DNA of 64,000 nt. Source: Candidatus Bathyarchaeota archaeon. GTDB taxonomy: Archaea; Thermoproteota; Bathyarchaeia; Bathyarchaeales; Bathyarchaeaceae. Each line of letters opens with the position of its first letter. The stretch's first letter is position 1. Location: NCBI GenBank assembly GCA_963697165.1, contig CAVOMX010000022.1:21485-85484 (forward strand), read 5' to 3'. Position numbers and translations under genes: made by a program. The notes under the pieces were generated by a model, which did no database searches, was not told where the DNA came from, and saw only the letters and a list, made by a program, of their open reading frames with translations. Positions 1 to 64,000 of this stretch are shown here, piece by piece.

Positions 1-2
1 CA

Positions 3-413
3 ACACCCGAAAACTTGGGCAAAACCATGCTCAACCTCAGAGAAACAGAGGGACCAGCAGCCATAGCCAAACGATGCATCTCCAAACTGGAGAACCAGCC
101 TCACAGAATAGTTTTTATCGACGGCATACGAAGCCTCGTTGAAGTAGACGAATTCAAGATACACTTTCCAAATTTCATTCTAATTGCCATACATGCATCC
201 CCCAAAACGAGGTATTGGCGCCTATTTCGAAGAAGACGAAGCGACGATCCAACAAACTGGGAAACCTTTATGCAACGAGACCTACGAGAACTTGGAATAG
301 GCATGGGCGCTGTAATTTCCGTCGCCAACTACATGATAGTGAACGAGGGAGCTATCGAGCAGTTAAAAGTTAAAACCTTGCAGTTTATGAATAAGGTGCT
401 TGAAAATGAGTGA
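3..413 (+). CDS. Dephospho-CoA kinase-like / UPF0200 P-loop protein (5' truncated by window edge)
   Basis: Frame is open from the window start; VFIDGIRS, HASP-TR--RL-RR-RSDD and IVNEG motifs typical of archaeal COG0237; overlaps next gene. Confidence 0.75.
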   Translation, partial: TPENLGKTMLNLRETEGPAAIAKRCISKLENQPHRIVFIDGIRSLVEVDEFKIHFPNFILIAIHASPKTRYWRLFRRRRSDDPTNWETFMQRDLRELGIGMGAVISVANYMIVNEGAIEQLKVKTLQFMNKVLENE

Positions 414-834
414 CATAATGGTTAATATTGAGGTGCAAGTCAATCCAACCGAAGACCTCAAGAAAGTCAAACGTGCAGTGGAGAACATCTTTGGAGCCGT
501 AACATTTAATGTCAAACCAAAAACGTGGGGACAACTGCTCATAGTCAAAACCAGCGGAACTGAAGGATTAACCAAACTATCTAATATGCTTAAACGAGAA
601 CAGATTCTTGCGGCTGCACGAAAAGTCTTCCGCAGCGGAATGGACGACAACTCAGTAACCTTCTACCTAAACAAGCAAGTCGCCTACGCAGAACACATCT
701 CTTTCTCACAGCAAACAGCAGAATCTCCTCTAGGACCAATCAAAGTCCAAATCCGCTGCAGCAACCCACGAAAACTGATTGACTGGCTCGCGCCAAGACC
801 CCCAAAACGAATCCCGCTTTCACACAAAAAATAG
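406..834 (+). CDS. UPF0201/DUF54 RNA-binding domain protein
   Basis: VNPTED-KKVKRAVENIF, LNKQVAY, ESPLGPI, IDWLAP motifs; usual neighbour of UPF0200. Confidence 0.85.
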   Translation: MSDIMVNIEVQVNPTEDLKKVKRAVENIFGAVTFNVKPKTWGQLLIVKTSGTEGLTKLSNMLKREQILAAARKVFRSGMDDNSVTFYLNKQVAYAEHISFSQQTAESPLGPIKVQIRCSNPRKLIDWLAPRPPKRIPLSHKK

Positions 835-850
835 AAGTGTATAGTCCAAA

Positions 851-1633
851 ATGGCTAAACCCGAAATCGGCTTGTCTATGCTCTATTGCCTAAAGGAGCC
901 ATTTCCATCTCTTCTGAAACGTTTAGACAAAGTTGACGTAAAACACGTGGAACTACCTGACGAAGGACTACACGCCCTAAACAAGAGAAGAGCAAAAAAA
1001 CTAAACGAAATAGCAGAAACATGTAACCTAACCTTTGTTGTTCATGCACCTTGGGCAGGAGTAAACATAGCAACTCCCAGCCAAGCTTTGCGTCGCGCAG
1101 TCCTGAAGCGTCTAACACAATCGATTGTTGTTGCGGGGCAGTTAGGCTGCTACCTGTGGCTGTTTCATCCGGGCTCCAGAACTGGTCTTAGTCCCATTTA
1201 CCCCGGAAAAGATTGGCAACTGAATCTGGAGTCTGTCCGCACCTTACTGGATGTCGCTAGAAGAGAAGGCGTTAATGTTGCCATCGAGAATACTCCTGAG
1301 CCTTTTCCTTCACTAATGAAAAGTGTAGACGACTTTCACAGATTCTACCAAGACCTCAATGACGACATAGGAATGGTGCTAGACGTGGCGCATGCTAACC
1401 TGAACAACCAAATCCAAGAATTCATCAAGCAGTTCTCCAAAAAAATTGTTCACATGCACTTAAGCGACAACAATGGAGACAGTGACCTGCATCTGGGAAT
1501 AGGACACGGAAACATCGATTGGACTGTTGTCGCTAAATTGGTTAAAGTGGCAGATTACAACAACCTAATCATGATTGAATCAACAGACCACATCGAAGAA
1601 AGCCTATATTTTCTCCGAGAACTATTCAATTAA
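851..1633 (+). CDS. Sugar phosphate isomerase/epimerase (xylose isomerase-like TIM barrel)
   Basis: HAP, HPG, IEN, LDVAHA, HLSDNNG-D-HL--G-G-IDW, IE metal-binding motifs. Confidence 0.85.
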   Translation: MAKPEIGLSMLYCLKEPFPSLLKRLDKVDVKHVELPDEGLHALNKRRAKKLNEIAETCNLTFVVHAPWAGVNIATPSQALRRAVLKRLTQSIVVAGQLGCYLWLFHPGSRTGLSPIYPGKDWQLNLESVRTLLDVARREGVNVAIENTPEPFPSLMKSVDDFHRFYQDLNDDIGMVLDVAHANLNNQIQEFIKQFSKKIVHMHLSDNNGDSDLHLGIGHGNIDWTVVAKLVKVADYNNLIMIESTDHIEESLYFLRELFN

Positions 1634-2544
1634 TCTTCCGAAAGAGGCAGCTCTAGCTTCAGAAAGTCTTCCGCCAACTCCGTATCAAAAAAAATCTTCT
1701 TTGCCTGCTGCAGTAGCAGGTTCGCGTCTTTGTATCTGGCGCTTATATGCGTCAAAACCAGCCGCTTCACGCCCGCCTCTTTAGCCGTTTCCGCAGCCAT
1801 GCTCGGAGTTGAATGCCCATCAGCCATTGCTCTTTCCTTTAGTTCATCTTCGAAGGTGGCTTCATGAATCAGCAAATCAGCGTTCTCCGCCAACTTCACA
1901 AGAGCTTCTGATGGTCCCGTGTCTCCAGTGTAAACAATTTTTCTTCCCGGACGCGATGCACCCAAAACCATCTCAGGCTCCACAATTCTGCCGTCCGAAA
2001 GCTTAATAGGCTCTCCAGATTGGAGTTTTGACCATAACTGTCCTTCAGGAACTCCTAACTCTTTGGCTTTTTTTGTGCGGAATCTTCCTGGTCGCGGCTT
2101 CTCTGTCATTGCATAGGATAAACTGGGATTCATGTGACCGGACTGGATAGCGGTTACCGCATATTCTTTTTCTTCGCAGACCATGCCCTCATCTGTTTCC
2201 GAGATTTTGACAGGAAATGTGAGCGTGAAACGTACAGTCTGGTTTATTGCCTCTACAAACTCTTTGATTCCCTGTGGTCCATAAATTTCCAGTTCGTTTG
2301 TTCTGCCCAAAAGAGACATTGTCTGGAGAAGCCCAGGCAAACCCAGAACGTGATCGCCGTGCATGTGGGTAACAAAAATTTTTGCTTTCCGGTGAAAGCC
2401 GACTCCTGCCTTTATCATCTGCCGTTGTGTGCCCTCGCCGCAGTCAAACATTAGCAGTTCATTTTTTCTTCGGATCGCAACCGCTGACAGTCCCCTCTTG
2501 GGTGTTGGGATGCTTCCGCCTGTTCCCAGAAATGTTATCTGCAA
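1630..2544 (-). CDS. rnz: Ribonuclease Z
   Basis: FLGTGGS-PT, DCGEGTQ, THMHGDH, GDT, HEATF, HST, LTHISARY. Confidence 0.97.
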   Translation of the reverse strand: MQITFLGTGGSIPTPKRGLSAVAIRRKNELLMFDCGEGTQRQMIKAGVGFHRKAKIFVTHMHGDHVLGLPGLLQTMSLLGRTNELEIYGPQGIKEFVEAINQTVRFTLTFPVKISETDEGMVCEEKEYAVTAIQSGHMNPSLSYAMTEKPRPGRFRTKKAKELGVPEGQLWSKLQSGEPIKLSDGRIVEPEMVLGASRPGRKIVYTGDTGPSEALVKLAENADLLIHEATFEDELKERAMADGHSTPSMAAETAKEAGVKRLVLTHISARYKDANLLLQQAKKIFFDTELAEDFLKLELPLSED

Positions 2545-2619
2545 ATCTGTCAGTTTGTTCTTCCTCCTGTAAATATATGTTATATTTTGTTTATTTGGTT
2601 AAGCCTTCCAAGTTTCCAT

Positions 2620-3654
2620 TCACGTTCTTTCGAAGACAACTATTTCTCTTGTTAAACTTCTGTGCACATAAACAAAATGGGACTCTAAATGCTTGAACCC
2701 CGCCTCTTCAGCTGTTTCACCAATTCGTATTGTTTCGGGCGATGCCATGCAAATTTTGGCACCTCTGGGTAGCATATCACCCACTGCGGAAAGAAAATCC
2801 TCAACGATACGTCTAGTGTTCGTTCCTAGCGTGCTTGCTGACCTGCCATAAGGCGGGTCTGTGGCAATGCAGTCTACTCCTGATACTGGGGGATAACGGG
2901 CATCAGCTATCACCACCCCTTCAAGCCTTATTCTATAATGCTTCAAGTTTTTCAGTCCTCCCCGTAGCATGTGAGGTTTCGCATCGAAGCCAACAACGCG
3001 GCATCCTATCAGCCCAGCCTCAACAAGCATTCCTCCTGTCCCACAGAACGGATCAAGCATCAAATCGCCCGTTTTTGGCTGAGCCAAATTCACCATTAGT
3101 CTGGCTAGTTTCGCGGGCATTGCTGTAGGATGAAAGAATGGTTTTCGTCGTGGTCCTCTTTCGGAGAAGGGCTTGGGGATTATTTCGGCTGTCTTTAACC
3201 CAAAGATGAAGCGATTGTCTGTTAGGACTCCAAAAAACGTTTTCTGCGGATTCGACAAATTAACTCTTGATGTCTTAACCGTTTTCAGTATCTGTTCTCC
3301 GAGTTTGCGTTCCAAATCGACACGAATAAGCTCAGGAGTTACGCCTTCTACTCTTCTTACTCTAACAGCAAAACTCTCATCGCAGATAAACTCGTCTAGA
3401 AAATCAGAGCGTATGTTACCCAAAATGTCGGGGAGACTGGCTTCGCAGTTGAAGATTTCTTGACAGCAAACACGGGTCAAGGCAGACCTCAACCTGATTG
3501 GCTCTACACAGTTGGCTTCTGCCTCAAGACGCAGAACTTGGGTAAGCCTCTCCACAATTCGGTAATCGTAGCCTTCTGCCTTTAGGATAGCCTGTATTTC
3601 TGAGACTGGAAGAGTTTGGTGCTCGCCTGATATCAGAAAGAAAAGTTTTGCCAC
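2620..3654 (-). CDS. trm11: tRNA (guanine-10-N2)-methyltransferase, THUMP + MTase (TIGR01177 family)
   Basis: LSGEH N-terminus, PFFHP, LDPFCGTGG, TDPPYGR, VHRSLTR. Confidence 0.9.
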   Translation of the reverse strand: MAKLFFLISGEHQTLPVSEIQAILKAEGYDYRIVERLTQVLRLEAEANCVEPIRLRSALTRVCCQEIFNCEASLPDILGNIRSDFLDEFICDESFAVRVRRVEGVTPELIRVDLERKLGEQILKTVKTSRVNLSNPQKTFFGVLTDNRFIFGLKTAEIIPKPFSERGPRRKPFFHPTAMPAKLARLMVNLAQPKTGDLMLDPFCGTGGMLVEAGLIGCRVVGFDAKPHMLRGGLKNLKHYRIRLEGVVIADARYPPVSGVDCIATDPPYGRSASTLGTNTRRIVEDFLSAVGDMLPRGAKICMASPETIRIGETAEEAGFKHLESHFVYVHRSLTREIVVFERT

Positions 3655-3665
3655 GTACTTGGCAC

Positions 3666-4538
3666 CTATCTGGCTAACGCCTGCGCAATCAATGGAGCAA
3701 GCGAAACTTTCCTCACTGAACTGGGGATGCTGTCTGTGCCAACGATTTCCTCAGCGCCGCTCTCTAGAATCTTGGTTTTTGCCTCGCCTATAAGCAGAGG
3801 ATGCACACAAGCCGCATAGACTCTTCGTGCACCCTGAGTCTTTAGCATCTTTATTGCCCTAGCTATTGTTCCGCCAGTGCTGATTATATCATCGAAGACA
3901 ATTACGTCCCTTCCATCGACGTTGAGACTCTTCTCCTCGACCTGAATCTCGCCTGTATAGCGGTCCCGCTCTTTCTTTAGCCAACCACATCCTCCACCAA
4001 GAACCCTGTTTGCCTCCTTAGCCAACCCTATTGCACCCTTATCTGGAGACAACGAAAAAGCTCCATCCAATCCCTGACCCTTGAAATGCTCAGCCAACAA
4101 TGTTATTGCAGAAAGATTAGCTGTCGGAACCGAGAATCGTTTTAACGTGTTTTCGGCGTGGATATTCACGGTTACAAAACTGTCAACTCCACAAGCTTCG
4201 ATTAGTTTGACTAAAGTTTCGCCGCTGATTGACTCGCCAGCCAAAAACCGTTTATCTTGCCTCGCAAAAGCCAAGTATGGCACTACCGCCGTTACCTTTT
4301 TTGCTCCAAGCTCCTTAGCCGTGTCCAGCATCAACAAAAGCTGCATAACATTCGAGTCCTGTGGCGGTCCAGTGGTCTGAACCACAGCAACTTCCTCGCC
4401 AGCTACGTCACCCTCGAAACGCAGACAATATTCTCCGTCAGGAAAGGCTTTGAGACTAACAGGAACAATTCTGACATTCAGGCTTTCAGCTATTTTCGTA
4501 CCTAAACTCTGAGAGGCTGGACCCGGAATAACTATCAC
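3666..4538 (-). CDS. prs: Ribose-phosphate pyrophosphokinase
   Basis: FPDGE, PYLAFARQD, SPDKGA, DDIISTGGT. Confidence 0.96.
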   Translation of the reverse strand: MIVIPGPASQSLGTKIAESLNVRIVPVSLKAFPDGEYCLRFEGDVAGEEVAVVQTTGPPQDSNVMQLLLMLDTAKELGAKKVTAVVPYLAFARQDKRFLAGESISGETLVKLIEACGVDSFVTVNIHAENTLKRFSVPTANLSAITLLAEHFKGQGLDGAFSLSPDKGAIGLAKEANRVLGGGCGWLKKERDRYTGEIQVEEKSLNVDGRDVIVFDDIISTGGTIARAIKMLKTQGARRVYAACVHPLLIGEAKTKILESGAEEIVGTDSIPSSVRKVSLAPLIAQALAR

Positions 4539-5815
4539 ATTTTTCCCTTCTGTTTGTATTCTTCCAGCAGCTCTTTTGCCCTGTCCATACGCACCTTACG
4601 TTCCGTAACCATCCGCTCAACAACCATTTCAATCAGCCTTCCTGAGGCTCCGGCTGTAATCGCCACGTTTCGGGCATGGAGAGACATGTGCCCCCTCTGA
4701 ATACCCTCATGAGCCAAAGCACGTAGGGCGCCGAGGTTCTGAGCCAAACCAACAGCAGCAATAACCTCTCCCAGCTCGTTAGCTGACTTTACGCCCAAAA
4801 TCTTCAACGCAACCTTTGCTGTTGGATGAACCTTTGTTGCTCCGCCAATAAGCCCCACAGCCATCGGCAACTCAATCGAGCCTACTAGGTCGCCGTCGCT
4901 GTTTTTCTCCCAATACGAAAGAGTGCCATAGTGCCCATTTTTTACTGCGTAGGCGTGTGCTCCTGCCTCTATGGCGCGGTGATCGTTTCCTGTGGCTATG
5001 ACGACGCCTATTATGCCGTTTAGTATGCCCTTGTTGTGGGTTGCTGCTCGGTAGGGATCTACAGCAGCAAAATTGTAAGCCTCAACTATTCCGTCGATAA
5101 CTTCTTCGCCACCCAAAGCCTCTTTCGTTATAACCGCCCATGCCCTAGCCAAGCGTTTCACGGCAAGGTTCGAGATTATTCGCAGATAGACTCTGCCTCC
5201 AGTTATTCTTTCTATCATGGGGGCAACTGCTTCAGCCATGGTGTTTACTGCGTTGGCACCCATGGCATCCCTGCAGTCTACGTGAAGTTCTGTTATGACC
5301 ATTAGACCTGTTTTTGCGTCTATTACTTTGACTTCTAAGTCTTTGGCGCCGCCTCCAACAGAAACCAGCATTGGGTCTTGATCATTAGCTTTCTTTAGAA
5401 TCTCCTTTTTGGCTGACAGTATCCTCATTTTTGCCGCGAAGGGGTCTTTGATGTCCACGGCTTGTATCTGCCCAATCATGACTGGGTCGGTGCTGCTGGT
5501 GAAGAATCCTCCTTTTTCGCGTGCCATCTTGGCGGCGTAGGTGGCTGCCGCAACAACTGACGGTTCCTCGATTGCCATGGGTATCATGTAGTCTTTGTTG
5601 TTGATGAGAAAGTTCATGGCTATCCCGAGGGGCAGCGGAAACGTTCCGACCAAGTTTTCTATCATTCGGTCAGCCAGCTCCATTTCCAGGGCGCCGGTTG
5701 ACTGGAGAATATTTACTTCCTGTTCGGTTAAGTCTGCAAAATTTTTAACATGCTTTATCCTCTCTTTTGGAGTTAACTTGTAGAAACCTGAAATCTGAGA
5801 CGTTTTTTTCATCAT
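4535..5815 (-). CDS. mvaA: HMG-CoA reductase, class II
   Basis: MIEN, EEPSVVAA, DAMGANAVN, THNKG, GLAQN, GIQRGHMSLH. Confidence 0.95.
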   Translation of the reverse strand: MMKKTSQISGFYKLTPKERIKHVKNFADLTEQEVNILQSTGALEMELADRMIENLVGTFPLPLGIAMNFLINNKDYMIPMAIEEPSVVAAATYAAKMAREKGGFFTSSTDPVMIGQIQAVDIKDPFAAKMRILSAKKEILKKANDQDPMLVSVGGGAKDLEVKVIDAKTGLMVITELHVDCRDAMGANAVNTMAEAVAPMIERITGGRVYLRIISNLAVKRLARAWAVITKEALGGEEVIDGIVEAYNFAAVDPYRAATHNKGILNGIIGVVIATGNDHRAIEAGAHAYAVKNGHYGTLSYWEKNSDGDLVGSIELPMAVGLIGGATKVHPTAKVALKILGVKSANELGEVIAAVGLAQNLGALRALAHEGIQRGHMSLHARNVAITAGASGRLIEMVVERMVTERKVRMDRAKELLEEYKQKGKM

Positions 5816-5893
5816 GATGCCTCTTTGACAACGCACTCTAGTTAAAGCAAAATGGCATATGAATTTATCTGAGTAACGAAAATTGCTGCTGTT

Positions 5894-6340
5894 TTACACG
5901 GTTACAATCTTGTTTGTAATCGAAAAGGCTACGCGTATCGAAATCTGCTGCTGGATTATAGATTTGATTATGTGCCCAAAGACTGTGGTTCCAATGCTTT
6001 CTGCCTTTAATCCATAAATCGTTGTTTCAAATCTGTTAGCTCGTGGTCTTTGTCCATGAACGCATAAAGGCCAGTTAAGTTTTGGCTAAACGAGAATATC
6101 TCATCCAGAACCTTTGGCAGTTCCTCTTTTTCTTGTTCGGTAATTGGTTGGAAGTGCTTTGCTTCAATTCTTGGGTCTTAAACTGTGCCTTTGGACCGTA
6201 ATTCAACATGAATCAGTTTACCCAAATCTAACCGTATAGCACACCTCCACACTCCTTCTTCAAAAGACTTCTGGCATGTCTTTTTCATAGCCGAAGACGC
6301 GGCAGTTCAGCTCAAAATCGAATGGAGCTTTAGGGTACAT
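5894..6340 (-). pseudogene. Truncated, disrupted DNA-3-methyladenine glycosylase (AlkA family) N-terminal half
   Basis: Manual translation: MYPKAPFDFELNCRVFGYEKDMPEVF / EEGVWRCAIRL..GTV*DPRI..LYAFMDKD / YGLK..TVFGHIIKSIIQQQISIRVAFSITNKIV*; two frameshifts and an in-frame TAA at ~6178. Confidence 0.7.
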
Positions 6341-6442
6341 GTAAAAATTTTTGGGTGCCAGCTATTTTTCCTCTCCTGGAACATTTTGCAAACTGTTGTT
6401 TTCCCTGAATAAAGGAATACAAAAAAGAGGATTTAGATGGAG

Positions 6443-6697
6443 TCACTCGCTCCAAGTTTGATTCGAAAATTCGATTGCGTGTAAAACTTTTTGTTTAAAG
6501 TCGCTATCTTCACACTCGAAAGTATACATCGTAAAGCCGTCAAATGCGAAAAAGTGCATTCTTCCTGTTTGGTAGATTATGTTGGGTTTGGCTATTTCCA
6601 CCAATTCCAGAAACTCTTTTCGTTTGAATTTAACTCGATACGAGCTAGTGTGCTGTGCTACTATAGTTGCTGCAGTTGCTCCTCCTGCTACAGCCAT
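6443..6697 (-). CDS. Small hypothetical protein
   Basis: 84-aa ORF with GAGGTTGA-like RBS; natural-looking composition. Confidence 0.65.
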   Translation of the reverse strand: MAVAGGATAATIVAQHTSSYRVKFKRKEFLELVEIAKPNIIYQTGRMHFFAFDGFTMYTFECEDSDFKQKVLHAIEFSNQTWSE

Positions 6698-6817
6698 CTT
6701 TCATCAACCTCAACATACTATATCATCTTTTAGAGCTATAGTTTTTTCCATTATCCACAAAGAAATCAAAAACCTTTAATGCAACTTCTATAAATTGCTG
6801 TTTCACCTAAGTTTTTC

Positions 6818-7921
6818 ATGGACGAAACCATATTGCCTATCTGGAGACCCGACGCAAAAGCCGTTCTCATGGACAAAAAGGCTAGAGCCAGCTTGAAACG
6901 ATACTTTGATGTCATGGAAGACGACAAGTCAGCCAAGTTCCTTATCGCCAAAAAATTGGTCGCCAACTTCAACAAGAACGATTCATTAACCAAACTATGG
7001 AAACTCCATGAACAGCTCACCCAAGAATTCTTTCTCCTCGAAAACAAGCTAGATACAAGACAACAAAATCTAGAAGAACTACCCAGTCCAGAATCGTCAT
7101 TTCTTGACTTGAAACTCGAAATAGCAAACCGCATACTCGAGTCTTGTCACCTGTGTACTCGTAGATGCGGCTCAGACAGGCTCAAGGGAGAATTGGGTTA
7201 CTGCCGATGCGGAACAAAAGCCAAAGTCTCAACCATTTTTTCGCATACTGGCGAAGAGCCTGAGCTGGTTCCATCCGGAACCATATTCACTTTGGGCTGC
7301 ACTCTCCGTTGTCTCCATTGTCAGAACTGGAGTATATCTCAGTGGTTCGAGTCGGGGAAACTGTACTCCACTTGGCAGTTGGCATTGGCGGTGGAGCAGC
7401 TTCGCAGGGGCGGCTGCAGAAACGTCAATCTTGTGGGCGGAGACCCCACCTCATGGCTTAGTCAATGGCTTGAAACGTTCAGATATGTTGATGTGAATGT
7501 GTCTGTGGTTTGGAACTCCAACTCTTACTACAGCGAAGAGACAGCAAAACTGCTTGCCGGATTTGTGGACGTGTATCTTCTAGACTTCAAGTATGGACCA
7601 AAAGGGTGTGCAGAAAAACTTTCAGATGCTCCAGACTATTGGATAGCCTGCACCAGAAACCATGTGTACGCCAAAAAATATGGAGAACTCATCATCCGAG
7701 TACTAGTTTTGCCCAGCCATCTTGAGTGTTGCACAAAGCCTATCTTGAACTGGATATCCGAAAGTCTCGGAGAGTCTGTTCGCGTAAACTTGATGTTCCA
7801 GTATCGTCCAGAATGGCGAGCACACGAAATACCTGAACTGCGAAGATGCCTCACTGAAACGGAGAGAAGCCGTGCTGTAGAGCTGGCGAAAGAGGCAGGG
7901 TTAACCAATTTCATAACATAA
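6818..7921 (+). CDS. Radical SAM protein, PflX (pyruvate-formate lyase-activating enzyme-like) family
   Basis: CHLCTRRC, H-GEEPEL, CTLRCLHCQNW (CxxxCxxC), GGDPT, DVYLLDFKYG, QYRP. Confidence 0.9.
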   Translation: MDETILPIWRPDAKAVLMDKKARASLKRYFDVMEDDKSAKFLIAKKLVANFNKNDSLTKLWKLHEQLTQEFFLLENKLDTRQQNLEELPSPESSFLDLKLEIANRILESCHLCTRRCGSDRLKGELGYCRCGTKAKVSTIFSHTGEEPELVPSGTIFTLGCTLRCLHCQNWSISQWFESGKLYSTWQLALAVEQLRRGGCRNVNLVGGDPTSWLSQWLETFRYVDVNVSVVWNSNSYYSEETAKLLAGFVDVYLLDFKYGPKGCAEKLSDAPDYWIACTRNHVYAKKYGELIIRVLVLPSHLECCTKPILNWISESLGESVRVNLMFQYRPEWRAHEIPELRRCLTETERSRAVELAKEAGLTNFIT

Positions 7922-8034
7922 CCGGTCAATGTTCGTGGTGCTACCCCTTGGCTGCTGAGTAGATTTAAAGTCTGTTTGTGCAGCATCTATCTTTATATAG
8001 TGACGTAAGAACAAAAAAGGAAAAGGCGGAAACT

Positions 8035-8241
8035 ATGCGATACTGTCCTGAATGCGGCGGCGAATTACATTATGTATCCCTTACGAAACGTTATGTTTGC
8101 AAGAGTTGCGGACTTTCTCTGACTCCTCAGGATCTCTACGAGCTACGTGAAAAACTAAAACCAAAATATGAGACCGACGAGGAACAGCATCAACAGCAGA
8201 GAAAGGATTACCTGAAGTGGTGGCTCGGCAAGAAAAAATAG
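8035..8241 (+). CDS. Small Zn-ribbon protein
   Basis: CPECGG...CKSCG; basic YLKWWL tail. Confidence 0.75.
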   Translation: MRYCPECGGELHYVSLTKRYVCKSCGLSLTPQDLYELREKLKPKYETDEEQHQQQRKDYLKWWLGKKK

Positions 8242-8371
8242 TACACTACAGAACGTAACGTTTTGAAAGATTAACTAGGTAACATCCTTTTTAACTGAAT
8301 CTTCATCTACAAACAAAGCAGTTATTACCCGTTTTCAAGCTTTTAATCAGTAACTAATTCAGGGGTTAACA

Positions 8372-9187
8372 ATGAGCCAGTCTGTTGAAATAATCTGCGT
8401 CGGAAACGAGCTTCTAATAGGCAAGACCCTGAACACAAACGGTCAGTATCTAGCAAAACGAATCACTACCCTAGGACTAACTACACGCCGCGTCACAGTT
8501 GTGGGTGACAACATCGACGAAATATCGTGTGCCATACAAGAGGCGATTCAACGAAGCCCCAGTTTTATCTTAACCACGGGCGGTTTAGGTCCAACCTTTG
8601 ACGACAAAACGTTAGAAGGCTTAGCCAAGGCGCTACTACGCAGAACTGAAGTCAACGAAGAGGCTTTGAAGATGGTTAAGGAAAAGTACCTCAGCTATGC
8701 GCGGGAGGGCAGGATGGAGACGGCAGAGTTGACTCCACATCGTGTAAAGATGGCTAAGCTTCCAGAAGGAGCCACGCCTCTACGTAACCCATCTGGAACA
8801 GCCCCCGCAGTATCCATCAAACACGAAAACGTGACCATAATCGCTCTTCCCGGAGTGCCCTCTGAAATGAAGAGCATATTCGACGATTCAGTTGCTCCAT
8901 TAATGCGGCAGGCTGCACATGGCGTAATCTTTTTTGAAACAAGCATAAACTCTAAAAACGTCATGGAATCAGAGATGGCTCCCCTCATCGATAATGTGAT
9001 GCAAAATAACCCTCATGTTTACATAAAGTCGCACCCGAAAGGAACTGAAAGAGTTCCCTATATCGAATTTCATCTTTCTACAACAGCCAAAGACACAATC
9101 ACTGCCAGAAGCCGCGTCAGCAAGGCGCTCATTCAGCTTACGGAACTGATTCAAGTGAAGGGCGGAACAGTCAAACCCGCAAAATAG
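8372..9187 (+). CDS. CinA-like molybdopterin-binding (MoCF) domain protein
   Basis: GNELLIG-TLNTN, VGD, TGGLGPTFDD-T, LPGVPSEM, YIKSHP. Confidence 0.9.
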   Translation: MSQSVEIICVGNELLIGKTLNTNGQYLAKRITTLGLTTRRVTVVGDNIDEISCAIQEAIQRSPSFILTTGGLGPTFDDKTLEGLAKALLRRTEVNEEALKMVKEKYLSYAREGRMETAELTPHRVKMAKLPEGATPLRNPSGTAPAVSIKHENVTIIALPGVPSEMKSIFDDSVAPLMRQAAHGVIFFETSINSKNVMESEMAPLIDNVMQNNPHVYIKSHPKGTERVPYIEFHLSTTAKDTITARSRVSKALIQLTELIQVKGGTVKPAK

Positions 9188-9277
9188 GAAACTTGAGTCT
9201 TCAAAGAGGCGGACAAGAGATATATCCTCTAATTGAGATATGGAGTTCACGCATTTCATGTTAACTAGGGTGTTTGT

Positions 9278-10039
9278 ATGGCTGTAATCTTTATTATCGG
9301 AACCGCTGGGTCTGGAAAATCTCTTCTAACAGCCTCCTTAAACGAATGGCTGAAAGTTGGAAAACAGAAGGCGGCAACCGTAAATTTGGATCCGGGCGTC
9401 TTGCATTTGCCGTATGTGCCCGACATTGACATCCGCGACCAAATAAACATTAACGACATAATGGAGGAGTATGGGCTTGGACCCAACGGCGCCTTGATCT
9501 TAGCAGCTGATCTGATAGCAGAGGAATCTGAAAGAATCGGAGGAGAAATCGAAGACCTCCAATCCGACGTGGTTCTCGTGGACACTCCGGGACAAATGGA
9601 GCTATTTGCCTTTAGAGCCAGCGGACCCTACATAGCAAACGAGATGACAACAGAGCAAAAGGCAATAGTGTACCTGTTTGACGCTGTTTTCTCCTTTAAT
9701 CCCCTAAATTACGTCTCGAACATGTTCCTTGCAGCCGCAGTTTACAACCGCTTCTTCTTCCCACAAATGCATGTGCTTTCAAAATGTGACCTCCTTCCTC
9801 CTGAAGAGGCTAACCGCATTGTGGATTGGTCTTCCCGCCCTGAAGCACTTGAAGCTGCTATTGACGAGAAACTGACTGGAACAAGACGGCTTCTCAGCAG
9901 AGACATGGTGAATGCTATTTATCGTCTGGGATTAGAGTTTCAGCTAATACCTGTTTCTGGAAAAACGAATGAGGGGCTGATTAACCTCACTTCTGCGCTA
10001 GAGCGGATTCTTGTAGGCGGAGAAAAGTTCACTATGTAA
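9278..10039 (+). CDS. GPN-loop GTPase
   Basis: GTAGSGKS, NLDPG, YGLGPNG, DTPGQME. Confidence 0.95.
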   Translation: MAVIFIIGTAGSGKSLLTASLNEWLKVGKQKAATVNLDPGVLHLPYVPDIDIRDQININDIMEEYGLGPNGALILAADLIAEESERIGGEIEDLQSDVVLVDTPGQMELFAFRASGPYIANEMTTEQKAIVYLFDAVFSFNPLNYVSNMFLAAAVYNRFFFPQMHVLSKCDLLPPEEANRIVDWSSRPEALEAAIDEKLTGTRRLLSRDMVNAIYRLGLEFQLIPVSGKTNEGLINLTSALERILVGGEKFTM

Positions 10040-10210
10040 CTTTTTGATGCACTGCTGTTTCGTTTTATTCTGTAGACTTCGAATTTTTTGGGCACGTTCT
10101 TTGCTTAAGAAAACGGAGTTGATGAAGCCGTGAAGCAGGTTTTTAGCTGATTCATGGTATTTAATAAGATTTTCGTTTTTATGTCTATTTAAGTCATATC
10201 CATAACCATC

Positions 10211-10224
10211 TATTATGCATAATA
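10211..10224. promoter_or_regulatory. Perfect 14-bp palindrome TATTATGCATAATA, putative Lrp operator
   Basis: Self-complementary, directly before an AT-rich TATA-like stretch ~35-45 nt upstream of the Lrp gene. Confidence 0.45.
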
Positions 10225-10256
10225 TTTATATTTAGCCATATTGTGAATCTGTAGCC

Positions 10257-10748
10257 ATGATGAAAAAAAGAATGCTCAAGCTTCTGTTTGAGCTTATGAA
10301 GAACGCGAAGAGAAGCGACAGGGAAATCGCCAAAATCATAGGAGTTTCACAACCGACAATCACCAGAATGAGACAGCGGCTTGAGAAGACAGCCATAGTA
10401 GACTACACCGTTATACCTGATTGGACTGAACTTGGATTCGAAATTATGGCCATGACCTTAGTCAAAGCCAAAGGACTACCAGAAGCTACAGAGAAAGCAA
10501 AGAAATGGGCTATGAGTAACGCCAACGTTGTTTTCGCCGCAGGAGGCGAAGGCATGGGTATGGACTATTCCATAATATCTTTCCACAAGAATTACTCCGA
10601 TTACTCCAGTTTCATAGAAAACCTGAAAACAGCATGGACTGAAAATCTGCAAGACTTACAGAGCTTCCTTATGGCAACTGGCGAAGAGCGAACAGTGAAA
10701 CCTCTATCACTAAAGTATCTGGAAAAAACCTGGGAAGACACCGACTAG
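10257..10748 (+). CDS. Lrp/AsnC family transcriptional regulator
   Basis: N-terminal HTH SDREIAKIIGVSQPTITRMRQRLE, PD--ELGF linker. Confidence 0.9.
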   Translation: MMKKRMLKLLFELMKNAKRSDREIAKIIGVSQPTITRMRQRLEKTAIVDYTVIPDWTELGFEIMAMTLVKAKGLPEATEKAKKWAMSNANVVFAAGGEGMGMDYSIISFHKNYSDYSSFIENLKTAWTENLQDLQSFLMATGEERTVKPLSLKYLEKTWEDTD

Positions 10749-10848
10749 CCAACACACAAAACAACGCTGTCAAGCACACACATTTTCTTTTTCCCAGAAC
10801 CTTTTTTTAATACCTTATTGTCCTTTTTCGATTTCCTAGATGTGCATA

Positions 10849-10863
10849 GAAAGCCTTAATTTA
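10849..10863 (+). promoter_or_regulatory. BRE/TATA promoter of tRNA-Lys
   Basis: GAAAGCCTTAATTTA ~25-35 nt upstream of the tRNA. Confidence 0.5.
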
Positions 10864-10886
10864 ATCGCATATCCCAAAAGCATGGA

Positions 10887-10979
10887 GGGTCCGTAGCTTA
10901 GCAAGGAAGAGCAACTTGCGCCTAAAGCACCGGGCTTTTAACCCGGGGGTCAGGGGTTCAATTCCCCTCGGACCCGCCA
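10887..10979 (+). tRNA. tRNA-Lys(TTT) with 16-nt non-canonical intron (10910-10925, position 22/23); CCA encoded
   Basis: Acceptor GGGTCCG/CGGACCC, anticodon arm CCGGG-CTTTTAA-CCCGG, T arm AGGGG-TTCAATT-CCCCT; removing 16 nt restores the GCTT/GAGC D-stem. Confidence 0.92.
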
Positions 10980-10987
10980 AACATCCT

Positions 10988-11983
10988 CTAAATGTTTAGT
11001 ATCTCTACCTGTTCACCGATTTCTTCTCGCAAAGCCTTTTGATATGCAATATTGGCTGCGGCGGCATCCTGTATGGCAAGCCCCGTAGAAGCAAAAACTG
11101 TGATTTCTTCTGGCGACGTTCTTCCATTTTTAAGTCCCGCCACTATCTCGCAGATGTCACCCCAAACATCTTCTTGTTTGATGATTCCTTTAGCGAATGG
11201 AACATTAATTTCGCCACCGTGACAACTCTGGTCCCAATCATCTATAACAAGCTTTGACTTAACCAAAATAGCCGGATCCATCTCCTGTTTTCCTGGAGCG
11301 TCTGCACCCATACAATTAATGTGCGTTCCATCGTTTACCCACTCTGCAGACACCAAAGGTTTTCTTGAAGGGGTAGCAGTTACTATGATATCAGCTTCTT
11401 GGGCAGCGTTCTCAACGTTTCCAACATGGTAAATGCTGGATTGACTGTACTGTTTTTCCATTTCTTTTGCATACTTTGAAGCTGCTTTTTGGTTTATATC
11501 CCATACTCTCACTTCTTTGATTGTCTCAAAAACGAGTTGTAGTCCCATGAGTTGTGTTCTCGCTTGGGCTCCTGCGCCTACAATGCCGACAGTTTTTGGA
11601 TTTGGGTTGGCAAGATACTTAGCTGCTATTGCTCCGGCTGCGCCAGTTCGTAAGGCGGTGATCCATGTTCCTCCCATTACTGCTTCTGGTGCACCAGTTC
11701 TTGGGTCAACCAGTATTATCGTTGCCATGACTGTAGGCAATCCATGTTTTCGGTTTTCGGGGTGGCTATTCACAATTTTTACTGTAGCCACGTCGTTTTC
11801 TTCGAGGTACGCGGGCATGGTTCTGAGGTCGCCGTTGTATTTGTTCATGAAAAGATACTGTTTTGGGGGCATTTGGGCGTGACCTAGCCCCTTCATTCTG
11901 AATGCTCCTTCTACTGCATCGGTAACTTCCTTTAGAGAAAGCAGTTTTTTTATGTCTTCTTCAGACAGAACTAACGTTTTCAC
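10988..11983 (-). CDS. ala: Alanine dehydrogenase, archaeal (ornithine cyclodeaminase/mu-crystallin family)
   Basis: GDLRTMPAYL, KIVNSHPEN, RTGAAG, GADAPGKQE, STGLAIQD. Confidence 0.9.
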   Translation of the reverse strand: MKTLVLSEEDIKKLLSLKEVTDAVEGAFRMKGLGHAQMPPKQYLFMNKYNGDLRTMPAYLEENDVATVKIVNSHPENRKHGLPTVMATIILVDPRTGAPEAVMGGTWITALRTGAAGAIAAKYLANPNPKTVGIVGAGAQARTQLMGLQLVFETIKEVRVWDINQKAASKYAKEMEKQYSQSSIYHVGNVENAAQEADIIVTATPSRKPLVSAEWVNDGTHINCMGADAPGKQEMDPAILVKSKLVIDDWDQSCHGGEINVPFAKGIIKQEDVWGDICEIVAGLKNGRTSPEEITVFASTGLAIQDAAAANIAYQKALREEIGEQVEILNI

Positions 11984-12113
11984 TTTTTTCGTATCCCCCT
12001 CTCTTTAATATTCTTATTCGAAGACGTTCAGCTTTAATGTTACCTAGCCTGAGCAACTGCTCACGCAAACAAGAATTGGGTTCACGACAATACTCTAATT
12101 CGATGGCTCTAGC

Positions 12114-13691
12114 TTACGGGTAATCTGGGTTTATTCCTGATAGTTTCATTAAAGGCTGTAAAGATTTTTTTCCATGTTTCCATCGGTAATACAATACATA
12201 AGCAAGCATTGTCACAAACCTTACTGGCCATTTAGAACCTTCAGCGAAAATTTCTATGTTGCGCCTCCAGCATGTAGCCAAAAGCTCCCATTGGAGTGAC
12301 GTTAAATGCTTCAAGTCCATGTGACGAGCTTCCCTCAGTACACACTCATCTTCGGAAGTGAACAGTAACGGCACATAGAACAGTTTATTATGCTTCAGCT
12401 TGTCCACAAGCTCAAGCGTCGCAATCGTATCAGCTTCGGTTTCTCCAGGCAAACCAACAATTAACGTTGCCAAAGGCCAGATATAGTTCTCGTTCATGAT
12501 TTCCAGTGCCTTGGTCACTACATCCTGCCACTCTTCAGGCTTGTACGGAAACATCTTTCCCGGCATATACTTCTTCATGAGCCGAACACTTCCTGTTTCC
12601 ATTCCAACTTCGACTGAACTGTGGCGAGTTTCATTCGTGACCCAGTATGATTTTTCGCGAAGAACAGGTCCAATCTCTTCAATCATATCGGGGTCGCAGA
12701 CAACAGGTGCCAAAGCTGCATGAGCAGGTTGAATGAAGTCTACTTCTGGAATTGCGGCGATTGAATTGATTAACTTGGAAATTGCTTTGCGGTTTGGCAA
12801 AAACTTGGTGTTGCATTGATACAGGAAGATGTCTTCGCTTGCCAAGATTATCATTCGTGTACCATGTTTTGCGTTCAATTCGACTTCCTGCATGATTTGC
12901 TCTAAAGGAAACGAGTGAGGTCTTCGCATCATTGGCGAGCAGAACTTGCAACCCCGACCGCAGCCACGTGTAATCTCCACTGTGCCGAAGATTGACGGGT
13001 TAACGATAGGACAAATTTCCTCTGGATTAGGCGACTCGGTTTCAACTACTCTTGGAAGTTTTTCGCTGTTGAGTGCCTTGCGGAAAATCTCTATGGCTGT
13101 CTTTTCTCCTTCTCCTATGACTATGCAGTCGATTCCATACTTCTTTTGCAACTTTGCCCTGTGAACTTGCCAAGAACCTGCTCCTCCAAGAACTATTTTG
13201 GCGCCCCACTTGTGTAGAATTGGGTTTGTAATTAGGTCTCTGAATTCTGCGGCAGCCACGGGTTCTCCGCCGAAGCCTACAAGAGATGTGTATGTTCGGC
13301 TGACAAAGCCTGTTCCCGTTGGCTCCATCGAAGTTATTCCAATAACTTTGGTGATTGGTCCAACAAACGTTTTCAAATCATATGGGTGCACTACTGCAAC
13401 TTTTTGTTCGCCAAACTCTCTAATCAGTGAAGCCTCAATTTTTCGCATTCCGTATGGCGCAAATTTGGCAGTGCAATCTCCGTTTGTGGGAACTCTTGGG
13501 TACCAATATTTTCTTAGTAATGCCCTTGGGATGATGGCTGTTGGAAATCCTCCTGTAAACGCGATGAATGGATTGAGCTTAAAGTCACTCATGTCTGTAG
13601 CTGGTCCCGTGAGAACTATAGGAACGCCTTGAGCCGGAGGTGCGGCTCCATCCTTCTGTCCCATAATAGCGCGCATTCTATCGTACAACAT
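12114..13691 (-). CDS. B12-binding-like radical SAM protein (uncharacterised archaeal family)
   Basis: APYGMRKIEA, GGAGSWQ, GEGE, EITRGCGRGCKFC, GMETGS, IVGLPGET. Confidence 0.85.
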   Translation of the reverse strand: MLYDRMRAIMGQKDGAAPPAQGVPIVLTGPATDMSDFKLNPFIAFTGGFPTAIIPRALLRKYWYPRVPTNGDCTAKFAPYGMRKIEASLIREFGEQKVAVVHPYDLKTFVGPITKVIGITSMEPTGTGFVSRTYTSLVGFGGEPVAAAEFRDLITNPILHKWGAKIVLGGAGSWQVHRAKLQKKYGIDCIVIGEGEKTAIEIFRKALNSEKLPRVVETESPNPEEICPIVNPSIFGTVEITRGCGRGCKFCSPMMRRPHSFPLEQIMQEVELNAKHGTRMIILASEDIFLYQCNTKFLPNRKAISKLINSIAAIPEVDFIQPAHAALAPVVCDPDMIEEIGPVLREKSYWVTNETRHSSVEVGMETGSVRLMKKYMPGKMFPYKPEEWQDVVTKALEIMNENYIWPLATLIVGLPGETEADTIATLELVDKLKHNKLFYVPLLFTSEDECVLREARHMDLKHLTSLQWELLATCWRRNIEIFAEGSKWPVRFVTMLAYVLYYRWKHGKKSLQPLMKLSGINPDYP

Positions 13692-13790
13692 TTAAGAACT
13701 TTGCTGTGCCTTTTGTTGGTTGTAGCTCATAGTTGAGTGTTTGAAGTCAGAAGTTAATTATAAAAGAGGCATTCTGGAGATTAAGTTTTC

Positions 13791-15161
13791 ATGAAGACCG
13801 AAAGCTGGCTGCAATGTATTGTTCCTAGTTGTGGAAAAAAATACGGTATCACAGAACGGAGAACAGCATGTGACTGTGGCGAACTCCTTGATGTTCTATA
13901 CACTGGAGATTTCCCAAAAGGTTTGCAGGAAACTTTTTGTGAACGCCTAAATCATAGACAGAACATCTTTAATGAAAGTGGGGTTTGGCGATACCGTGAG
14001 TTACTTAATTTTGCTGGAGTAGACACCGAAAACTATGCTGATTACAGCAGAAAGCTGGTTTCTCTAGACGGCGCAGAAGGAAGAACAAAGCCGTTTCATT
14101 TGACCCGAGTTGCCGATTATGTTGGCGTAAAAACTGGAAACTTTTGGTTGCAGTTTGAGGGAGATAACCCAACAGGTTCTTTTAAGGATAATGGTATGGC
14201 GTCTGCTTTTACGCATGCAAGGATGGTTGGAGCCAAAAAGGTTGTTTGTGCCTCTACTGGTAACACTTCGAGTTCTGCTGCGGCGTTTGCAGCGAACGAG
14301 TTGGATATGCAAGCGGTGATTCTTGTTGGGGAAGGAAAGATTGCTAAAGGTAAGCTTGCTCAGTCTCTTGCGTATGGCGCTAAGGTTCTGCAGGTGAAAG
14401 GCGATTTCGATGTTGCCATGTCTATGGTGACAGCACTTTCAAAAGAGAGCAACATCTACGTTGTCAATTCTTTGAACTCGTTCCGTCTTGAAGGGCAGAA
14501 GACTATGATGTTTCGGATGCTCGATTATCTGCGCTGGGAAGTTCCTGATTGGATTGTGTTTCCTGGAGGAAACTTGGGCAACACTTCAGCTTTTGGAAAG
14601 GCATTCATGGAGCTTTACGAGTATGGCTGGATAAAGAAGAAGCCGCGGATGGCAGTGATTGTCGCAGATGGTGCGTCTACCTTGGCTGACTTCTATAATG
14701 AGCTTGAGTTAAGATGGAACAAGGGAAACATCGACAACAGCATCATCGACGACTACTACGGCGAAGTTGACAGAAAGGGCATTAAAGCAAAGACACGAGC
14801 CAGTGCAATAGAGATTCTTAAACCCGTAAACTTGAAGAAGGCGCTGCGGACCCTAGAATTCACTGACGGAGTTGTAACAAAAGTCTCTGACGAAGCAATA
14901 ATGGATGCTATGGCAATGGTAAGCAAGAATGGTTTTGGATGTGAACCCGCTTCAGCTGCAACCGTGGCAGGAACCAAAAAGCTGGTGGAGAATGGCACAA
15001 TCGGCGCCGACGATACTGTAGTTGGCATTGCAACTGGTCACGTCCTAAAGGATGTTACAGCAATAGTGGATTACCATTTCAACCCAGAAAACAGATTCGC
15101 CAACACGCCAATAACTGTCGAGCCGGATATAAAAGAAATACTAAAACTTGCAGACAGTTAA
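13791..15161 (+). CDS. thrC: Threonine synthase
   Basis: NPTGSFKD (PLP Lys), CASTGNTS, PGGNLGN, CEPASAA, TGHVLKD. Confidence 0.95.
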   Translation: MKTESWLQCIVPSCGKKYGITERRTACDCGELLDVLYTGDFPKGLQETFCERLNHRQNIFNESGVWRYRELLNFAGVDTENYADYSRKLVSLDGAEGRTKPFHLTRVADYVGVKTGNFWLQFEGDNPTGSFKDNGMASAFTHARMVGAKKVVCASTGNTSSSAAAFAANELDMQAVILVGEGKIAKGKLAQSLAYGAKVLQVKGDFDVAMSMVTALSKESNIYVVNSLNSFRLEGQKTMMFRMLDYLRWEVPDWIVFPGGNLGNTSAFGKAFMELYEYGWIKKKPRMAVIVADGASTLADFYNELELRWNKGNIDNSIIDDYYGEVDRKGIKAKTRASAIEILKPVNLKKALRTLEFTDGVVTKVSDEAIMDAMAMVSKNGFGCEPASAATVAGTKKLVENGTIGADDTVVGIATGHVLKDVTAIVDYHFNPENRFANTPITVEPDIKEILKLADS

Positions 15162-15202
15162 CCCAAACTTCGATTCTGATTGTGACTAAACTTGCTTTGT
15201 TT

Positions 15203-15454
15203 TTAAGCGGAGCCTACGAAGCTCATTGCCTGAGCCATTATGAAGAACAAGAAAATGGAGCTGGTGAGTTTGGAGCCTACCTTCCAGACGACAGAGAGAA
15301 GAATGAAGATTGTTGCGATCTGTATGAGCTGCTGAGACGCCGAGATGCCCATGTTTTCTAAGATGAAGCCTATGAGATAGGTTATCCCGTCTCCGATAAA
15401 CTTCAAGCCAGTTACTATCTGACCTAAGGCTTCAATTAGACCCGGACTAAACAT
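15203..15454 (-). CDS. Small membrane protein
   Basis: 83-aa hydrophobic ORF with ATG start. Confidence 0.6.
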   Translation of the reverse strand: MFSPGLIEALGQIVTGLKFIGDGITYLIGFILENMGISASQQLIQIATIFILLSVVWKVGSKLTSSIFLFFIMAQAMSFVGSA

Positions 15455-15904
15455 TCAATTCTTAACCCCTAGACTCTACAGTGAGGCTCAAACATCAGTT
15501 AAGGTCGAATAACTTATCAACATTATGAGGGTATTGCTCCTTATAGAAAATTCAGTAAACCAATTGACAACAGCAATAAGGCTCTCTTTTACTAACTCAC
15601 AATATAGAGTACGGCTAATTTTTTCGCATTTTTGATGCTTGTCGTATAGACTAGAATATTGCCGAATCTAAAATACCTCAAGTTAAACCGTTCTTGGACA
15701 CGGAACTCGCTTTATCTACACTTTAGGCACTGTTTACTATTTGATACACTATATTTGAAGAAATTACGCTCTCGGGTGGAGACATGCTTCTCGTCCTCTG
15801 CATTTTGATATTTCTCTTCATAATAGTTTATGGTGCAATATCATTACGATCTGTAAAATACATGAAACCAAGATAATTTTCTCTTTCTTCACCTCTCTTG
15901 GAAT

Positions 15905-15918
15905 GAAAAATTTAAGTA
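15905..15918 (+). promoter_or_regulatory. BRE/TATA promoter of tRNA-Asp
   Basis: GAAAAA-TTTAAGTA ~30-40 nt upstream of the tRNA. Confidence 0.55.
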
Positions 15919-15947
15919 CAAGTCTGCTTCTTTCTAGGGAATTGGAT

Positions 15948-16025
15948 GCCCTGGTAGTATAGCTAGGCCTAGTATAGGCGGCTGTCGCCCGCCCGACCCG
16001 GGTTCAAATCCCGGCCAGGGCGCCA
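15948..16025 (+). tRNA. tRNA-Asp(GTC), CCA encoded
   Basis: GCCCTGG/CCAGGGC acceptor, GGCGG-CTGTCGC-CCGCC anticodon arm, CCGGG-TTCAAAT-CCCGG T arm. Confidence 0.96.
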
Positions 16026-16185
16026 CTATTTTCTCTCCTCAAAAACGGTTTTGGATAAACTCTAATGGCTGTCCTGCCTGTACGTTGGATTTTTTGTTAG
16101 GTTCTATGTGTACGTTAAGTTATTAGTAAAGTTGCGACAAAATAATGAAAGGAACGATTCCAGCCTGAATTCTTGGAGAAATGTT

Positions 16186-17388
16186 ATGGCACAAACTGGG
16201 AAAGAAAAAAAGCGTGAAGGATCATCAGTTAGGAATTTGTTAGCATTAGGGTTTGTTAGTTTTTTCACTGACATGTCTAGTGAGATGGTTTTCAGTCTTT
16301 TGCCCGCCTTTATTCTTGGTTTACCTGGCTCCAGCAGGGCTGTGTTGGGGTTGATTGAGGGAACTGCTGAGGCTTTGAGTTATAGTTTGCGTGCGGTTTC
16401 GGGGATTTTTTCTGACAAGTTCAGGAAACGGAAGTTGTTTGTTTTGGTTGGGTACTCTTTGTCGAATGCTGTTAAGCCTCTCTTTGCGGTGGCTAGGTCA
16501 CCCTTTGATGTTTTGTTGATAAGAGTTAGTGATCGTGTTGGTAAGGGTGTTCGTACTTCTCCTCGGGATGCTCTTCTCTGTGAGTCGGTTTCTGAGAATC
16601 GCAGGGGTGCCGCTTTTGGTTTACATCGGTCTCTTGATCAAGCAGGCGCTGTTGGGGGACCTGTGATTGCTTCGGCAGTTATGATATTGTTGAGCTTCAC
16701 CATAAGAGACGTTTTCTGGTTGTCGATGATTCCCGGTACTATCGCATTACTGCTTATTCTGTTTCTGGTTAAGGAGCGGGCAGGCAAACCTGTTGAGTTT
16801 CGTTTGTTTGATGGCATCAAGTCTGTTTTGAAAGGAGATTTTTCTCTGCTTCTTGTTGTTGTCGGCATTTTTAGTTTGGGTGCATTCAATTTTTCTTTTG
16901 TTCTTCTTAATGCTGGGGATGCTGGGATTGCAGATTCGTTTATTCCTCTGGTTTATGCGGCGATTAATGTTGCGCATGCTGCTGTGGCGATTCCTGCTGG
17001 CGTTTTGTCTGACCGTGTAGGTAAGGAGAAGGTTATGGTTTTGGGTTATGGCGTTTTTCTTTCGTCTGCTCTGCTGATTTTGGTTCCCGTGAATGTTGTT
17101 CTTGCTCTTTTGGTTGCCGTGTTTTATGGCGCGTATCTTGGAATTGTCGAGACTGTTCAGAGGGCTTTGATTCCAGATTATGTTGGACAAAATTTGAGGG
17201 GAACAGCCTATGGACTGTATTATCTTCTTGTTGGCTCCGCATTCTTTGTTTCTAATGCTGTGGTCGGAACTTTGTGGGAGTACTTTGGCTCTTATATTGC
17301 ATCCACTTACAGCATAATCTTATCGGTTGTGGCTATTTTAGCCATGATTCTGTTTGTTAGAAGAAAGCGTGAAAATGGTTTAGAGTAG
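16186..17388 (+). CDS. MFS transporter
   Basis: SFFTDMSSEM, G--SDK--KRK, DRVGKGVRTSPRDAL, FGLHRSLD; multiple TM helices. Confidence 0.92.
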   Translation: MAQTGKEKKREGSSVRNLLALGFVSFFTDMSSEMVFSLLPAFILGLPGSSRAVLGLIEGTAEALSYSLRAVSGIFSDKFRKRKLFVLVGYSLSNAVKPLFAVARSPFDVLLIRVSDRVGKGVRTSPRDALLCESVSENRRGAAFGLHRSLDQAGAVGGPVIASAVMILLSFTIRDVFWLSMIPGTIALLLILFLVKERAGKPVEFRLFDGIKSVLKGDFSLLLVVVGIFSLGAFNFSFVLLNAGDAGIADSFIPLVYAAINVAHAAVAIPAGVLSDRVGKEKVMVLGYGVFLSSALLILVPVNVVLALLVAVFYGAYLGIVETVQRALIPDYVGQNLRGTAYGLYYLLVGSAFFVSNAVVGTLWEYFGSYIASTYSIILSVVAILAMILFVRRKRENGLE

Positions 17389-17760
17389 GTTCAGTTTGAT
17401 TAGATTCTCTACCTGTTTTTTGTTTGCAAGGGAGCAGTAAACCCATTTTCCCTTCTTTGTACGGTTGACTATGCCCACGTTTTCTAGTATCTGGATGTGA
17501 TGAGAAAGGTTTGGTTGGGTCATATAGAGGCATATCATCAGTTCGCATATGCACATTTCTTTAACCATTAGGAGTTTGACTATTCTGAGCCTTTTTTCGT
17601 CAGATAATGCCTTGAAGAATTTGCTGTTTTTCTTTGCGGTTTTGGCGTCTGCGACGCCGTCGGCTAATTGGAGTAGTTCTTTGCGGTAATCGTCGGCAAC
17701 TTCTGCTTGGCATAGGTCGGTTTCGGTTAGCCGTTTTAGTCGCTGGTCAACGTTTTTCAT
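17380..17760 (-). CDS. arsR: ArsR/SmtB family repressor
   Basis: FKALSD-KRL-I, CICEL, QPNLSHHI-IL, GKWVY; divergent from acr3. Confidence 0.92.
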   Translation of the reverse strand: MKNVDQRLKRLTETDLCQAEVADDYRKELLQLADGVADAKTAKKNSKFFKALSDEKRLRIVKLLMVKEMCICELMICLYMTQPNLSHHIQILENVGIVNRTKKGKWVYCSLANKKQVENLIKLNLL

Positions 17761-17883
17761 TGGGTTCTCACCATTTTTTATTGGGTATGTTTCTAAATAC
17801 GTTTATGGAAACAAAACATATTAATATATCTAAAATTGTTTATATTTTTACAGTATTAACGCCAAAGGAAGTAACCAAAAAAC

Positions 17884-17988
17884 ATGAGTAAAGAACTCAA
17901 ATGCCAATACGGAATCCCCGAAAACGAATGCTGCCAACCACCAACTTGCCAAAAATTGATTCAAAGACAGAAAAGCAGCAACAAATAA
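17884..17988 (+). CDS. 34-aa Cys-rich peptide upstream of acr3 (not in ORF track)
   Basis: MSKELKCQYGIPENECCQPPTCQKLIQRQKSSNK*; between the ars promoter and acr3. Confidence 0.5.
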   Translation: MSKELKCQYGIPENECCQPPTCQKLIQRQKSSNK

Positions 17989-18017
17989 AACCAATCTCCT
18001 TTTTTGAGGAATAACCC

Positions 18018-19043
18018 TTGGGAAAAAAATCTGAAGTGCATCTTGGCATTTTCGAAAAGTATCTTGCCATCTGGGTTTTCGTGTGCATGCTAACAGGGCT
18101 TTTTCTTTCACAAATCATCCCCGAGTTAAGTCTTGCAATTAATAACCTGCAATTCGCTGGAATATCCATACCCATCGGCATCTGTCTTTTTCTTATGATG
18201 TATCCTGCCCTCCTAAACCTGCAATTTAGTGAACTAAAAAAATTAGGAAAAAACCCAAAACCGATCATCATAACCCTTATTTCCAATTGGGTTTGGGCTC
18301 CAATAGTAACCGCTTTTCTGGCTTACTACTTTTTGGCAGGCAACGATCAGCTGATTGTATCTTTGATTCTGCTTGGGTCTAGCCCCTGCACTGCCATGGT
18401 TCTGGTTTGGGGCGCATTAGCCAACGGGAACCAAGAACAAAACGTCGTCAACACTACATTGAACACAATAACGATAATGTTTCTGTATGCGCCTGTTGTT
18501 TCGCTCTTAACTGGCATCCAGAATATCCAAATTGACAGGCTGTCTCTTCTGTTGTCCGTTTTTGTTTTCATAGGAATCCCTTTGGTTCTGGGTTATGTCT
18601 CAAAGAAGTTGATTACGGGCAGGAAGGGGGCAGAATGGTTCAAGGAAACGTATCGCCCCACAGTAGGAAAAATAGCAATTCTTGCTCTATTGGCAACTTT
18701 GATTGTCATATTCTCTCTTAACGGGAATGTGTTGATAGCGCATCCAGAGGAGATGATACGGGTCTCAATTCCGCTACTGCTTGGATTCGCAATCATCGTA
18801 GGCGCTAATCTATTAATTACCAAATTTGCTGGACTCAGATACAAAGAGGGAATAATCTCGGTTATCATAGGTTCTTCTAGCCACTTCGAGATTGCAATTG
18901 CTACTGCTATCAGCCTTTACGGTTTAGGTTCACAGGCGGCGTTGGGAACAACAATGGGGCTGTTCTGGGAAGTTCCAGTCATGCTCAGCCTAGTGTATCT
19001 GGGCAAGAAACTGGGACAAAGAGGGTTCTGGAAAAAAGATTAG
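18018..19043 (+). CDS. acr3: Arsenite efflux transporter, ACR3 family
   Basis: FEKYLAIWV, MMYP, NWVWAP, PCTAMVLVW, SSHFEIAIA, EVPVMLSLV. Confidence 0.95.
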   Translation: MGKKSEVHLGIFEKYLAIWVFVCMLTGLFLSQIIPELSLAINNLQFAGISIPIGICLFLMMYPALLNLQFSELKKLGKNPKPIIITLISNWVWAPIVTAFLAYYFLAGNDQLIVSLILLGSSPCTAMVLVWGALANGNQEQNVVNTTLNTITIMFLYAPVVSLLTGIQNIQIDRLSLLLSVFVFIGIPLVLGYVSKKLITGRKGAEWFKETYRPTVGKIAILALLATLIVIFSLNGNVLIAHPEEMIRVSIPLLLGFAIIVGANLLITKFAGLRYKEGIISVIIGSSSHFEIAIATAISLYGLGSQAALGTTMGLFWEVPVMLSLVYLGKKLGQRGFWKKD

Positions 19044-19056
19044 CAAAAAAAAGTGA

Positions 19057-19833
19057 TTGAATATGGAAAATAAGAAAGTCAAAGAATATGTGAAAAAACG
19101 GTATGGCGAGATAGCCAAGACAGAATGTTCTAGCTGTTCATCGTCTTGCTGCTCGTCATCTAGTTGTGGGCCATCTCCACAGTATGTTTTGTGGAAGCTC
19201 GGCTATTCTCCGGGTGACATAGAAAGTGTTCCAGAAGATTCTGTTCTGGGTTTGGGCTGCGGAAACCCTGTTGCGTTAGCCAGTTTGAAGGAAGGCGAAA
19301 CCGTCCTAGACTTGGGTTCAGGTGGTGGTATCGATGTCTTTTTGGCATCCAAGAAGGTAGGCCCGACCGGAAAGGTGATTGGCGTAGACATGACGCCCGA
19401 AATGGTGGAGAAAGCGAAAGCTAACGCTTCTGAGCATGGCTACACGAATGTCGAGTTTCGTTTAGGAGAAATCGAAGCCCTGCCTGTTGAGGATGCGACT
19501 GTGGATGTTATCATCAGCAACTGCGTGATTAACTTGGCTCCAGACAAACTGAAGGTATTCCAAGAAGCCTACAGAGTTCTGAAATCAGGCGGGAGACTTA
19601 TGGTGTCTGACCTTGTTACGGAAGGAGAATTGCCAGAGGATGTCAGAAAAAGTTTTGATGCTTGGGCAGGATGCATCGCTGGTGCGCTCGAAAAAGGAGA
19701 CTACCTCAACAAGATAAAGCAAGCAGGATTCGAGAATGTTAAGGTGGTTTCTGGAAAACCCTATACCCTTGGCATTTCTCAGCAGCTGAATGGAAAAATA
19801 ACTAGCATCCAAGTTGAAGCCCACAAAAGTTAG
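19057..19833 (+). CDS. arsM: Arsenite S-adenosylmethionine methyltransferase
   Basis: Cys-rich N-terminus, [34 protein letters not shown]. Confidence 0.95.
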
Positions 19834-19927
19834 CTTCGATTTTCTGGGCAAAAATGTGAATCGATTGGCAATAACCAAATAAGCGCTGCAAACCCAGAGA
19901 GTTAGAGAATAATAATGTGGTGTAAGT

Positions 19928-20566
19928 GTGTCTGCTAGTTGGAAACAATGGACAAAAAATGACCTGTTATTCGGATTTCTAGTGCCTCTGATTGTTGCCC
20001 TTGTAATCGTCGCGTTTCCATTGTTAACCCCGTTTCTGGCATCAGTTAATCCTGCCCTAATCGGAATACTCGTGTATGGGCTTGAAGAACAAATTTTGAT
20101 AGTTGCAGTTCCACTCTTTTTGGGGTTGTTATGGAATCAATGGGCTGGCGGCGCATCTGGATTCATACTTGGCAGCATCTACGCATTAGACTATAGCCAT
20201 CAGTATCTGCTTGGCAACGTTTTCGCTATAGTTCGCGGGGACTCATTCTCTGGCGGATTTTTTGGAGGTGGCGGTGACAGTATCCTTTTGGGGTATCTAG
20301 TAAGTGCAATGCTTATTGGATATCTGGCTGGGAGCCTTAACAAAGGTTCAGACAATTTCTTCCGGATGATAATCTCGGGGCTCGTAGCCGCAGCCACAGG
20401 CGCTTTACTGCTGTTTCTTTCCTATCATCTTTCTCCACTTAATGTGGTGACCGGACCTTTCGGATTATTCCTAACCGTTGTTCCGCGCCTATTATTTGCC
20501 ATACTTATTCCTGTCTTTGCCAAGCTTTTCATGTGGTTCAATATAGTCCCAAAAACGGCAAGCTAA
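19928..20566 (+). CDS. Polytopic membrane protein (possibly ECF S-component-like)
   Basis: 212 aa, ~6 hydrophobic segments, WAGGASGFILG. Confidence 0.7.
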   Translation: MSASWKQWTKNDLLFGFLVPLIVALVIVAFPLLTPFLASVNPALIGILVYGLEEQILIVAVPLFLGLLWNQWAGGASGFILGSIYALDYSHQYLLGNVFAIVRGDSFSGGFFGGGGDSILLGYLVSAMLIGYLAGSLNKGSDNFFRMIISGLVAAATGALLLFLSYHLSPLNVVTGPFGLFLTVVPRLLFAILIPVFAKLFMWFNIVPKTAS

Positions 20567-20676
20567 CGCTTTTTTGTTAACTTTATCAACTCTTATGACG
20601 AGTTAGCTCTGAAGATGAACAATTTAGCTTGTGACGAGGACTAAAACTAAGCAGATTAGTCAGTGCCATTTACTGT

Positions 20677-20838
20677 TTACCTGAGTGTTCCTTTTAGTGC
20701 GTCTGCTTTTAGCCTGAGAGAATCCAGTGCTTCCTCGCAGTGTAGACAGGAGTTTCCGTTTTTCTCTGGGTCTTTCAACGTGTACCTTCCATTTTTCCAG
20801 TTTATGCAATTTGTGCAGTCGCATAATGGGTAATCCAT
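20677..20838 (-). CDS. 53-aa Cys-rich mini-protein downstream of second arsR (not in ORF track)
   Basis: MDYPLCDCTNCINWKNGRYTLKDPEKNGNSCLHCEEALDSLRLKADALKGTLR*; CxCxxC and CxxC. Confidence 0.55.
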   Translation of the reverse strand: MDYPLCDCTNCINWKNGRYTLKDPEKNGNSCLHCEEALDSLRLKADALKGTLR

Positions 20839-20875
20839 TAACTACGCCTTCTGGTTTGCTCGTTTTACTTTCAAT

Positions 20876-21199
20876 CTACATGATCTGCTCTAGCATCTTT
20901 TTTATTAATGCATTGATGAGCTCAGGGGTTAGGTCATCAATGATCTTGAATATTTGTTGATCTGTTATTGAGTAGAGTCTTCTGTTGCCGTCTTTTCTGT
21001 ATCTGACTATTCCACAATCCTTCAAAATCTTTAGGTGCCGAGAAACCAATGGCTGGATGAGCTTAACATGAGGGATAATTTCGCATACACATTTCTCTCT
21101 GTCGCGCAGAAAGTCCAGTATGTCAAGCCGAACTGGGTCTGACAATGCCTTGAAGATTTTGGCTTTAAACTTGTCGTCGATTTGCGAGAGCATTATCAA
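20876..21199 (-). CDS. arsR: ArsR/SmtB family repressor (second copy)
   Basis: FKALSDPVRL, EKCVCEI, QPLVSRHL--LK. Confidence 0.92.
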   Translation of the reverse strand: MIMLSQIDDKFKAKIFKALSDPVRLDILDFLRDREKCVCEIIPHVKLIQPLVSRHLKILKDCGIVRYRKDGNRRLYSITDQQIFKIIDDLTPELINALIKKMLEQIM

Positions 21200-21290
21200 A
21201 AATAGGAAAGATAAATATATTTAAATATTGTTATGAACTTTTACTGGTTCTAATCAAAAAATCATAGATCACAAAGAGGCGACAAAAAGA

Positions 21291-21581
21291 ATGACAGAAG
21301 AAACATACAAAGGAATCCCTCGAAGCAAGATACCATGGTATCCAATAATCAACTACGAAAAATGCATCAACTGCGGAAAATGCGTAGAATATTGCACGCT
21401 CGGCGCGTACGAATTTGAAGAGAAGGACGGAAAAAAGAGGTCTGTCGTGAAAAACCCGAACAACTGTGTGGTACTTTGTACAGGCTGTGAATCGCAATGC
21501 CTCGTCGGCGCCATAACTCACCCTTCGAAGGAAGAGACCCGAAAAGTAATCAAGAAACTGCAGAAAGCCCAATCCACCTGA
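21291..21581 (+). CDS. 2[4Fe-4S] ferredoxin
   Basis: CINCGKCVEYC and CVVLCTGCESQC motifs; IPR--IPWYP N-terminus. Confidence 0.88.
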   Translation: MTEETYKGIPRSKIPWYPIINYEKCINCGKCVEYCTLGAYEFEEKDGKKRSVVKNPNNCVVLCTGCESQCLVGAITHPSKEETRKVIKKLQKAQST

Positions 21582-21762
21582 GTTATGACTGGCTTCCTGC
21601 CTTCATTTTTGTTAATTTCAACTATAAACAGCTATTTTACCGTTCTAAAGCACTTTTTTGAAGTCACATAATTAACAGAATTATCAAAGTTCGTAAAAGA
21701 AAACTTCAAAGTATCCTTCAAGAAAAGCTGTCCATTCCATCTATAACAAGACTACCAGTTCT

Positions 21763-22854
21763 TTATTCTGAGCCTACTAGCTGCTTGTAGTTCTTCTCAA
21801 TTTCTTTTAGCAGAACATCTTTGGTTATTTTGTTGTTCGATTTTAGTATGGCGGCTATTGATGCTCCTCCGCATGCGACGCCCTCTTTTACTACTCCCGC
21901 TTCATACGCTTTCAATCCATCAAACCTTGTTTTGCTAAAGTCCAAGTCCGCAGCTAATACTGGAACATCGGCAATCTTGGAGACTAGACCTTTGAGGTCA
22001 GCAGTTTTGTCCTCTATTATCCACCGTGTAGTTCCAATCGCCACGTTACCTAGAACTTTTGGGTTTGACGCGTTGACAACAGCTAACACGGCAGCCATCT
22101 GGGTTCCCCCCGCCATGATGACAGGCACATTTTTTGCGGCGCCAATAACAAGTCCTGCATGGGCAGGCTGCATAGGGTCACCCACAGATGAAACAGCTTT
22201 TATGGGGTCATCCGCGAATTCGCCTGCCTTGACTTTTGCGGCTTTGAGTGCCGCCTCAGCCGTTTTTATTTTGAGTTCATGAGGGTTAATTGGCATGCTG
22301 CTGCTGACCTTTCCCTTCGCGTCTACTCCCATGGCTAATAGGACGCTTAGGGCTGTTGTGGTGCCTCCGGGAATACTTTCGCCAACCACCAGATAGTCAA
22401 CGGTCTTTGACAGGTTTTCTCCAAGAATCTTTGCTCGGTTCATTACTTCCTCTGCATTATCAAGGGCATTTCCCGTTCGTATGTCTCTTCCGGGGCAGCC
22501 GCCCAACTCCACAAAAGGAACATGCGGCTTAACTTTCAAGCCTGCACTCACCACAAGAGTTGGTATATCCGCCAGATTCAGGGCAGACATTGTTATGAGT
22601 GCGGGAGTCGGAATTCCATCCGGCGTCACGGGCACGCCCGGTATGCATTTGCATTTTCCTAGCTGAAGAAGTTCAACGTCGGCGGGTGGCGTATAATCTG
22701 TTATCTCCGGGTTCGCTCCTGCCGCTGATATACCCTGAATCTTCGCTGTTTCAGTTACGCCGATAACACACATGAAAAGAGGCTTCTTTCCTGCTAACTG
22801 AGTTAGCATGGCTGCGCCTCCTGTTTTGTTATTTGCCAAAATTATGTCCCGCAT
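21763..22854 (-). CDS. cobT: Archaeal nicotinate-nucleotide-dependent phosphoribosyltransferase CobT (TIGR00303 family)
   Basis: GISAAG, TP--DVE, PTPALIT, GESIPGGTTTA, AGGTQM, G-VKEGV. Confidence 0.9.
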   Translation of the reverse strand: MRDIILANNKTGGAAMLTQLAGKKPLFMCVIGVTETAKIQGISAAGANPEITDYTPPADVELLQLGKCKCIPGVPVTPDGIPTPALITMSALNLADIPTLVVSAGLKVKPHVPFVELGGCPGRDIRTGNALDNAEEVMNRAKILGENLSKTVDYLVVGESIPGGTTTALSVLLAMGVDAKGKVSSSMPINPHELKIKTAEAALKAAKVKAGEFADDPIKAVSSVGDPMQPAHAGLVIGAAKNVPVIMAGGTQMAAVLAVVNASNPKVLGNVAIGTTRWIIEDKTADLKGLVSKIADVPVLAADLDFSKTRFDGLKAYEAGVVKEGVACGGASIAAILKSNNKITKDVLLKEIEKNYKQLVGSE

Positions 22855-22974
22855 TTTCTATCATTCCGCAGCCTTTAATGGTCATTTCTGAGTTAATGGG
22901 TGGACTATCCAACCAATATTTAAATCTCTTACTGAAAATATGTTCATAACCGACAAATCTGGTTTGGTGACATT

Positions 22975-23475
22975 ATGGAAACCAAGTTCGATAACCTGCC
23001 CCTACTTAAGTACCTCGAAGCCCACGGAGTAACCCTAAAGGACCTACTAGACACAGCACTTGAACTATACATCCCCCATCCGGGCATAGAAACAAGAGAA
23101 AAAGCAGTTGAGCTGTTCAAGGATGGATTCTACGAGGCACTAACAGACGTGAACGTTTCAGTCCTAGAGGTAGCATGCTTCCGCGCAGAAGAGGACGGTC
23201 AAGCTGGATTGATTCCACTTCTTCCCGTAGAACAATTCAAGGGAAGCCCCGGGCTGATCGTTGACGAACTGCTGGGCATGACAATAGCTAATTACATTGC
23301 GGGAGCCAGAGGTATCTTCGAGTTCATAAGGTATGATCAGGTTAAACCAGGAATTTTGAGGACGTTGGGTCCAATAGCAAACGATGCAATCGGCGGGTTA
23401 ATTGCCGGCGTCTCTTCTAAAATCTATTCTTGTGCTCTGGAGAAACAGAAAATCGAAAAAATGGATGAAAGTTAA
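22975..23475 (+). CDS. cobZ: Alpha-ribazole phosphatase CobZ (PgpA-like archaeal family)
   Basis: DVNV, DELLGM-IANYIAG-RGIFEF-RYD--KPGIL--LGP; divergent from cobT. Confidence 0.8.
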   Translation: METKFDNLPLLKYLEAHGVTLKDLLDTALELYIPHPGIETREKAVELFKDGFYEALTDVNVSVLEVACFRAEEDGQAGLIPLLPVEQFKGSPGLIVDELLGMTIANYIAGARGIFEFIRYDQVKPGILRTLGPIANDAIGGLIAGVSSKIYSCALEKQKIEKMDES

Positions 23476-23973
23476 CGCGTTCCGCTACTCTTTGGGGTTG
23501 CGCCAAAATAGTGCGAGGCTGAGGCTCACGTTTATAGAATAGATGCTCCGGAATCTCAAATCTGAACCGTGCCCTTTCTAACCCTAACACTATGTTCGTT
23601 ATGGTAGGCAAAAACTTTCTTTTGTAAGACGAAACGTATAAAACTGATTGCAAACGCAGGCGTTCAAATCTGTTGCGTGGTCAACTTTTTTTGGCTCGGA
23701 AACTTTGGTGTTATTTGCAGAAAAATTTTTCCCGATACGCTAATATACGAAAACTTAATAGGATGCAGGTTTTGTAATGACAAAATTTATTAATGGGCAC
23801 GTTGGTTTACGTTGTTAGCTTCAGAAAGTAAAAATGAGGCTTATTAAGGAGAACCGTCTTTTAGGTTGGACGCATCCGACCCAGCGGAGGAAACTCCCAA
23901 TTTGAAAAAAACTGAGACAAAACAATCAAACTTCCCCTGTTACTACAATACTTTAGGGAGGATTTAGAAAAAG

Positions 23974-26900
23974 TTGGTAATATCACAAAACGATCTTCTA
24001 CTTCTCCAAAAATCTTTCTTTAAAGAGAAAGGCTTAGTTAGACAGCACTTAGATTCATACAACAAATTCATCGACAGTGGACTGCAAGAAGTCATCGATG
24101 AAATAGGCGAAATCAAAATTGAAATCCCAGAGATGCCATACAAGATAAAACTTGGTCAACTTTGGATAATTGATCCACAATCAAAAATCAGCAGACCATA
24201 CAAAACCGAAGTCGATGGAACAAAACACGAAATTTTCCCAATGGAAACTCGCTTCCGTAACCTAACCTATGCTGCACCTCTGGCGCTGGAGATGACTCCA
24301 GTTATAGAAGGAAGAGAACAGGAACCTGAACTTGTTCTCATAGGCGACCTTCCTGTTATGCTAAAATCTAAGCTCTGTATTCTTTCCCAATTAACCGACG
24401 AAGAGCTAATCGAGTATGGAGAAGACCCATACGATCCCGGAGGTTACTTCCTGATCAACGGCTCCGAAAGAGTTATTGTTGCCATGGAAGACTTAGCCCC
24501 AAACCGTATTCTCGTGGACATCGACACCCGAGGAACAAAACCGGTCTATCAAGCAAAAATCTTCTCAACGACCGTAGGTTTCAGAGCAAGAATCCAACTG
24601 CGAATGAAATCTGACGGCGGAATCTCCGTTTCAATACCCGGAGTACCCACAGAAGCCCCATTTGTGATTCTGATGCGAGCCCTCGGAATAGAATCAGACA
24701 AGGAAATCGCAGAAACCGTTTCTCCTAATCCAATAGTGCAGAACGAACTTGAAGCCTCTTTCGAAAAAGCCGCAGGATTCGACACTGTTCAGGACGCAAT
24801 AATGTACATAGGAAACCGCGTCGCCCACGGTCAAGTGGAGGAATACCGTAAACAGAAAGCTAAAAGCATAATCGACCGCAATTTTCTGCCTCATATTGGT
24901 CGAACTGAAGAAGACCGTTTAGAAAAGGCGTTATTTCTAGGCGAGATGGCTAGCCGAGTTATTGAACTGAAGCTTGGAAAACGTACACCGGACGACAAAG
25001 ACCACTTCAAGAACAAGCGACTTAAACTTGGTGGTCCTTTGTTATCTGATCTTTTCAGGATAGCCTTTAGGAACCTGTGCAGAGACATAAAGTATCAGCT
25101 TGAACGGATGGGCATCAAGAGGCAGATTATTACAATCTCTGCTGCTGTCCGTCCCGGAATAGTTTCTGATAGGCATCGCCACGCTTTGGCAACAGGTAAC
25201 TGGGGCAGAGGACGCGTTGGCATCACCCAGCTCCTTGACCGAACAAACACGGTCTCTACTTTGAGTCATCTTAGACGTTTGCAGTCTCCTCTAAGCCGTA
25301 GTCAACCGAACTTCGAGGCTCGAGACTTGCACCCCACTCACTGGGGAAGACTCTGTCCAAACGAAACCCCTGAAGGCTCAAACTGTGGTCTTGTAAAGAA
25401 TCTTTCTTTAGGCGCTTCTATTTCTATCTATGTCGATCCTGCTGGAATTAAACAGCTTCTCTATCAGATGGATGTAGTTCCCGTAGCGGAAACAGATGTG
25501 GATATACGCGCTTCAAGCGCCAAAGTTTACGTCAATGGCTCCATTCTAGGTTACAGTGCGTCTCCACAGAAACTAGTTGATGAGATACGAAGAAAACGTA
25601 GGAATGGAGAACTATCTACCGAAATTAACGTTGCATACTTCTCGAAGCTTCAAGGAGAAAGTGAAGAGGTTTACATCAGCTGCGATCAGGGACGTGTACG
25701 TCGTCCTCTTATCATAGTTGAAAATGGAGTCCCTAAACTAAAACCTGAGCATATTGAAAAGCTCCGATCTGGCGAATGGGCTTGGGGAGACATCATCCAA
25801 AAGGGAATACTTGAATACATCGACGCTGAAGAAGAAGAAAACATCTATGTCGCAATAGATTTTGACAAAATTACTCCTGAACACACGCATGTGGAGATTG
25901 CCACTTACACTATTCTCGGAATCTGCGCCTCAATAATACCGTACCCTGAGCATAACCAGTCACCCCGTAACTCGTATGAGGCAGCTATGTCCAAGCAGGC
26001 CCTTGGAATCAACCTGACCAATTTCCCGAATCGAGTTGACTCCAGATGCCACATTCTACACTACCCACAAACACCCCTAGTTAAAACGAAACCCATGGAC
26101 ATCATCGGATACACCGATAGGCCATCAGGACAGAACTGTGTTGTCGCTATCTTATCCTTTGAAGGCTACAACATGGAAGACGCCATCATATTCAACAAAG
26201 CCTCCATTGAACGCGGTTTGGTACGCTCAACATTCTTCCGAATCTACGAAGCAGAGTGCCGCCAATATCTGGGAGGTCTCAGAGACAGATTCTTGGTTCC
26301 TGAACAAGGAATCAGAGGCTACAGAGGTGAACAATACTACCGTCTTCTGGAACCTGACGGCATCATTAGCCTAGAATCTGAGGTAGCTGGAGGCGACGTA
26401 CTTATCGGAAGAACTAGTCCGCCAAGATTCCTTGAAGAATACAAAGAGTTTGAAGTTAAAGGTCCAACAATGAGGGACACGTCAGTTGATGTGCGATCAT
26501 CCGAAACAGGTGTTGTTGATGACATTTTCATCACAGAGACTGGCGAAGGAAGCAAGATTGTGAAAGTCAGAGTCCGCGACCAGCGTATACCTGAACTGGG
26601 AGACAAATTTGCTTCTCGTCACGGACAAAAAGGAGTCGTCGGAATGGTTGTTCCACAAGAGGACATGCCTTTCTCTCCAAAAGGAATCGTTCCAGATATC
26701 ATAATCAATCCTCACGCTATGCCGTCACGAATGACAATTGGCCAGTTCCTTGAATCCATTGCCGGAAAAGTTGCCTCAGCAAGAGGTAGACCCGTTGACG
26801 GAACACCATTTAGCAATGAAGGACCAGAGCAACTAAAGAAAGAACTTGTTAAACTGGGATTCAGTCACACCGGAAGAGAGATTCTCTACAGCGGCATTTC

Positions 26901-27336
26901 TGGAGAAAAGTTTGTTGTCGACATTTTCATTGGAGTAGTCTACTACCAGAAGCTTCACCACATGGTTGCAGACAAGATGCACGCCAGAGCTCGTGGACAG
27001 GTTCAAATGTTGACCCGTCAACCAACTGAGGGTCGTGCAAGGGGCGGTGGATTGCGGTTTGGTGAGATGGAACGAGACTGTTTGATTGGTCACGGCGCCG
27101 CCATGGTACTAAGAGACAGGCTGTTGGAAGAGTCTGACAAGTATCTGTTGTATGTGTGCGAAAACTGTGGATTCATTTCCTACTATGACATTAAGCAACG
27201 CAAATACACATGCAGAATCTGTGAAGACAAAGCCCAGGTATCGCCGGTAGTCGTATCATATGCCTTCAAACTTCTTCTACAAGAGATGATGAGTTTGTGT
27301 ATAACTCCACGCCTAAAACTGAAGGAGAGAGCATAA
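23974..27336 (+). CDS. rpoB: DNA-directed RNA polymerase subunit B (Rpo2, unsplit)
   Basis: GGYFLINGSERV, GDKFASRHGQKG, GGLRFGEMERD, C-terminal Zn ribbon. Confidence 0.99.
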   Translation: MVISQNDLLLLQKSFFKEKGLVRQHLDSYNKFIDSGLQEVIDEIGEIKIEIPEMPYKIKLGQLWIIDPQSKISRPYKTEVDGTKHEIFPMETRFRNLTYAAPLALEMTPVIEGREQEPELVLIGDLPVMLKSKLCILSQLTDEELIEYGEDPYDPGGYFLINGSERVIVAMEDLAPNRILVDIDTRGTKPVYQAKIFSTTVGFRARIQLRMKSDGGISVSIPGVPTEAPFVILMRALGIESDKEIAETVSPNPIVQNELEASFEKAAGFDTVQDAIMYIGNRVAHGQVEEYRKQKAKSIIDRNFLPHIGRTEEDRLEKALFLGEMASRVIELKLGKRTPDDKDHFKNKRLKLGGPLLSDLFRIAFRNLCRDIKYQLERMGIKRQIITISAAVRPGIVSDRHRHALATGNWGRGRVGITQLLDRTNTVSTLSHLRRLQSPLSRSQPNFEARDLHPTHWGRLCPNETPEGSNCGLVKNLSLGASISIYVDPAGIKQLLYQMDVVPVAETDVDIRASSAKVYVNGSILGYSASPQKLVDEIRRKRRNGELSTEINVAYFSKLQGESEEVYISCDQGRVRRPLIIVENGVPKLKPEHIEKLRSGEWAWGDIIQKGILEYIDAEEEENIYVAIDFDKITPEHTHVEIATYTILGICASIIPYPEHNQSPRNSYEAAMSKQALGINLTNFPNRVDSRCHILHYPQTPLVKTKPMDIIGYTDRPSGQNCVVAILSFEGYNMEDAIIFNKASIERGLVRSTFFRIYEAECRQYLGGLRDRFLVPEQGIRGYRGEQYYRLLEPDGIISLESEVAGGDVLIGRTSPPRFLEEYKEFEVKGPTMRDTSVDVRSSETGVVDDIFITETGEGSKIVKVRVRDQRIPELGDKFASRHGQKGVVGMVVPQEDMPFSPKGIVPDIIINPHAMPSRMTIGQFLESIAGKVASARGRPVDGTPFSNEGPEQLKKELVKLGFSHTGREILYSGISGEKFVVDIFIGVVYYQKLHHMVADKMHARARGQVQMLTRQPTEGRARGGGLRFGEMERDCLIGHGAAMVLRDRLLEESDKYLLYVCENCGFISYYDIKQRKYTCRICEDKAQVSPVVVSYAFKLLLQEMMSLCITPRLKLKERA

Positions 27337-27337
27337 A

Positions 27338-30300
27338 ATGTCAACGGAAGATTCAATTCATAAGATTATAGACGAGCTTTATTTCGGACTTTTTTCCCCC
27401 CAAGACATCCGTAGACAATCAGTTGCAGAAATACAGACCGCCGATACCTACGACGAGGATGGAGCTCCGATAACCTCTGGACTCATGGACGGCAGGTTAG
27501 GAACTCTTGAGCCCAGACAAAGATGCAAAACGTGCGGAAACACTGCCATAAGATGCCCAGGACACTTTGGTCACATAGAATTAGCTGTTCCAATTATTCA
27601 TGTTGAATTCACGAAAATAATTCACAACCTTCTTCAAGCTACCTGCAGAAACTGTGGACGCATTCTGCTTCCTGAAAGCCGTGTTGAAAAGATTAAGAAC
27701 ATGATTAAAGAGACAATGAATCTGTTGGGTGACGTTCCAGCCGACATTTACAAGAAGGTAATGAAAGAAGCCAAGAAGAAAGATTGTCCTTATTGTGGTG
27801 CTCAGCAATCGAAGATAGACTTTGCGAAACCCACAACCTTTTACGAGGTTCTCGATGAAGGCGCGCAGAGATTAACTCAGAGCATGATTCGAGAAAGGCT
27901 TGAAAGGGTACCCGACCAAGACCTTGAATTGTTCGGCTTTAATCCCGCAACTGCTAGACCAGAATGGATGATTCTACAGGTTCTTCCTGTTCCTCCAGTT
28001 TACGTGCGTCCATCAATAACATTAGAGTCAGGTATTCGCTCCGAGGACGATTTAACCCATAAGCTCGTGGACATAATTCGTATCAATCAGCGGCTACGAG
28101 AAAACATGGAGGCAGGCGCCCCAACGCTAATTATCCAAGACTTGTCTGAGCTGCTTCAGTATCACGCTACAACATATTTCAACAACGAGGCTTCAGGAAT
28201 CCCCCCTGCCCGACACCGTTCGGGAAGAGCCCTCAAAACAATATCTCAGCGTCTAAAGGGAAAAGAGGGACGATTCCGAAGCAACCTTTCCGGAAAACGT
28301 GTAGACTTTTCGGCGCGTACCGTGGTTTCGCCCGACCCCAACCTTGACATCAACGAGGTCGGCGTTCCAATGGAAATAGCCATGAGGCTTTCTATGCCCG
28401 AAAAGGTTACAGTCTGGAACATCGAAGAGATGCGGAAACTGATTATTAATGGTCCTGAAACATTCCCTGGTGCACTCTATGTTGTGAGACCGGATGGAAA
28501 AAGGGTCAGGCTAGAGTTTGTTGTTGAACGAGACAAAGTTGCCGAATCTCTGGAAACTGGTTTCGTTGTTGAACGTCATCTTATGAACGGCGACGTTGCA
28601 ATCTTTAACAGGCAACCTTCACTTCACCGAATGTCTATTATGGCTCATTATGTTCGAGTTTTGCCGCATAAGACGTTCCGTTTGCATCTGTGTGTTTGTC
28701 CTCCATACAACGCCGACTTTGACGGGGACGAAATGAATCTTCACGTGCCTCAAGGCGAAGAGGCTCAGACCGAAGCGCGGCTTCTGATGCAAGTTCAAGA
28801 CCAGATTCTTTCGCCAAGATTTGGTGGACCTATCATCGGCGCTATTAGAGACTTCATAACATCATCTTATCTTTTAACCAGAAAAGCCAATGTTCTAACT
28901 AAAGAAGAAGTTTGTAGATTACTTGTAGCATCAGGTTTTGAGGGACCTTTGCCTGAACCTTTCATTAAAGAACCCAAGTCTCTTTGGAATGGAAAACAGA
29001 TATTCAGTCTCTTCCTTCCAAAAGACCTGAACTACGTATTGAAGTCAACTATCTGCCGTAATTGCACAACCTGTCTAGGCGAAAACTGTCCTAACGACGC
29101 TTACGTGGTTATTAAGAACGGAGTTCTAAAATGTGGCATCATTGACAGACGTTCCATCGGCGCTGAGCAATCGGAAAGCCTATTTCATCGGATAATCAAG
29201 GATTATGGGTCAGAGACTGCAAGAAAGTTTCTTAACGACATATGTCAACTTCTCAAAGTCTTCATTAGTCTGCGAGGTTTCACCTTCTCATACGACGAAC
29301 TTGAACTGTCTGATGCTGCTCGAAAGAAGATTAAACGAAACATGGGCATAATCGAGAAACGCATAGAAAAACTGATCACGGACTATCGTGATGATACACT
29401 GCCACGTCTTCCTGGACAGACTCTTAACGAATCCTTCGAGCTCTATGTAATGAACGAACTTGCTGAAGCTCGAGACAAGGCTGGTAAAGTTGCAGACGAG
29501 GACTTTGAGCTTGAGAATTCTGGAATAATTATGACCAGAACTGGAGCGCGTGGTTCTAACCTTAACATCGGCCAGATGGCAGCCTCTGTAGGTCAGCAGG
29601 CTGTAAGAGGGAAACGTATCATGCGTGGTTACGTTAACCGTGCGTTGTCTCACTTCCAAGAGGGAGACCCCACCCCCAAGGCTAGGGGTTTCGTGTATGC
29701 TTCATACCAAACCGGGTTAGACCCAATCGAATATTTCTTCCACGCCATGGGTGGAAGAGAAGGTCTGGTAGACACTGCGGTTAGGACTCAGCAGAGTGGT
29801 TACATGCAGAGGCGCCTTATTAACGCGCTTGAGCAGCTTCGGGTTGAGTATGACGGAACTGTGCGGAATTCTACTGGAGACATCATACAACTCCAATATG
29901 GAGAGGATGGTGTTGACCCCGCTAAGAGTGATCATGGGCAAGCAGTTAACGTCAGTCGTATCGTTGATCAGGTAAAGATTATGGTCGATGAGGAAAAGCC
30001 TGCCTCTAAAGAGTATGCTATGGGACGCCTCGGCGAAGTTGAAGACCAGTTGACTCCACTTCTTGTAAGAGAGCTAAAGTCTGAGTTGGCGAAGGCCCGA
30101 TTTGGTCGTAAAGGCGTTGACCAATGCATCACTTTGACTTTAGATAACTATCAGCGGTCTCTTGTTGAGCCTGGAGAAGCTGTTGGTATTGTGGCTGCTC
30201 AGTCTATTGGGGAGCCTGGAACCCAGATGACTCTTCGAACTTTCCATTATGCTGGTGTGCGAGAACAGAACGTTACTCTTGGTTTGCCTCGGCTCATCGA

Positions 30301-31156
30301 GATTGTTGATGCTAGGCGAAGCCCTTCAACTCCTGTAATGACCATCTATCTTGATAAGGAGCATCGGAAGAGCAGGGAAACGGCAACAGAGATTGCTCGC
30401 GAAATCATCACCACAACGTTAGAGGACATAGCAGAGGCTGAGCCTTACATAGATCCTGAACTTGAGGTGGTTGTTGTAAAACTTGATTCCGAAATGATGA
30501 ATGAACGTGGCGTCAACCCTGAGGATCTGCCTAATGTTATAAAAATGACGAACTATGAACTTAGTTTTGAGGGCGACCTTTTGATATTTAAGCCTAAAAA
30601 GCAGGTAGACATGAAGAAGCTCTTGAATTCTCTTCCATCTGAGCATATTAAGGGTGCACCTGGACTTCGTAGGGTTCTTGTCACAGAGGAGACTGGAGAA
30701 TGGGTTATCCGAACGGATGGCTCGAACCTGTCTGCTGTTCTTGATGTTGCTGGTATCGACCCGACGCGGACAACCACAAACAACGTTCATGAAATCGCTG
30801 AAACCCTTGGTATTGAGGCGGCTAGAAATTCGTTGATTAAAGAAGCCATGGGCGTTCTGGAGGAGCAGGGTCTTGATGTTGACATACGACATGTTATGTT
30901 GATGGCGGACATCATGACTTCAACGGGTGATGTGAGGCAGATTGGACGGCATGGAATCAGCGGTAAGAAGTCTAGTGTTCTTGCTAGGGCAGCCTTCGAG
31001 ATTACTGTTCCAAACCTCGTTGAGGCAGCTATCCACGGAGAAAGCGATCCGTTGAAGGGTGTAACCGAAAACGTTATAGTCGGGCAATCAATACCCATCG
31101 GCACAGGACTAGTAGACCTTTACATGACAACAGCTAACAGAGAGAAGAAAGAATGA
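27338..31156 (+). CDS. rpoA: DNA-directed RNA polymerase subunit A, fused A'-A'' (Rpo1N+Rpo1C)
   Basis: YNADFDGDEMN catalytic motif and QSIGEPGTQMTLRTFH trigger loop in one 1272-aa ORF. Confidence 0.98.
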   Translation: MSTEDSIHKIIDELYFGLFSPQDIRRQSVAEIQTADTYDEDGAPITSGLMDGRLGTLEPRQRCKTCGNTAIRCPGHFGHIELAVPIIHVEFTKIIHNLLQATCRNCGRILLPESRVEKIKNMIKETMNLLGDVPADIYKKVMKEAKKKDCPYCGAQQSKIDFAKPTTFYEVLDEGAQRLTQSMIRERLERVPDQDLELFGFNPATARPEWMILQVLPVPPVYVRPSITLESGIRSEDDLTHKLVDIIRINQRLRENMEAGAPTLIIQDLSELLQYHATTYFNNEASGIPPARHRSGRALKTISQRLKGKEGRFRSNLSGKRVDFSARTVVSPDPNLDINEVGVPMEIAMRLSMPEKVTVWNIEEMRKLIINGPETFPGALYVVRPDGKRVRLEFVVERDKVAESLETGFVVERHLMNGDVAIFNRQPSLHRMSIMAHYVRVLPHKTFRLHLCVCPPYNADFDGDEMNLHVPQGEEAQTEARLLMQVQDQILSPRFGGPIIGAIRDFITSSYLLTRKANVLTKEEVCRLLVASGFEGPLPEPFIKEPKSLWNGKQIFSLFLPKDLNYVLKSTICRNCTTCLGENCPNDAYVVIKNGVLKCGIIDRRSIGAEQSESLFHRIIKDYGSETARKFLNDICQLLKVFISLRGFTFSYDELELSDAARKKIKRNMGIIEKRIEKLITDYRDDTLPRLPGQTLNESFELYVMNELAEARDKAGKVADEDFELENSGIIMTRTGARGSNLNIGQMAASVGQQAVRGKRIMRGYVNRALSHFQEGDPTPKARGFVYASYQTGLDPIEYFFHAMGGREGLVDTAVRTQQSGYMQRRLINALEQLRVEYDGTVRNSTGDIIQLQYGEDGVDPAKSDHGQAVNVSRIVDQVKIMVDEEKPASKEYAMGRLGEVEDQLTPLLVRELKSELAKARFGRKGVDQCITLTLDNYQRSLVEPGEAVGIVAAQSIGEPGTQMTLRTFHYAGVREQNVTLGLPRLIEIVDARRSPSTPVMTIYLDKEHRKSRETATEIAREIITTTLEDIAEAEPYIDPELEVVVVKLDSEMMNERGVNPEDLPNVIKMTNYELSFEGDLLIFKPKKQVDMKKLLNSLPSEHIKGAPGLRRVLVTEETGEWVIRTDGSNLSAVLDVAGIDPTRTTTNNVHEIAETLGIEAARNSLIKEAMGVLEEQGLDVDIRHVMLMADIMTSTGDVRQIGRHGISGKKSSVLARAAFEITVPNLVEAAIHGESDPLKGVTENVIVGQSIPIGTGLVDLYMTTANREKKE

Positions 31157-31455
31157 TAGACGTCAACAAAGCAATAACTACAACCGCGAAAACCGGAAAA
31201 ATCCAGATTGGAGCAAGCAGCGCCCTAAAGAGCGCTAAAGCTAAGAAAGCTAAGCTGATTTTGCTTGCTTCAAATTGTCCTCAGAATATCCGAGAAGATA
31301 TTGAGTATTACTGTAAGCTTTCCGAGGTTCCGGTGAGCATTTTTAAGGGCGATAGCTCCGATTTAGGAGCATTGTGCGGAAAACCATTCGAGATTTCGGC
31401 TCTGACCATAAGAGAACCTGGAGATTCAAATATTCTTAAAATTACGGAGGAATAG
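31153..31455 (+). CDS. rpl30e: 50S ribosomal protein L30e
   Basis: TGKIQIG, ASNCP, LGALCGKPF, GDSNIL; canonical position. Confidence 0.97.
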   Translation: MIDVNKAITTTAKTGKIQIGASSALKSAKAKKAKLILLASNCPQNIREDIEYYCKLSEVPVSIFKGDSSDLGALCGKPFEISALTIREPGDSNILKITEE

Positions 31456-31457
31456 GT

Positions 31458-31895
31458 ATGTCTACTGGAATAAAGTTGACAAGTGTAGAGATGCGTTACA
31501 TTGCCCTGTTTCAGAGCGTAACTGGTGCGACAGTGAAGGATTGTATCATTGACGATGAACTCAACAGAATAATTTTTGTTGTAAAAGAAGGCTCCATTGG
31601 GATGGCTATAGGCAAGAAAGGAAAAAACATTCATACCTTGGAGAATATGACCGGCAAAAAGCATGAAATAATTGAGCACTCCGAGAATCCTGCCCAGTTC
31701 ATCAAGAATGCGCTGAAGCCCGCCAAGGTGGATGAGGTGCGCATAACCGAGCGGATGGACGGGAAAACTATTGCAGTTATATCTGTTAATCCTAAAGACA
31801 AGGGTATTGCTATCGGCAAAAACGGTAGAAACGCTGAAAGAATCCGTTTTCTTGCAAAGCGGTACTTCCAGATACAGAACGTCAGCATAACTTAG
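31458..31895 (+). CDS. nusA: Archaeal NusA-like KH protein
   Basis: Two AIGKxG KH motifs; follows rpl30e. Confidence 0.96.
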   Translation: MSTGIKLTSVEMRYIALFQSVTGATVKDCIIDDELNRIIFVVKEGSIGMAIGKKGKNIHTLENMTGKKHEIIEHSENPAQFIKNALKPAKVDEVRITERMDGKTIAVISVNPKDKGIAIGKNGRNAERIRFLAKRYFQIQNVSIT

Positions 31896-32196
31896 AAGTT
31901 TTTGTTTAGCTAAACAGACTGTGTTTTGCCTTCATTATTTGTTGCTAGTACATAATAGGCTAGCAAAATGTTGAGTATGGATTTTGTTAACGCCAAAAAA
32001 CTTTCAATCATTAAATGAATATAAAAAAAGGGACTGCCCAAAAACAGCTAGGCCCAAGAATAATATTAGGAGACAAATCCAAACTAAAAACTAATATTTG
32101 TAGATAAAGGAGTTTGTTTTCTAATCATTTTTTTTAAAATTTTTTGGAGACTTTTTTGCACAAGGGTTTATTTTGTGCGCGCAAAAGTGGATGTGT

Positions 32197-33487
32197 CTAT
32201 TTCAAGTTGTTAAGTGTATTTATTGCTAAAGGGACAAGCATTTCTTCTTCATTTAGACCCCCATGCTGACCAACGGGGTTATACTTTATATCCTTAAAAT
32301 GCTCAAACCAGACTGTTTCGTTTCTATATGGCAAAATTAACAGATTTCCCGCTCTATCAACAAACTGGCTTCTTATCTCTCCTCGCCCAAATAAACCATA
32401 ATTTATTGCCTCTTTAGTTTCAACGACCTTCGCCTTGTCACCAATTTTTTCCAAAAGTAATTCACTCGTCTCTGTAAGCTTTTCTTCTTTAACATGAAGA
32501 AAAACGTCTCTTGCACTGCCAGTAGGCAAAATGCGTTTCCCTGCTTTGCCACTCTGCAGGTTTTCTAATATGTCAGGAAACCCGTTTAGATATGTTGTCT
32601 TTTGGGGAACTATAGTTACACCCCCATGATCTGCGGTAATTAAAACTAACGTTTCTTTTGCAGTTTTGGGGTCGATTTTTTCTAGTAACTCTTCATTTAA
32701 CAGATACGTGATGGCAGATAACTCTGCGCTGTATTCATAGCTTTTTGATCCGTATTCATGAGATATCGTGTCCAGATTGCTCATATGCACAAAGAAGTAG
32801 GCTGGCCCCTTTTCTTTTTCCAATTTTTTCTTTAACGTAACAATCAAATCTGACGACTTCAAAGACGGTATTAATGTACTATCTTTCAAAGAGTAGTTTT
32901 GAGTATTGGCTGTATGCGTATGAGGCGTAAATGTGCGTGAATGACTTGACACCTGCCTCTTTTAACGTATTTTGAATAGTGTTTCCATTAAACAAAATAT
33001 TTGGGTTGAACCCACTTTCTATAAGTTCATTGCGATGTTTAGATCCTAACGGCTCAAAACGTAAGGTGTTGACTATACTACCGACCTCTTTAAGGTAAAG
33101 ATAGTACTCAAAAAGCCCATGTTCCTGGGGAGTTAAACCCGTGTTTAAGGTTGTAAGTGCATTAGTTGTTTGTGAAGGAAATATGCTTGTTAGTGGGAAA
33201 ACCTCGCTTTTTTCAGCAAGCTTAGCCAAAAACTTATTATCTTTATGATAACTTAAAAATTGGTTATATCCAAAACCATCTAAAACAAAAAGCACAACTT
33301 TATTGACTTCATCGTTAATTCCATTGTCCACAATTGGAAGCTTTGATAGTTTATTGTTAACACCGAACAGGTCCAATATTGTTCCTGGAATATTTGAAAT
33401 GCAGTTCTCTTCGTAACATGGATAAAGAAAATCGCCATCATCATGCGCTCTAATTGAATCACTGAGCTCATGTATCATACAAATCAC
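32197..33487 (-). pseudogene. Alkaline phosphatase/nucleotide pyrophosphatase family protein, one frameshift (~32885)
   Basis: LDGFG, SIFPSQT, TG--P-EHG in 5' part; LD--SHEYG, TADHG, GQHGGL--EEM in 3' part; one extra A (TTTGAAAGATAG) joins the frames; may be a sequencing error. Confidence 0.85.
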
Positions 33488-33805
33488 TGAGGTTTGTGAA
33501 AAACTGAAGTGCGGATCGTACTATAAAATTCCTTCTCACAGTAACCCACTGTAGGTGTCTGTGTTATTTTCTTAATCAAACGACGAATAAACGAAAAAAT
33601 AGACAACTCTAACTCCGATTCCCAAAAAATTTCAAACAATCATATAATAACAGTTGATTGTTGAAAACAGGCTTTTTCAAGGATGAAAAAAAGCTGTTGC
33701 AACACCTCTAAATTTATGAAAAACGTGCTCTTTAATTACGAACATAAAAGTGCTATTTAATTTTTAGTTGAGTTAACAGCCTTTTTTACTGTAACCCGCT
33801 GCAGC

Positions 33806-36235
33806 CTATTTCTTCTTTCTTGCCATCATCTTATCCAGTGTGGGTCGCAGTTTCTCGTTTTCTGCTTTGATCTTCTCTGGTCCCAGCGCTTCCAGCTGCT
33901 CAGTCATCTCCTTCATGATAGCCGCAAACTTTACTCCTTCTGCAGCTGAAACATATTCTACCCTGAAGCGTTCTTTGCTGAGCCCAAGCTTCTCAAAAAT
34001 CTTTGTTAAGGCATCCATTCTGTGCCTTCATCTTGTAGTTGCCTGAAATGTAGTGGCAGTCATACGGTAGGTGACATGCGCCAACCATCACCATTCCTGC
34101 GCCCTGCCTGAACGCTTCTAGCACAAAATCCTTGTCCACCCTGCCCGAGCACATCACACGTATAGCCCTCATGGTGGGCGGATACTCGAAGCGGCTTGTT
34201 CCAGCAAGATCAGCGCCCGCGTAGCTGCACCAGTTACAGAGGAAACCCAGTATCTTGCCCTCAGGGTTATCCTCCAGAGCAGCCTTGATTTGAGCCTGAA
34301 TTTGGTCGTCAGTGAAGTGCATCTGAGTTATCGCATCAGACGGGCACTCGGCAACACAGGTTCCGCAACCATGACACATGGCAGCTGTAACAGTCGCAGC
34401 CTGTCCTTCAACAGCCTTTATTGCGCCATACGGACACTTTGATAACACATATTCCACATTTTGCTGTCACGTTCTTGCATTTGCTTGGGTCAACTATCGG
34501 CTATGATCGGCTCTATCTTCCATGTGGGCTGAGAAAGAACTGTGGCAGCTCGTGCAGCGGCTCCGCTTCCCTGAGACACACTGTAGGGGATATCTTTTGG
34601 TCCTTGGCATGCTCCAGCCAAAAAGATGCCGTCAACAGAAGTGTCCAAAGGCTTCAGTTTCGGGTGGCTCTCCATAAAGAAGCCATCGCCGCCCCTTGTT
34701 ATGCTCAAGATTCTGGAAACCTCGTCTGATCCACTTGCTTGGAATCGCTGCTGTGCTCAAAACCACAAGCTCCGACTCCACCTCTATAGGCTCTCCGAGC
34801 GCCATGTCCTCTGCGCGGATCAGCAGATTCTTGGTTTCGGCAACTTCGGCGATTTGGGAGACTCGTCCCCTGATGAAGTTTACTCCCAACTCGCGGGCTC
34901 TTCGGTAGAATTCCTCGTAGCCCTTGAAGTTGGTGCGCATGTCAATGTAGAATATGTAAACCTCAACATCATCGTGGTAATTCTCTTTAAGCAAAATAGC
35001 ATTCTTCAACGCATACATGCAGCAGAAGCCTGAACAGTACTCGTGCTTGTTCACGTCCCTTGAGCCAACACACTGAATAAACGAAACCGAATGAGGCTTC
35101 TTTCCATCAGAGGCACGTATAACATTGCCTCCGGTTGGTCCCGCAGCCAAAATAAGTCTCTCAAATTCCATGGCAGTGATAACGTTGTCGAATCTGCTGT
35201 AGCCATACTGGCTCTCCTCGTAGGGCTTGTAAACGTCAAAGCCTGTCGAAACAGTGATTGTTCCAACCTCAAGCTCAATCTCTTCGGGCTGCTGATCAAA
35301 ATTGATTGCCTGCCGTGCACCACAAGCGTCAACGCACTTGTAGCATTCGATGCAGTAGTCCCTGTTGATTGTGTAAACTAGTGGAACAGCCTGATCGAAG
35401 GGAACCGAAATCGCCTTCCTGACGCCCATGTTCTCGTCCCACTCGTTAGGATACTCTATGGGACAGGCGTCCCTGCATTCGCCGCAGCCTGTACAGCTCT
35501 CAGCGTTAACGTATCTGGGGTTCTTTCGTGATCTTCACCTTGAAGTTTCCCACGAAACCTTCGACGCTGACAAGGTCGGCGTACGATATTATTTCAATAT
35601 TAGGGTGGCGGGAAACATCCACCATTTTTGGTCCTTCAATACATATGGAGCAGTCCAATGTTGGGAAGGTCTTGTCCAGCGCAGCCATGTGACCGCCTAT
35701 GCTCTCGCCCTTCTCAAGAAGGTAAACTTTGAAGCCCATACCCGCCAAGTCTAACGCAGAGCTTATTCCAGCGATTCCCCCGCCGATTACAAGCGCCTTG
35801 TTTGTGACAGGAACCTCCATCGTCTCAAGACTCTGAAGAAGCCTCGCCTTTGCAACAGCCATCTTCACGATCTCTTTAGCTTTCTCGGTTGCCTCCTTGG
35901 GCGTGCTTTGATGGCACCAAGAAGCAAACTCTCGGATGTTCGCCATCTCAAAAAGATACGGATTCAAGCCAGCATCGGCTACGGTTCTTCGGAAGGTTGG
36001 CTCATGCATTCTGGGCGAACACGCAGCAACAACAACCCTGTTGAGGTTGTGCTCTTTGATGGCTTTCCTGATTTCCTCCTGTCCCGGGGTCAGCGCAGGT
36101 GTAGCGGTTGTCCATGGCTATCACCACATTGGGCAGTGTCCGGGCGTAATCTGTTACTTCTTTGACGTCAACTGTGCCTGCGATGTTAAGTCCGCAGTGG
36201 CAAACGAATACTCCTACTCGTGGTTCCTCAGACAT
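33806..36235 (-). pseudogene. hdrA: Heterodisulfide reductase HdrA fused to C-terminal MvhD, broken by six +1 indels
   Basis: [47 protein letters not shown], then Mvh[29 protein letters not shown] across successive frames; no in-frame stops after correction. Confidence 0.92.
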
Positions 36236-37159
36236 TGTTCTCCAGCTCCTCTGGGGGCAATCTTTTCATGATGACTTTCTTGAGCTTCTCTGCGTTCTTG
36301 TTTTGCATCTCCTTTATCACAGCGTTGGTGGAAGCAAGTTTTTCGAGAGCTTTGTTCCATGCTCCAGAACGAACCTCAGTGTGACGTATGCGCGTCCTGT
36401 TAAGCTCTAGGGCTCCTTCCTCTGGACAGGCAATCTTGCAGGCGCCACAGTAGACGCAATGGGAATCGTTAACCTGCACTTTTCCGTCAGAGAGATACAG
36501 GACACCTGGAATCGGACAGACATCAACGCAGTCGTGGCAGCCTTCAGGACATTTTTCGCTGTTAACTCTGAGGCTTCCATAGAACATTTTTTCCACATGA
36601 ATTGCGCCGTCTGGAAACTTTGTTTCACATAGACGACAGCACGGACACGATTCCTTGTCTATCTCAACTTTGACCTTGAGATTTTCTTCTTTGATTTGGA
36701 GGTTATATCTGCAACTTCTTTTCCATCTGGAGTGCAAACGCTTACCTTAATGTGGTCTAAGGGGCAGGCTTCCTCAATTTCTAGACATTCCAAACCGCAT
36801 TTGGTTTCGTCAACCTTAATCTCCCGTATGAGCTGGGGAAAACTTTCGGTTTCAACTACCGGAATAACATGTTCTCCGTTAACTTTCATGTTCAAGGCTC
36901 CGAAGGGGCAAATTGCTTCGCACATTCCACAGTAGTGACATTTTTCTTCGCTGATGGTTACTGTGGGAGGCTTCGCTTTTTCTCCCTCTGCCTTTAGGGT
37001 TCTTGTAACTTGTATGGCTTCTCGAGGGCAGATTTCCATGCAGACCCCGCAGCCCATACACTTGTTCTTGTCTAAAGTAAGCGAATAGTGTCTGGCGTGC
37101 ATCACCATCTCTATGACAAGTTCGTTTTCGTTTTCGGTTTTGAGCAGTTTTATGGGCGT
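36228..37159 (-). pseudogene. Polyferredoxin (FwdF/MvhB-like), frameshift ~36690, apparent ACG start
   Basis: Multiple CxxCxxCxxxCP motifs in two overlapping ORFs; frame extends upstream to ACG-CCC-ATA at 37159 behind GGGGGT. Confidence 0.8.
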
Positions 37160-37233
37160 TTTTCTACCCCCAGACGTTTTTTATCCAAGTTCTAAAAGGG
37201 ATTTTATCCTTTTGGTTGTGAATTAGGTTTCAT

Positions 37234-37245
37234 AAGCGGTTATAA
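37234..37245 (-). promoter_or_regulatory. 12-bp motif TTATAACCGCTT (copy 1)
   Basis: Identical copy at 45235-45246; both ~75-85 nt upstream of, and oriented toward, Fe-S redox operons. Confidence 0.5.
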
Positions 37246-37381
37246 ATCTTATTGATTGATTATCATGAGACTCCAAGAAACAAACATGACCAAGCTAGAA
37301 TTGTGCGAAAACCAAACTCTATGACTTTTTGGTAGTGTTTAAAAATGTCGATTCTCAACATCTCTCTTGAGGAGATCTTCG

Positions 37382-38428
37382 ATGGAGCGTATAACTATGG
37401 CTCATGGAGCCGGCGGAACCGTTATGGGCGATCTTATAAAAAACCATGTTTTGAAGCATCTTGGCGGAAGCAGCGCTGAGGTTCCGCTGGAAGCACTAGA
37501 TGATTCTGCGGTGGTAGATAACATAGTTTTGAAGTCGGATTCTCATGCTGTAAAGCCCCTCTTCTTTCCGGGCGGGGACATTGGACGGTTGGCTGTCGCG
37601 GGCACAGTTAACGATATTGCGATGATCGGCGCTGAGCCGTTGGCTCTTACCTGTGGTATGGTGCTGGAGGAAGGGCTTCTAATAGCAGATTTGGATCGTA
37701 TCTTGGAGAGCATGGAGCAAGCATGCAAAGAGGCTGGCGTGTATGTTGTTACTGGGGATACTAAGGTTATTGAGAAGAGCGGTTTTGGAGGCTGCATCAT
37801 CAATACTTCGGGAATAGGGAAACGGGGTGAGGCGCTGGAAACTAACATCCGTGAGGTTAGGAAGCACCGTCGATTCGATTCGCGTTGGGTCCTAGACTCT
37901 AACCTGCGAGAGGGCGACAAGCTGATAGTTTCAGGCACAGTTGGAGACCACGGAATAACCATTTTGTCGGCTCAGGAGGGCTACAATTTTGGAAGCAACA
38001 TCAAATCTGATGTGGCGCCCCTGAACAAAGTAGTCAAGAAGTTGCTTTTGGTTGGCGGAATCGTTGCCATGAAGGATCCGACTCGGGGTGGCTTGTCTAA
38101 CTCGTTGAATGAGTGGAGTACAAAGTCGAATGTTGGTTTGATGGTGCAGGAGTCGAAAGTGCCTGTGAGGGGTGACGTGAGGGCTGCCTGTGAAATGCTT
38201 GGTTTAGACCCCATGGAGATTGGAAACGAGGGCAAAGTGCTCATTGGCGTTGTGGCGCAGAAGGCTGAAGAAGTTTTGGCGGCACTAAAAGCGACTAAAG
38301 AAGGCAAGGATGCCCAGATAATCGGAGAAGCAACAGGCGACTTCAGCGAGGTTGTTATTGAAACTGTTGTGGGCGGAAAACGAATCATGTCTCCTCCAAT
38401 CGGAGACCCAATCCCAAGAATCTGCTAA
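37382..38428 (+). CDS. hypE: Hydrogenase maturation protein HypE
   Basis: HGAGG, DSHAVKPLFFPGGDIG, GTVND, DPTRGG, C-terminal PRIC. Confidence 0.97.
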   Translation: MERITMAHGAGGTVMGDLIKNHVLKHLGGSSAEVPLEALDDSAVVDNIVLKSDSHAVKPLFFPGGDIGRLAVAGTVNDIAMIGAEPLALTCGMVLEEGLLIADLDRILESMEQACKEAGVYVVTGDTKVIEKSGFGGCIINTSGIGKRGEALETNIREVRKHRRFDSRWVLDSNLREGDKLIVSGTVGDHGITILSAQEGYNFGSNIKSDVAPLNKVVKKLLLVGGIVAMKDPTRGGLSNSLNEWSTKSNVGLMVQESKVPVRGDVRAACEMLGLDPMEIGNEGKVLIGVVAQKAEEVLAALKATKEGKDAQIIGEATGDFSEVVIETVVGGKRIMSPPIGDPIPRIC

Positions 38429-38527
38429 CCGACATCATCTGATGGCGGCTAAGATTTGGTTCAAATCCACAAATGATTTCTTGTTTGTTTTCTTTCGGTT
38501 TTTATACAAGTTTACCTTCAATGGGTC

Positions 38528-38716
38528 ATGGATGTGACATTCAAGATGGCCGGTGAATTTGAGATGCGGATTGGATTACTAAATTTTGATGGTGACACGG
38601 CAGCTAAGATTATGCAGTTGATTACCGAAGCAGGTAAACAGTTTCCTTGTTTAAAATGTCCTTCGAAGAGTGAATGTGAAAACTTTAAGTGGTTTCTGAA
38701 TTGGTTTGGGAAATAA
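38528..38716 (+). CDS. Small hypothetical protein with CxxC-x5-C motif
   Basis: FPCLKCPSKSECENFKWF; start may be ATG at 38546. Confidence 0.6.
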   Translation: MDVTFKMAGEFEMRIGLLNFDGDTAAKIMQLITEAGKQFPCLKCPSKSECENFKWFLNWFGK

Positions 38717-38907
38717 ACTCATCCCATCCATCACTTGCATCGTTATTATAAACACCTTACTTTGTGTTTCATGTGCCCTGTTGTCTGCTGAGTCATGGAA
38801 AAGCCCCAGTTTTTAGACAAAAATATGTCAAAAAAGTTGGTCTCATCTCAGTTACATGATGTTCATGCTTTCGACAAACTATATCTTCCACTGTATCTAA
38901 ATGATAT

Positions 38908-39147
38908 ATTCCCCGAGTTGGGGAGCACGCTCGGGTATTGCATCGAAGCAATTGAGCATACGGGTCAAAACGGCTGAAGGCTGGTATGCGCCAAAGACTC
39001 TGCTTCGAAGGGCTGGTCAATACCTAAAGTGCAATGCGTATAGGCATCGAGTGCGCCAACCAAAAAGGCTGAACGAGACGCGCACGACAAAAACGATGTC
39101 TAACCGGGCCTAACATGCACCAAGGGCTTAGACTCAACTCGGGGAAT
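38908..39147 (+). ncRNA. Candidate structured ncRNA of unknown family (~240 nt, closing stem plus two long arms)
   Basis: 13-bp terminal pairing ATTCCCCGAGTTG/CAACTCGGGGAAT and several nested internal helices; G-U pairs and A-rich loops favour the + strand. Confidence 0.65.
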
Positions 39148-39219
39148 TCTATTTTCTGCAAATTTTTGGTTAACTTTGTTTGGCTGAAGATGTTTTTTCT
39201 TAACTCGTAATATGCTGTT

Positions 39220-39800
39220 TTATATTATGAAATTCCAGCCTGAGTTGTGGCCGTGCCAGAAGAATTCGTGGAGTTCTCCGAGGCTTCTGAAGCCAAAATT
39301 GTTTTTGATCGATTTGCATAGCTCATTAAAGTCGACGTAGTGGTCGGCTGTCTTCACGTTCAGTTCGACAATTTGCCAGTCAACTACATGCGTCAGAAAG
39401 TCTTCTATTCCCTTCACAACATTCTCATGATAGATGGTGTACTCGTCATTGTTTACTGCAGCAAGCAGCTGGGAGGCAATACAGGGATCAAAACCCTCAA
39501 TGTCAAGCACATTCTGTAATCTTTCTTTGAAAGGCCGCACTCCAAGGAACAGGTCAAAAAGCTTCAGTTTTACTTCGTTAAAGTCGTTTCCTGTTACTAT
39601 CCTGTCAGCGGTTTGTTTGGAAACGCTTTTTGGCAGAAACAAGTTACTTAATAGCAATGCTTTGAATTCATCAGCGGTTATGTTCGTCAACTCCACGGTT
39701 AATTTTGGTTTCAGTTTTGCGGATCGGATATCATGCCAGATAACGTCGGGGTAATGGTATCCGCCATTCTGAACCGTTCAAGAACCTCATTAACATTCAT
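39220..39800 (-). CDS. Hypothetical protein, probable frameshift near 5' end (~39777)
   Basis: 158-aa ORF whose frame extends upstream (VQNGGYHYPDVIWHDIRS...) to within a few nt of MNVNEVLE at 39800, which follows GAGGA. Confidence 0.6.
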
Positions 39801-39869
39801 GGTATTTCCTCTTCAAGAACAGTCAACAAACAATAATTAACTGTTCTTCCAGCAGATATAAGCCTTAGT

Positions 39870-40964
39870 TTACCGTAGCTTAGTTACTTTATGTTTTGCC
39901 CAGATTCTACATGTGCCCTCATTCGAAACCATACACGCGCCTTTCGGAGCCTCTGGAACACAACTTGTCAAGTAGCTGGGGCACTCAGGCGGCTTAATCT
40001 TCCCAATCATAACCAGATGGCATAGACAGCCCTTCAAAATGTCTCTAGAATCTTCTATATGCAGATCATACTTTTTGCGTGCATCATACGCAACAAACTC
40101 CTTCTTTAGTACCAACGCCGACTTTGGAAGCTTTCCAAGTCCCCGCCACCTGCCATCCGCAACATCAAACACCTGCTCCACCAACTGTTGAGCCTTAACG
40201 TTGCCTTCCCACGTAACAACACGTTTATACTCATTCTCAAGCCTCGCCACGCCCTCCTTCACCTGCTGCAGTAGCATGTCGATGGCAAAAAGAACATCCA
40301 AAGGCTCAAAACCCGCAACCACCGTTGGCATCCCATACGCTTTCGGAAACACCTCATAGGGCTTCATTCCAGTAATCGTCGAAACATGACCCGCCGCAAT
40401 AAAGCCGTCAATATGCAAATCTCCAATACCCAAAAGCAGCTCCATCGCAGGAGGAATCAGCCTATGAGAAACAAGAAAACTAAAATTTTCTGGAGGCTTA
40501 CCTAAAACTTCGATGGCAGTTGTCGGAGACGTAGTTTCAAACCCAACAGCAAAAAACACAAACTCTTTGTCAGGATTCTTTTGTGCTATCTGAATGGCGT
40601 CTCGTAAACTGTAAACTATTCGCACATCTCCCCCCGACGCTTTAGTTTCTTGAAGAGACGTTTCTGAACCCGGAACACGAATAAGGTCGCCGAAAGTGGT
40701 GACGGTTACACCCTTTTTTGCTAGGGCTATTGCTTCGTCAATGTCTGATGCTGGAAGAATACAAACTGGGCATCCTGGACCAGCAATAACATCCACGTTG
40801 TATGGAAGAATAGAACGAAGCCCAAAATGGGTTATAGTCCACTCGTGGGTTCCACAGACGTGACAAAACTTTGTTGTGTAGTCAGGAGCAATTTTTTTTA
40901 TGTGCTCTGCAACCTTTTTTGCCAAAACGGGGTCTCTGAAGTTGTCCGTGTTTGCTGTTTTCAC
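39870..40964 (-). CDS. hypD: Hydrogenase maturation protein HypD
   Basis: CGTHE, GPGCPVC, GFETT, GHVS, GFEP, GACMVSNEGTC; GTG start overlaps hypA stop. Confidence 0.97.
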   Translation of the reverse strand: MKTANTDNFRDPVLAKKVAEHIKKIAPDYTTKFCHVCGTHEWTITHFGLRSILPYNVDVIAGPGCPVCILPASDIDEAIALAKKGVTVTTFGDLIRVPGSETSLQETKASGGDVRIVYSLRDAIQIAQKNPDKEFVFFAVGFETTSPTTAIEVLGKPPENFSFLVSHRLIPPAMELLLGIGDLHIDGFIAAGHVSTITGMKPYEVFPKAYGMPTVVAGFEPLDVLFAIDMLLQQVKEGVARLENEYKRVVTWEGNVKAQQLVEQVFDVADGRWRGLGKLPKSALVLKKEFVAYDARKKYDLHIEDSRDILKGCLCHLVMIGKIKPPECPSYLTSCVPEAPKGACMVSNEGTCRIWAKHKVTKLR

Positions 40965-41344
40965 TTCTCTTTCCCTTTGACCATTTTTATGCTCTTTATT
41001 GTGCATTCTTTGCCTTCAACAATTTTTGCTGTTTTTTTGCATTTGGGGCATTGAAGGGTTGGAATTGGTACATGATACGCTGGGTCATCTTCGAATGGTA
41101 TTGCTCCTCTGTAGCCGCAGCTGCCACATTCTATGACGCCGTCTTTTTCTTCGATGAAAAGCTTTGAGCCTTTCATGATTGTGTCCTCCGCCAATATTTT
41201 GTATGCGAAACGAACCTGATCGACACCCAGATACGTCATTTTGCCTATAACAACATAAACTTCCGTGACCTTTTTTGCGTCATGCCTTTTTGCTTCTTCT
41301 AAAACGTTTTCGATGATTTGTGTGGTCATGGAAAGCTCATGCAC
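40961..41344 (-). CDS. hypA: Nickel metallochaperone HypA
   Basis: MHE N-terminus, two CxxC. Confidence 0.96.
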   Translation of the reverse strand: MHELSMTTQIIENVLEEAKRHDAKKVTEVYVVIGKMTYLGVDQVRFAYKILAEDTIMKGSKLFIEEKDGVIECGSCGYRGAIPFEDDPAYHVPIPTLQCPKCKKTAKIVEGKECTIKSIKMVKGKEK

Positions 41345-41364
41345 TTTGTAGACATGCTCCCAAG

Positions 41365-42054
41365 TTATAGTTCTAATGCTTTAATCAATTCGTCAACGCC
41401 TTCCCCGCTTAAGGCGTTAGTAACTGCAACCTTCACGTCAGGTTTTATCTCTTTAACCTGTGTTTCTAGCTGTTTGGTGTCTATCTTCATTATTTGGGCT
41501 AGGTCCTTCTTGTTTATTACCATCACGTCAGCATTCATGAAAGTGAATGGATGCTTTACAATCATGTATGGTCCCTCCGTGACGCTGACAACAACAACCC
41601 GTTTGTCTGTGCCCAACGGAAACTCGGCGGGACAGATTAGGTTCCCAACATTTTCGATAATCAACAAATCAAGGTCTTTTAGGCTGATTCTTTCCACAGC
41701 CCTTGCAACAACATTCGCGTCCAAGTGGCATTCTCGTCCCGTGTTGATTGTTAGAACCTGAACTCCGTGGCGTCCAATGCGTTCGGCGTCTATTGTTGTG
41801 GTTAGGTCGCCCTTGAAGACTGCGATTCTATATTTCTGTTTTAGTTTTTGGACAAGTTTTTCGATTAGGCTGGTTTTTCCTGCGCCTATAGAGCCCATGA
41901 TGTCAATGGCTTTTACATGGTGTTTTCGTAGAAGTTCCATGTTTTTTTGGGCAAGCTGCTTGTTGACTTCCAGAATGTTCATTCCAGGCTCTATCTCAAG
42001 GGTTACTTCTTCGCCTTTTATTACGTCCTTGGTGTTCGTCAAAGCATTTTGCAC
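41365..42054 (-). CDS. hypB: Nickel incorporation GTPase HypB
   Basis: GAGKTS, ECHLDA, ENVGNLICP, NKKDL. Confidence 0.96.
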   Translation of the reverse strand: MQNALTNTKDVIKGEEVTLEIEPGMNILEVNKQLAQKNMELLRKHHVKAIDIMGSIGAGKTSLIEKLVQKLKQKYRIAVFKGDLTTTIDAERIGRHGVQVLTINTGRECHLDANVVARAVERISLKDLDLLIIENVGNLICPAEFPLGTDKRVVVVSVTEGPYMIVKHPFTFMNADVMVINKKDLAQIMKIDTKQLETQVKEIKPDVKVAVTNALSGEGVDELIKALEL

Positions 42055-42055
42055 C

Positions 42056-42280
42056 TTAACATTGGTTTTGTTCCAGCAACTCTCGCCACATCTTCAGGCT
42101 CTCTTCAGCAGCCTTTTGGTCTAACTTTTCGATTGCGTATCCCGCATGAACTAGCACATACTCGCCTACATGAGCGTCCACTAGCATGACGTTTACTTCT
42201 AGGGCAACTCCCTGCCCAAAATCTACCTTGGCGACGTCTCCATTAACTTCAAGAACTTTTGCCGGAATCGCAAGACACAT
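42056..42280 (-). CDS. hypC: Hydrogenase chaperone HypC
   Basis: MCLAIP, YVLVHAGYAI. Confidence 0.97.
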   Translation of the reverse strand: MCLAIPAKVLEVNGDVAKVDFGQGVALEVNVMLVDAHVGEYVLVHAGYAIEKLDQKAAEESLKMWRELLEQNQC

Positions 42281-42430
42281 CTTAATTATCCCCTATCAGT
42301 TCGGAACTTTTATCCAAAACTTTTTGTGATACTGAAAAGTGTCTGATTTCCCCTTTTATTTAACCTATTGGTTTTTTCTACGCGCATTAAAAAAAGACTG
42401 CCAAAAACGTGCAAATCTTATTTTTTTATT

Positions 42431-42772
42431 TTATCCTGAGGGAATGAGCCAATCTTTTTCGTTGCAGTTCGGGCATTTCAGATTGTATGCCACCGTTGCT
42501 GTGGGAACAGGGTCTGTTCCTCGAAACTTTACGGTAAATAATAGCCTTAGATATGAAACCGTGAAGTTGTGCTTACAACTGTTGCATTGGAATTCTCTGA
42601 AACTCTTTCTATACGCAAAGGCTACGAGAGCGATGGGAATTATGAGACCGACAATAATCAGGATAGCAATTACAGTTTGATTAATTATTATAAACTGGAG
42701 TATGAGGAAAACTCCAACAGCAACTGTCAAAATGAGGATAGTGTCCCTAGTCGTATAGCCTGAGAACCCCAT
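42431..42772 (-). CDS. Membrane-anchored Zn-ribbon protein
   Basis: Two TM helices followed by CNSC and CPNC. Confidence 0.7.
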   Translation of the reverse strand: MGFSGYTTRDTILILTVAVGVFLILQFIIINQTVIAILIIVGLIIPIALVAFAYRKSFREFQCNSCKHNFTVSYLRLLFTVKFRGTDPVPTATVAYNLKCPNCNEKDWLIPSG

Positions 42773-42831
42773 CTAATACACACATCCCTTGTTCTATTTT
42801 GCAGTCTGTTAGGCTTGAGCATTTGCGCCAC

Positions 42832-45102
42832 TTACTGCTTCTGGAATCCTGTAACGATGGCTTGTCCGAAGGAGGTTCCTCCGTCTCCTGCTGGAATTTT
42901 GTTGTGGACAAGGAACTTGAAGCCCGCCTTCTCTACAGTTCTTCTGATTGTTTCTGTTATGTGCTCGTTGTAGGCTACTCCACCCGAGAAACCGACATGC
43001 TTGACTTGTAGCCGCGCCGCCTCCTCTGTTGCAAGCTCCGCTAATCCTCTGGCAAGATATGATTGGGTTGAGCACGCCAAATCTGCTGTAGAGAATCTGT
43101 CTTTGTTGGTGAAGATTTCGTGGACAAGAAACGTGGTATCCAAAACATTCCCCTTAAATCTAGGCGACAATTTTAGCACATCTTTTCCTTTCATTGCTGT
43201 GGATTCCAGCTTCATGGCAGGCTCCCCCTCATAACTGCGCTCATAACATATTCCCAGCATGGCTGAAACCCCATCCAGCACCCTTCCGCAACTCGTGGTC
43301 TCTGGCGCAGACCCCTTCTCCAACTGCTTAACAATCAATTCAGCCTCATTTTTATCATAAGGCAAGTGACTGCTCTTCGTAAGCAGCCATTTTGTAACAT
43401 CCATTTTTCTGTGAAGTATCCCCGCAGCCATCCGTAACGGGTGATACGTTGCCAAGTCGCCCCCAACCATGGGCTGACTCTCAAGATGTGCCACTCTTCT
43501 GAAGCCTTCTCTGGTGCAGTAGAGGACTTCGCCGCCCCAAGCCGTGCCGTCAGAGCCGTAGCCATAGCCATCACATGTTACTCCCACAATCTCTTCGACG
43601 TTCCATTCCGCCATCAGCGCCGCAGCATGAGCATGATGATGCTGAACCTGAACAACCTGACAACCAAGCCTGTTTCCTAAGTCTTGAGACAGTTTTGTTG
43701 TGGTGAATCTGGGATGAAGGTCACATGCCACAGCCTCTACTTTGCAGTTTGTCAATTTTGTCAGGTGGTCTATTGAGTCTTTCAGGAATCTGAGATTCTC
43801 AAGATTCTCCACGTCTCCTATATGCTGGGAAATGAATGCCCTGTTCTCTGTTAGGATGCAGGAGGTGACGTTGAGTTCTCCACCAACCGCCAAGACGCAG
43901 CGATCAGAAATCTGCTTCATCTGAACTGGCTCAGGAGCATATCCTCTTGAACGCCGAATCAAACAAGGGTCTTTATCGTGGAAGCGAACAACCGAATCAT
44001 CACACCTCTGGGCTATTGGTCGATTATGTAACAGAAAATAGTCAACCGTGGCGCCCAGCTTGGTTATTGCTTCATTATTGTCTGTGACTATGGGTTCGCT
44101 GGGCGGGTTTGCACTGGTCATAACAAACGCGGACTCTTTAACGTCATCGAAGAGCATGGCATGTAGTCCCGTGTATGGAAGCATCACGCCTACGCTGTGG
44201 AGTTCTGGAGAAACCAGTTCCGAAAGACTATAATCGTCTCTTTTTTTGAGCAGAATAATGGGTTTACGATAAGAAGTCAGCAGCTTTGCTTCCCAAGGAT
44301 TCACTTCAGCAAACGACCTGACTGTCTCTAGGTCTGGAGCCATTATTGCGAAGGGCTTCTGTTTTCTGTGCTTATCCTTTCGCAGTCTGGCAACGGGTTC
44401 TGTTTTGGTTGTGGCTGTGGCAACATGAAACCCCCCGTTTCCCTTTATCGCAACAATACTGCCTTCCTCTAGAAGCCGTCCTGTCTCTCTAATCGGGTCT
44501 TCAGACTCTATGGGTTCTCCCCTGTTAGAAACAAGGTAAACTTTTGGTCCACACTTGGGGCATGCTAATGTTTGGGCGTGGAATCTGCGGTTTGATGGGT
44601 CACAATATTCTCTGGCACAAAAAGCACACATCTCAAAATCTTTCATTGTAGTGTTTGGTCTATCGTATGGAAGCCCCTTGATTATGGTGTATCTTGGACC
44701 ACAGTCTGTGCAGGTTATGAAGAAGTAGTTGAAGCGCCTGTTTTTGGGGTCCCGCAGTTCCCGTAAGCATTCATTACAGATTGAAATGTCGGGCGGTATT
44801 ACAGACCCTGATAGTTTGGCGTCGCCAGAGCTTTTTGTTATCGTAAACTCGTTGAAGCCCTCTTCGTCTTTCTTATAGTCTGTTGTTATGTTGTAGATTT
44901 GTGCCAAAGAAGGCTTCTCTGTTTTCAAATCCTCTAAGAACTGGACAATGTTGGGTTTTTTGCCCTCGACAATTATTTCGACGAAAGCGTCTCCCCTGTT
45001 TCTCACGTAGCCTAGCAGCCCATTCTTTACTGCTATCCGATAGATGAATGGGCGAAAACCCACGCCCTGAACTATGCCGCTGACCTTAATTTCGGCACGC
45101 AA
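42832..45102 (-). CDS. hypF: Carbamoyltransferase HypF
   Basis: GIVQGVGFRPF acylphosphatase domain, Zn fingers, RRFHAQ, QHHHAH, DGGTSFGQ. Confidence 0.98.
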   Translation of the reverse strand: MRAEIKVSGIVQGVGFRPFIYRIAVKNGLLGYVRNRGDAFVEIIVEGKKPNIVQFLEDLKTEKPSLAQIYNITTDYKKDEEGFNEFTITKSSGDAKLSGSVIPPDISICNECLRELRDPKNRRFNYFFITCTDCGPRYTIIKGLPYDRPNTTMKDFEMCAFCAREYCDPSNRRFHAQTLACPKCGPKVYLVSNRGEPIESEDPIRETGRLLEEGSIVAIKGNGGFHVATATTKTEPVARLRKDKHRKQKPFAIMAPDLETVRSFAEVNPWEAKLLTSYRKPIILLKKRDDYSLSELVSPELHSVGVMLPYTGLHAMLFDDVKESAFVMTSANPPSEPIVTDNNEAITKLGATVDYFLLHNRPIAQRCDDSVVRFHDKDPCLIRRSRGYAPEPVQMKQISDRCVLAVGGELNVTSCILTENRAFISQHIGDVENLENLRFLKDSIDHLTKLTNCKVEAVACDLHPRFTTTKLSQDLGNRLGCQVVQVQHHHAHAAALMAEWNVEEIVGVTCDGYGYGSDGTAWGGEVLYCTREGFRRVAHLESQPMVGGDLATYHPLRMAAGILHRKMDVTKWLLTKSSHLPYDKNEAELIVKQLEKGSAPETTSCGRVLDGVSAMLGICYERSYEGEPAMKLESTAMKGKDVLKLSPRFKGNVLDTTFLVHEIFTNKDRFSTADLACSTQSYLARGLAELATEEAARLQVKHVGFSGGVAYNEHITETIRRTVEKAGFKFLVHNKIPAGDGGTSFGQAIVTGFQKQ

Positions 45103-45234
45103 AGGTTAGCTGAACTCCATCTAAACCAGAAAAACATCTTTCATGACGCCTCTAATAAAGAGATACATTTTACAAATAGTTAGCCTCAGAACTATCTTGG
45201 ATTCAGGCCGTATTTTGTCGCCAAATTTCTTGCC

Positions 45235-45246
45235 TTATAACCGCTT
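45235..45246 (+). promoter_or_regulatory. 12-bp motif TTATAACCGCTT (copy 2)
   Basis: Exact match to reverse complement of 37234-37245. Confidence 0.5.
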
Positions 45247-45330
45247 TAAGAGAAAACTTTAAGTTTGATGTCAAGAAGTGAAGTATTCTCAATACTTCAG
45301 GAAAAAAATGACTTCTGAGTGTAGAGCAAG

Positions 45331-46540
45331 ATGACTACAGAAACATGTCGAACCGCTGGAATAGAAATCGCAGATGACTATTGTAGCCGCTGCGGTATTT
45401 GTGTTGCTGTTTGTCCCTTCGAAGCCATATCAAAGGATGAAGAAAAGAACAAAATCATTTTGGACATTGAAGAGTGCCGGGTCTGTGGCTTATGTGTAAG
45501 CGCTTGCCCCCTGTCAGCAATCGACCTTGTATACTATAATGTTGATTCACTGACCAAAAAAGTCCAATGTGAGATGGCTAAGAAAGGAGCAAAAACTCTC
45601 GTTCTAACATGTAGAGGCAGCAACCCTGTCACTTTCAATATAGAAGATAGTCTCAAAGACGAAAATCTGGAAAACTATGTTACCCTTCGTTTGCCTTGTG
45701 TTGGACGCGTTCCTCCAGAATTCTATCTCAACAACTTGGCTTCAGGCGTAGAGAAGATACTGGTTCTGCAGTGTGAGGAAGACTTTTGCAGATTCAAGAA
45801 GGGAAGCCAGATTGGCATCAATCGATTCGAGTTGTTGAAGGATACCGTGAAGCAGCTCGGCTATGAGACTAGTAACCTGATTATTAAAAAGAATTCTTTG
45901 AAGGCTGTTTATGAGACAGAGAAATGTGTTGGCTGCGGCAAATGCGTCTTCATCTGTCCCTATGACGCCATAGTATGGAAAGACGTTAGCACGCCAGAAA
46001 TAAAAACTGAAGATTGTATGGGTTGCGGAGCCTGCGCTCTTGTTTGTCCACATCAAGCAATAGAGCTTAGAGGCTACGAGTTTGAGCCCGTATCCGAGAT
46101 TATCAAGAACTGCAGCGGTAAAGCCGCTAAAATCAATGCTCAGGGCAAACCCGCTATCTTGCTCTTTGTTTGTCAGTGGTCCGAGTTTTCGGCCTTGGAT
46201 GATGTACAAAAAGGCTGCCTTGGAAGCGACATCACAATCATTGAGCTTCCATGCGCTAAGGGCTTCGATCCTGTTCTTGTTCTGGAAGCGTTGAGCCTAG
46301 GCTTTGATGGTGTTATGGTCAGTCGTTTGTCCAGAAGAATTATGTAAGCTTGAGGAAGGAACAGAGTTGGCTGAAAGGAACTTCTCTGCTCTAAAGACTG
46401 TTCTTAAGCAGTATAGTTTGGATGATCGTTTCGACACCTTCCGTGTTAGTCCCAAGTATCCTGGAGAATTCAATGCGAAGCTGGAGTCGTTCAAGCAGAA
46501 GATTTCTTCTATACTTAAACCGGAGGACAAAAGCACCTAA
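45331..46540 (+). CDS. Tandem ferredoxin-MvhD-ferredoxin-MvhD Fe-S protein, +1 frameshift at ~46320
   Basis: Two 2[4Fe-4S] domains alternating with two MvhD/FlpD-like Cys patterns (LTC..LPCVGRV..CEEDFC; FVCQWS..LPCAKG..CPEELC). Confidence 0.82.
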
Positions 46541-46558
46541 ACATGGATGTGATGTGGA

Positions 46559-47392
46559 ATGTATGAGATTGTTACTAAAAAAGAACTTGCACCGAACATA
46601 TACTTGATTGAGCTTGTTGCGGAGGATGTAGCAAAGAAGTCTCATCCTGGACAGTTCGTGATTTTGCGTCTTGATGATAAGGGAGAACGTGTTCCTCTGA
46701 CAATTGCAGGCATTGATCTTAAGAAGGGAACTGTGGCTACTGCTTTTCATTCTGTTGGCAGAACCACAAAGAAGTTGGCTAAGTTGAGTGTGGGCGATTC
46801 TATACTGGATCTTTCTGGTCCGTTGGGTAACCCTGCTGAACTTAGCAATTCTGGTCGGGTTTTGCTTGTTGGCGGCGGAGTCTGGTGTGCTCCGTTGTAT
46901 TATGTGGCTCAGGCTCTTCGTGAAAAAGGAAACAAGATTGTAGTTGTTGTGGCGGGCAGAACCAAGAATGATATGGTTTATGCGAATGAGTTGAAGAAGG
47001 TCAGTGACGAGTTCTATGTTGCTACTGATGATGGCTCCGAGGGATATGAGGGGCTTGGCTTTTTGGCGGATGTGTTGAAGTCTCAGAAGTTTGATCATGC
47101 GGTGGCTATGGGTCCTGTTTCGATGCTTAAGAAGGTGGTTGATTTTACTCGTCCTTATGGTTTGAAGACTCTGGTTACTTTGGCGTCGTTGATGGTTGAT
47201 GGCACTGGCATGTGTGGTGCCTGCCGTGTGACTGTGGGCGGAGAAACAAAGTTTGCTTGTATGGATGGTCCAGAGTTTGATGGGCTTGAGGTCGATTTTG
47301 AGGAGCTTATTCAGAGGCAGCGTGTGTATTTGCCTGAGGAGAGGATGGCATCTATGATTTACGATAAATTGGGAGGTGTCAAACGTGGATAA
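46559..47392 (+). CDS. nfnA: NfnA/SudB (FAD, [2Fe-2S] small subunit)
   Basis: PGQFVI, GERVPLTI, GPLG, DGTGMCGACR, CMDGPEFD. Confidence 0.92.
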   Translation: MYEIVTKKELAPNIYLIELVAEDVAKKSHPGQFVILRLDDKGERVPLTIAGIDLKKGTVATAFHSVGRTTKKLAKLSVGDSILDLSGPLGNPAELSNSGRVLLVGGGVWCAPLYYVAQALREKGNKIVVVVAGRTKNDMVYANELKKVSDEFYVATDDGSEGYEGLGFLADVLKSQKFDHAVAMGPVSMLKKVVDFTRPYGLKTLVTLASLMVDGTGMCGACRVTVGGETKFACMDGPEFDGLEVDFEELIQRQRVYLPEERMASMIYDKLGGVKRG

Positions 47393-48803
47393 AGAAAAAA
47401 GAAAACATGTTATTCCAATGGCGAAGCAGGATGTTTTAGATCGGATTCACAACTTCTATGAGGTAGCCTTGGGATACAATGAAGAGCAGGCTGTTGCAGA
47501 GGCTGAGCGGTGTCTGCAGTGTCCTAATCCTCATTGTGTGGAGGGATGCCCTGTGGATATTGATATTCCGGCTTTCATTAAGGAGATTAAAGAGAAGAAC
47601 TTTCTTGCTTCGAGTGCAAAATTGAAAGAGAAGAACAGTTTGCCTGCTGTCTGTGGGCGGGTTTGTCCTCAGGAGAATCAGTGTCAGCAGATGTGTGTGT
47701 TGGGTAAGATGGGTGACCCCATATCAATTGGTAGGCTAGAGCGGTTTGCTTCTGATTATGAGCGCAAGAAGGGCGTTACAGTTCCTGCTAAAGATGCGCC
47801 TCTTGTGACCGGTAAAGTGGCGATTGTGGGTTCTGGGCCTGCAGGTCTTACTGCCGCTGCTGATTTGGTTAAGTTGGGTCATGGAGTTGTGATGTTTGAG
47901 TCTCTTCACTTGGCTGGAGGTGTGTTGATGTATGGTATTCCCGAGTTTCGTCTACCAAAGGAAATTGTGCAGGCTGAGGTTGAGTATATCAAGAAGCTTG
48001 GCGTTGACGTTAAAACCAATTATACAATTGGTAGAATCTATACCATTGACGAGTTGTTTGCAGACGGTTTTGACGCGGTTTTTGTTGGTAGCGGTGCTGG
48101 TTTTCCCAATTTCATGAGGATTCCGGGAGAGAACTTGGGCGGAGTTTATTCTGCCAACGAGTTTTTGATTCGGGTTAACTTGATGAAGGCTTACCTGTTT
48201 CCGGAGTATGATACGCCGATAAGGATTGGAAAGAAGGTTGCTGTTATTGGCGGTGGTAACGTTGCGATGGATTCTGCGCGTTGCTCTTTGAGGTTGGGTG
48301 CGGATGAGGTGTACATCGTTTATCGTCGGTCTAAGGAGGAGCTTCCTGCCCGTGCTGAGGAGGCGGAGAATGCTGAGGAAGAAGGTATCATATTCAGGTT
48401 GCTTACGAATCCGGTGAAGTTTTTGGGTGACGAGAGCGGCTGGGTGAAAGGTATGGAGTGTATCAAGATGGAGCTTGGTGAGCCTGACGCTTCGGGACGG
48501 TGTAGACCAGTTCCCATTGAGGGTTCAGAGTTTATTATGGATGTGGATACTGCGATTATTGCTATTGGACAGAGTCCGAATCCTCTTATTCAACGGACTA
48601 CCGAGGGTCTTGAAACTACAAGGTATGGCACGATTGTTGTGCTGGAGGAGACTGGGGCGACTACGAAAGAGGCAGTTTATGCTGGTGGAGACGTTGTCAG
48701 CGGCGCGGCCACGGTTATCAGTGCTATGGGTGCAGGAAAGACGGCTGCCAAGAGTATTCATGAGTATATTTTGAGCAAGAAGGGTGCCAAAAAGAGCAGT
48801 TAA
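47385..48803 (+). CDS. nfnB: NfnB/SudA (GltD-like bifurcating large subunit)
   Basis: EAERCLQC, CGRVCPQE-QC, GSGPAGL, YGIPEFRLP, GGGNVAMD, TVISAMGAG. Confidence 0.93.
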   Translation: MDKEKRKHVIPMAKQDVLDRIHNFYEVALGYNEEQAVAEAERCLQCPNPHCVEGCPVDIDIPAFIKEIKEKNFLASSAKLKEKNSLPAVCGRVCPQENQCQQMCVLGKMGDPISIGRLERFASDYERKKGVTVPAKDAPLVTGKVAIVGSGPAGLTAAADLVKLGHGVVMFESLHLAGGVLMYGIPEFRLPKEIVQAEVEYIKKLGVDVKTNYTIGRIYTIDELFADGFDAVFVGSGAGFPNFMRIPGENLGGVYSANEFLIRVNLMKAYLFPEYDTPIRIGKKVAVIGGGNVAMDSARCSLRLGADEVYIVYRRSKEELPARAEEAENAEEEGIIFRLLTNPVKFLGDESGWVKGMECIKMELGEPDASGRCRPVPIEGSEFIMDVDTAIIAIGQSPNPLIQRTTEGLETTRYGTIVVLEETGATTKEAVYAGGDVVSGAATVISAMGAGKTAAKSIHEYILSKKGAKKSS

Positions 48804-48949
48804 GCGGGTAACTTCGGTTACCATCTTTCTTTATTTTTTGTTTGCTTAGGATGTCGTGTTTTAGTATCGTTTATTAAAGACGTTTTTCCTTTGTTTTACT
48901 CTCCCACTAAAAAAGTTGTCTTCCTTTGTGGTTGAAGAAGGTTTAGTTG

Positions 48950-49204
48950 ATGTCTGAAAAGAAGGTCGCAGCCGAAACAAAGTTGACGAGGGAGATTAAG
49001 ATGGGTGATTTGGATCCCCAGTTTAAGCATGAGGTTAGCAAGTTTCGGGCATCAAGAATCTGGAGACGTGCTTTCAGTGTGGCACCTGAACTAAGGGCTG
49101 CCTGATTGCGAGGTAACCCTGGCTTCACCCCAGAAGAAATGGCACTAGACGAACTCCGAGTAGACACCACAAACATACTAAACACCAGCAAACAATCATA
49201 TTAG
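48950..49204 (+). pseudogene. hdrC 5' fragment joined to probable hdrB 3' fragment (deletion scar)
   Basis: MSEKK..DLDPQFKHEVSK / IKNLETCFQCGT*TKGCLIAR (HdrC-like first cluster motif) then LGFTPEEMALDELRVD..* (HdrB-like C-terminus). Confidence 0.65.
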
Positions 49205-49316
49205 GAGACTAATAACAGTGGATTGTTGGATTTAGTCTTTTTCTGGAAAATTTAAGCAACTATAAGTTTTAATTGCTTCCCTTAACCCTTCCATAATTAA
49301 CGTAGGTTGTGTGGGC

Positions 49317-49821
49317 ATGGCTGGTTGTGAAGAACAGGATGTTGACTATCGAATCTTCTCTAAAAGACTGGTTTTTGGAGCTGAGATAGTTGTTGTTGCT
49401 GGATTGGGAATCCGTTTCGGAGAGACGACTTTGTTGGAGTAGAAATCGTAAGAAACCTGAAAATAAAGTTTCAAAGTCTGTTTACTCTGATAGAAGCCGA
49501 AACCATTCCCGAAAGCTTCATGCAGCAAATAATCAGATTCAAGCCCACACATATATCTGCTCGTTGACGCAGGCATAATAAACAAGACAGCCCGGAACCC
49601 CGCAGCTTGCAGACCCGACACAGCTGATAAGAAAAACGTCAATCTCAACACACACCCTGCCACTGAGAATCTTTTGCGACTACCTAACAGAAACCACAGC
49701 CGCCAAAATCGGTCTCCTCATAATCCAGCCAATGGACACAAGCTTCGGAGAAGGACTAACCCCAAAACTCAAACAAACCGCAAAAACCCTGACAAACCTG
49801 CTACAGAAACTACTCCCATAA
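49317..49821 (+). pseudogene. hycI: Hydrogenase maturation endopeptidase (HycI family), multiple indels
   Basis: Manual translation across frames: VVVAG-GNPFRRDDFVGV, IEAETIPES, KPTH--LVDA, ISTHTLPL, IQP---SFGEGLT. Confidence 0.8.
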
Positions 49822-49824
49822 CAT

Positions 49825-50420
49825 CTATTCTTTGCTTTTTGTTTTCGCCAACAAAAACTGGTGAAGCCGCGGAAACCTGCAAGTCAACTTTCTTGTTGGA
49901 ATCAACAAGCTTATGCGCAGCAAGATCTCCTACACCCTTCACGTCGTAGCCTCTCTTCCTGAAATCCTCAACCGTCCACTTGCTAACATGAGCCTGAAAC
50001 GGATTACCCAAAACATGCCCTTTAGGCTGCCTAAAAAACGACCGAAGGCGTCGACACTATTACTGTATCCGCAATCCTATGCATCTCATCCAACAATTTT
50101 TCACCACACCTCTTCGGCAAATGCTCAATCGTCTCTATACACGTGGCAACACTAAACTCGTTATCCTGAAACGGCAACGGCGTCTTTCTCAAATCCAACC
50201 GATGCAACTCATCATAGAAACTATGCTTCCTGCAGAAGTCAATGTAATCCTGAAAAACGTCAACCCCAACCAACCGTTTAGGAGTCCGGTAAATACGCGT
50301 CATAGCCCCAACAATGCCCCTGCCACAGCCCACATCAATCAACGACTCCACATCCTTAGGAATCTCCTCCAGCAACTCATGAAGAAAAGGACGAGTCCAT
50401 GTGGCTACTCCTGAATCCAT
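49825..50420 (-). pseudogene. Class I SAM-dependent methyltransferase, frameshift ~50043 (possibly a second ~49905)
   Basis: IDVGCGRG, ETIEHL, VSTP then NPFQAHVSKW in the next frame. Confidence 0.75.
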
Positions 50421-50552
50421 AACTTACTCTCCCACCTTATTCTTCATACTCAACGTTACAGAAAAAATAAAAGAATTGCCCTTAAGCACCAAAAAACAAC
50501 AAAAAAATAAGGTTCAAGCTGGAGCCAAAAATGCTCCAACTTCTAGTCTAGT

Positions 50553-51053
50553 TTACTTTTCGTCAGACTTTAGCGCATCTTGGAACAGTTTCTTGACAGC
50601 AGTTATCCTAGCCTTCTGTGAAACAATATCTTTGGTCGTGAAATCCAAAGCCTCCTCAGGACACCACTCTACACACTGGGGCTCGCCGTCACAGAGGTCA
50701 CAAACGAAAACCACTTTTGTTTCAGGATGCAACTGAATAGCGCCATAATCGCAGGCTTCAATACACCATCCACAGCCGTTACACTTGTCCTCATCAACCA
50801 AGATAGTACCATTCTCATCTGACTGCCTCAACGCATCACGCGGACAAGCAGCCACACAAGGAGAATCCTCACAAAGCCTACAGGCAACCGCCAAATTCAC
50901 AAAAGAATTCAAACGAATAGCCCGTATACGAGACTTGGTAGGATTATAGGTGTTTTCATGTTTCATTGAACAAGCGTATTCGCAGACACAGCAGCCAATA
51001 CACTTAGAGGGGTCACCAGAAACAAACTTTTTTTCATGAATAGTTGGCATCAA
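50553..51053 (-). CDS. 4x[4Fe-4S] electron-transfer subunit (AorA/DmsB-like)
   Basis: Four Fe-S Cys motifs; immediately downstream of aor. Confidence 0.9.
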   Translation of the reverse strand: MMPTIHEKKFVSGDPSKCIGCCVCEYACSMKHENTYNPTKSRIRAIRLNSFVNLAVACRLCEDSPCVAACPRDALRQSDENGTILVDEDKCNGCGWCIEACDYGAIQLHPETKVVFVCDLCDGEPQCVEWCPEEALDFTTKDIVSQKARITAVKKLFQDALKSDEK

Positions 51054-51065
51054 ACATCATCCTCC

Positions 51066-52927
51066 CTAAAGCTTCTTCTCCACAATCGGAATTAGATCCT
51101 TCAAGACCCAACTTTCTTTAGCGTCTCTGGGGTAGGAATTCCATTCTTTGTCCAACCACGAACACTATAGTAGTCATCCAAGCCGATGTCAAACTCTTTC
51201 TGCTTCACATAAGCGCCCTTCGCCATACACTCCTCAGGCACTGGGAAATTCATGATCTTCCACGGCAACGTATCATACTCTCTGGTTCCTCCGCCTTCAC
51301 GAATGTTGATGACCCTAGCAAGATTGTTAATTCTCTCACCAGCCATTATCAACTCATCAGCAGTCATCGGTCAATTCCAGTCGCCAACTCGTAATATTTT
51401 GCCATGTCCTTAAGACCATCATACATGACACCTCTCGAGAACTTGCACAAAATCAACGAGTCAACAACATTATACAGGTCTTCTCCATCCATGATCAGCT
51501 TTCCACGTCCAGCCTCAATCTTGAAACGATCAACCGACCCTTTAACGTCAGGCGAGTAAGCTCCAGACCTGAGGTGACAAGCTCCACGGAACGAAACAGA
51601 AAAGCCCAAAGCAGCAGTCTGCAATGTCCGAAGATCGTAACCAGGCAACTCCATTCCCTTGATGTGATTAGCATACTTGTATGCGTCTCTGCCAATTATT
51701 TCGGCTGCTCTCTTGGTTCCTTCAGCAAACGTATCTCCTAGCCAGCCAGTGCGAGTGCCAATTCTCTTAATCGCTTCAACTATGGCTTCGTGATTGCCGA
51801 AATTAAGTTTCAGACCGTCAGTGTCCTTGTCGGTTATGATGCCATGCTCGTAAAGGTCCATAGCCATAGCAACTATTACACCAATGGATATTCCGTCCAT
51901 GCCATAGTAGTCAGCTAAACGGATAGCCTCAATAATCGCATCTAAACGGTCAACGCCACAGAGGGGACCACAAGACCACAGGCACTCAAACTCAACACGG
52001 GACGTGCTGCCCTTGTATTCTCCTTCAGGAACCACAGCAATGTGGTCACAGCGCATACCACAAGTTGCACACCCAATAATCTTCTTGACATAATGCTCAC
52101 TCAGGTACTCACCACTGACTTTCTCTGCACCCTCAAAGGTTGCATTAGTAAAGTTTCGGGTAGCCAAAGCCGCCAAAGAATTCAAAACAAGAACATTCTC
52201 CGGAGTACCCAAAGTCCTATACTTTCGCGTAGCTGGACCCTTCATACGCTCATGAATCATCCGCACAAACTCAGTGAACTCTTCAGGCTTAGCAACATTA
52301 ACATCATTTGTTCCACGAACAGCAACAGCCTTCAAATTCTTAGAACCCATAACCGCACCCATACCACCTCTACCAATGGCACGGTATTCATCGTTGATAA
52401 TACAGCCAATTCGATTAAGCTTCTCTCCAGCTTCACCAATAGCCGACACACGAATATAGAAATCACCCTGTTCCTCCCTGATCACCTCATCAGTCTCTGC
52501 AGGCGACTTTCCAGTAAGATGCGTAGCATCAAGAAGCTGAACAGAATCATCATCAATCCACGCATAAACCAACTTCTCAGCCTTACCCGTAAATATAATC
52601 GCATCATATCCTGCACGCTTAATCTCAGAACCAAAGAAACCATGAGCCTTTGACTCACCAATTGTTCCAGTTAATGGAGATTTAGAAACCACAGCGTAAC
52701 TGTTTCCAGCTGAAGGCGCCATTGTTCCTGTTAGTGGACCTGTCATGAAAATCAAGGGGTTCTCGGGGCTGAATGGGCTCTACACCCGCCTTGGAATGGT
52801 CTAACCACAGTTTCATTCCAAGTCCGATGCCTCCGATGTAGTCTTTAGCTAGTTTTTCATTCAGGGGTTTGACTTCTGTTTTTCCAGTTGTCAAGTCTAC
52901 GTAAAGAATTCGTTTAGCGAAACTCAA
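51066..52927 (-). pseudogene. aor: Tungsten-dependent aldehyde:ferredoxin oxidoreductase, four indels
   Basis: YVDLTTG, KSPLTG, GRGGMGAVMGSKNLKA, CATCGMRC, RGACH, DSLILC, YY-VRGW-NG-PT; breaks at ~52775, ~51368, ~51115, ~51100. Confidence 0.92.
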
Positions 52928-53217
52928 TCTTAATCCTCCATCAATCCCTTTTGGAGAAGATAGGTGAATCGGATAGATAAATATTAATCTTTATCTTTTG
53001 GTTTCAACAGAAACATTATAACAATCATTTTTTGGGGAAATTTTATTTGTTTCATCGATATTGTCTACAATGCATATCGCATCATGAATGAAAAACAGAT
53101 TTTTCTGTTTCAAATGCGCCGACAATGAACAGGCACGCATAACTGATAAATATGATTCTATTTCAGATTATTATGATGATGACTAGCCCTGAATGGTCCA
53201 AATGCTGGTGAAGAAAA

Positions 53218-53505
53218 TTGAAGGTTAAAATTCAATACTTCGGTTACATTAAAAACATGCTAAATAAACGAGAGGAACACTTCGAACTGGATGAGGACGC
53301 TTCCCTTTCTGACCTGCTAAACAAACTGGCTGGAATTCATGGCGCAGCTTTCAGAAAAGAAGTTTACGAACCAGGACTTAAGGACGTTAAAATGGGCTTC
53401 TCCGTTACAGTCAATGGCGTGTTAATGGGTCAACTTGGTGGATTGGATGCCAAACTATCTGAGGGCGACAACATTATTTTGATGTCTCTCATGAGTGGAG
53501 GCTAA
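53218..53505 (+). CDS. MoaD/ThiS family sulfur carrier (SAMP-like)
   Basis: beta-grasp size, C-terminal SGG; divergent from aor. Confidence 0.9.
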   Translation: MKVKIQYFGYIKNMLNKREEHFELDEDASLSDLLNKLAGIHGAAFRKEVYEPGLKDVKMGFSVTVNGVLMGQLGGLDAKLSEGDNIILMSLMSGG

Positions 53506-53510
53506 AGTCT

Positions 53511-54701
53511 CTAGATTTCTAGTATGGTCTTCATCCTTGTCAGGTTCCTGTATCCAGACTTGGTTACTTCTATGATGTCCTCTAGTCTTACTCCGCCTAC
53601 CTCAGGGTCGTAGAGTCCAGGTTCAACAGTGACAACAACGTGCTCCCCTATTGGACCTGTTGAGAGTTCACTAATTCTTGGGCTTTCATGTATCTGCAAG
53701 CCAACTCCATGCCCAAGACCATGAGTCATCCCCCTCGTCACCTTTTTTCCGCCTCTTGTGGTTTCGTAGCCCACCTTCTCTAGTACATCACAGCAAACAT
53801 CGTAGACTTGGTTTCCCACCACTCCAGTTTGGATGGCATCAAGAGAAGCATCTTTTGCTTCTTGGACTGTGTCAAACATCTTTTTGAGTTTGCTTGAGGC
53901 TTTTCCTTTCACTACTGTTCGGGTCATGTCTGTCCAGTAGCGTTTCTGGATGCTCCGCGGATAAATGTCAAGTATGATTGGCTGGTCTGCCTTGAGTTTG
54001 TCTTCTGGTTCGCCCACATAATGGGGATCAGACGATTTTGTGCCACATGCAACTATGATGTCTTCTTCGGGCAGGCAGCCGTTTTCTAGGAGTTTGTGAC
54101 CAAAAAACGATTTTATCCTGCCAACTGTTAGCGGTTCCCCCTTGAAATGCAAGGTTTTATTTCTGCCAACATCCGAGTTTGCTATCAACTCTATTACTTC
54201 AGAGGTGACTTTTTCGTTGACCGCCTGAATCGCCCTTATTTCTTCTACTTCGTGTGTGTCTTTGGTTTCTCTGGCTTTCTCGACAACACCAAACATCGGC
54301 TCAAGGGTTAATTCTTCAATTCTTAGCACGTCAGCCACAAGCAACGGAAAGTCTGATGGCACACAAATCCTCGTTTCTCTGCCCAGTTCCTGTTTTGCTA
54401 TATTTGCGATGAACTTCAATGCGCCAAGTTGTGGTTCCTTGGAGGATTTTACTGCTTCAAAGTAGTTATAGTCAAGATATGACCTCACGTCTTTGACAAT
54501 GGATTGTTTTTGGGCTCGCGGATACTCCATCTGGCTAACTACAATGATGGGCTCCTCGTCAGTTCTTTTGAGGAATATGAATGGGTCTGGAGCCAGAAAC
54601 TCTGTGAGGTAATACATGTTGGCGTCTTTGTAGCTGTCCGAGTACAGAAGCAAAGCTTCCGCATCTTTCTCTGCTAGGATATTGTCAAGGTCTCCCTTCA
54701 T
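53511..54701 (-). CDS. Xaa-Pro aminopeptidase (M24 family)
   Basis: DIYP, DMTRT, HGLGHGVGLQIHE, TVEPGLY, GVRLED. Confidence 0.93.
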   Translation of the reverse strand: MKGDLDNILAEKDAEALLLYSDSYKDANMYYLTEFLAPDPFIFLKRTDEEPIIVVSQMEYPRAQKQSIVKDVRSYLDYNYFEAVKSSKEPQLGALKFIANIAKQELGRETRICVPSDFPLLVADVLRIEELTLEPMFGVVEKARETKDTHEVEEIRAIQAVNEKVTSEVIELIANSDVGRNKTLHFKGEPLTVGRIKSFFGHKLLENGCLPEEDIIVACGTKSSDPHYVGEPEDKLKADQPIILDIYPRSIQKRYWTDMTRTVVKGKASSKLKKMFDTVQEAKDASLDAIQTGVVGNQVYDVCCDVLEKVGYETTRGGKKVTRGMTHGLGHGVGLQIHESPRISELSTGPIGEHVVVTVEPGLYDPEVGGVRLEDIIEVTKSGYRNLTRMKTILEI

Positions 54702-54858
54702 GTTAAATTGCTCCTTACAGAACTTGCGTAGGGGCAGGGTAAATCTTTTTGCCACAAAGTTGGTGTGCCCAGACCAATCTTCATGAATCGCAGAGTAACA
54801 ACTCTAAAAACGTGTGCTTAATGTCATAAACCAAAACAACAGATTATCACTCAATTTT

Positions 54859-54936
54859 TGGTGGGCCCGGCCGGACTTGAACCGGCGACCACCAGATTAT
54901 GAGTCTGGCGCTCTAACCAAACTGAGCTACGGGCCC
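54859..54936 (-). tRNA. tRNA with CAT anticodon, probably tRNA-Ile2 (agmatidine); CCA encoded
   Basis: GGGCCCG/CGGGCCC acceptor typical of archaeal Ile tRNAs, CCAGA-CTCATAA-TCTGG anticodon arm, no intron; elongator Met not excluded. Confidence 0.9.
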
Positions 54937-55117
54937 CCGTAAATTGTTGCAATACCCGTTTATTAAGTTAAGATTTAAAGATTTTCCGTTTTAGCAATTT
55001 CGCCAACAAAGACAGATTATCCTCATCCTGTGGTCTTGACATTTTTCAGATTTTTACGAGGTATCCTGCTTTAACGTCTTTAAGGCATTTCCGTTCATAA
55101 ACTTTGAGTCGAATTTT

Positions 55118-55259
55118 TTATTCTTTCTTCTTCATCTGTTCTGTCATCATCTGAATCATATGAGGCATTTTTTCCATGCCTTCTTTCAACATATCCATCA
55201 GAGCAGCGTTTATTTCAACATCCAAAGTGACTTTTACATGTCCTTTCTTTTCTTCAACC
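55118..55259 (-). CDS. Small Met-rich hypothetical protein, start codon unclear
   Basis: VEEKKGHVKVTLDVEINAALMDMLKEGMEKMPHMIQMMTEQMKKKE* behind a perfect GGAGGTGA. Confidence 0.45.
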
Positions 55260-55563
55260 TGGGTAATTCACCTCCTTTCTCAATTTTCAGAAACATGTCC
55301 ACGTCAAAGAAGTAATGGTATTTTCCATTTCTCTTTGTTTTCACTTTATAGTCTTCAATCCAGCCCTTCTCCTTGTAGTCCTTCAACTTTTGACCTACAA
55401 AATAGCCAATGAACTGGGAAAATAAAAACTCGAATCTGAAGGCAATCTTCGAGAAAACGTAGACAAAACTGTCAAAAAATCCCAATACTCTCTCCCCGAT
55501 TTCATTAGAATCAGATTCTGCAATCCAGATATACGTTGTGGTGAATCCAGAAAAGACCAGCAT
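55234..55563 (-). CDS. Hypothetical protein
   Basis: 109-aa ORF; C-terminal half protein-like (KEKGWIEDYKVKTKR-GKYHY). Confidence 0.55.
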   Translation of the reverse strand: MLVFSGFTTTYIWIAESDSNEIGERVLGFFDSFVYVFSKIAFRFEFLFSQFIGYFVGQKLKDYKEKGWIEDYKVKTKRNGKYHYFFDVDMFLKIEKGGELPRLKKRKDM

Positions 55564-55629
55564 ATTTTCTGTTGAAAAAAGAGAAGGGCTTTTATTGAGG
55601 GCAAAACTCCTGTAATGTAGGCGTTAGGG

Positions 55630-56034
55630 ATGAACTACAGAGAATTACTTGAACGTGCTCAATCGCAGCTTCCTTCTGATGTAGGTGAGCACAAACGATT
55701 CGAGGTTCCAGAGCCTCGAAGTTTCATCAATGGCATGCGCAGTATCCTATCAAATTTTAAAGAAATATGTGACGCGCTTAACCGGGACCCTCGTCACGTG
55801 CTCAAGTTCTTTTCAGGAGAAATGGCTACGGCTGCAACCATGCAGAGAAACCGAGCTATCTTCCAAGGAAAATTCGGGTACGACACATTTGAGAGGCTCA
55901 TCCAGAGATACATCAAAGAGTTTGTCGTTTGTCCAGTTTGCACTCGCCCAGACACAAAAATCGTCAAAGATAAGCGCTTCCTGTTTCTTGTTTGCGAAGC
56001 CTGTGGCGCAAGGTCGTCCATATCAACTGTATAG
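55630..56034 (+). CDS. eif2b: Translation initiation factor 2 beta subunit
   Basis: RFEVP, NF-EI---LNRDP-H, CPVC--PDT, CEACGA. Confidence 0.96.
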   Translation: MNYRELLERAQSQLPSDVGEHKRFEVPEPRSFINGMRSILSNFKEICDALNRDPRHVLKFFSGEMATAATMQRNRAIFQGKFGYDTFERLIQRYIKEFVVCPVCTRPDTKIVKDKRFLFLVCEACGARSSISTV

Positions 56035-56045
56035 AGTTCTTAACT

Positions 56046-56342
56046 TTGGAAGTATACGCCAAGCTGAGCAAATGCGGAGAGCATGTGCTTCTTGCAGCTT
56101 GTGATGAGGAACTGTTAGGCGAGATTCTAAGGGATGGAAAAATAGTTTTCAATGTTGGTGAAGAATTCTATAAAGGCACAAAGATTCCTGTGGAAGACGC
56201 TGTTGAACTTATTAGAGAATCCACAGTCGTGAACATGGTTGGGCCTAACATCGTAAACAAGGCCATAGAACAGGGTCTGGTTCATCCTGATGCAGTTCTA
56301 AACATCTGCGGCGTCCCCCATGCCCAGATCGTCAAAATGTAG
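56046..56342 (+). CDS. DUF424 family protein
   Basis: LAACDEELLG, FYKG, NMVG, GVPHAQ; usual neighbour of aIF2beta. Confidence 0.9.
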   Translation: MEVYAKLSKCGEHVLLAACDEELLGEILRDGKIVFNVGEEFYKGTKIPVEDAVELIRESTVVNMVGPNIVNKAIEQGLVHPDAVLNICGVPHAQIVKM

Positions 56343-56357
56343 GAAAGCTACTAGAAG

Positions 56358-56711
56358 TTATATCCAGTACATGTCTTCATCGTTTGCGTTGATTTTGAAG
56401 ACCACAAACTGGAAATCCTCGTCCGTATCGTTGACTAAGCCGTGAACTTCTTTGGGTTCACAAAGTAACGTGTCTCCAGGTTGGGCTCTAACTTTTGTGT
56501 CTCCACAGAAAACAACAGCGTTTCCCTTCAAAATATGGTAGATTTCTATCATCTGTTTATGGTAGTGGGGTTTTATTTCTGTGTGTGCTTCGTTCTTGAC
56601 TATCTGGACAATGTTTCCCTTCGATTTCAGGTCTTCTTCGGTAAGCAAAATTTTTTTAGAGTAACCTTGCCTCTCCAGCCACCCTTTGTTATCTAGCTTA
56701 ACAAACTTCAT
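56358..56711 (-). CDS. Cupin domain protein
   Basis: PHYH--M-E-YHILKG and PGD----P-EVH motifs; true start MKFVKL. Confidence 0.85.
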   Translation of the reverse strand: MKFVKLDNKGWLERQGYSKKILLTEEDLKSKGNIVQIVKNEAHTEIKPHYHKQMIEIYHILKGNAVVFCGDTKVRAQPGDTLLCEPKEVHGLVNDTDEDFQFVVFKINANDEDMYWI

Positions 56712-56855
56712 TTCTTTTGTCACCTGTATTGAAGCAGTCCAGAAAATAGTTTGTAGCCGTCCTAATAGGGATTCTTCAAAGGCTTTCAGGTACTTTACTG
56801 TTGCAGAGAAACCTAAATAGGAAACGCCAATCACTGCCTTGTAGGAAGGTCTGTT

Positions 56856-57650
56856 GTGTCTTTTAGAGATAAAGTGGATAAGCGGCTTAGTCGGAAGCAA
56901 AAAGCTTACGAAATCGAGTCGTTGATGAAGAATAAGAGAAGCGAAGATTACCAGGTTATAGAAGAGGTTTTTGACCGTTCCACACTCATGACCATATACG
57001 GTTTCATGAACAAAGGAGCCATCGATGAGATTCATGGAGTTGTAAGCGCGGGAAAAGAGGCACGAGTCTACTGGGGAAAAGACACCCAAGGAAACGAGTT
57101 AGCCATCAAGATTTATCTCACCAGCTCGGCGGAATTCAAGAAGGGCATGATTCCCTACATAGAGGGCGATCCCAGATTCTCTCATGTCCGCAGAGACACA
57201 CGTTCCCTCATATACACTTGGGCTCAAAAAGAATTCAAGAATCTGCAGCGCGCCAAAGAAGCAGGGGTCAACGTTCCGGAGCCTTTGGCTATACAAAAGA
57301 ACGTTTTAATAATGAAGTTTATTGGCAAGAATGGTGAACGTGCACCACTCATGAAGGAAACCGTTCTCGAGGAGCCGCAACATGTTTTCAAGCTTCTGCT
57401 AACTTATTTAAAGCGGCTTTATCTTAAAGGAGGATTGGTGCACGCGGACCTGAGCGAATACAACATCATGATCTGGAAGAAGAAACCCGTGATTTTTGAT
57501 GTTGCACAATCTGTGTTAATCAAGCATCCGATGGCTGAAAAGTTCCTGCAAAGAGACCTAGAAAACATACACCGATTCTTTAAAAGGTTAGATTCAAACG
57601 TGTTAACTGTGGAACAGATGCATGAGAGGATTACAGGTGGAAGGAAGTAA
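56856..57650 (+). CDS. rio1: RIO1 serine/threonine kinase
   Basis: GKEARVY, AIKIY, YIEGDPRF, WAQKEF-NL, VHADLSEYN, FDVAQSV. Confidence 0.96.
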   Translation: MSFRDKVDKRLSRKQKAYEIESLMKNKRSEDYQVIEEVFDRSTLMTIYGFMNKGAIDEIHGVVSAGKEARVYWGKDTQGNELAIKIYLTSSAEFKKGMIPYIEGDPRFSHVRRDTRSLIYTWAQKEFKNLQRAKEAGVNVPEPLAIQKNVLIMKFIGKNGERAPLMKETVLEEPQHVFKLLLTYLKRLYLKGGLVHADLSEYNIMIWKKKPVIFDVAQSVLIKHPMAEKFLQRDLENIHRFFKRLDSNVLTVEQMHERITGGRK

Positions 57651-58215
57651 AGTTTACATCAGGATTCCGGGAGACCGCATCGGGGCCCTTGTTGGTCCAG
57701 ATGGCAGTGTAAAATCGGTCATTGAGAAGAAGCTGTCTGTTGATTTGCAGGTGGACAGCGAAACTGGGACTGTTCAGGTAACTCTTCCTTCAACAGTTGA
57801 GGATCCAACGGTTCTCTTCAGAGCCAAAGAGGTGGTTACTGCTATAGGCAGAGGCTTTGCGCCAGACCATGCTTTCAGGCTGCTTGATGATGACGAGATT
57901 GTGTTCCAGGTTATTGACCTTCGGGAAATCGTGGGCAGGTCTCCGTCTGACCTGAAAAGGCTGAAAGGCAGGGTGATCGGAAAGGAAGGCAAAACCCGGA
58001 AAATAATTGAGGAGTTGAGTGAAGCAAACATTTCAGTTTACGGTCACACAATTTCGATAATTGGATATCCTGAGCAATCCGCAATTGCCCGCGAAGCCGT
58101 GAGTATGCTAATCAGAGGAAGCCTCCACGGAACAGTTTACCGTTTCTTGCACAAAAAACGAAGAGAACTCAAAAAACAGAGGCTGCAGCTCTGGGAACCA
58201 ACATACCGGAGCTAG
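57637..58215 (+). CDS. KH-domain pre-rRNA processing protein (Dim2/PNO1)
   Basis: RIGALVG, AIGRGF, GRVIGKEGKT, H-TVY-FL. Confidence 0.93.
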   Translation: MEGSKVYIRIPGDRIGALVGPDGSVKSVIEKKLSVDLQVDSETGTVQVTLPSTVEDPTVLFRAKEVVTAIGRGFAPDHAFRLLDDDEIVFQVIDLREIVGRSPSDLKRLKGRVIGKEGKTRKIIEELSEANISVYGHTISIIGYPEQSAIAREAVSMLIRGSLHGTVYRFLHKKRRELKKQRLQLWEPTYRS

Positions 58216-58439
58216 CCCAAAAAACCGCTGTAACTGACACTGATTAGTTAACCTTTAAATTTTACAAAAACATTGAAATACATATCATAACGAATTATGA
58301 ATGACCCTGCCATGTTGCTACATATCATACAATGCCGTTCTGACGCGGTTACTAGTCCAGAACACCGCGGAGGCGATGAAAAAACGATAAAAATGCACCT
58401 CTCACAGCTTAGACTTTCAAGGGGCGGTGGGAACCAGCT

Positions 58440-60200
58440 TTGGTGACCTTCCAAGAGATAAGTCCCGCCGACTTCTTCTATCGTAACCGAGACATAGCAG
58501 GTTTTACTAATCCCTCTCGTGCAATCTTTGTATCTGTCAGGGAGATTGTGGAAAATTCTCTCGATTCTGCTGACCAAATAAATGTTCCTCCCGAAGTGTA
58601 TGTTCGGTTGTCTGAGGAAGACGGCGGTACAGCTACAACGGAAACTGGAAATGGAGTCTACCGGCTAATGGTTATGGACAACGGTTCTGGAATCGCAGCC
58701 CGTCACATTCCCGCAGCTTTTGGTCAGGTTTTGTTTGGCTCAAACTACAAACTCAAACAAGCCCGTGGAACTTTTGGTTTGGGCGGAAAAATGTCTATTC
58801 TTTATGGTCAGATTACCACTCACAAGCCTGTTATCATCAGATCCAGCACTGGCGGTTCCAAGATTTACGAGTTTAAGATGATGATAGATATCCAGCGGAA
58901 CCGTCCCGTTATCTTGGATCGTAAGACCCGAAGAAACAAGGAGCAGTGGCGTGGAACCATTGTTGAGTATTCTCTGGAAGGAGATTACTACAGGGCAATG
59001 TCCAAGATTCTGGAGTATCTGAAGCAGACTGCGCTGGTAACGCCCTATGCTGCTATCAAGTTCGTTGATCCTAAAGGCAGATTATACATGTTCAGTCGTG
59101 CCACAACGAAGATGCCGTCTCCACCAACAGAAACGTTGGCGCATCCCTACGGTGTGGATGTTGAGACACTACAGCGTCTTATTCGGGTTACTGATTCTCG
59201 GAATCTGTTGGATTTTATGCGGAAACATTTTCACCGTGTCGGTCAAGGTACTTCTCTTAATTTTCTGAATTTTGCCGGATTCATAAGAACAGCTAATCCG
59301 CAGAGGCTGAAACCCGAAGATGTTACTAAGCTTGTAGTGACAAATAACCGGTCTAAGAAATTTGTGAAATTTTTTGGCAAAATAAGTGAAGAAAAACTCC
59401 AAGTTGCCCTAAAGAAAACCAAGCATCAGACCATGCTTGATTTCATGAAAGTTTGCTTCCCGACTGTTGATGACATAATTATTTTGCGTTTGCTTGCATC
59501 TTCTGGTTTTGTTAGGACTAAAAACCCGAAGAAGTTGAAGCCCGTCGATATTGTGCGGCTTGTTCGGATGATGAAGAGATTCACTGATTTTCTTCCTCCG
59601 GATGCGAGTTGTCTGTCTCCTTTGGGTGAGGACTTGTTGAAGGCTGGGATTCTTAAGGAGCTGAAGCCCGAGTTTATTGCGGTTTCTCAGAGGAAGCCCT
59701 CCACGTATGCTGGTCACCCCTTCATTGTGGAGACTGCTATAGCGTATGGCGGAGATATTCCAAAGAAGGATGATATTGTTGTTTACAGGTTTGCTAACAA
59801 GATTCCGTTGCTGTATGATGAAGCCAGCGACGTTTCGGTGAGGGTAATCCGGTCTATAAACTGGAGAAGATACAAGGTTGCAGCTGGTATGCCCTTAGCT
59901 ATTATGGTTCATCTTTGCAGCACAAAGGTTCCCTACAAGACTGTTGGTAAGGAGTTTATTGCGGATCGGCCTGAAGTGAAGAGTGAAATTTTGAATGGCA
60001 TCCGCGAGGTTGCTCGTCGACTGCAGATGTTTTTGGCGAAGCGGGAGCATGTGGCTAAGGAGAAGAAACGTTTGACTGTTTTCGCCAAGTATCTGCCTAA
60101 GATAGCCCGATTTTCTACGGATTTGGCTGGAAAGACTGAAACGCCAAATATTGAGTTATTGTTGAAGAGTGTGAGGAAATATGACGAGCAAGAAGTCTGA
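58440..60200 (+). CDS. top6B: DNA topoisomerase VI subunit B
   Basis: EIVENSLD, DNGSGI, RGTFGLG, RFANKIPL, KVPYKT-GKE. Confidence 0.97.
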   Translation: MVTFQEISPADFFYRNRDIAGFTNPSRAIFVSVREIVENSLDSADQINVPPEVYVRLSEEDGGTATTETGNGVYRLMVMDNGSGIAARHIPAAFGQVLFGSNYKLKQARGTFGLGGKMSILYGQITTHKPVIIRSSTGGSKIYEFKMMIDIQRNRPVILDRKTRRNKEQWRGTIVEYSLEGDYYRAMSKILEYLKQTALVTPYAAIKFVDPKGRLYMFSRATTKMPSPPTETLAHPYGVDVETLQRLIRVTDSRNLLDFMRKHFHRVGQGTSLNFLNFAGFIRTANPQRLKPEDVTKLVVTNNRSKKFVKFFGKISEEKLQVALKKTKHQTMLDFMKVCFPTVDDIIILRLLASSGFVRTKNPKKLKPVDIVRLVRMMKRFTDFLPPDASCLSPLGEDLLKAGILKELKPEFIAVSQRKPSTYAGHPFIVETAIAYGGDIPKKDDIVVYRFANKIPLLYDEASDVSVRVIRSINWRRYKVAAGMPLAIMVHLCSTKVPYKTVGKEFIADRPEVKSEILNGIREVARRLQMFLAKREHVAKEKKRLTVFAKYLPKIARFSTDLAGKTETPNIELLLKSVRKYDEQEV

Positions 60201-61278
60201 GAGTTCAACTAAACAGAAGAAGGATGTGATTCTGAATGACCTTAGGGGGTTTGGCAGTGACCTTTATGATCAAATGGAGCAGGGTATGTTTCCTTGGGTG
60301 GAGATGCCGAGCCGTTCCACCGAAAACATTTACTATAGTCCTGATGTGCGGCAGTATATCTTAGGCGAGAAGAGCGTTAAGCGTAATGCTCGGAATATTC
60401 GTCACATTAAGCCTTTCACGCAGATGGTTTGGGCTGGTTTCTTTGCCAGCGAGCTTGTGAAGAACCGGAAAACTTCGACTCTCAGGGATGTGTATTATTC
60501 TGCTCAGGCTTACGAGATGACCTTCAAGGATCAGCCCGAGTCCAACAACATTCTAACTGACTTGGAGACTGCTACTGGTTTTGCTAGAGAGGACTTCAAT
60601 ATTTTTCCTGAGGAGCGTTCAGCCCTCTTCGGCGATTTAACCATCGAGTATACTGTTCCGGGTTATGAAGGAAAACAGTTGAACATGACTTCTCATCCTG
60701 ATGGGGTTATGATTGGTCCCTCTGTTGTTTCTTCAGAGTTTGCTAAAAATGGCTGTGACAAGGTTATTGCCATCGAGAAAGGTGGTTTGTTTACTAGGTT
60801 TATTGAGGAGCGGGTTCACGAAAAGTTTAATGCGCTTCTTGTTTTGACTGCTGGTCAGGCGCCTCGGGCGACTAGGCATTTTCTTAATCGGTTGAATCGG
60901 GAGTTGGATCTTCCAGTCTACATTTTCACTGATGGTGACCCGTGGGGAATGCATATTGCCATGGTTATTATTTCTGGTTCAGCGAATGCGGCTCATCTTA
61001 GAGACTTGACGACGCCTGATGCTAAATGGGGTGGAGTCTACGCCACGGATATTGTTGATTACAAGTTGCCTACTGATCCGTTGACGGATGTGGATATTAA
61101 GCGTCTTCACGAGTTGGAGAAGGACCCCAGATATACTGGAGACCTGTGGAAGCGGGAGATTAAGACGTTTCTTAAGATTAAGAAGAAGGCGGAGCAAGAG
61201 GCTTTCAGCAGATACGGCTTAACCTACATTGTTGACGAGTATCTGCCAGCGAAAATGGAAGAAATGTCTGCTGATTAG
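60181..61278 (+). CDS. top6A: DNA topoisomerase VI subunit A
   Basis: TLRDVYY (catalytic Tyr), IEK, DGDPWG, KAEQEA. Confidence 0.97.
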   Translation: MTSKKSESSTKQKKDVILNDLRGFGSDLYDQMEQGMFPWVEMPSRSTENIYYSPDVRQYILGEKSVKRNARNIRHIKPFTQMVWAGFFASELVKNRKTSTLRDVYYSAQAYEMTFKDQPESNNILTDLETATGFAREDFNIFPEERSALFGDLTIEYTVPGYEGKQLNMTSHPDGVMIGPSVVSSEFAKNGCDKVIAIEKGGLFTRFIEERVHEKFNALLVLTAGQAPRATRHFLNRLNRELDLPVYIFTDGDPWGMHIAMVIISGSANAAHLRDLTTPDAKWGGVYATDIVDYKLPTDPLTDVDIKRLHELEKDPRYTGDLWKREIKTFLKIKKKAEQEAFSRYGLTYIVDEYLPAKMEEMSAD

Positions 61279-61564
61279 TTTTTTCTACTTTAGAATGGCT
61301 GATTACTTTCGATTTGGTTTTGTGTTCTATTTGTCTTCCCGAATTATGTTCCTTATGCCTCTAGAGATTATGTTGGTTATGTTGCAAACTAACATGAATA
61401 TGTGATATATTGCTTTACACTATATCCGTCTTTCGGGAAATTCGGGTATGGGGAAAAATCCTGATGGAGTAAATGGACTGTTAAATCATCTTCTTTTGGG
61501 ATATTTGAAGAATTCTAACAGAAGCGATTTTAGTAATGTTTATTACCTTCGATTTCCCCTTTTG

Positions 61565-61644
61565 GAACGCGTGGTACCCCAATCTAAAACTAGCTTTATC
61601 TCCCCCTGATGGCTCAGTTTTATTCTGGTTGGGGTACTACGTTC
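61565..61644 (+). other. Long imperfect intergenic hairpin
   Basis: GAACG..TGGTACCCCAATC/GGTTGGGGTACTA-CGTTC, TAAAACT/AGTTTTA, AGC/GCT. Confidence 0.55.
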
Positions 61645-61742
61645 TGCTCAAGTTCATGATTTGAAACCTTTTTCTTTTAAGCAGTTTATCATGTAAGCGA
61701 AAAATATTTTGCCATAAGCATTAAAATGTTTTAAAGCAAGAA

Positions 61743-62093
61743 ATGCTTGTTGTTGTGGAGGCTAAACTGTTGTTTCATAGGGGCAAACATAAGTTAACCG
61801 TGGAGTTAGGCAAATTGAAGGACGAAAGCGAATCCTTGTCTAGTTTCTTGAGTTCTAAACTTAAGGCTGATGTGGCTTTAAGAGGTAACAAAATCTTTGT
61901 TCATCAGGATTCTTTGTCTTCAGAAGAGCTGAAGAGGCTGGTGAACAAGTTTGTTTATCATCAGAATCTGAATCACAGGTTTTGGGTTGCACTGGAAGGC
62001 GATGTCGTGAAGGTCAACAAGTTTAAGCATTGTGATAAGCAGGATAAACAGAAGCAGGGAACGGTTCCTTCAACAATTAAGCATGGTTGGTAG
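61743..62093 (+). CDS. Ribosomal protein eL22-like protein
   Basis: FL--KLK..V...NKI-V..S---LKRLVNKF----NL---WV pattern resembles eukaryotic L22e by eye; start may be TTG 61770. Confidence 0.6.
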   Translation: MLVVVEAKLLFHRGKHKLTVELGKLKDESESLSSFLSSKLKADVALRGNKIFVHQDSLSSEELKRLVNKFVYHQNLNHRFWVALEGDVVKVNKFKHCDKQDKQKQGTVPSTIKHGW

Positions 62094-62108
62094 GAAAGAA
62101 AAAAATAG

Positions 62109-62492
62109 TTGCATGCGGTCAAGGGAATGGTCTTGGCTGATATGTTAACTACTGATTCGTTTTTCAGAGCAAAAATCGTTTACTTGATTCTCTCAAAGGA
62201 CACAAATGAGGCTCTCGAGTTGCTGAGCAGTCATTATGGGGTTGTTGAGCCTAAACTTAAGGTTGGCATGCCGAAACGTTACTCAAAGAATCCTGCCTGT
62301 TACGTACACAAGAACAGGACAATTCATGTTTCATGCAGGGAAATTCTTTATAATCCCCACGTAATCCTTCATGAGTTCTATCATCACCTCAGAAGCGTCA
62401 CAGACGCGCAGGGCGGCATAGAAAAATACGCCGACAGCTTCGCAAAAGACTACCTGCAAGCCTACCAACAAACAACAAAACGTGAACCATAA
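62109..62492 (+). CDS. Hypothetical minimal zincin-like protein
   Basis: ILHEFYHH (HExxH) and E--AD-FA motif. Confidence 0.7.
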   Translation: MHAVKGMVLADMLTTDSFFRAKIVYLILSKDTNEALELLSSHYGVVEPKLKVGMPKRYSKNPACYVHKNRTIHVSCREILYNPHVILHEFYHHLRSVTDAQGGIEKYADSFAKDYLQAYQQTTKREP

Positions 62493-62510
62493 AAAGTTGC
62501 TAAAAGTTCA

Positions 62511-62906
62511 ATGAGGTGGTCAAGTTTGGATAAGGAAATTTTTGTTGAGCGCACGGTTGTTGACAGTATTTTGAGTTATGCGCAGATATGTCATCCTAAA
62601 GAGTCGATTCTTCTTCTGAAAGGCAAAGTCGACAAAAAGAAAATAGTGGTTACTGATGTTCAGATTCCGCCGTTGGCAACTCATGGAAGTGCCTTTTCCA
62701 GTTTTCCCTTAAGCAGGCTCCCAATCGATTTCTCAGTCGTCGGAGTTGCACACTCGCACCCGTCAGGGGCGTTGCGTCCCTCCATTCTAGACCTAAACAA
62801 GTTCTATGGGAGAATAATGCTCATAACCGCGTACCCATACCAAACAGAACAGAACATAATAATACTTGACCGAAAAGGGCAACCACAAAACTACAAGATA
62901 CTCTGA
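62511..62906 (+). CDS. JAMM/MPN+ (Mov34) metalloprotease
   Basis: HPKE and HSHPSG---PS--D. Confidence 0.9.
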   Translation: MRWSSLDKEIFVERTVVDSILSYAQICHPKESILLLKGKVDKKKIVVTDVQIPPLATHGSAFSSFPLSRLPIDFSVVGVAHSHPSGALRPSILDLNKFYGRIMLITAYPYQTEQNIIILDRKGQPQNYKIL

Positions 62907-63021
62907 AATCCTCTCTCGCTAACCACACAAAAATGGATATTGCTCAGTCGCTCTAAGTCCAAAAACTTGTTATTCTCTTCCCGACCAACCGACCACATAT
63001 GAATAGGGTTTTAACTGAGGT

Positions 63022-63456
63022 TTAAGCTAAAGAAATTATTATTGCCCCTGCTGTCATGAGCGCCACTCCTAATGCCACTGGTAAAGTGATTTTCTCAGCT
63101 AAAAACAGGGCTGCAAATATAATCACAAAAACTACACTGAGTCTGTCAATTGGTACTACTTGAGACGCTTTTCCATATTGTAACGCTAAGAAATAGAATA
63201 TCCACGATGCAGCTCCTGCTAAACCCCCAAGAAATATATAGAATAAAGATTTTGAATCGAGCGTGGTTGCTATCTGCATTTTTCCCGTGAATAACATGAG
63301 AACAATAATTACTGCAAACATTATTCCCGCGCGTATTCCACTAGCGGTTATCGAGTCTACTCCTTCAAGACCCCTTTTTCCAAATATAGCCACAAGGGCT
63401 GCTGTTATTGCAGAAAGTATTGCATATATCAACCATTGCATGCTAGTTTTCACCAT
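63022..63456 (-). CDS. EamA/DMT family transporter
   Basis: AALVAIFGK-GL, SW-FYF-ALQ-G-AS-V-PIDRLS. Confidence 0.9.
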   Translation of the reverse strand: MVKTSMQWLIYAILSAITAALVAIFGKRGLEGVDSITASGIRAGIMFAVIIVLMLFTGKMQIATTLDSKSLFYIFLGGLAGAASWIFYFLALQYGKASQVVPIDRLSVVFVIIFAALFLAEKITLPVALGVALMTAGAIIISLA

Positions 63457-63759
63457 TTATTCACATCTATATCTCAATTGGGTTCCCCATTTCAGATGAG
63501 ACTAGAACAGAACACCTTTTATAATTTTGTAGGCAATTCCCAATTCTCTTTTCGATATTTTGGGTTTGGGGTGTTAAATTTTATTCCACACTCTGTCTTA
63601 GTTTCATTGTCTTTTAGCTTTTCTCGAAAACACGTTTAACCGTTGATTTAGCTGTACTTTGAAAACTTGCTCATTTAGACATTATATCAAACCTATGCTA
63701 AACTCAGATAAATTAAAATAAGTCTTGAGACTGTAAAATTAAACCTTGAGGATTCTAAC

Positions 63760-63960
63760 ATGAGCACAGAGATGCCCCTAAGCTTAGCAGTAACCGAGAA
63801 ACTATTCGGATTAGTACTCGTCATTATCGGAGCAATTTTTTCATACACATCTCTCACTCCTCCATCAGGTGACATCAGCCACTTCTCAAGCATCTTCGTA
63901 GTCCTCGGCGTAGTAATCGCGGTGGCAGGCATCTTTCTGTTAATATCAAAAGCTGAGTAA
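63760..63960 (+). CDS. Small two-TM membrane protein
   Basis: 66-aa hydrophobic ORF with GAGGA RBS. Confidence 0.65.
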   Translation: MSTEMPLSLAVTEKLFGLVLVIIGAIFSYTSLTPPSGDISHFSSIFVVLGVVIAVAGIFLLISKAE

Positions 63961-64000
63961 CCCGTAGAGCTTTCCTTTTTGAACAAAGAAGGAAACGGCA

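Follow-up and report, generated by a model that had tools for sequence, protein, structure and literature searches.

A probable dedicated gene for a circular non-coding RNA in Bathyarchaeota, with a candidate nuclease partner

Introduction

What is the structured element at positions 38908..39147 (+ strand) of the window, the 64,000-nt stretch of Candidatus Bathyarchaeota DNA analyzed here, and what does it produce? The archaeal group concerned is among the most abundant in sediment. The element is flanked upstream by hypE (37367..38428, + strand, named from its translation), which lies outside it, and downstream by a hypothetical ORF (39220..39696, − strand) that has no Pfam family; this ORF is convergent, so no same-strand gene is read downstream of the RNA. 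A first-pass annotation had proposed a stand-alone two-module non-coding RNA of no known family. A scan of positions 38000-40000 in genomic order gave no Rfam match to the element at E ≤ 10, and the structure of its homologs and the RNA-library contigs described below bear that proposal out. The BHB motif, circularization and a linked nuclease gene were absent from the annotation.

Structure of the element

The perfect 13-bp closing stem that had been recognized at 38908-20/39135-47 is present, and lengthens to 15 bp with one G-U pair. A folding check suggested by the annotation gave −88.6 kcal/mol for the + strand, with a z-score of −4.05 and none of 200 shuffled sequences equally stable. The minus strand of the element is also stable (z −4.94), so the strand is not given by folding alone. 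A suggested check for covariation was likewise positive: on 27 homologs, 98% of the cells of the Y-shaped structure are paired and 22 of 67 pairs carry two-sided changes, a level reached in 0 of 500 shuffles, and slid controls were 27-43% paired.

The two arms and the duplicated motifs reported earlier are real. Arm module 1 (38933..39025, + strand) consists of a stem, a hinge loop, a second stem and a 12-nt apical loop; arm module 2 (39029..39120, + strand) is homologous to it, and the two can be aligned column for column. Pairing of the apical loop with a bulge at the arm base gives each arm a pseudoknot, 38971-74 with 39012-15 in arm 1 and 39066-69 with 39108-11 in arm 2. In a profile alignment of 148 distinct arms, the four pseudoknot pairs are kept in 134/140, 146/146, 147/147 and 146/147 arms, and two of these pairs rank 9th and 11th by corrected mutual information among column pairs. 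From the matched helix lengths, we infer that loop and bulge pair within one molecule. The apical loops are conserved and pseudoknot-paired, and the variable positions are those of the covarying stems. The CGGC/GCTG pairing, listed in the annotation with the stems of arm 1, is a pseudoknot between the loop CGGC and the distal GCTG (39012-15), and it has its equivalent in arm 2. A proposed long-range GGGTC/GACTC pairing loses to a nested stem (two-sided changes 0 versus 10), and the AAG-A-CTCT pairing suggested alongside it falls outside the set of helices for which 88% of rows or more are paired.

The flanks have the features of a transcription unit. A BRE/TATA-like promoter box at 38872..38885 (+ strand) is kept even where the genes around the copies are unrelated. 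In 94 of 135 family members, the distance from the handle to the first upstream TATA-like match is 39-45 nt, and in the window copy it is 43 nt. As judged from sequence and pair counts, the 5' exon (38908..38928, + strand) comprises the outer stem strand, the central BHB helix strand (38923-26) and the first two bulge bases. The 3' exon (39132..39165, + strand) comprises the outer stem strand to 39147 and a U-rich tail, and the T-rich consensus downstream of the stem suggests that this tail, to 39165, is a probable terminator. When 24 copies are compared with the window copy, the RNA itself has a mean identity of 0.86; the preceding 70 bases have 0.68, and the sequence further downstream has 0.49.

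Probable excision and circularization

At the base of the element, a helix (38923-26/39126-29) is flanked by bulges at 38927-29 and 39130-32, in agreement with the definition of a BHB as a 4-bp helix with two opposite 3-nt bulges. The motif is intact on the + strand only. Its outer helix is 15 bp long; its inner helix is C-G plus U-G in the window copy and has U-A in 33 of 47 diverse members. The strict hBHBh' form has flanking helices of at least two Watson-Crick pairs, and of the two pairs in the present inner helix one is Watson-Crick and the other G-U; according to the accessible text of one source, TACK-type EndA is relaxed as to its BHB substrate (PMC7714728). The BHB is perfect in 134 of 136 distinct members, which were picked by a motif that overlaps it.

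The position at which EndA cuts within a BHB is in part established knowledge. In the accessible text of the sources used, the BHB definition and EndA geometry are those of PMC7714728, and the cut position was derived from anticodon geometry (PMC4090602). The 5' half of the motif (38923..38929, + strand) would thereby be cut between 38928 and 38929, and the 3' half (39126..39132, + strand) between 39131 and 39132. Evidence that this takes place came from assembled contigs of four among 24 listed RNA-library runs, mapped on 37300-41100. These contigs are pooled over relatives, strandless, and come without raw reads or a DNA control run; they therefore show presence, not level or strand. The element was covered by contigs in 4/4 runs; in the same runs the hypE and hypD bins were empty and the depth of the convergent ORF was below 2, values that cannot rank expression. 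A back-joint leaving from 39131 and landing on 38929, with no ambiguous bases, was found in runs X1 (depth 54), X2 (1135) and X22 (15.5). In run X6, from a fourth study, relatives showed this seam too, in the form of one joint plus several loose ends. One X1 contig across the seam has two differences to the own genome over 232 nt. In both 3-nt bulges the joint lies between the second and third bases, which is the EndA geometry, and it corresponds to a ligated circle; the mature RNA is accordingly a circle of 203 nt (38929..39131, + strand).

The seam itself has a recurrent form. By computation, the ligated seam of the window copy could fold into a 4-bp stem capped by a UUAG tetraloop with a C-G closing pair. 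The seam loops of the 136 members are UUAG (112), UUUG (12), UUCG (8), UCAG (3) and one other, and the seam stem has at least 3 bp in 135 of 136. The letters of the handle, and not merely its shape, may be kept because the seam closes as a tetraloop. A motif-free filter that combined the BHB, a TATA-like box, a seam tetraloop and folding returned three sites in the 2-Mb genome, two of which are family members.

The genome encodes two EndA genes, and no Rnl3-type ligase was found in its 81% complete assembly. The rtcB gene (G000:C12:146531-147843) is in three pieces, with two frameshifts, in that assembly, and RtcB gives one uninterrupted full-length match in 23 of 24 relatives; because other genes of the window are also split, the rtcB split is probably an assembly error. 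We infer that EndA performs the cleavage and RtcB the ligation. There is no sign of coding in the circles, whose lengths fall in all three frames and keep no ORF length. Taken together, these data make it very probable that the locus is a gene whose dedicated product is a circular non-coding RNA.

A wider RNA family

A genome-wide search found one full copy of the element in the own genome. Full-length copies are present in 22 of 24 genomes of the same genus and in 2 of 35 other genomes of the family. A two-arm model extends this range to 29/60 family, 77/151 order and 27/151 class genomes, and a base-only model matches 40/151 class genomes and 23/151 phylum genomes, 12 of the 23 being outside the class. 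The constant part of the family is the BHB handle, or base; the cargo differs. The 136 distinct members include 47 with one arm, 49 with two, one with three (L131, at G083:C12, with a predicted circle of 289 nt) and 39 that are armless, with long rods of several types. One such rod paralog lies in the own genome at G000:C8:17270-17439 (L062), with the same BHB handle, a G-U-rich rod of ~60 bp and a predicted circle of 137 nt; in relatives it is convergent to an acetyltransferase-like gene. The location of the window copy in the hyp cluster is incidental to this genus.

In a viral scan that covered the GGAG-starting form of the handle, two patterns yielded 99 loci, two of them weak (E 0.038) and none convincing. 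In Rfam, the paralog loci gave only two chance snoRNA matches, both off the element. No description of the RNA family was found in the main texts of the largely open-access literature searched; supplementary circRNA tables could list such circles.

Some members have a distinctive setting. One-arm copies L032, L104, L163, L166, L165, L168, L162, L161 and L194-L196 lie directly 5' of dodecin, PRC-barrel, Hsp20, cold-shock, PfpI or CDC48 genes on the same strand, and several of them carry a motif resembling a ribosome-binding site; this arrangement suggests a stress-linked promoter or a spliced leader at those copies. Others (L106, L157, L117, L055) lie beside integrase, primase-domain or terminase-like genes, the last judged by eye, hinting at carriage on integrated elements.

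A linked PD-(D/E)XK-fold gene

Across families, the RNA lies head-to-head with a gene of ~215 aa, at a distance of about 70-400 nt. This gene is present in 37 of 40 RNA-positive class genomes versus 82 of 151 class genomes overall, the three RNA-positive genomes that lack it being 85-90% complete; conversely, the RNA occurs in only 3 of 69 nuclease-negative class genomes. The pair is adjacent and head-to-head in 25 of the 37 co-occurring genomes, is represented by a contig-end fragment in one and is apart in 11. In the phylum sample, the gene is found in 23/23 RNA-positive genomes versus 60/151 overall, and the head-to-head arrangement holds in 12/12 outside the class. Starting from the protein, the two-arm model matches 46 of the best 80 of 571 nuclease loci. 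The protein neighbors of the gene, judged by eye in 63 loci, vary widely, and a DNA ligase is a steady neighbor within two families.

The protein family comprises 250 representatives at 50% identity. It has no Pfam family (0/7 sequences) and no PADLOC family, carries only the name "hypothetical", and had no PDB sequence match under E 0.15; a weak YraN-type NCBIfam match was seen in 2 of 19 sequences (best E 0.0022), and a low-score lead from Atlas was PDDEXK_14. A structural model with a pLDDT of 92.8 had PD-(D/E)XK folds as its top matches, among them 3dnx (Z 9.5, rmsd 2.4, 103 aligned) and the XisH-type protein 2okf (Z 9.2, rmsd 3.0, 112 aligned). Residues E57, D83, E96 and E98 are invariant in 19 sequences, and the usual lysine is replaced. 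On this model, the linked gene product is a nuclease-like protein of predicted PD-(D/E)XK fold. EndA, which may nevertheless be akin, was absent from the fold matches, and viral contigs contained no relative of the protein.

The own genome is one of those in which the pair is apart. Its nuclease gene (C9:99336-99956) lies on another contig with no adjoining RNA, and the same is true across the genus. In a tree of 59 sequences, whose backbone is poorly resolved and three of whose long branches are unreliable, this nuclease groups with a rod-type-linked nuclease (98/94), outside a supported clade to which 17 of 18 arm-linked nucleases belong. The rod paralog at C8:17270-17439 may therefore be its cognate RNA, and the two-arm copy of the window may act in trans or be an orphan.

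Linkage is asymmetric. No R3 model match was found in 45 of the 82 nuclease-positive class genomes. Of these 45, 32 belong to family f24, two have diverged handles detected by script (L328, L330) and one has a lone arm; f37, f51 and f46 are further nuclease-positive, RNA-negative lineages. In 20 nuclease loci with no R3 match, no convincing BHB RNA lay within 10 kb. Since the nuclease often stands without a detectable RNA, the enzyme does not appear to need it, which argues against an obligate pair. As far as genome content tells, the RNA nearly always comes with the enzyme and not the reverse, in a sample whose related genomes are not independent.

Additional evidence for the association came from a different RNA. 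In families f49 (6/7 loci) and f59 (2/3), a multi-hairpin RNA unrelated in sequence lies by the nuclease gene, tail-to-tail with it (L370:2191-2413, − strand; L372-L376, L385 and L386). This RNA carries a separate TATA-like box, together with a BHB and a seam of GAAA; it gives no Rfam match and is predicted to form circles of 186 and 157 nt. That the nuclease pairs with at least two unrelated RNA sequence families is part of a broader claim, namely that this archaeal phylum has a class of purpose-built circular RNA genes in which a BHB handle routes exchangeable cargo via the tRNA-splicing machinery, the seam is sealed by a tetraloop, and the circle is the controlling ligand of a dedicated PD-(D/E)XK nuclease. 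We regard this joint claim as possible, at slightly below an even chance.

Relation to known RNA classes and systems

Several established classes were considered for the element. A tRNA or rRNA intron would need a host, and there is no tRNA at the site and no Rfam match in 38000-40000. SRP RNA and RNase P RNA gave no match in genomic order, and the genuine genes lie at C12 and C9. A C/D or H/ACA guide is disfavored by the Rfam result, in which the two off-element snoRNA matches were the sole hits, and by variable positions that are paired. What could be read as a K-turn at the element base is better explained as the BHB. A riboswitch or cis-regulatory leader does not suit a locus whose next gene is convergent, here and at most loci, with a minority of one-arm copies preceding genes. 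The suggested analogy with IS110 bridge RNAs or other dual guides did not hold up, given loops that are conserved and pseudoknotted, variable positions in the stems, and no IS110 recombinase among the 46 proteins scanned for Pfam, 37 of them other neighbors of RNA copies. M-box, yybP-ykoY, c-di-GMP-I, hammerhead, RNase P, Y RNA, T-box and attC were unsupported in the Rfam scans.

The closest precedents are other archaeal circles. Those excised at a BHB include tRNA introns (among them the tRNA-Trp C/D sRNA), circular pre-rRNA and the HVO_1309 leader intron, as given in the accessible parts of the reports (PMC7714728, PMC12558985, PMC12918454). On those accounts, they share the splice motif, the cut positions and the presumed enzymes with the window RNA; in contrast, they leave a host tRNA, rRNA or mRNA, whereas the exons here are only a stem of ~20 nt, and making the circle appears to be what the gene is for. 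The permuted circular SRP RNA of Thermoproteus comes nearer, being described in the text available as the product of the same kind of stand-alone gene, with a TATA box, a leader/trailer BHB, an EndA cut and ligation, and a seam that restores a hairpin loop (Plagens et al. 2015, PMC4731332). That circle, on the same account, is a permuted member of a known family (PMC4731332), whereas the RNA described here belongs to no Rfam family, coexists with a normal SRP RNA elsewhere in the genome, and occurs in several classes with exchangeable cargo. As far as the accessible sources go, known BHB circles are thus by-products or one permuted housekeeping RNA, and the present family would be a widespread gene family that seems to exist only for making a circle.

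Two systems in which an RNA accompanies a nuclease offer looser parallels. In type III toxin-antitoxin systems the RNA lies upstream of the toxin in one operon, and the toxin is of ToxN, CptN or TenpN type. The likeness to these systems (ToxIN, CptIN, TenpIN), as far as the accessible descriptions go, is that repeated pseudoknotted modules stand beside a nuclease gene and that the RNA is proposed to bind the enzyme; repeated pseudoknot units are found in part of the present family, with 47 one-arm, 49 two-arm and one three-arm members of 136 against 39 armless ones. The differences are that the genes are divergent here, not in one operon, that the protein has a predicted PD-(D/E)XK fold and no Pfam or PADLOC family, that the RNA would be circularized by EndA and not cut into monomers, and that the protein also occurs without the RNA. 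Two defining features fail, and the comparison is an analogy only. Y RNAs, associated with Ro60, have a conserved basal handle, variable cargo loops and a link to nuclease and RNA repair. The present family resembles them in having a handle, variable cargo and linkage to a nuclease-like gene, but the handle here is a splice motif, no Rfam Y RNA match was obtained, and no Ro60/TROVE gene was found in the 81% complete genome.

Proposed mechanism and alternatives

A precursor of ~250 nt would be transcribed from its own TATA promoter, and its ends, as sequence and conservation show, fold into the BHB. EndA would make its cuts between the second and third bases of the bulges and RtcB would join the ends of the inner piece, giving the seam seen in the contigs, which by computation could refold into a tetraloop hairpin and leave an endless, stable RNA. 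Each arm would bend at its hinge, so that the apical loop pairs with the basal bulge, a pairing shown by covariation. The circle would then most likely serve as an RNA that binds the linked PD-(D/E)XK-fold nuclease and holds it, inhibits it or tunes it, with the number of arms setting the count of sites offered, a proposal drawn from gene linkage alone. In an alternative mode, the nuclease would open or recycle the circle. A functional partnership of the circle with the nuclease family, as ligand or regulator, is moderately probable on these grounds. Inhibition would be the likeliest mode of action, and inhibition in the manner of an RNA antitoxin is a tentative suggestion, on balance doubtful.

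The circle might instead be real but act independently of the nuclease. It could, for instance, serve under stress as a stable store or sponge for a different RNA-binding protein, and the two genes would merely share a divergent, co-regulated promoter. We consider this unlikely, while granting it a substantial share of credence: the pair is apart in 11 of 37 co-occurring class genomes, this genus included; many lineages have the nuclease and no detectable RNA; arms give way to unrelated rods as cargo; and, in this genus, additional copies stand in front of dodecin, cold-shock, PfpI, Hsp20 and PRC-barrel genes. However, adjacency lasts across classes while protein neighbors change, the RNA is scarce in nuclease-negative genomes, and the unrelated BHB RNA of f49 and f59, lying tail-to-tail with the same gene, shares no promoter with it. 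A related proposal would make the RNA a spliced 5' leader, from which EndA removes an intron to regulate the downstream gene and the circle is a by-product, by analogy with the Haloferax HVO_1309 leader intron. The convergent orientation of the next gene in the window and at most loci, and an excised piece that holds arms with covarying tertiary structure, make this improbable, even though a gene follows the end of some one-arm copies closely, at 24-35 nt in the case of dodecin, PRC-barrel or Hsp20 and at 40-81 nt in the case of CDC48 (family f23).

Selfish or mobile origins were also weighed, as the annotation had offered a MITE, and a DNA copy of a viroid-like circle would be a further form of this idea. 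Copies do move between contexts (three two-arm copies in G019; five matches of the R2 model in G009), and a few stand beside integrase or primase genes. A MITE nevertheless fails on copy number and target-site duplication, with a single full copy in the own genome and direct repeats of at most 1 nt flanking 27/27 copies; an external promoter travels with the element, synteny is long kept, and neither a convincing member among the 99 viral pattern matches nor a ribozyme family match was found. We give this reading very little weight. It is similarly hard to credit that the RNA is linear and structured and that the back-joint is an artefact of reverse transcription or assembly at a strong stem. 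The data consist of assembled contigs, with no raw reads or DNA control, and a few contigs run past 39131 into the 3' exon, which speaks for a linear RNA; against it, the identical seam appears in four studies and several strains and uses both canonical cut sites, and the BHB geometry is kept with compensatory changes in the outer stem.

A dedicated circular RNA gene with a nuclease partner would matter in several ways. The RNA is readily recovered from sediment and aquatic RNA libraries. The machinery for making circles is known, and the RNA family, its modular design and its partner are not in Rfam or the literature searched. The family is a probable new substrate class for EndA/RtcB; it supplies a strongly covarying pseudoknot module that is new, as well as a natural circularization cassette whose seam seals itself, and it offers a starting point for tests on a conserved archaeal nuclease family that lacks annotation. 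If the partnership is true, a nuclease would be coupled to the splicing and ligation capacity of the cell.

Additional observations

Many family members, and the nuclease of L202, have a near-palindromic TTTGTGCAAA-like motif just 5' of the TATA box, in the divergent promoter region; it is a possible operator or promoter element. In the window, a 62-aa ORF with a CxxC motif and no Pfam family lies between hypE and the RNA (38528-38716). Frameshifts split heterodisulfide-reductase-like genes and the convergent hypothetical ORF (window 33806-37108 and 39220-39801); the latter is about 193 aa in relatives, and the splits are consistent with assembly indel errors. A GC-rich stretch elsewhere in this genome of ~41% GC (G000:C9:106700-118000) gave many false BHB-like matches and is possibly foreign DNA.
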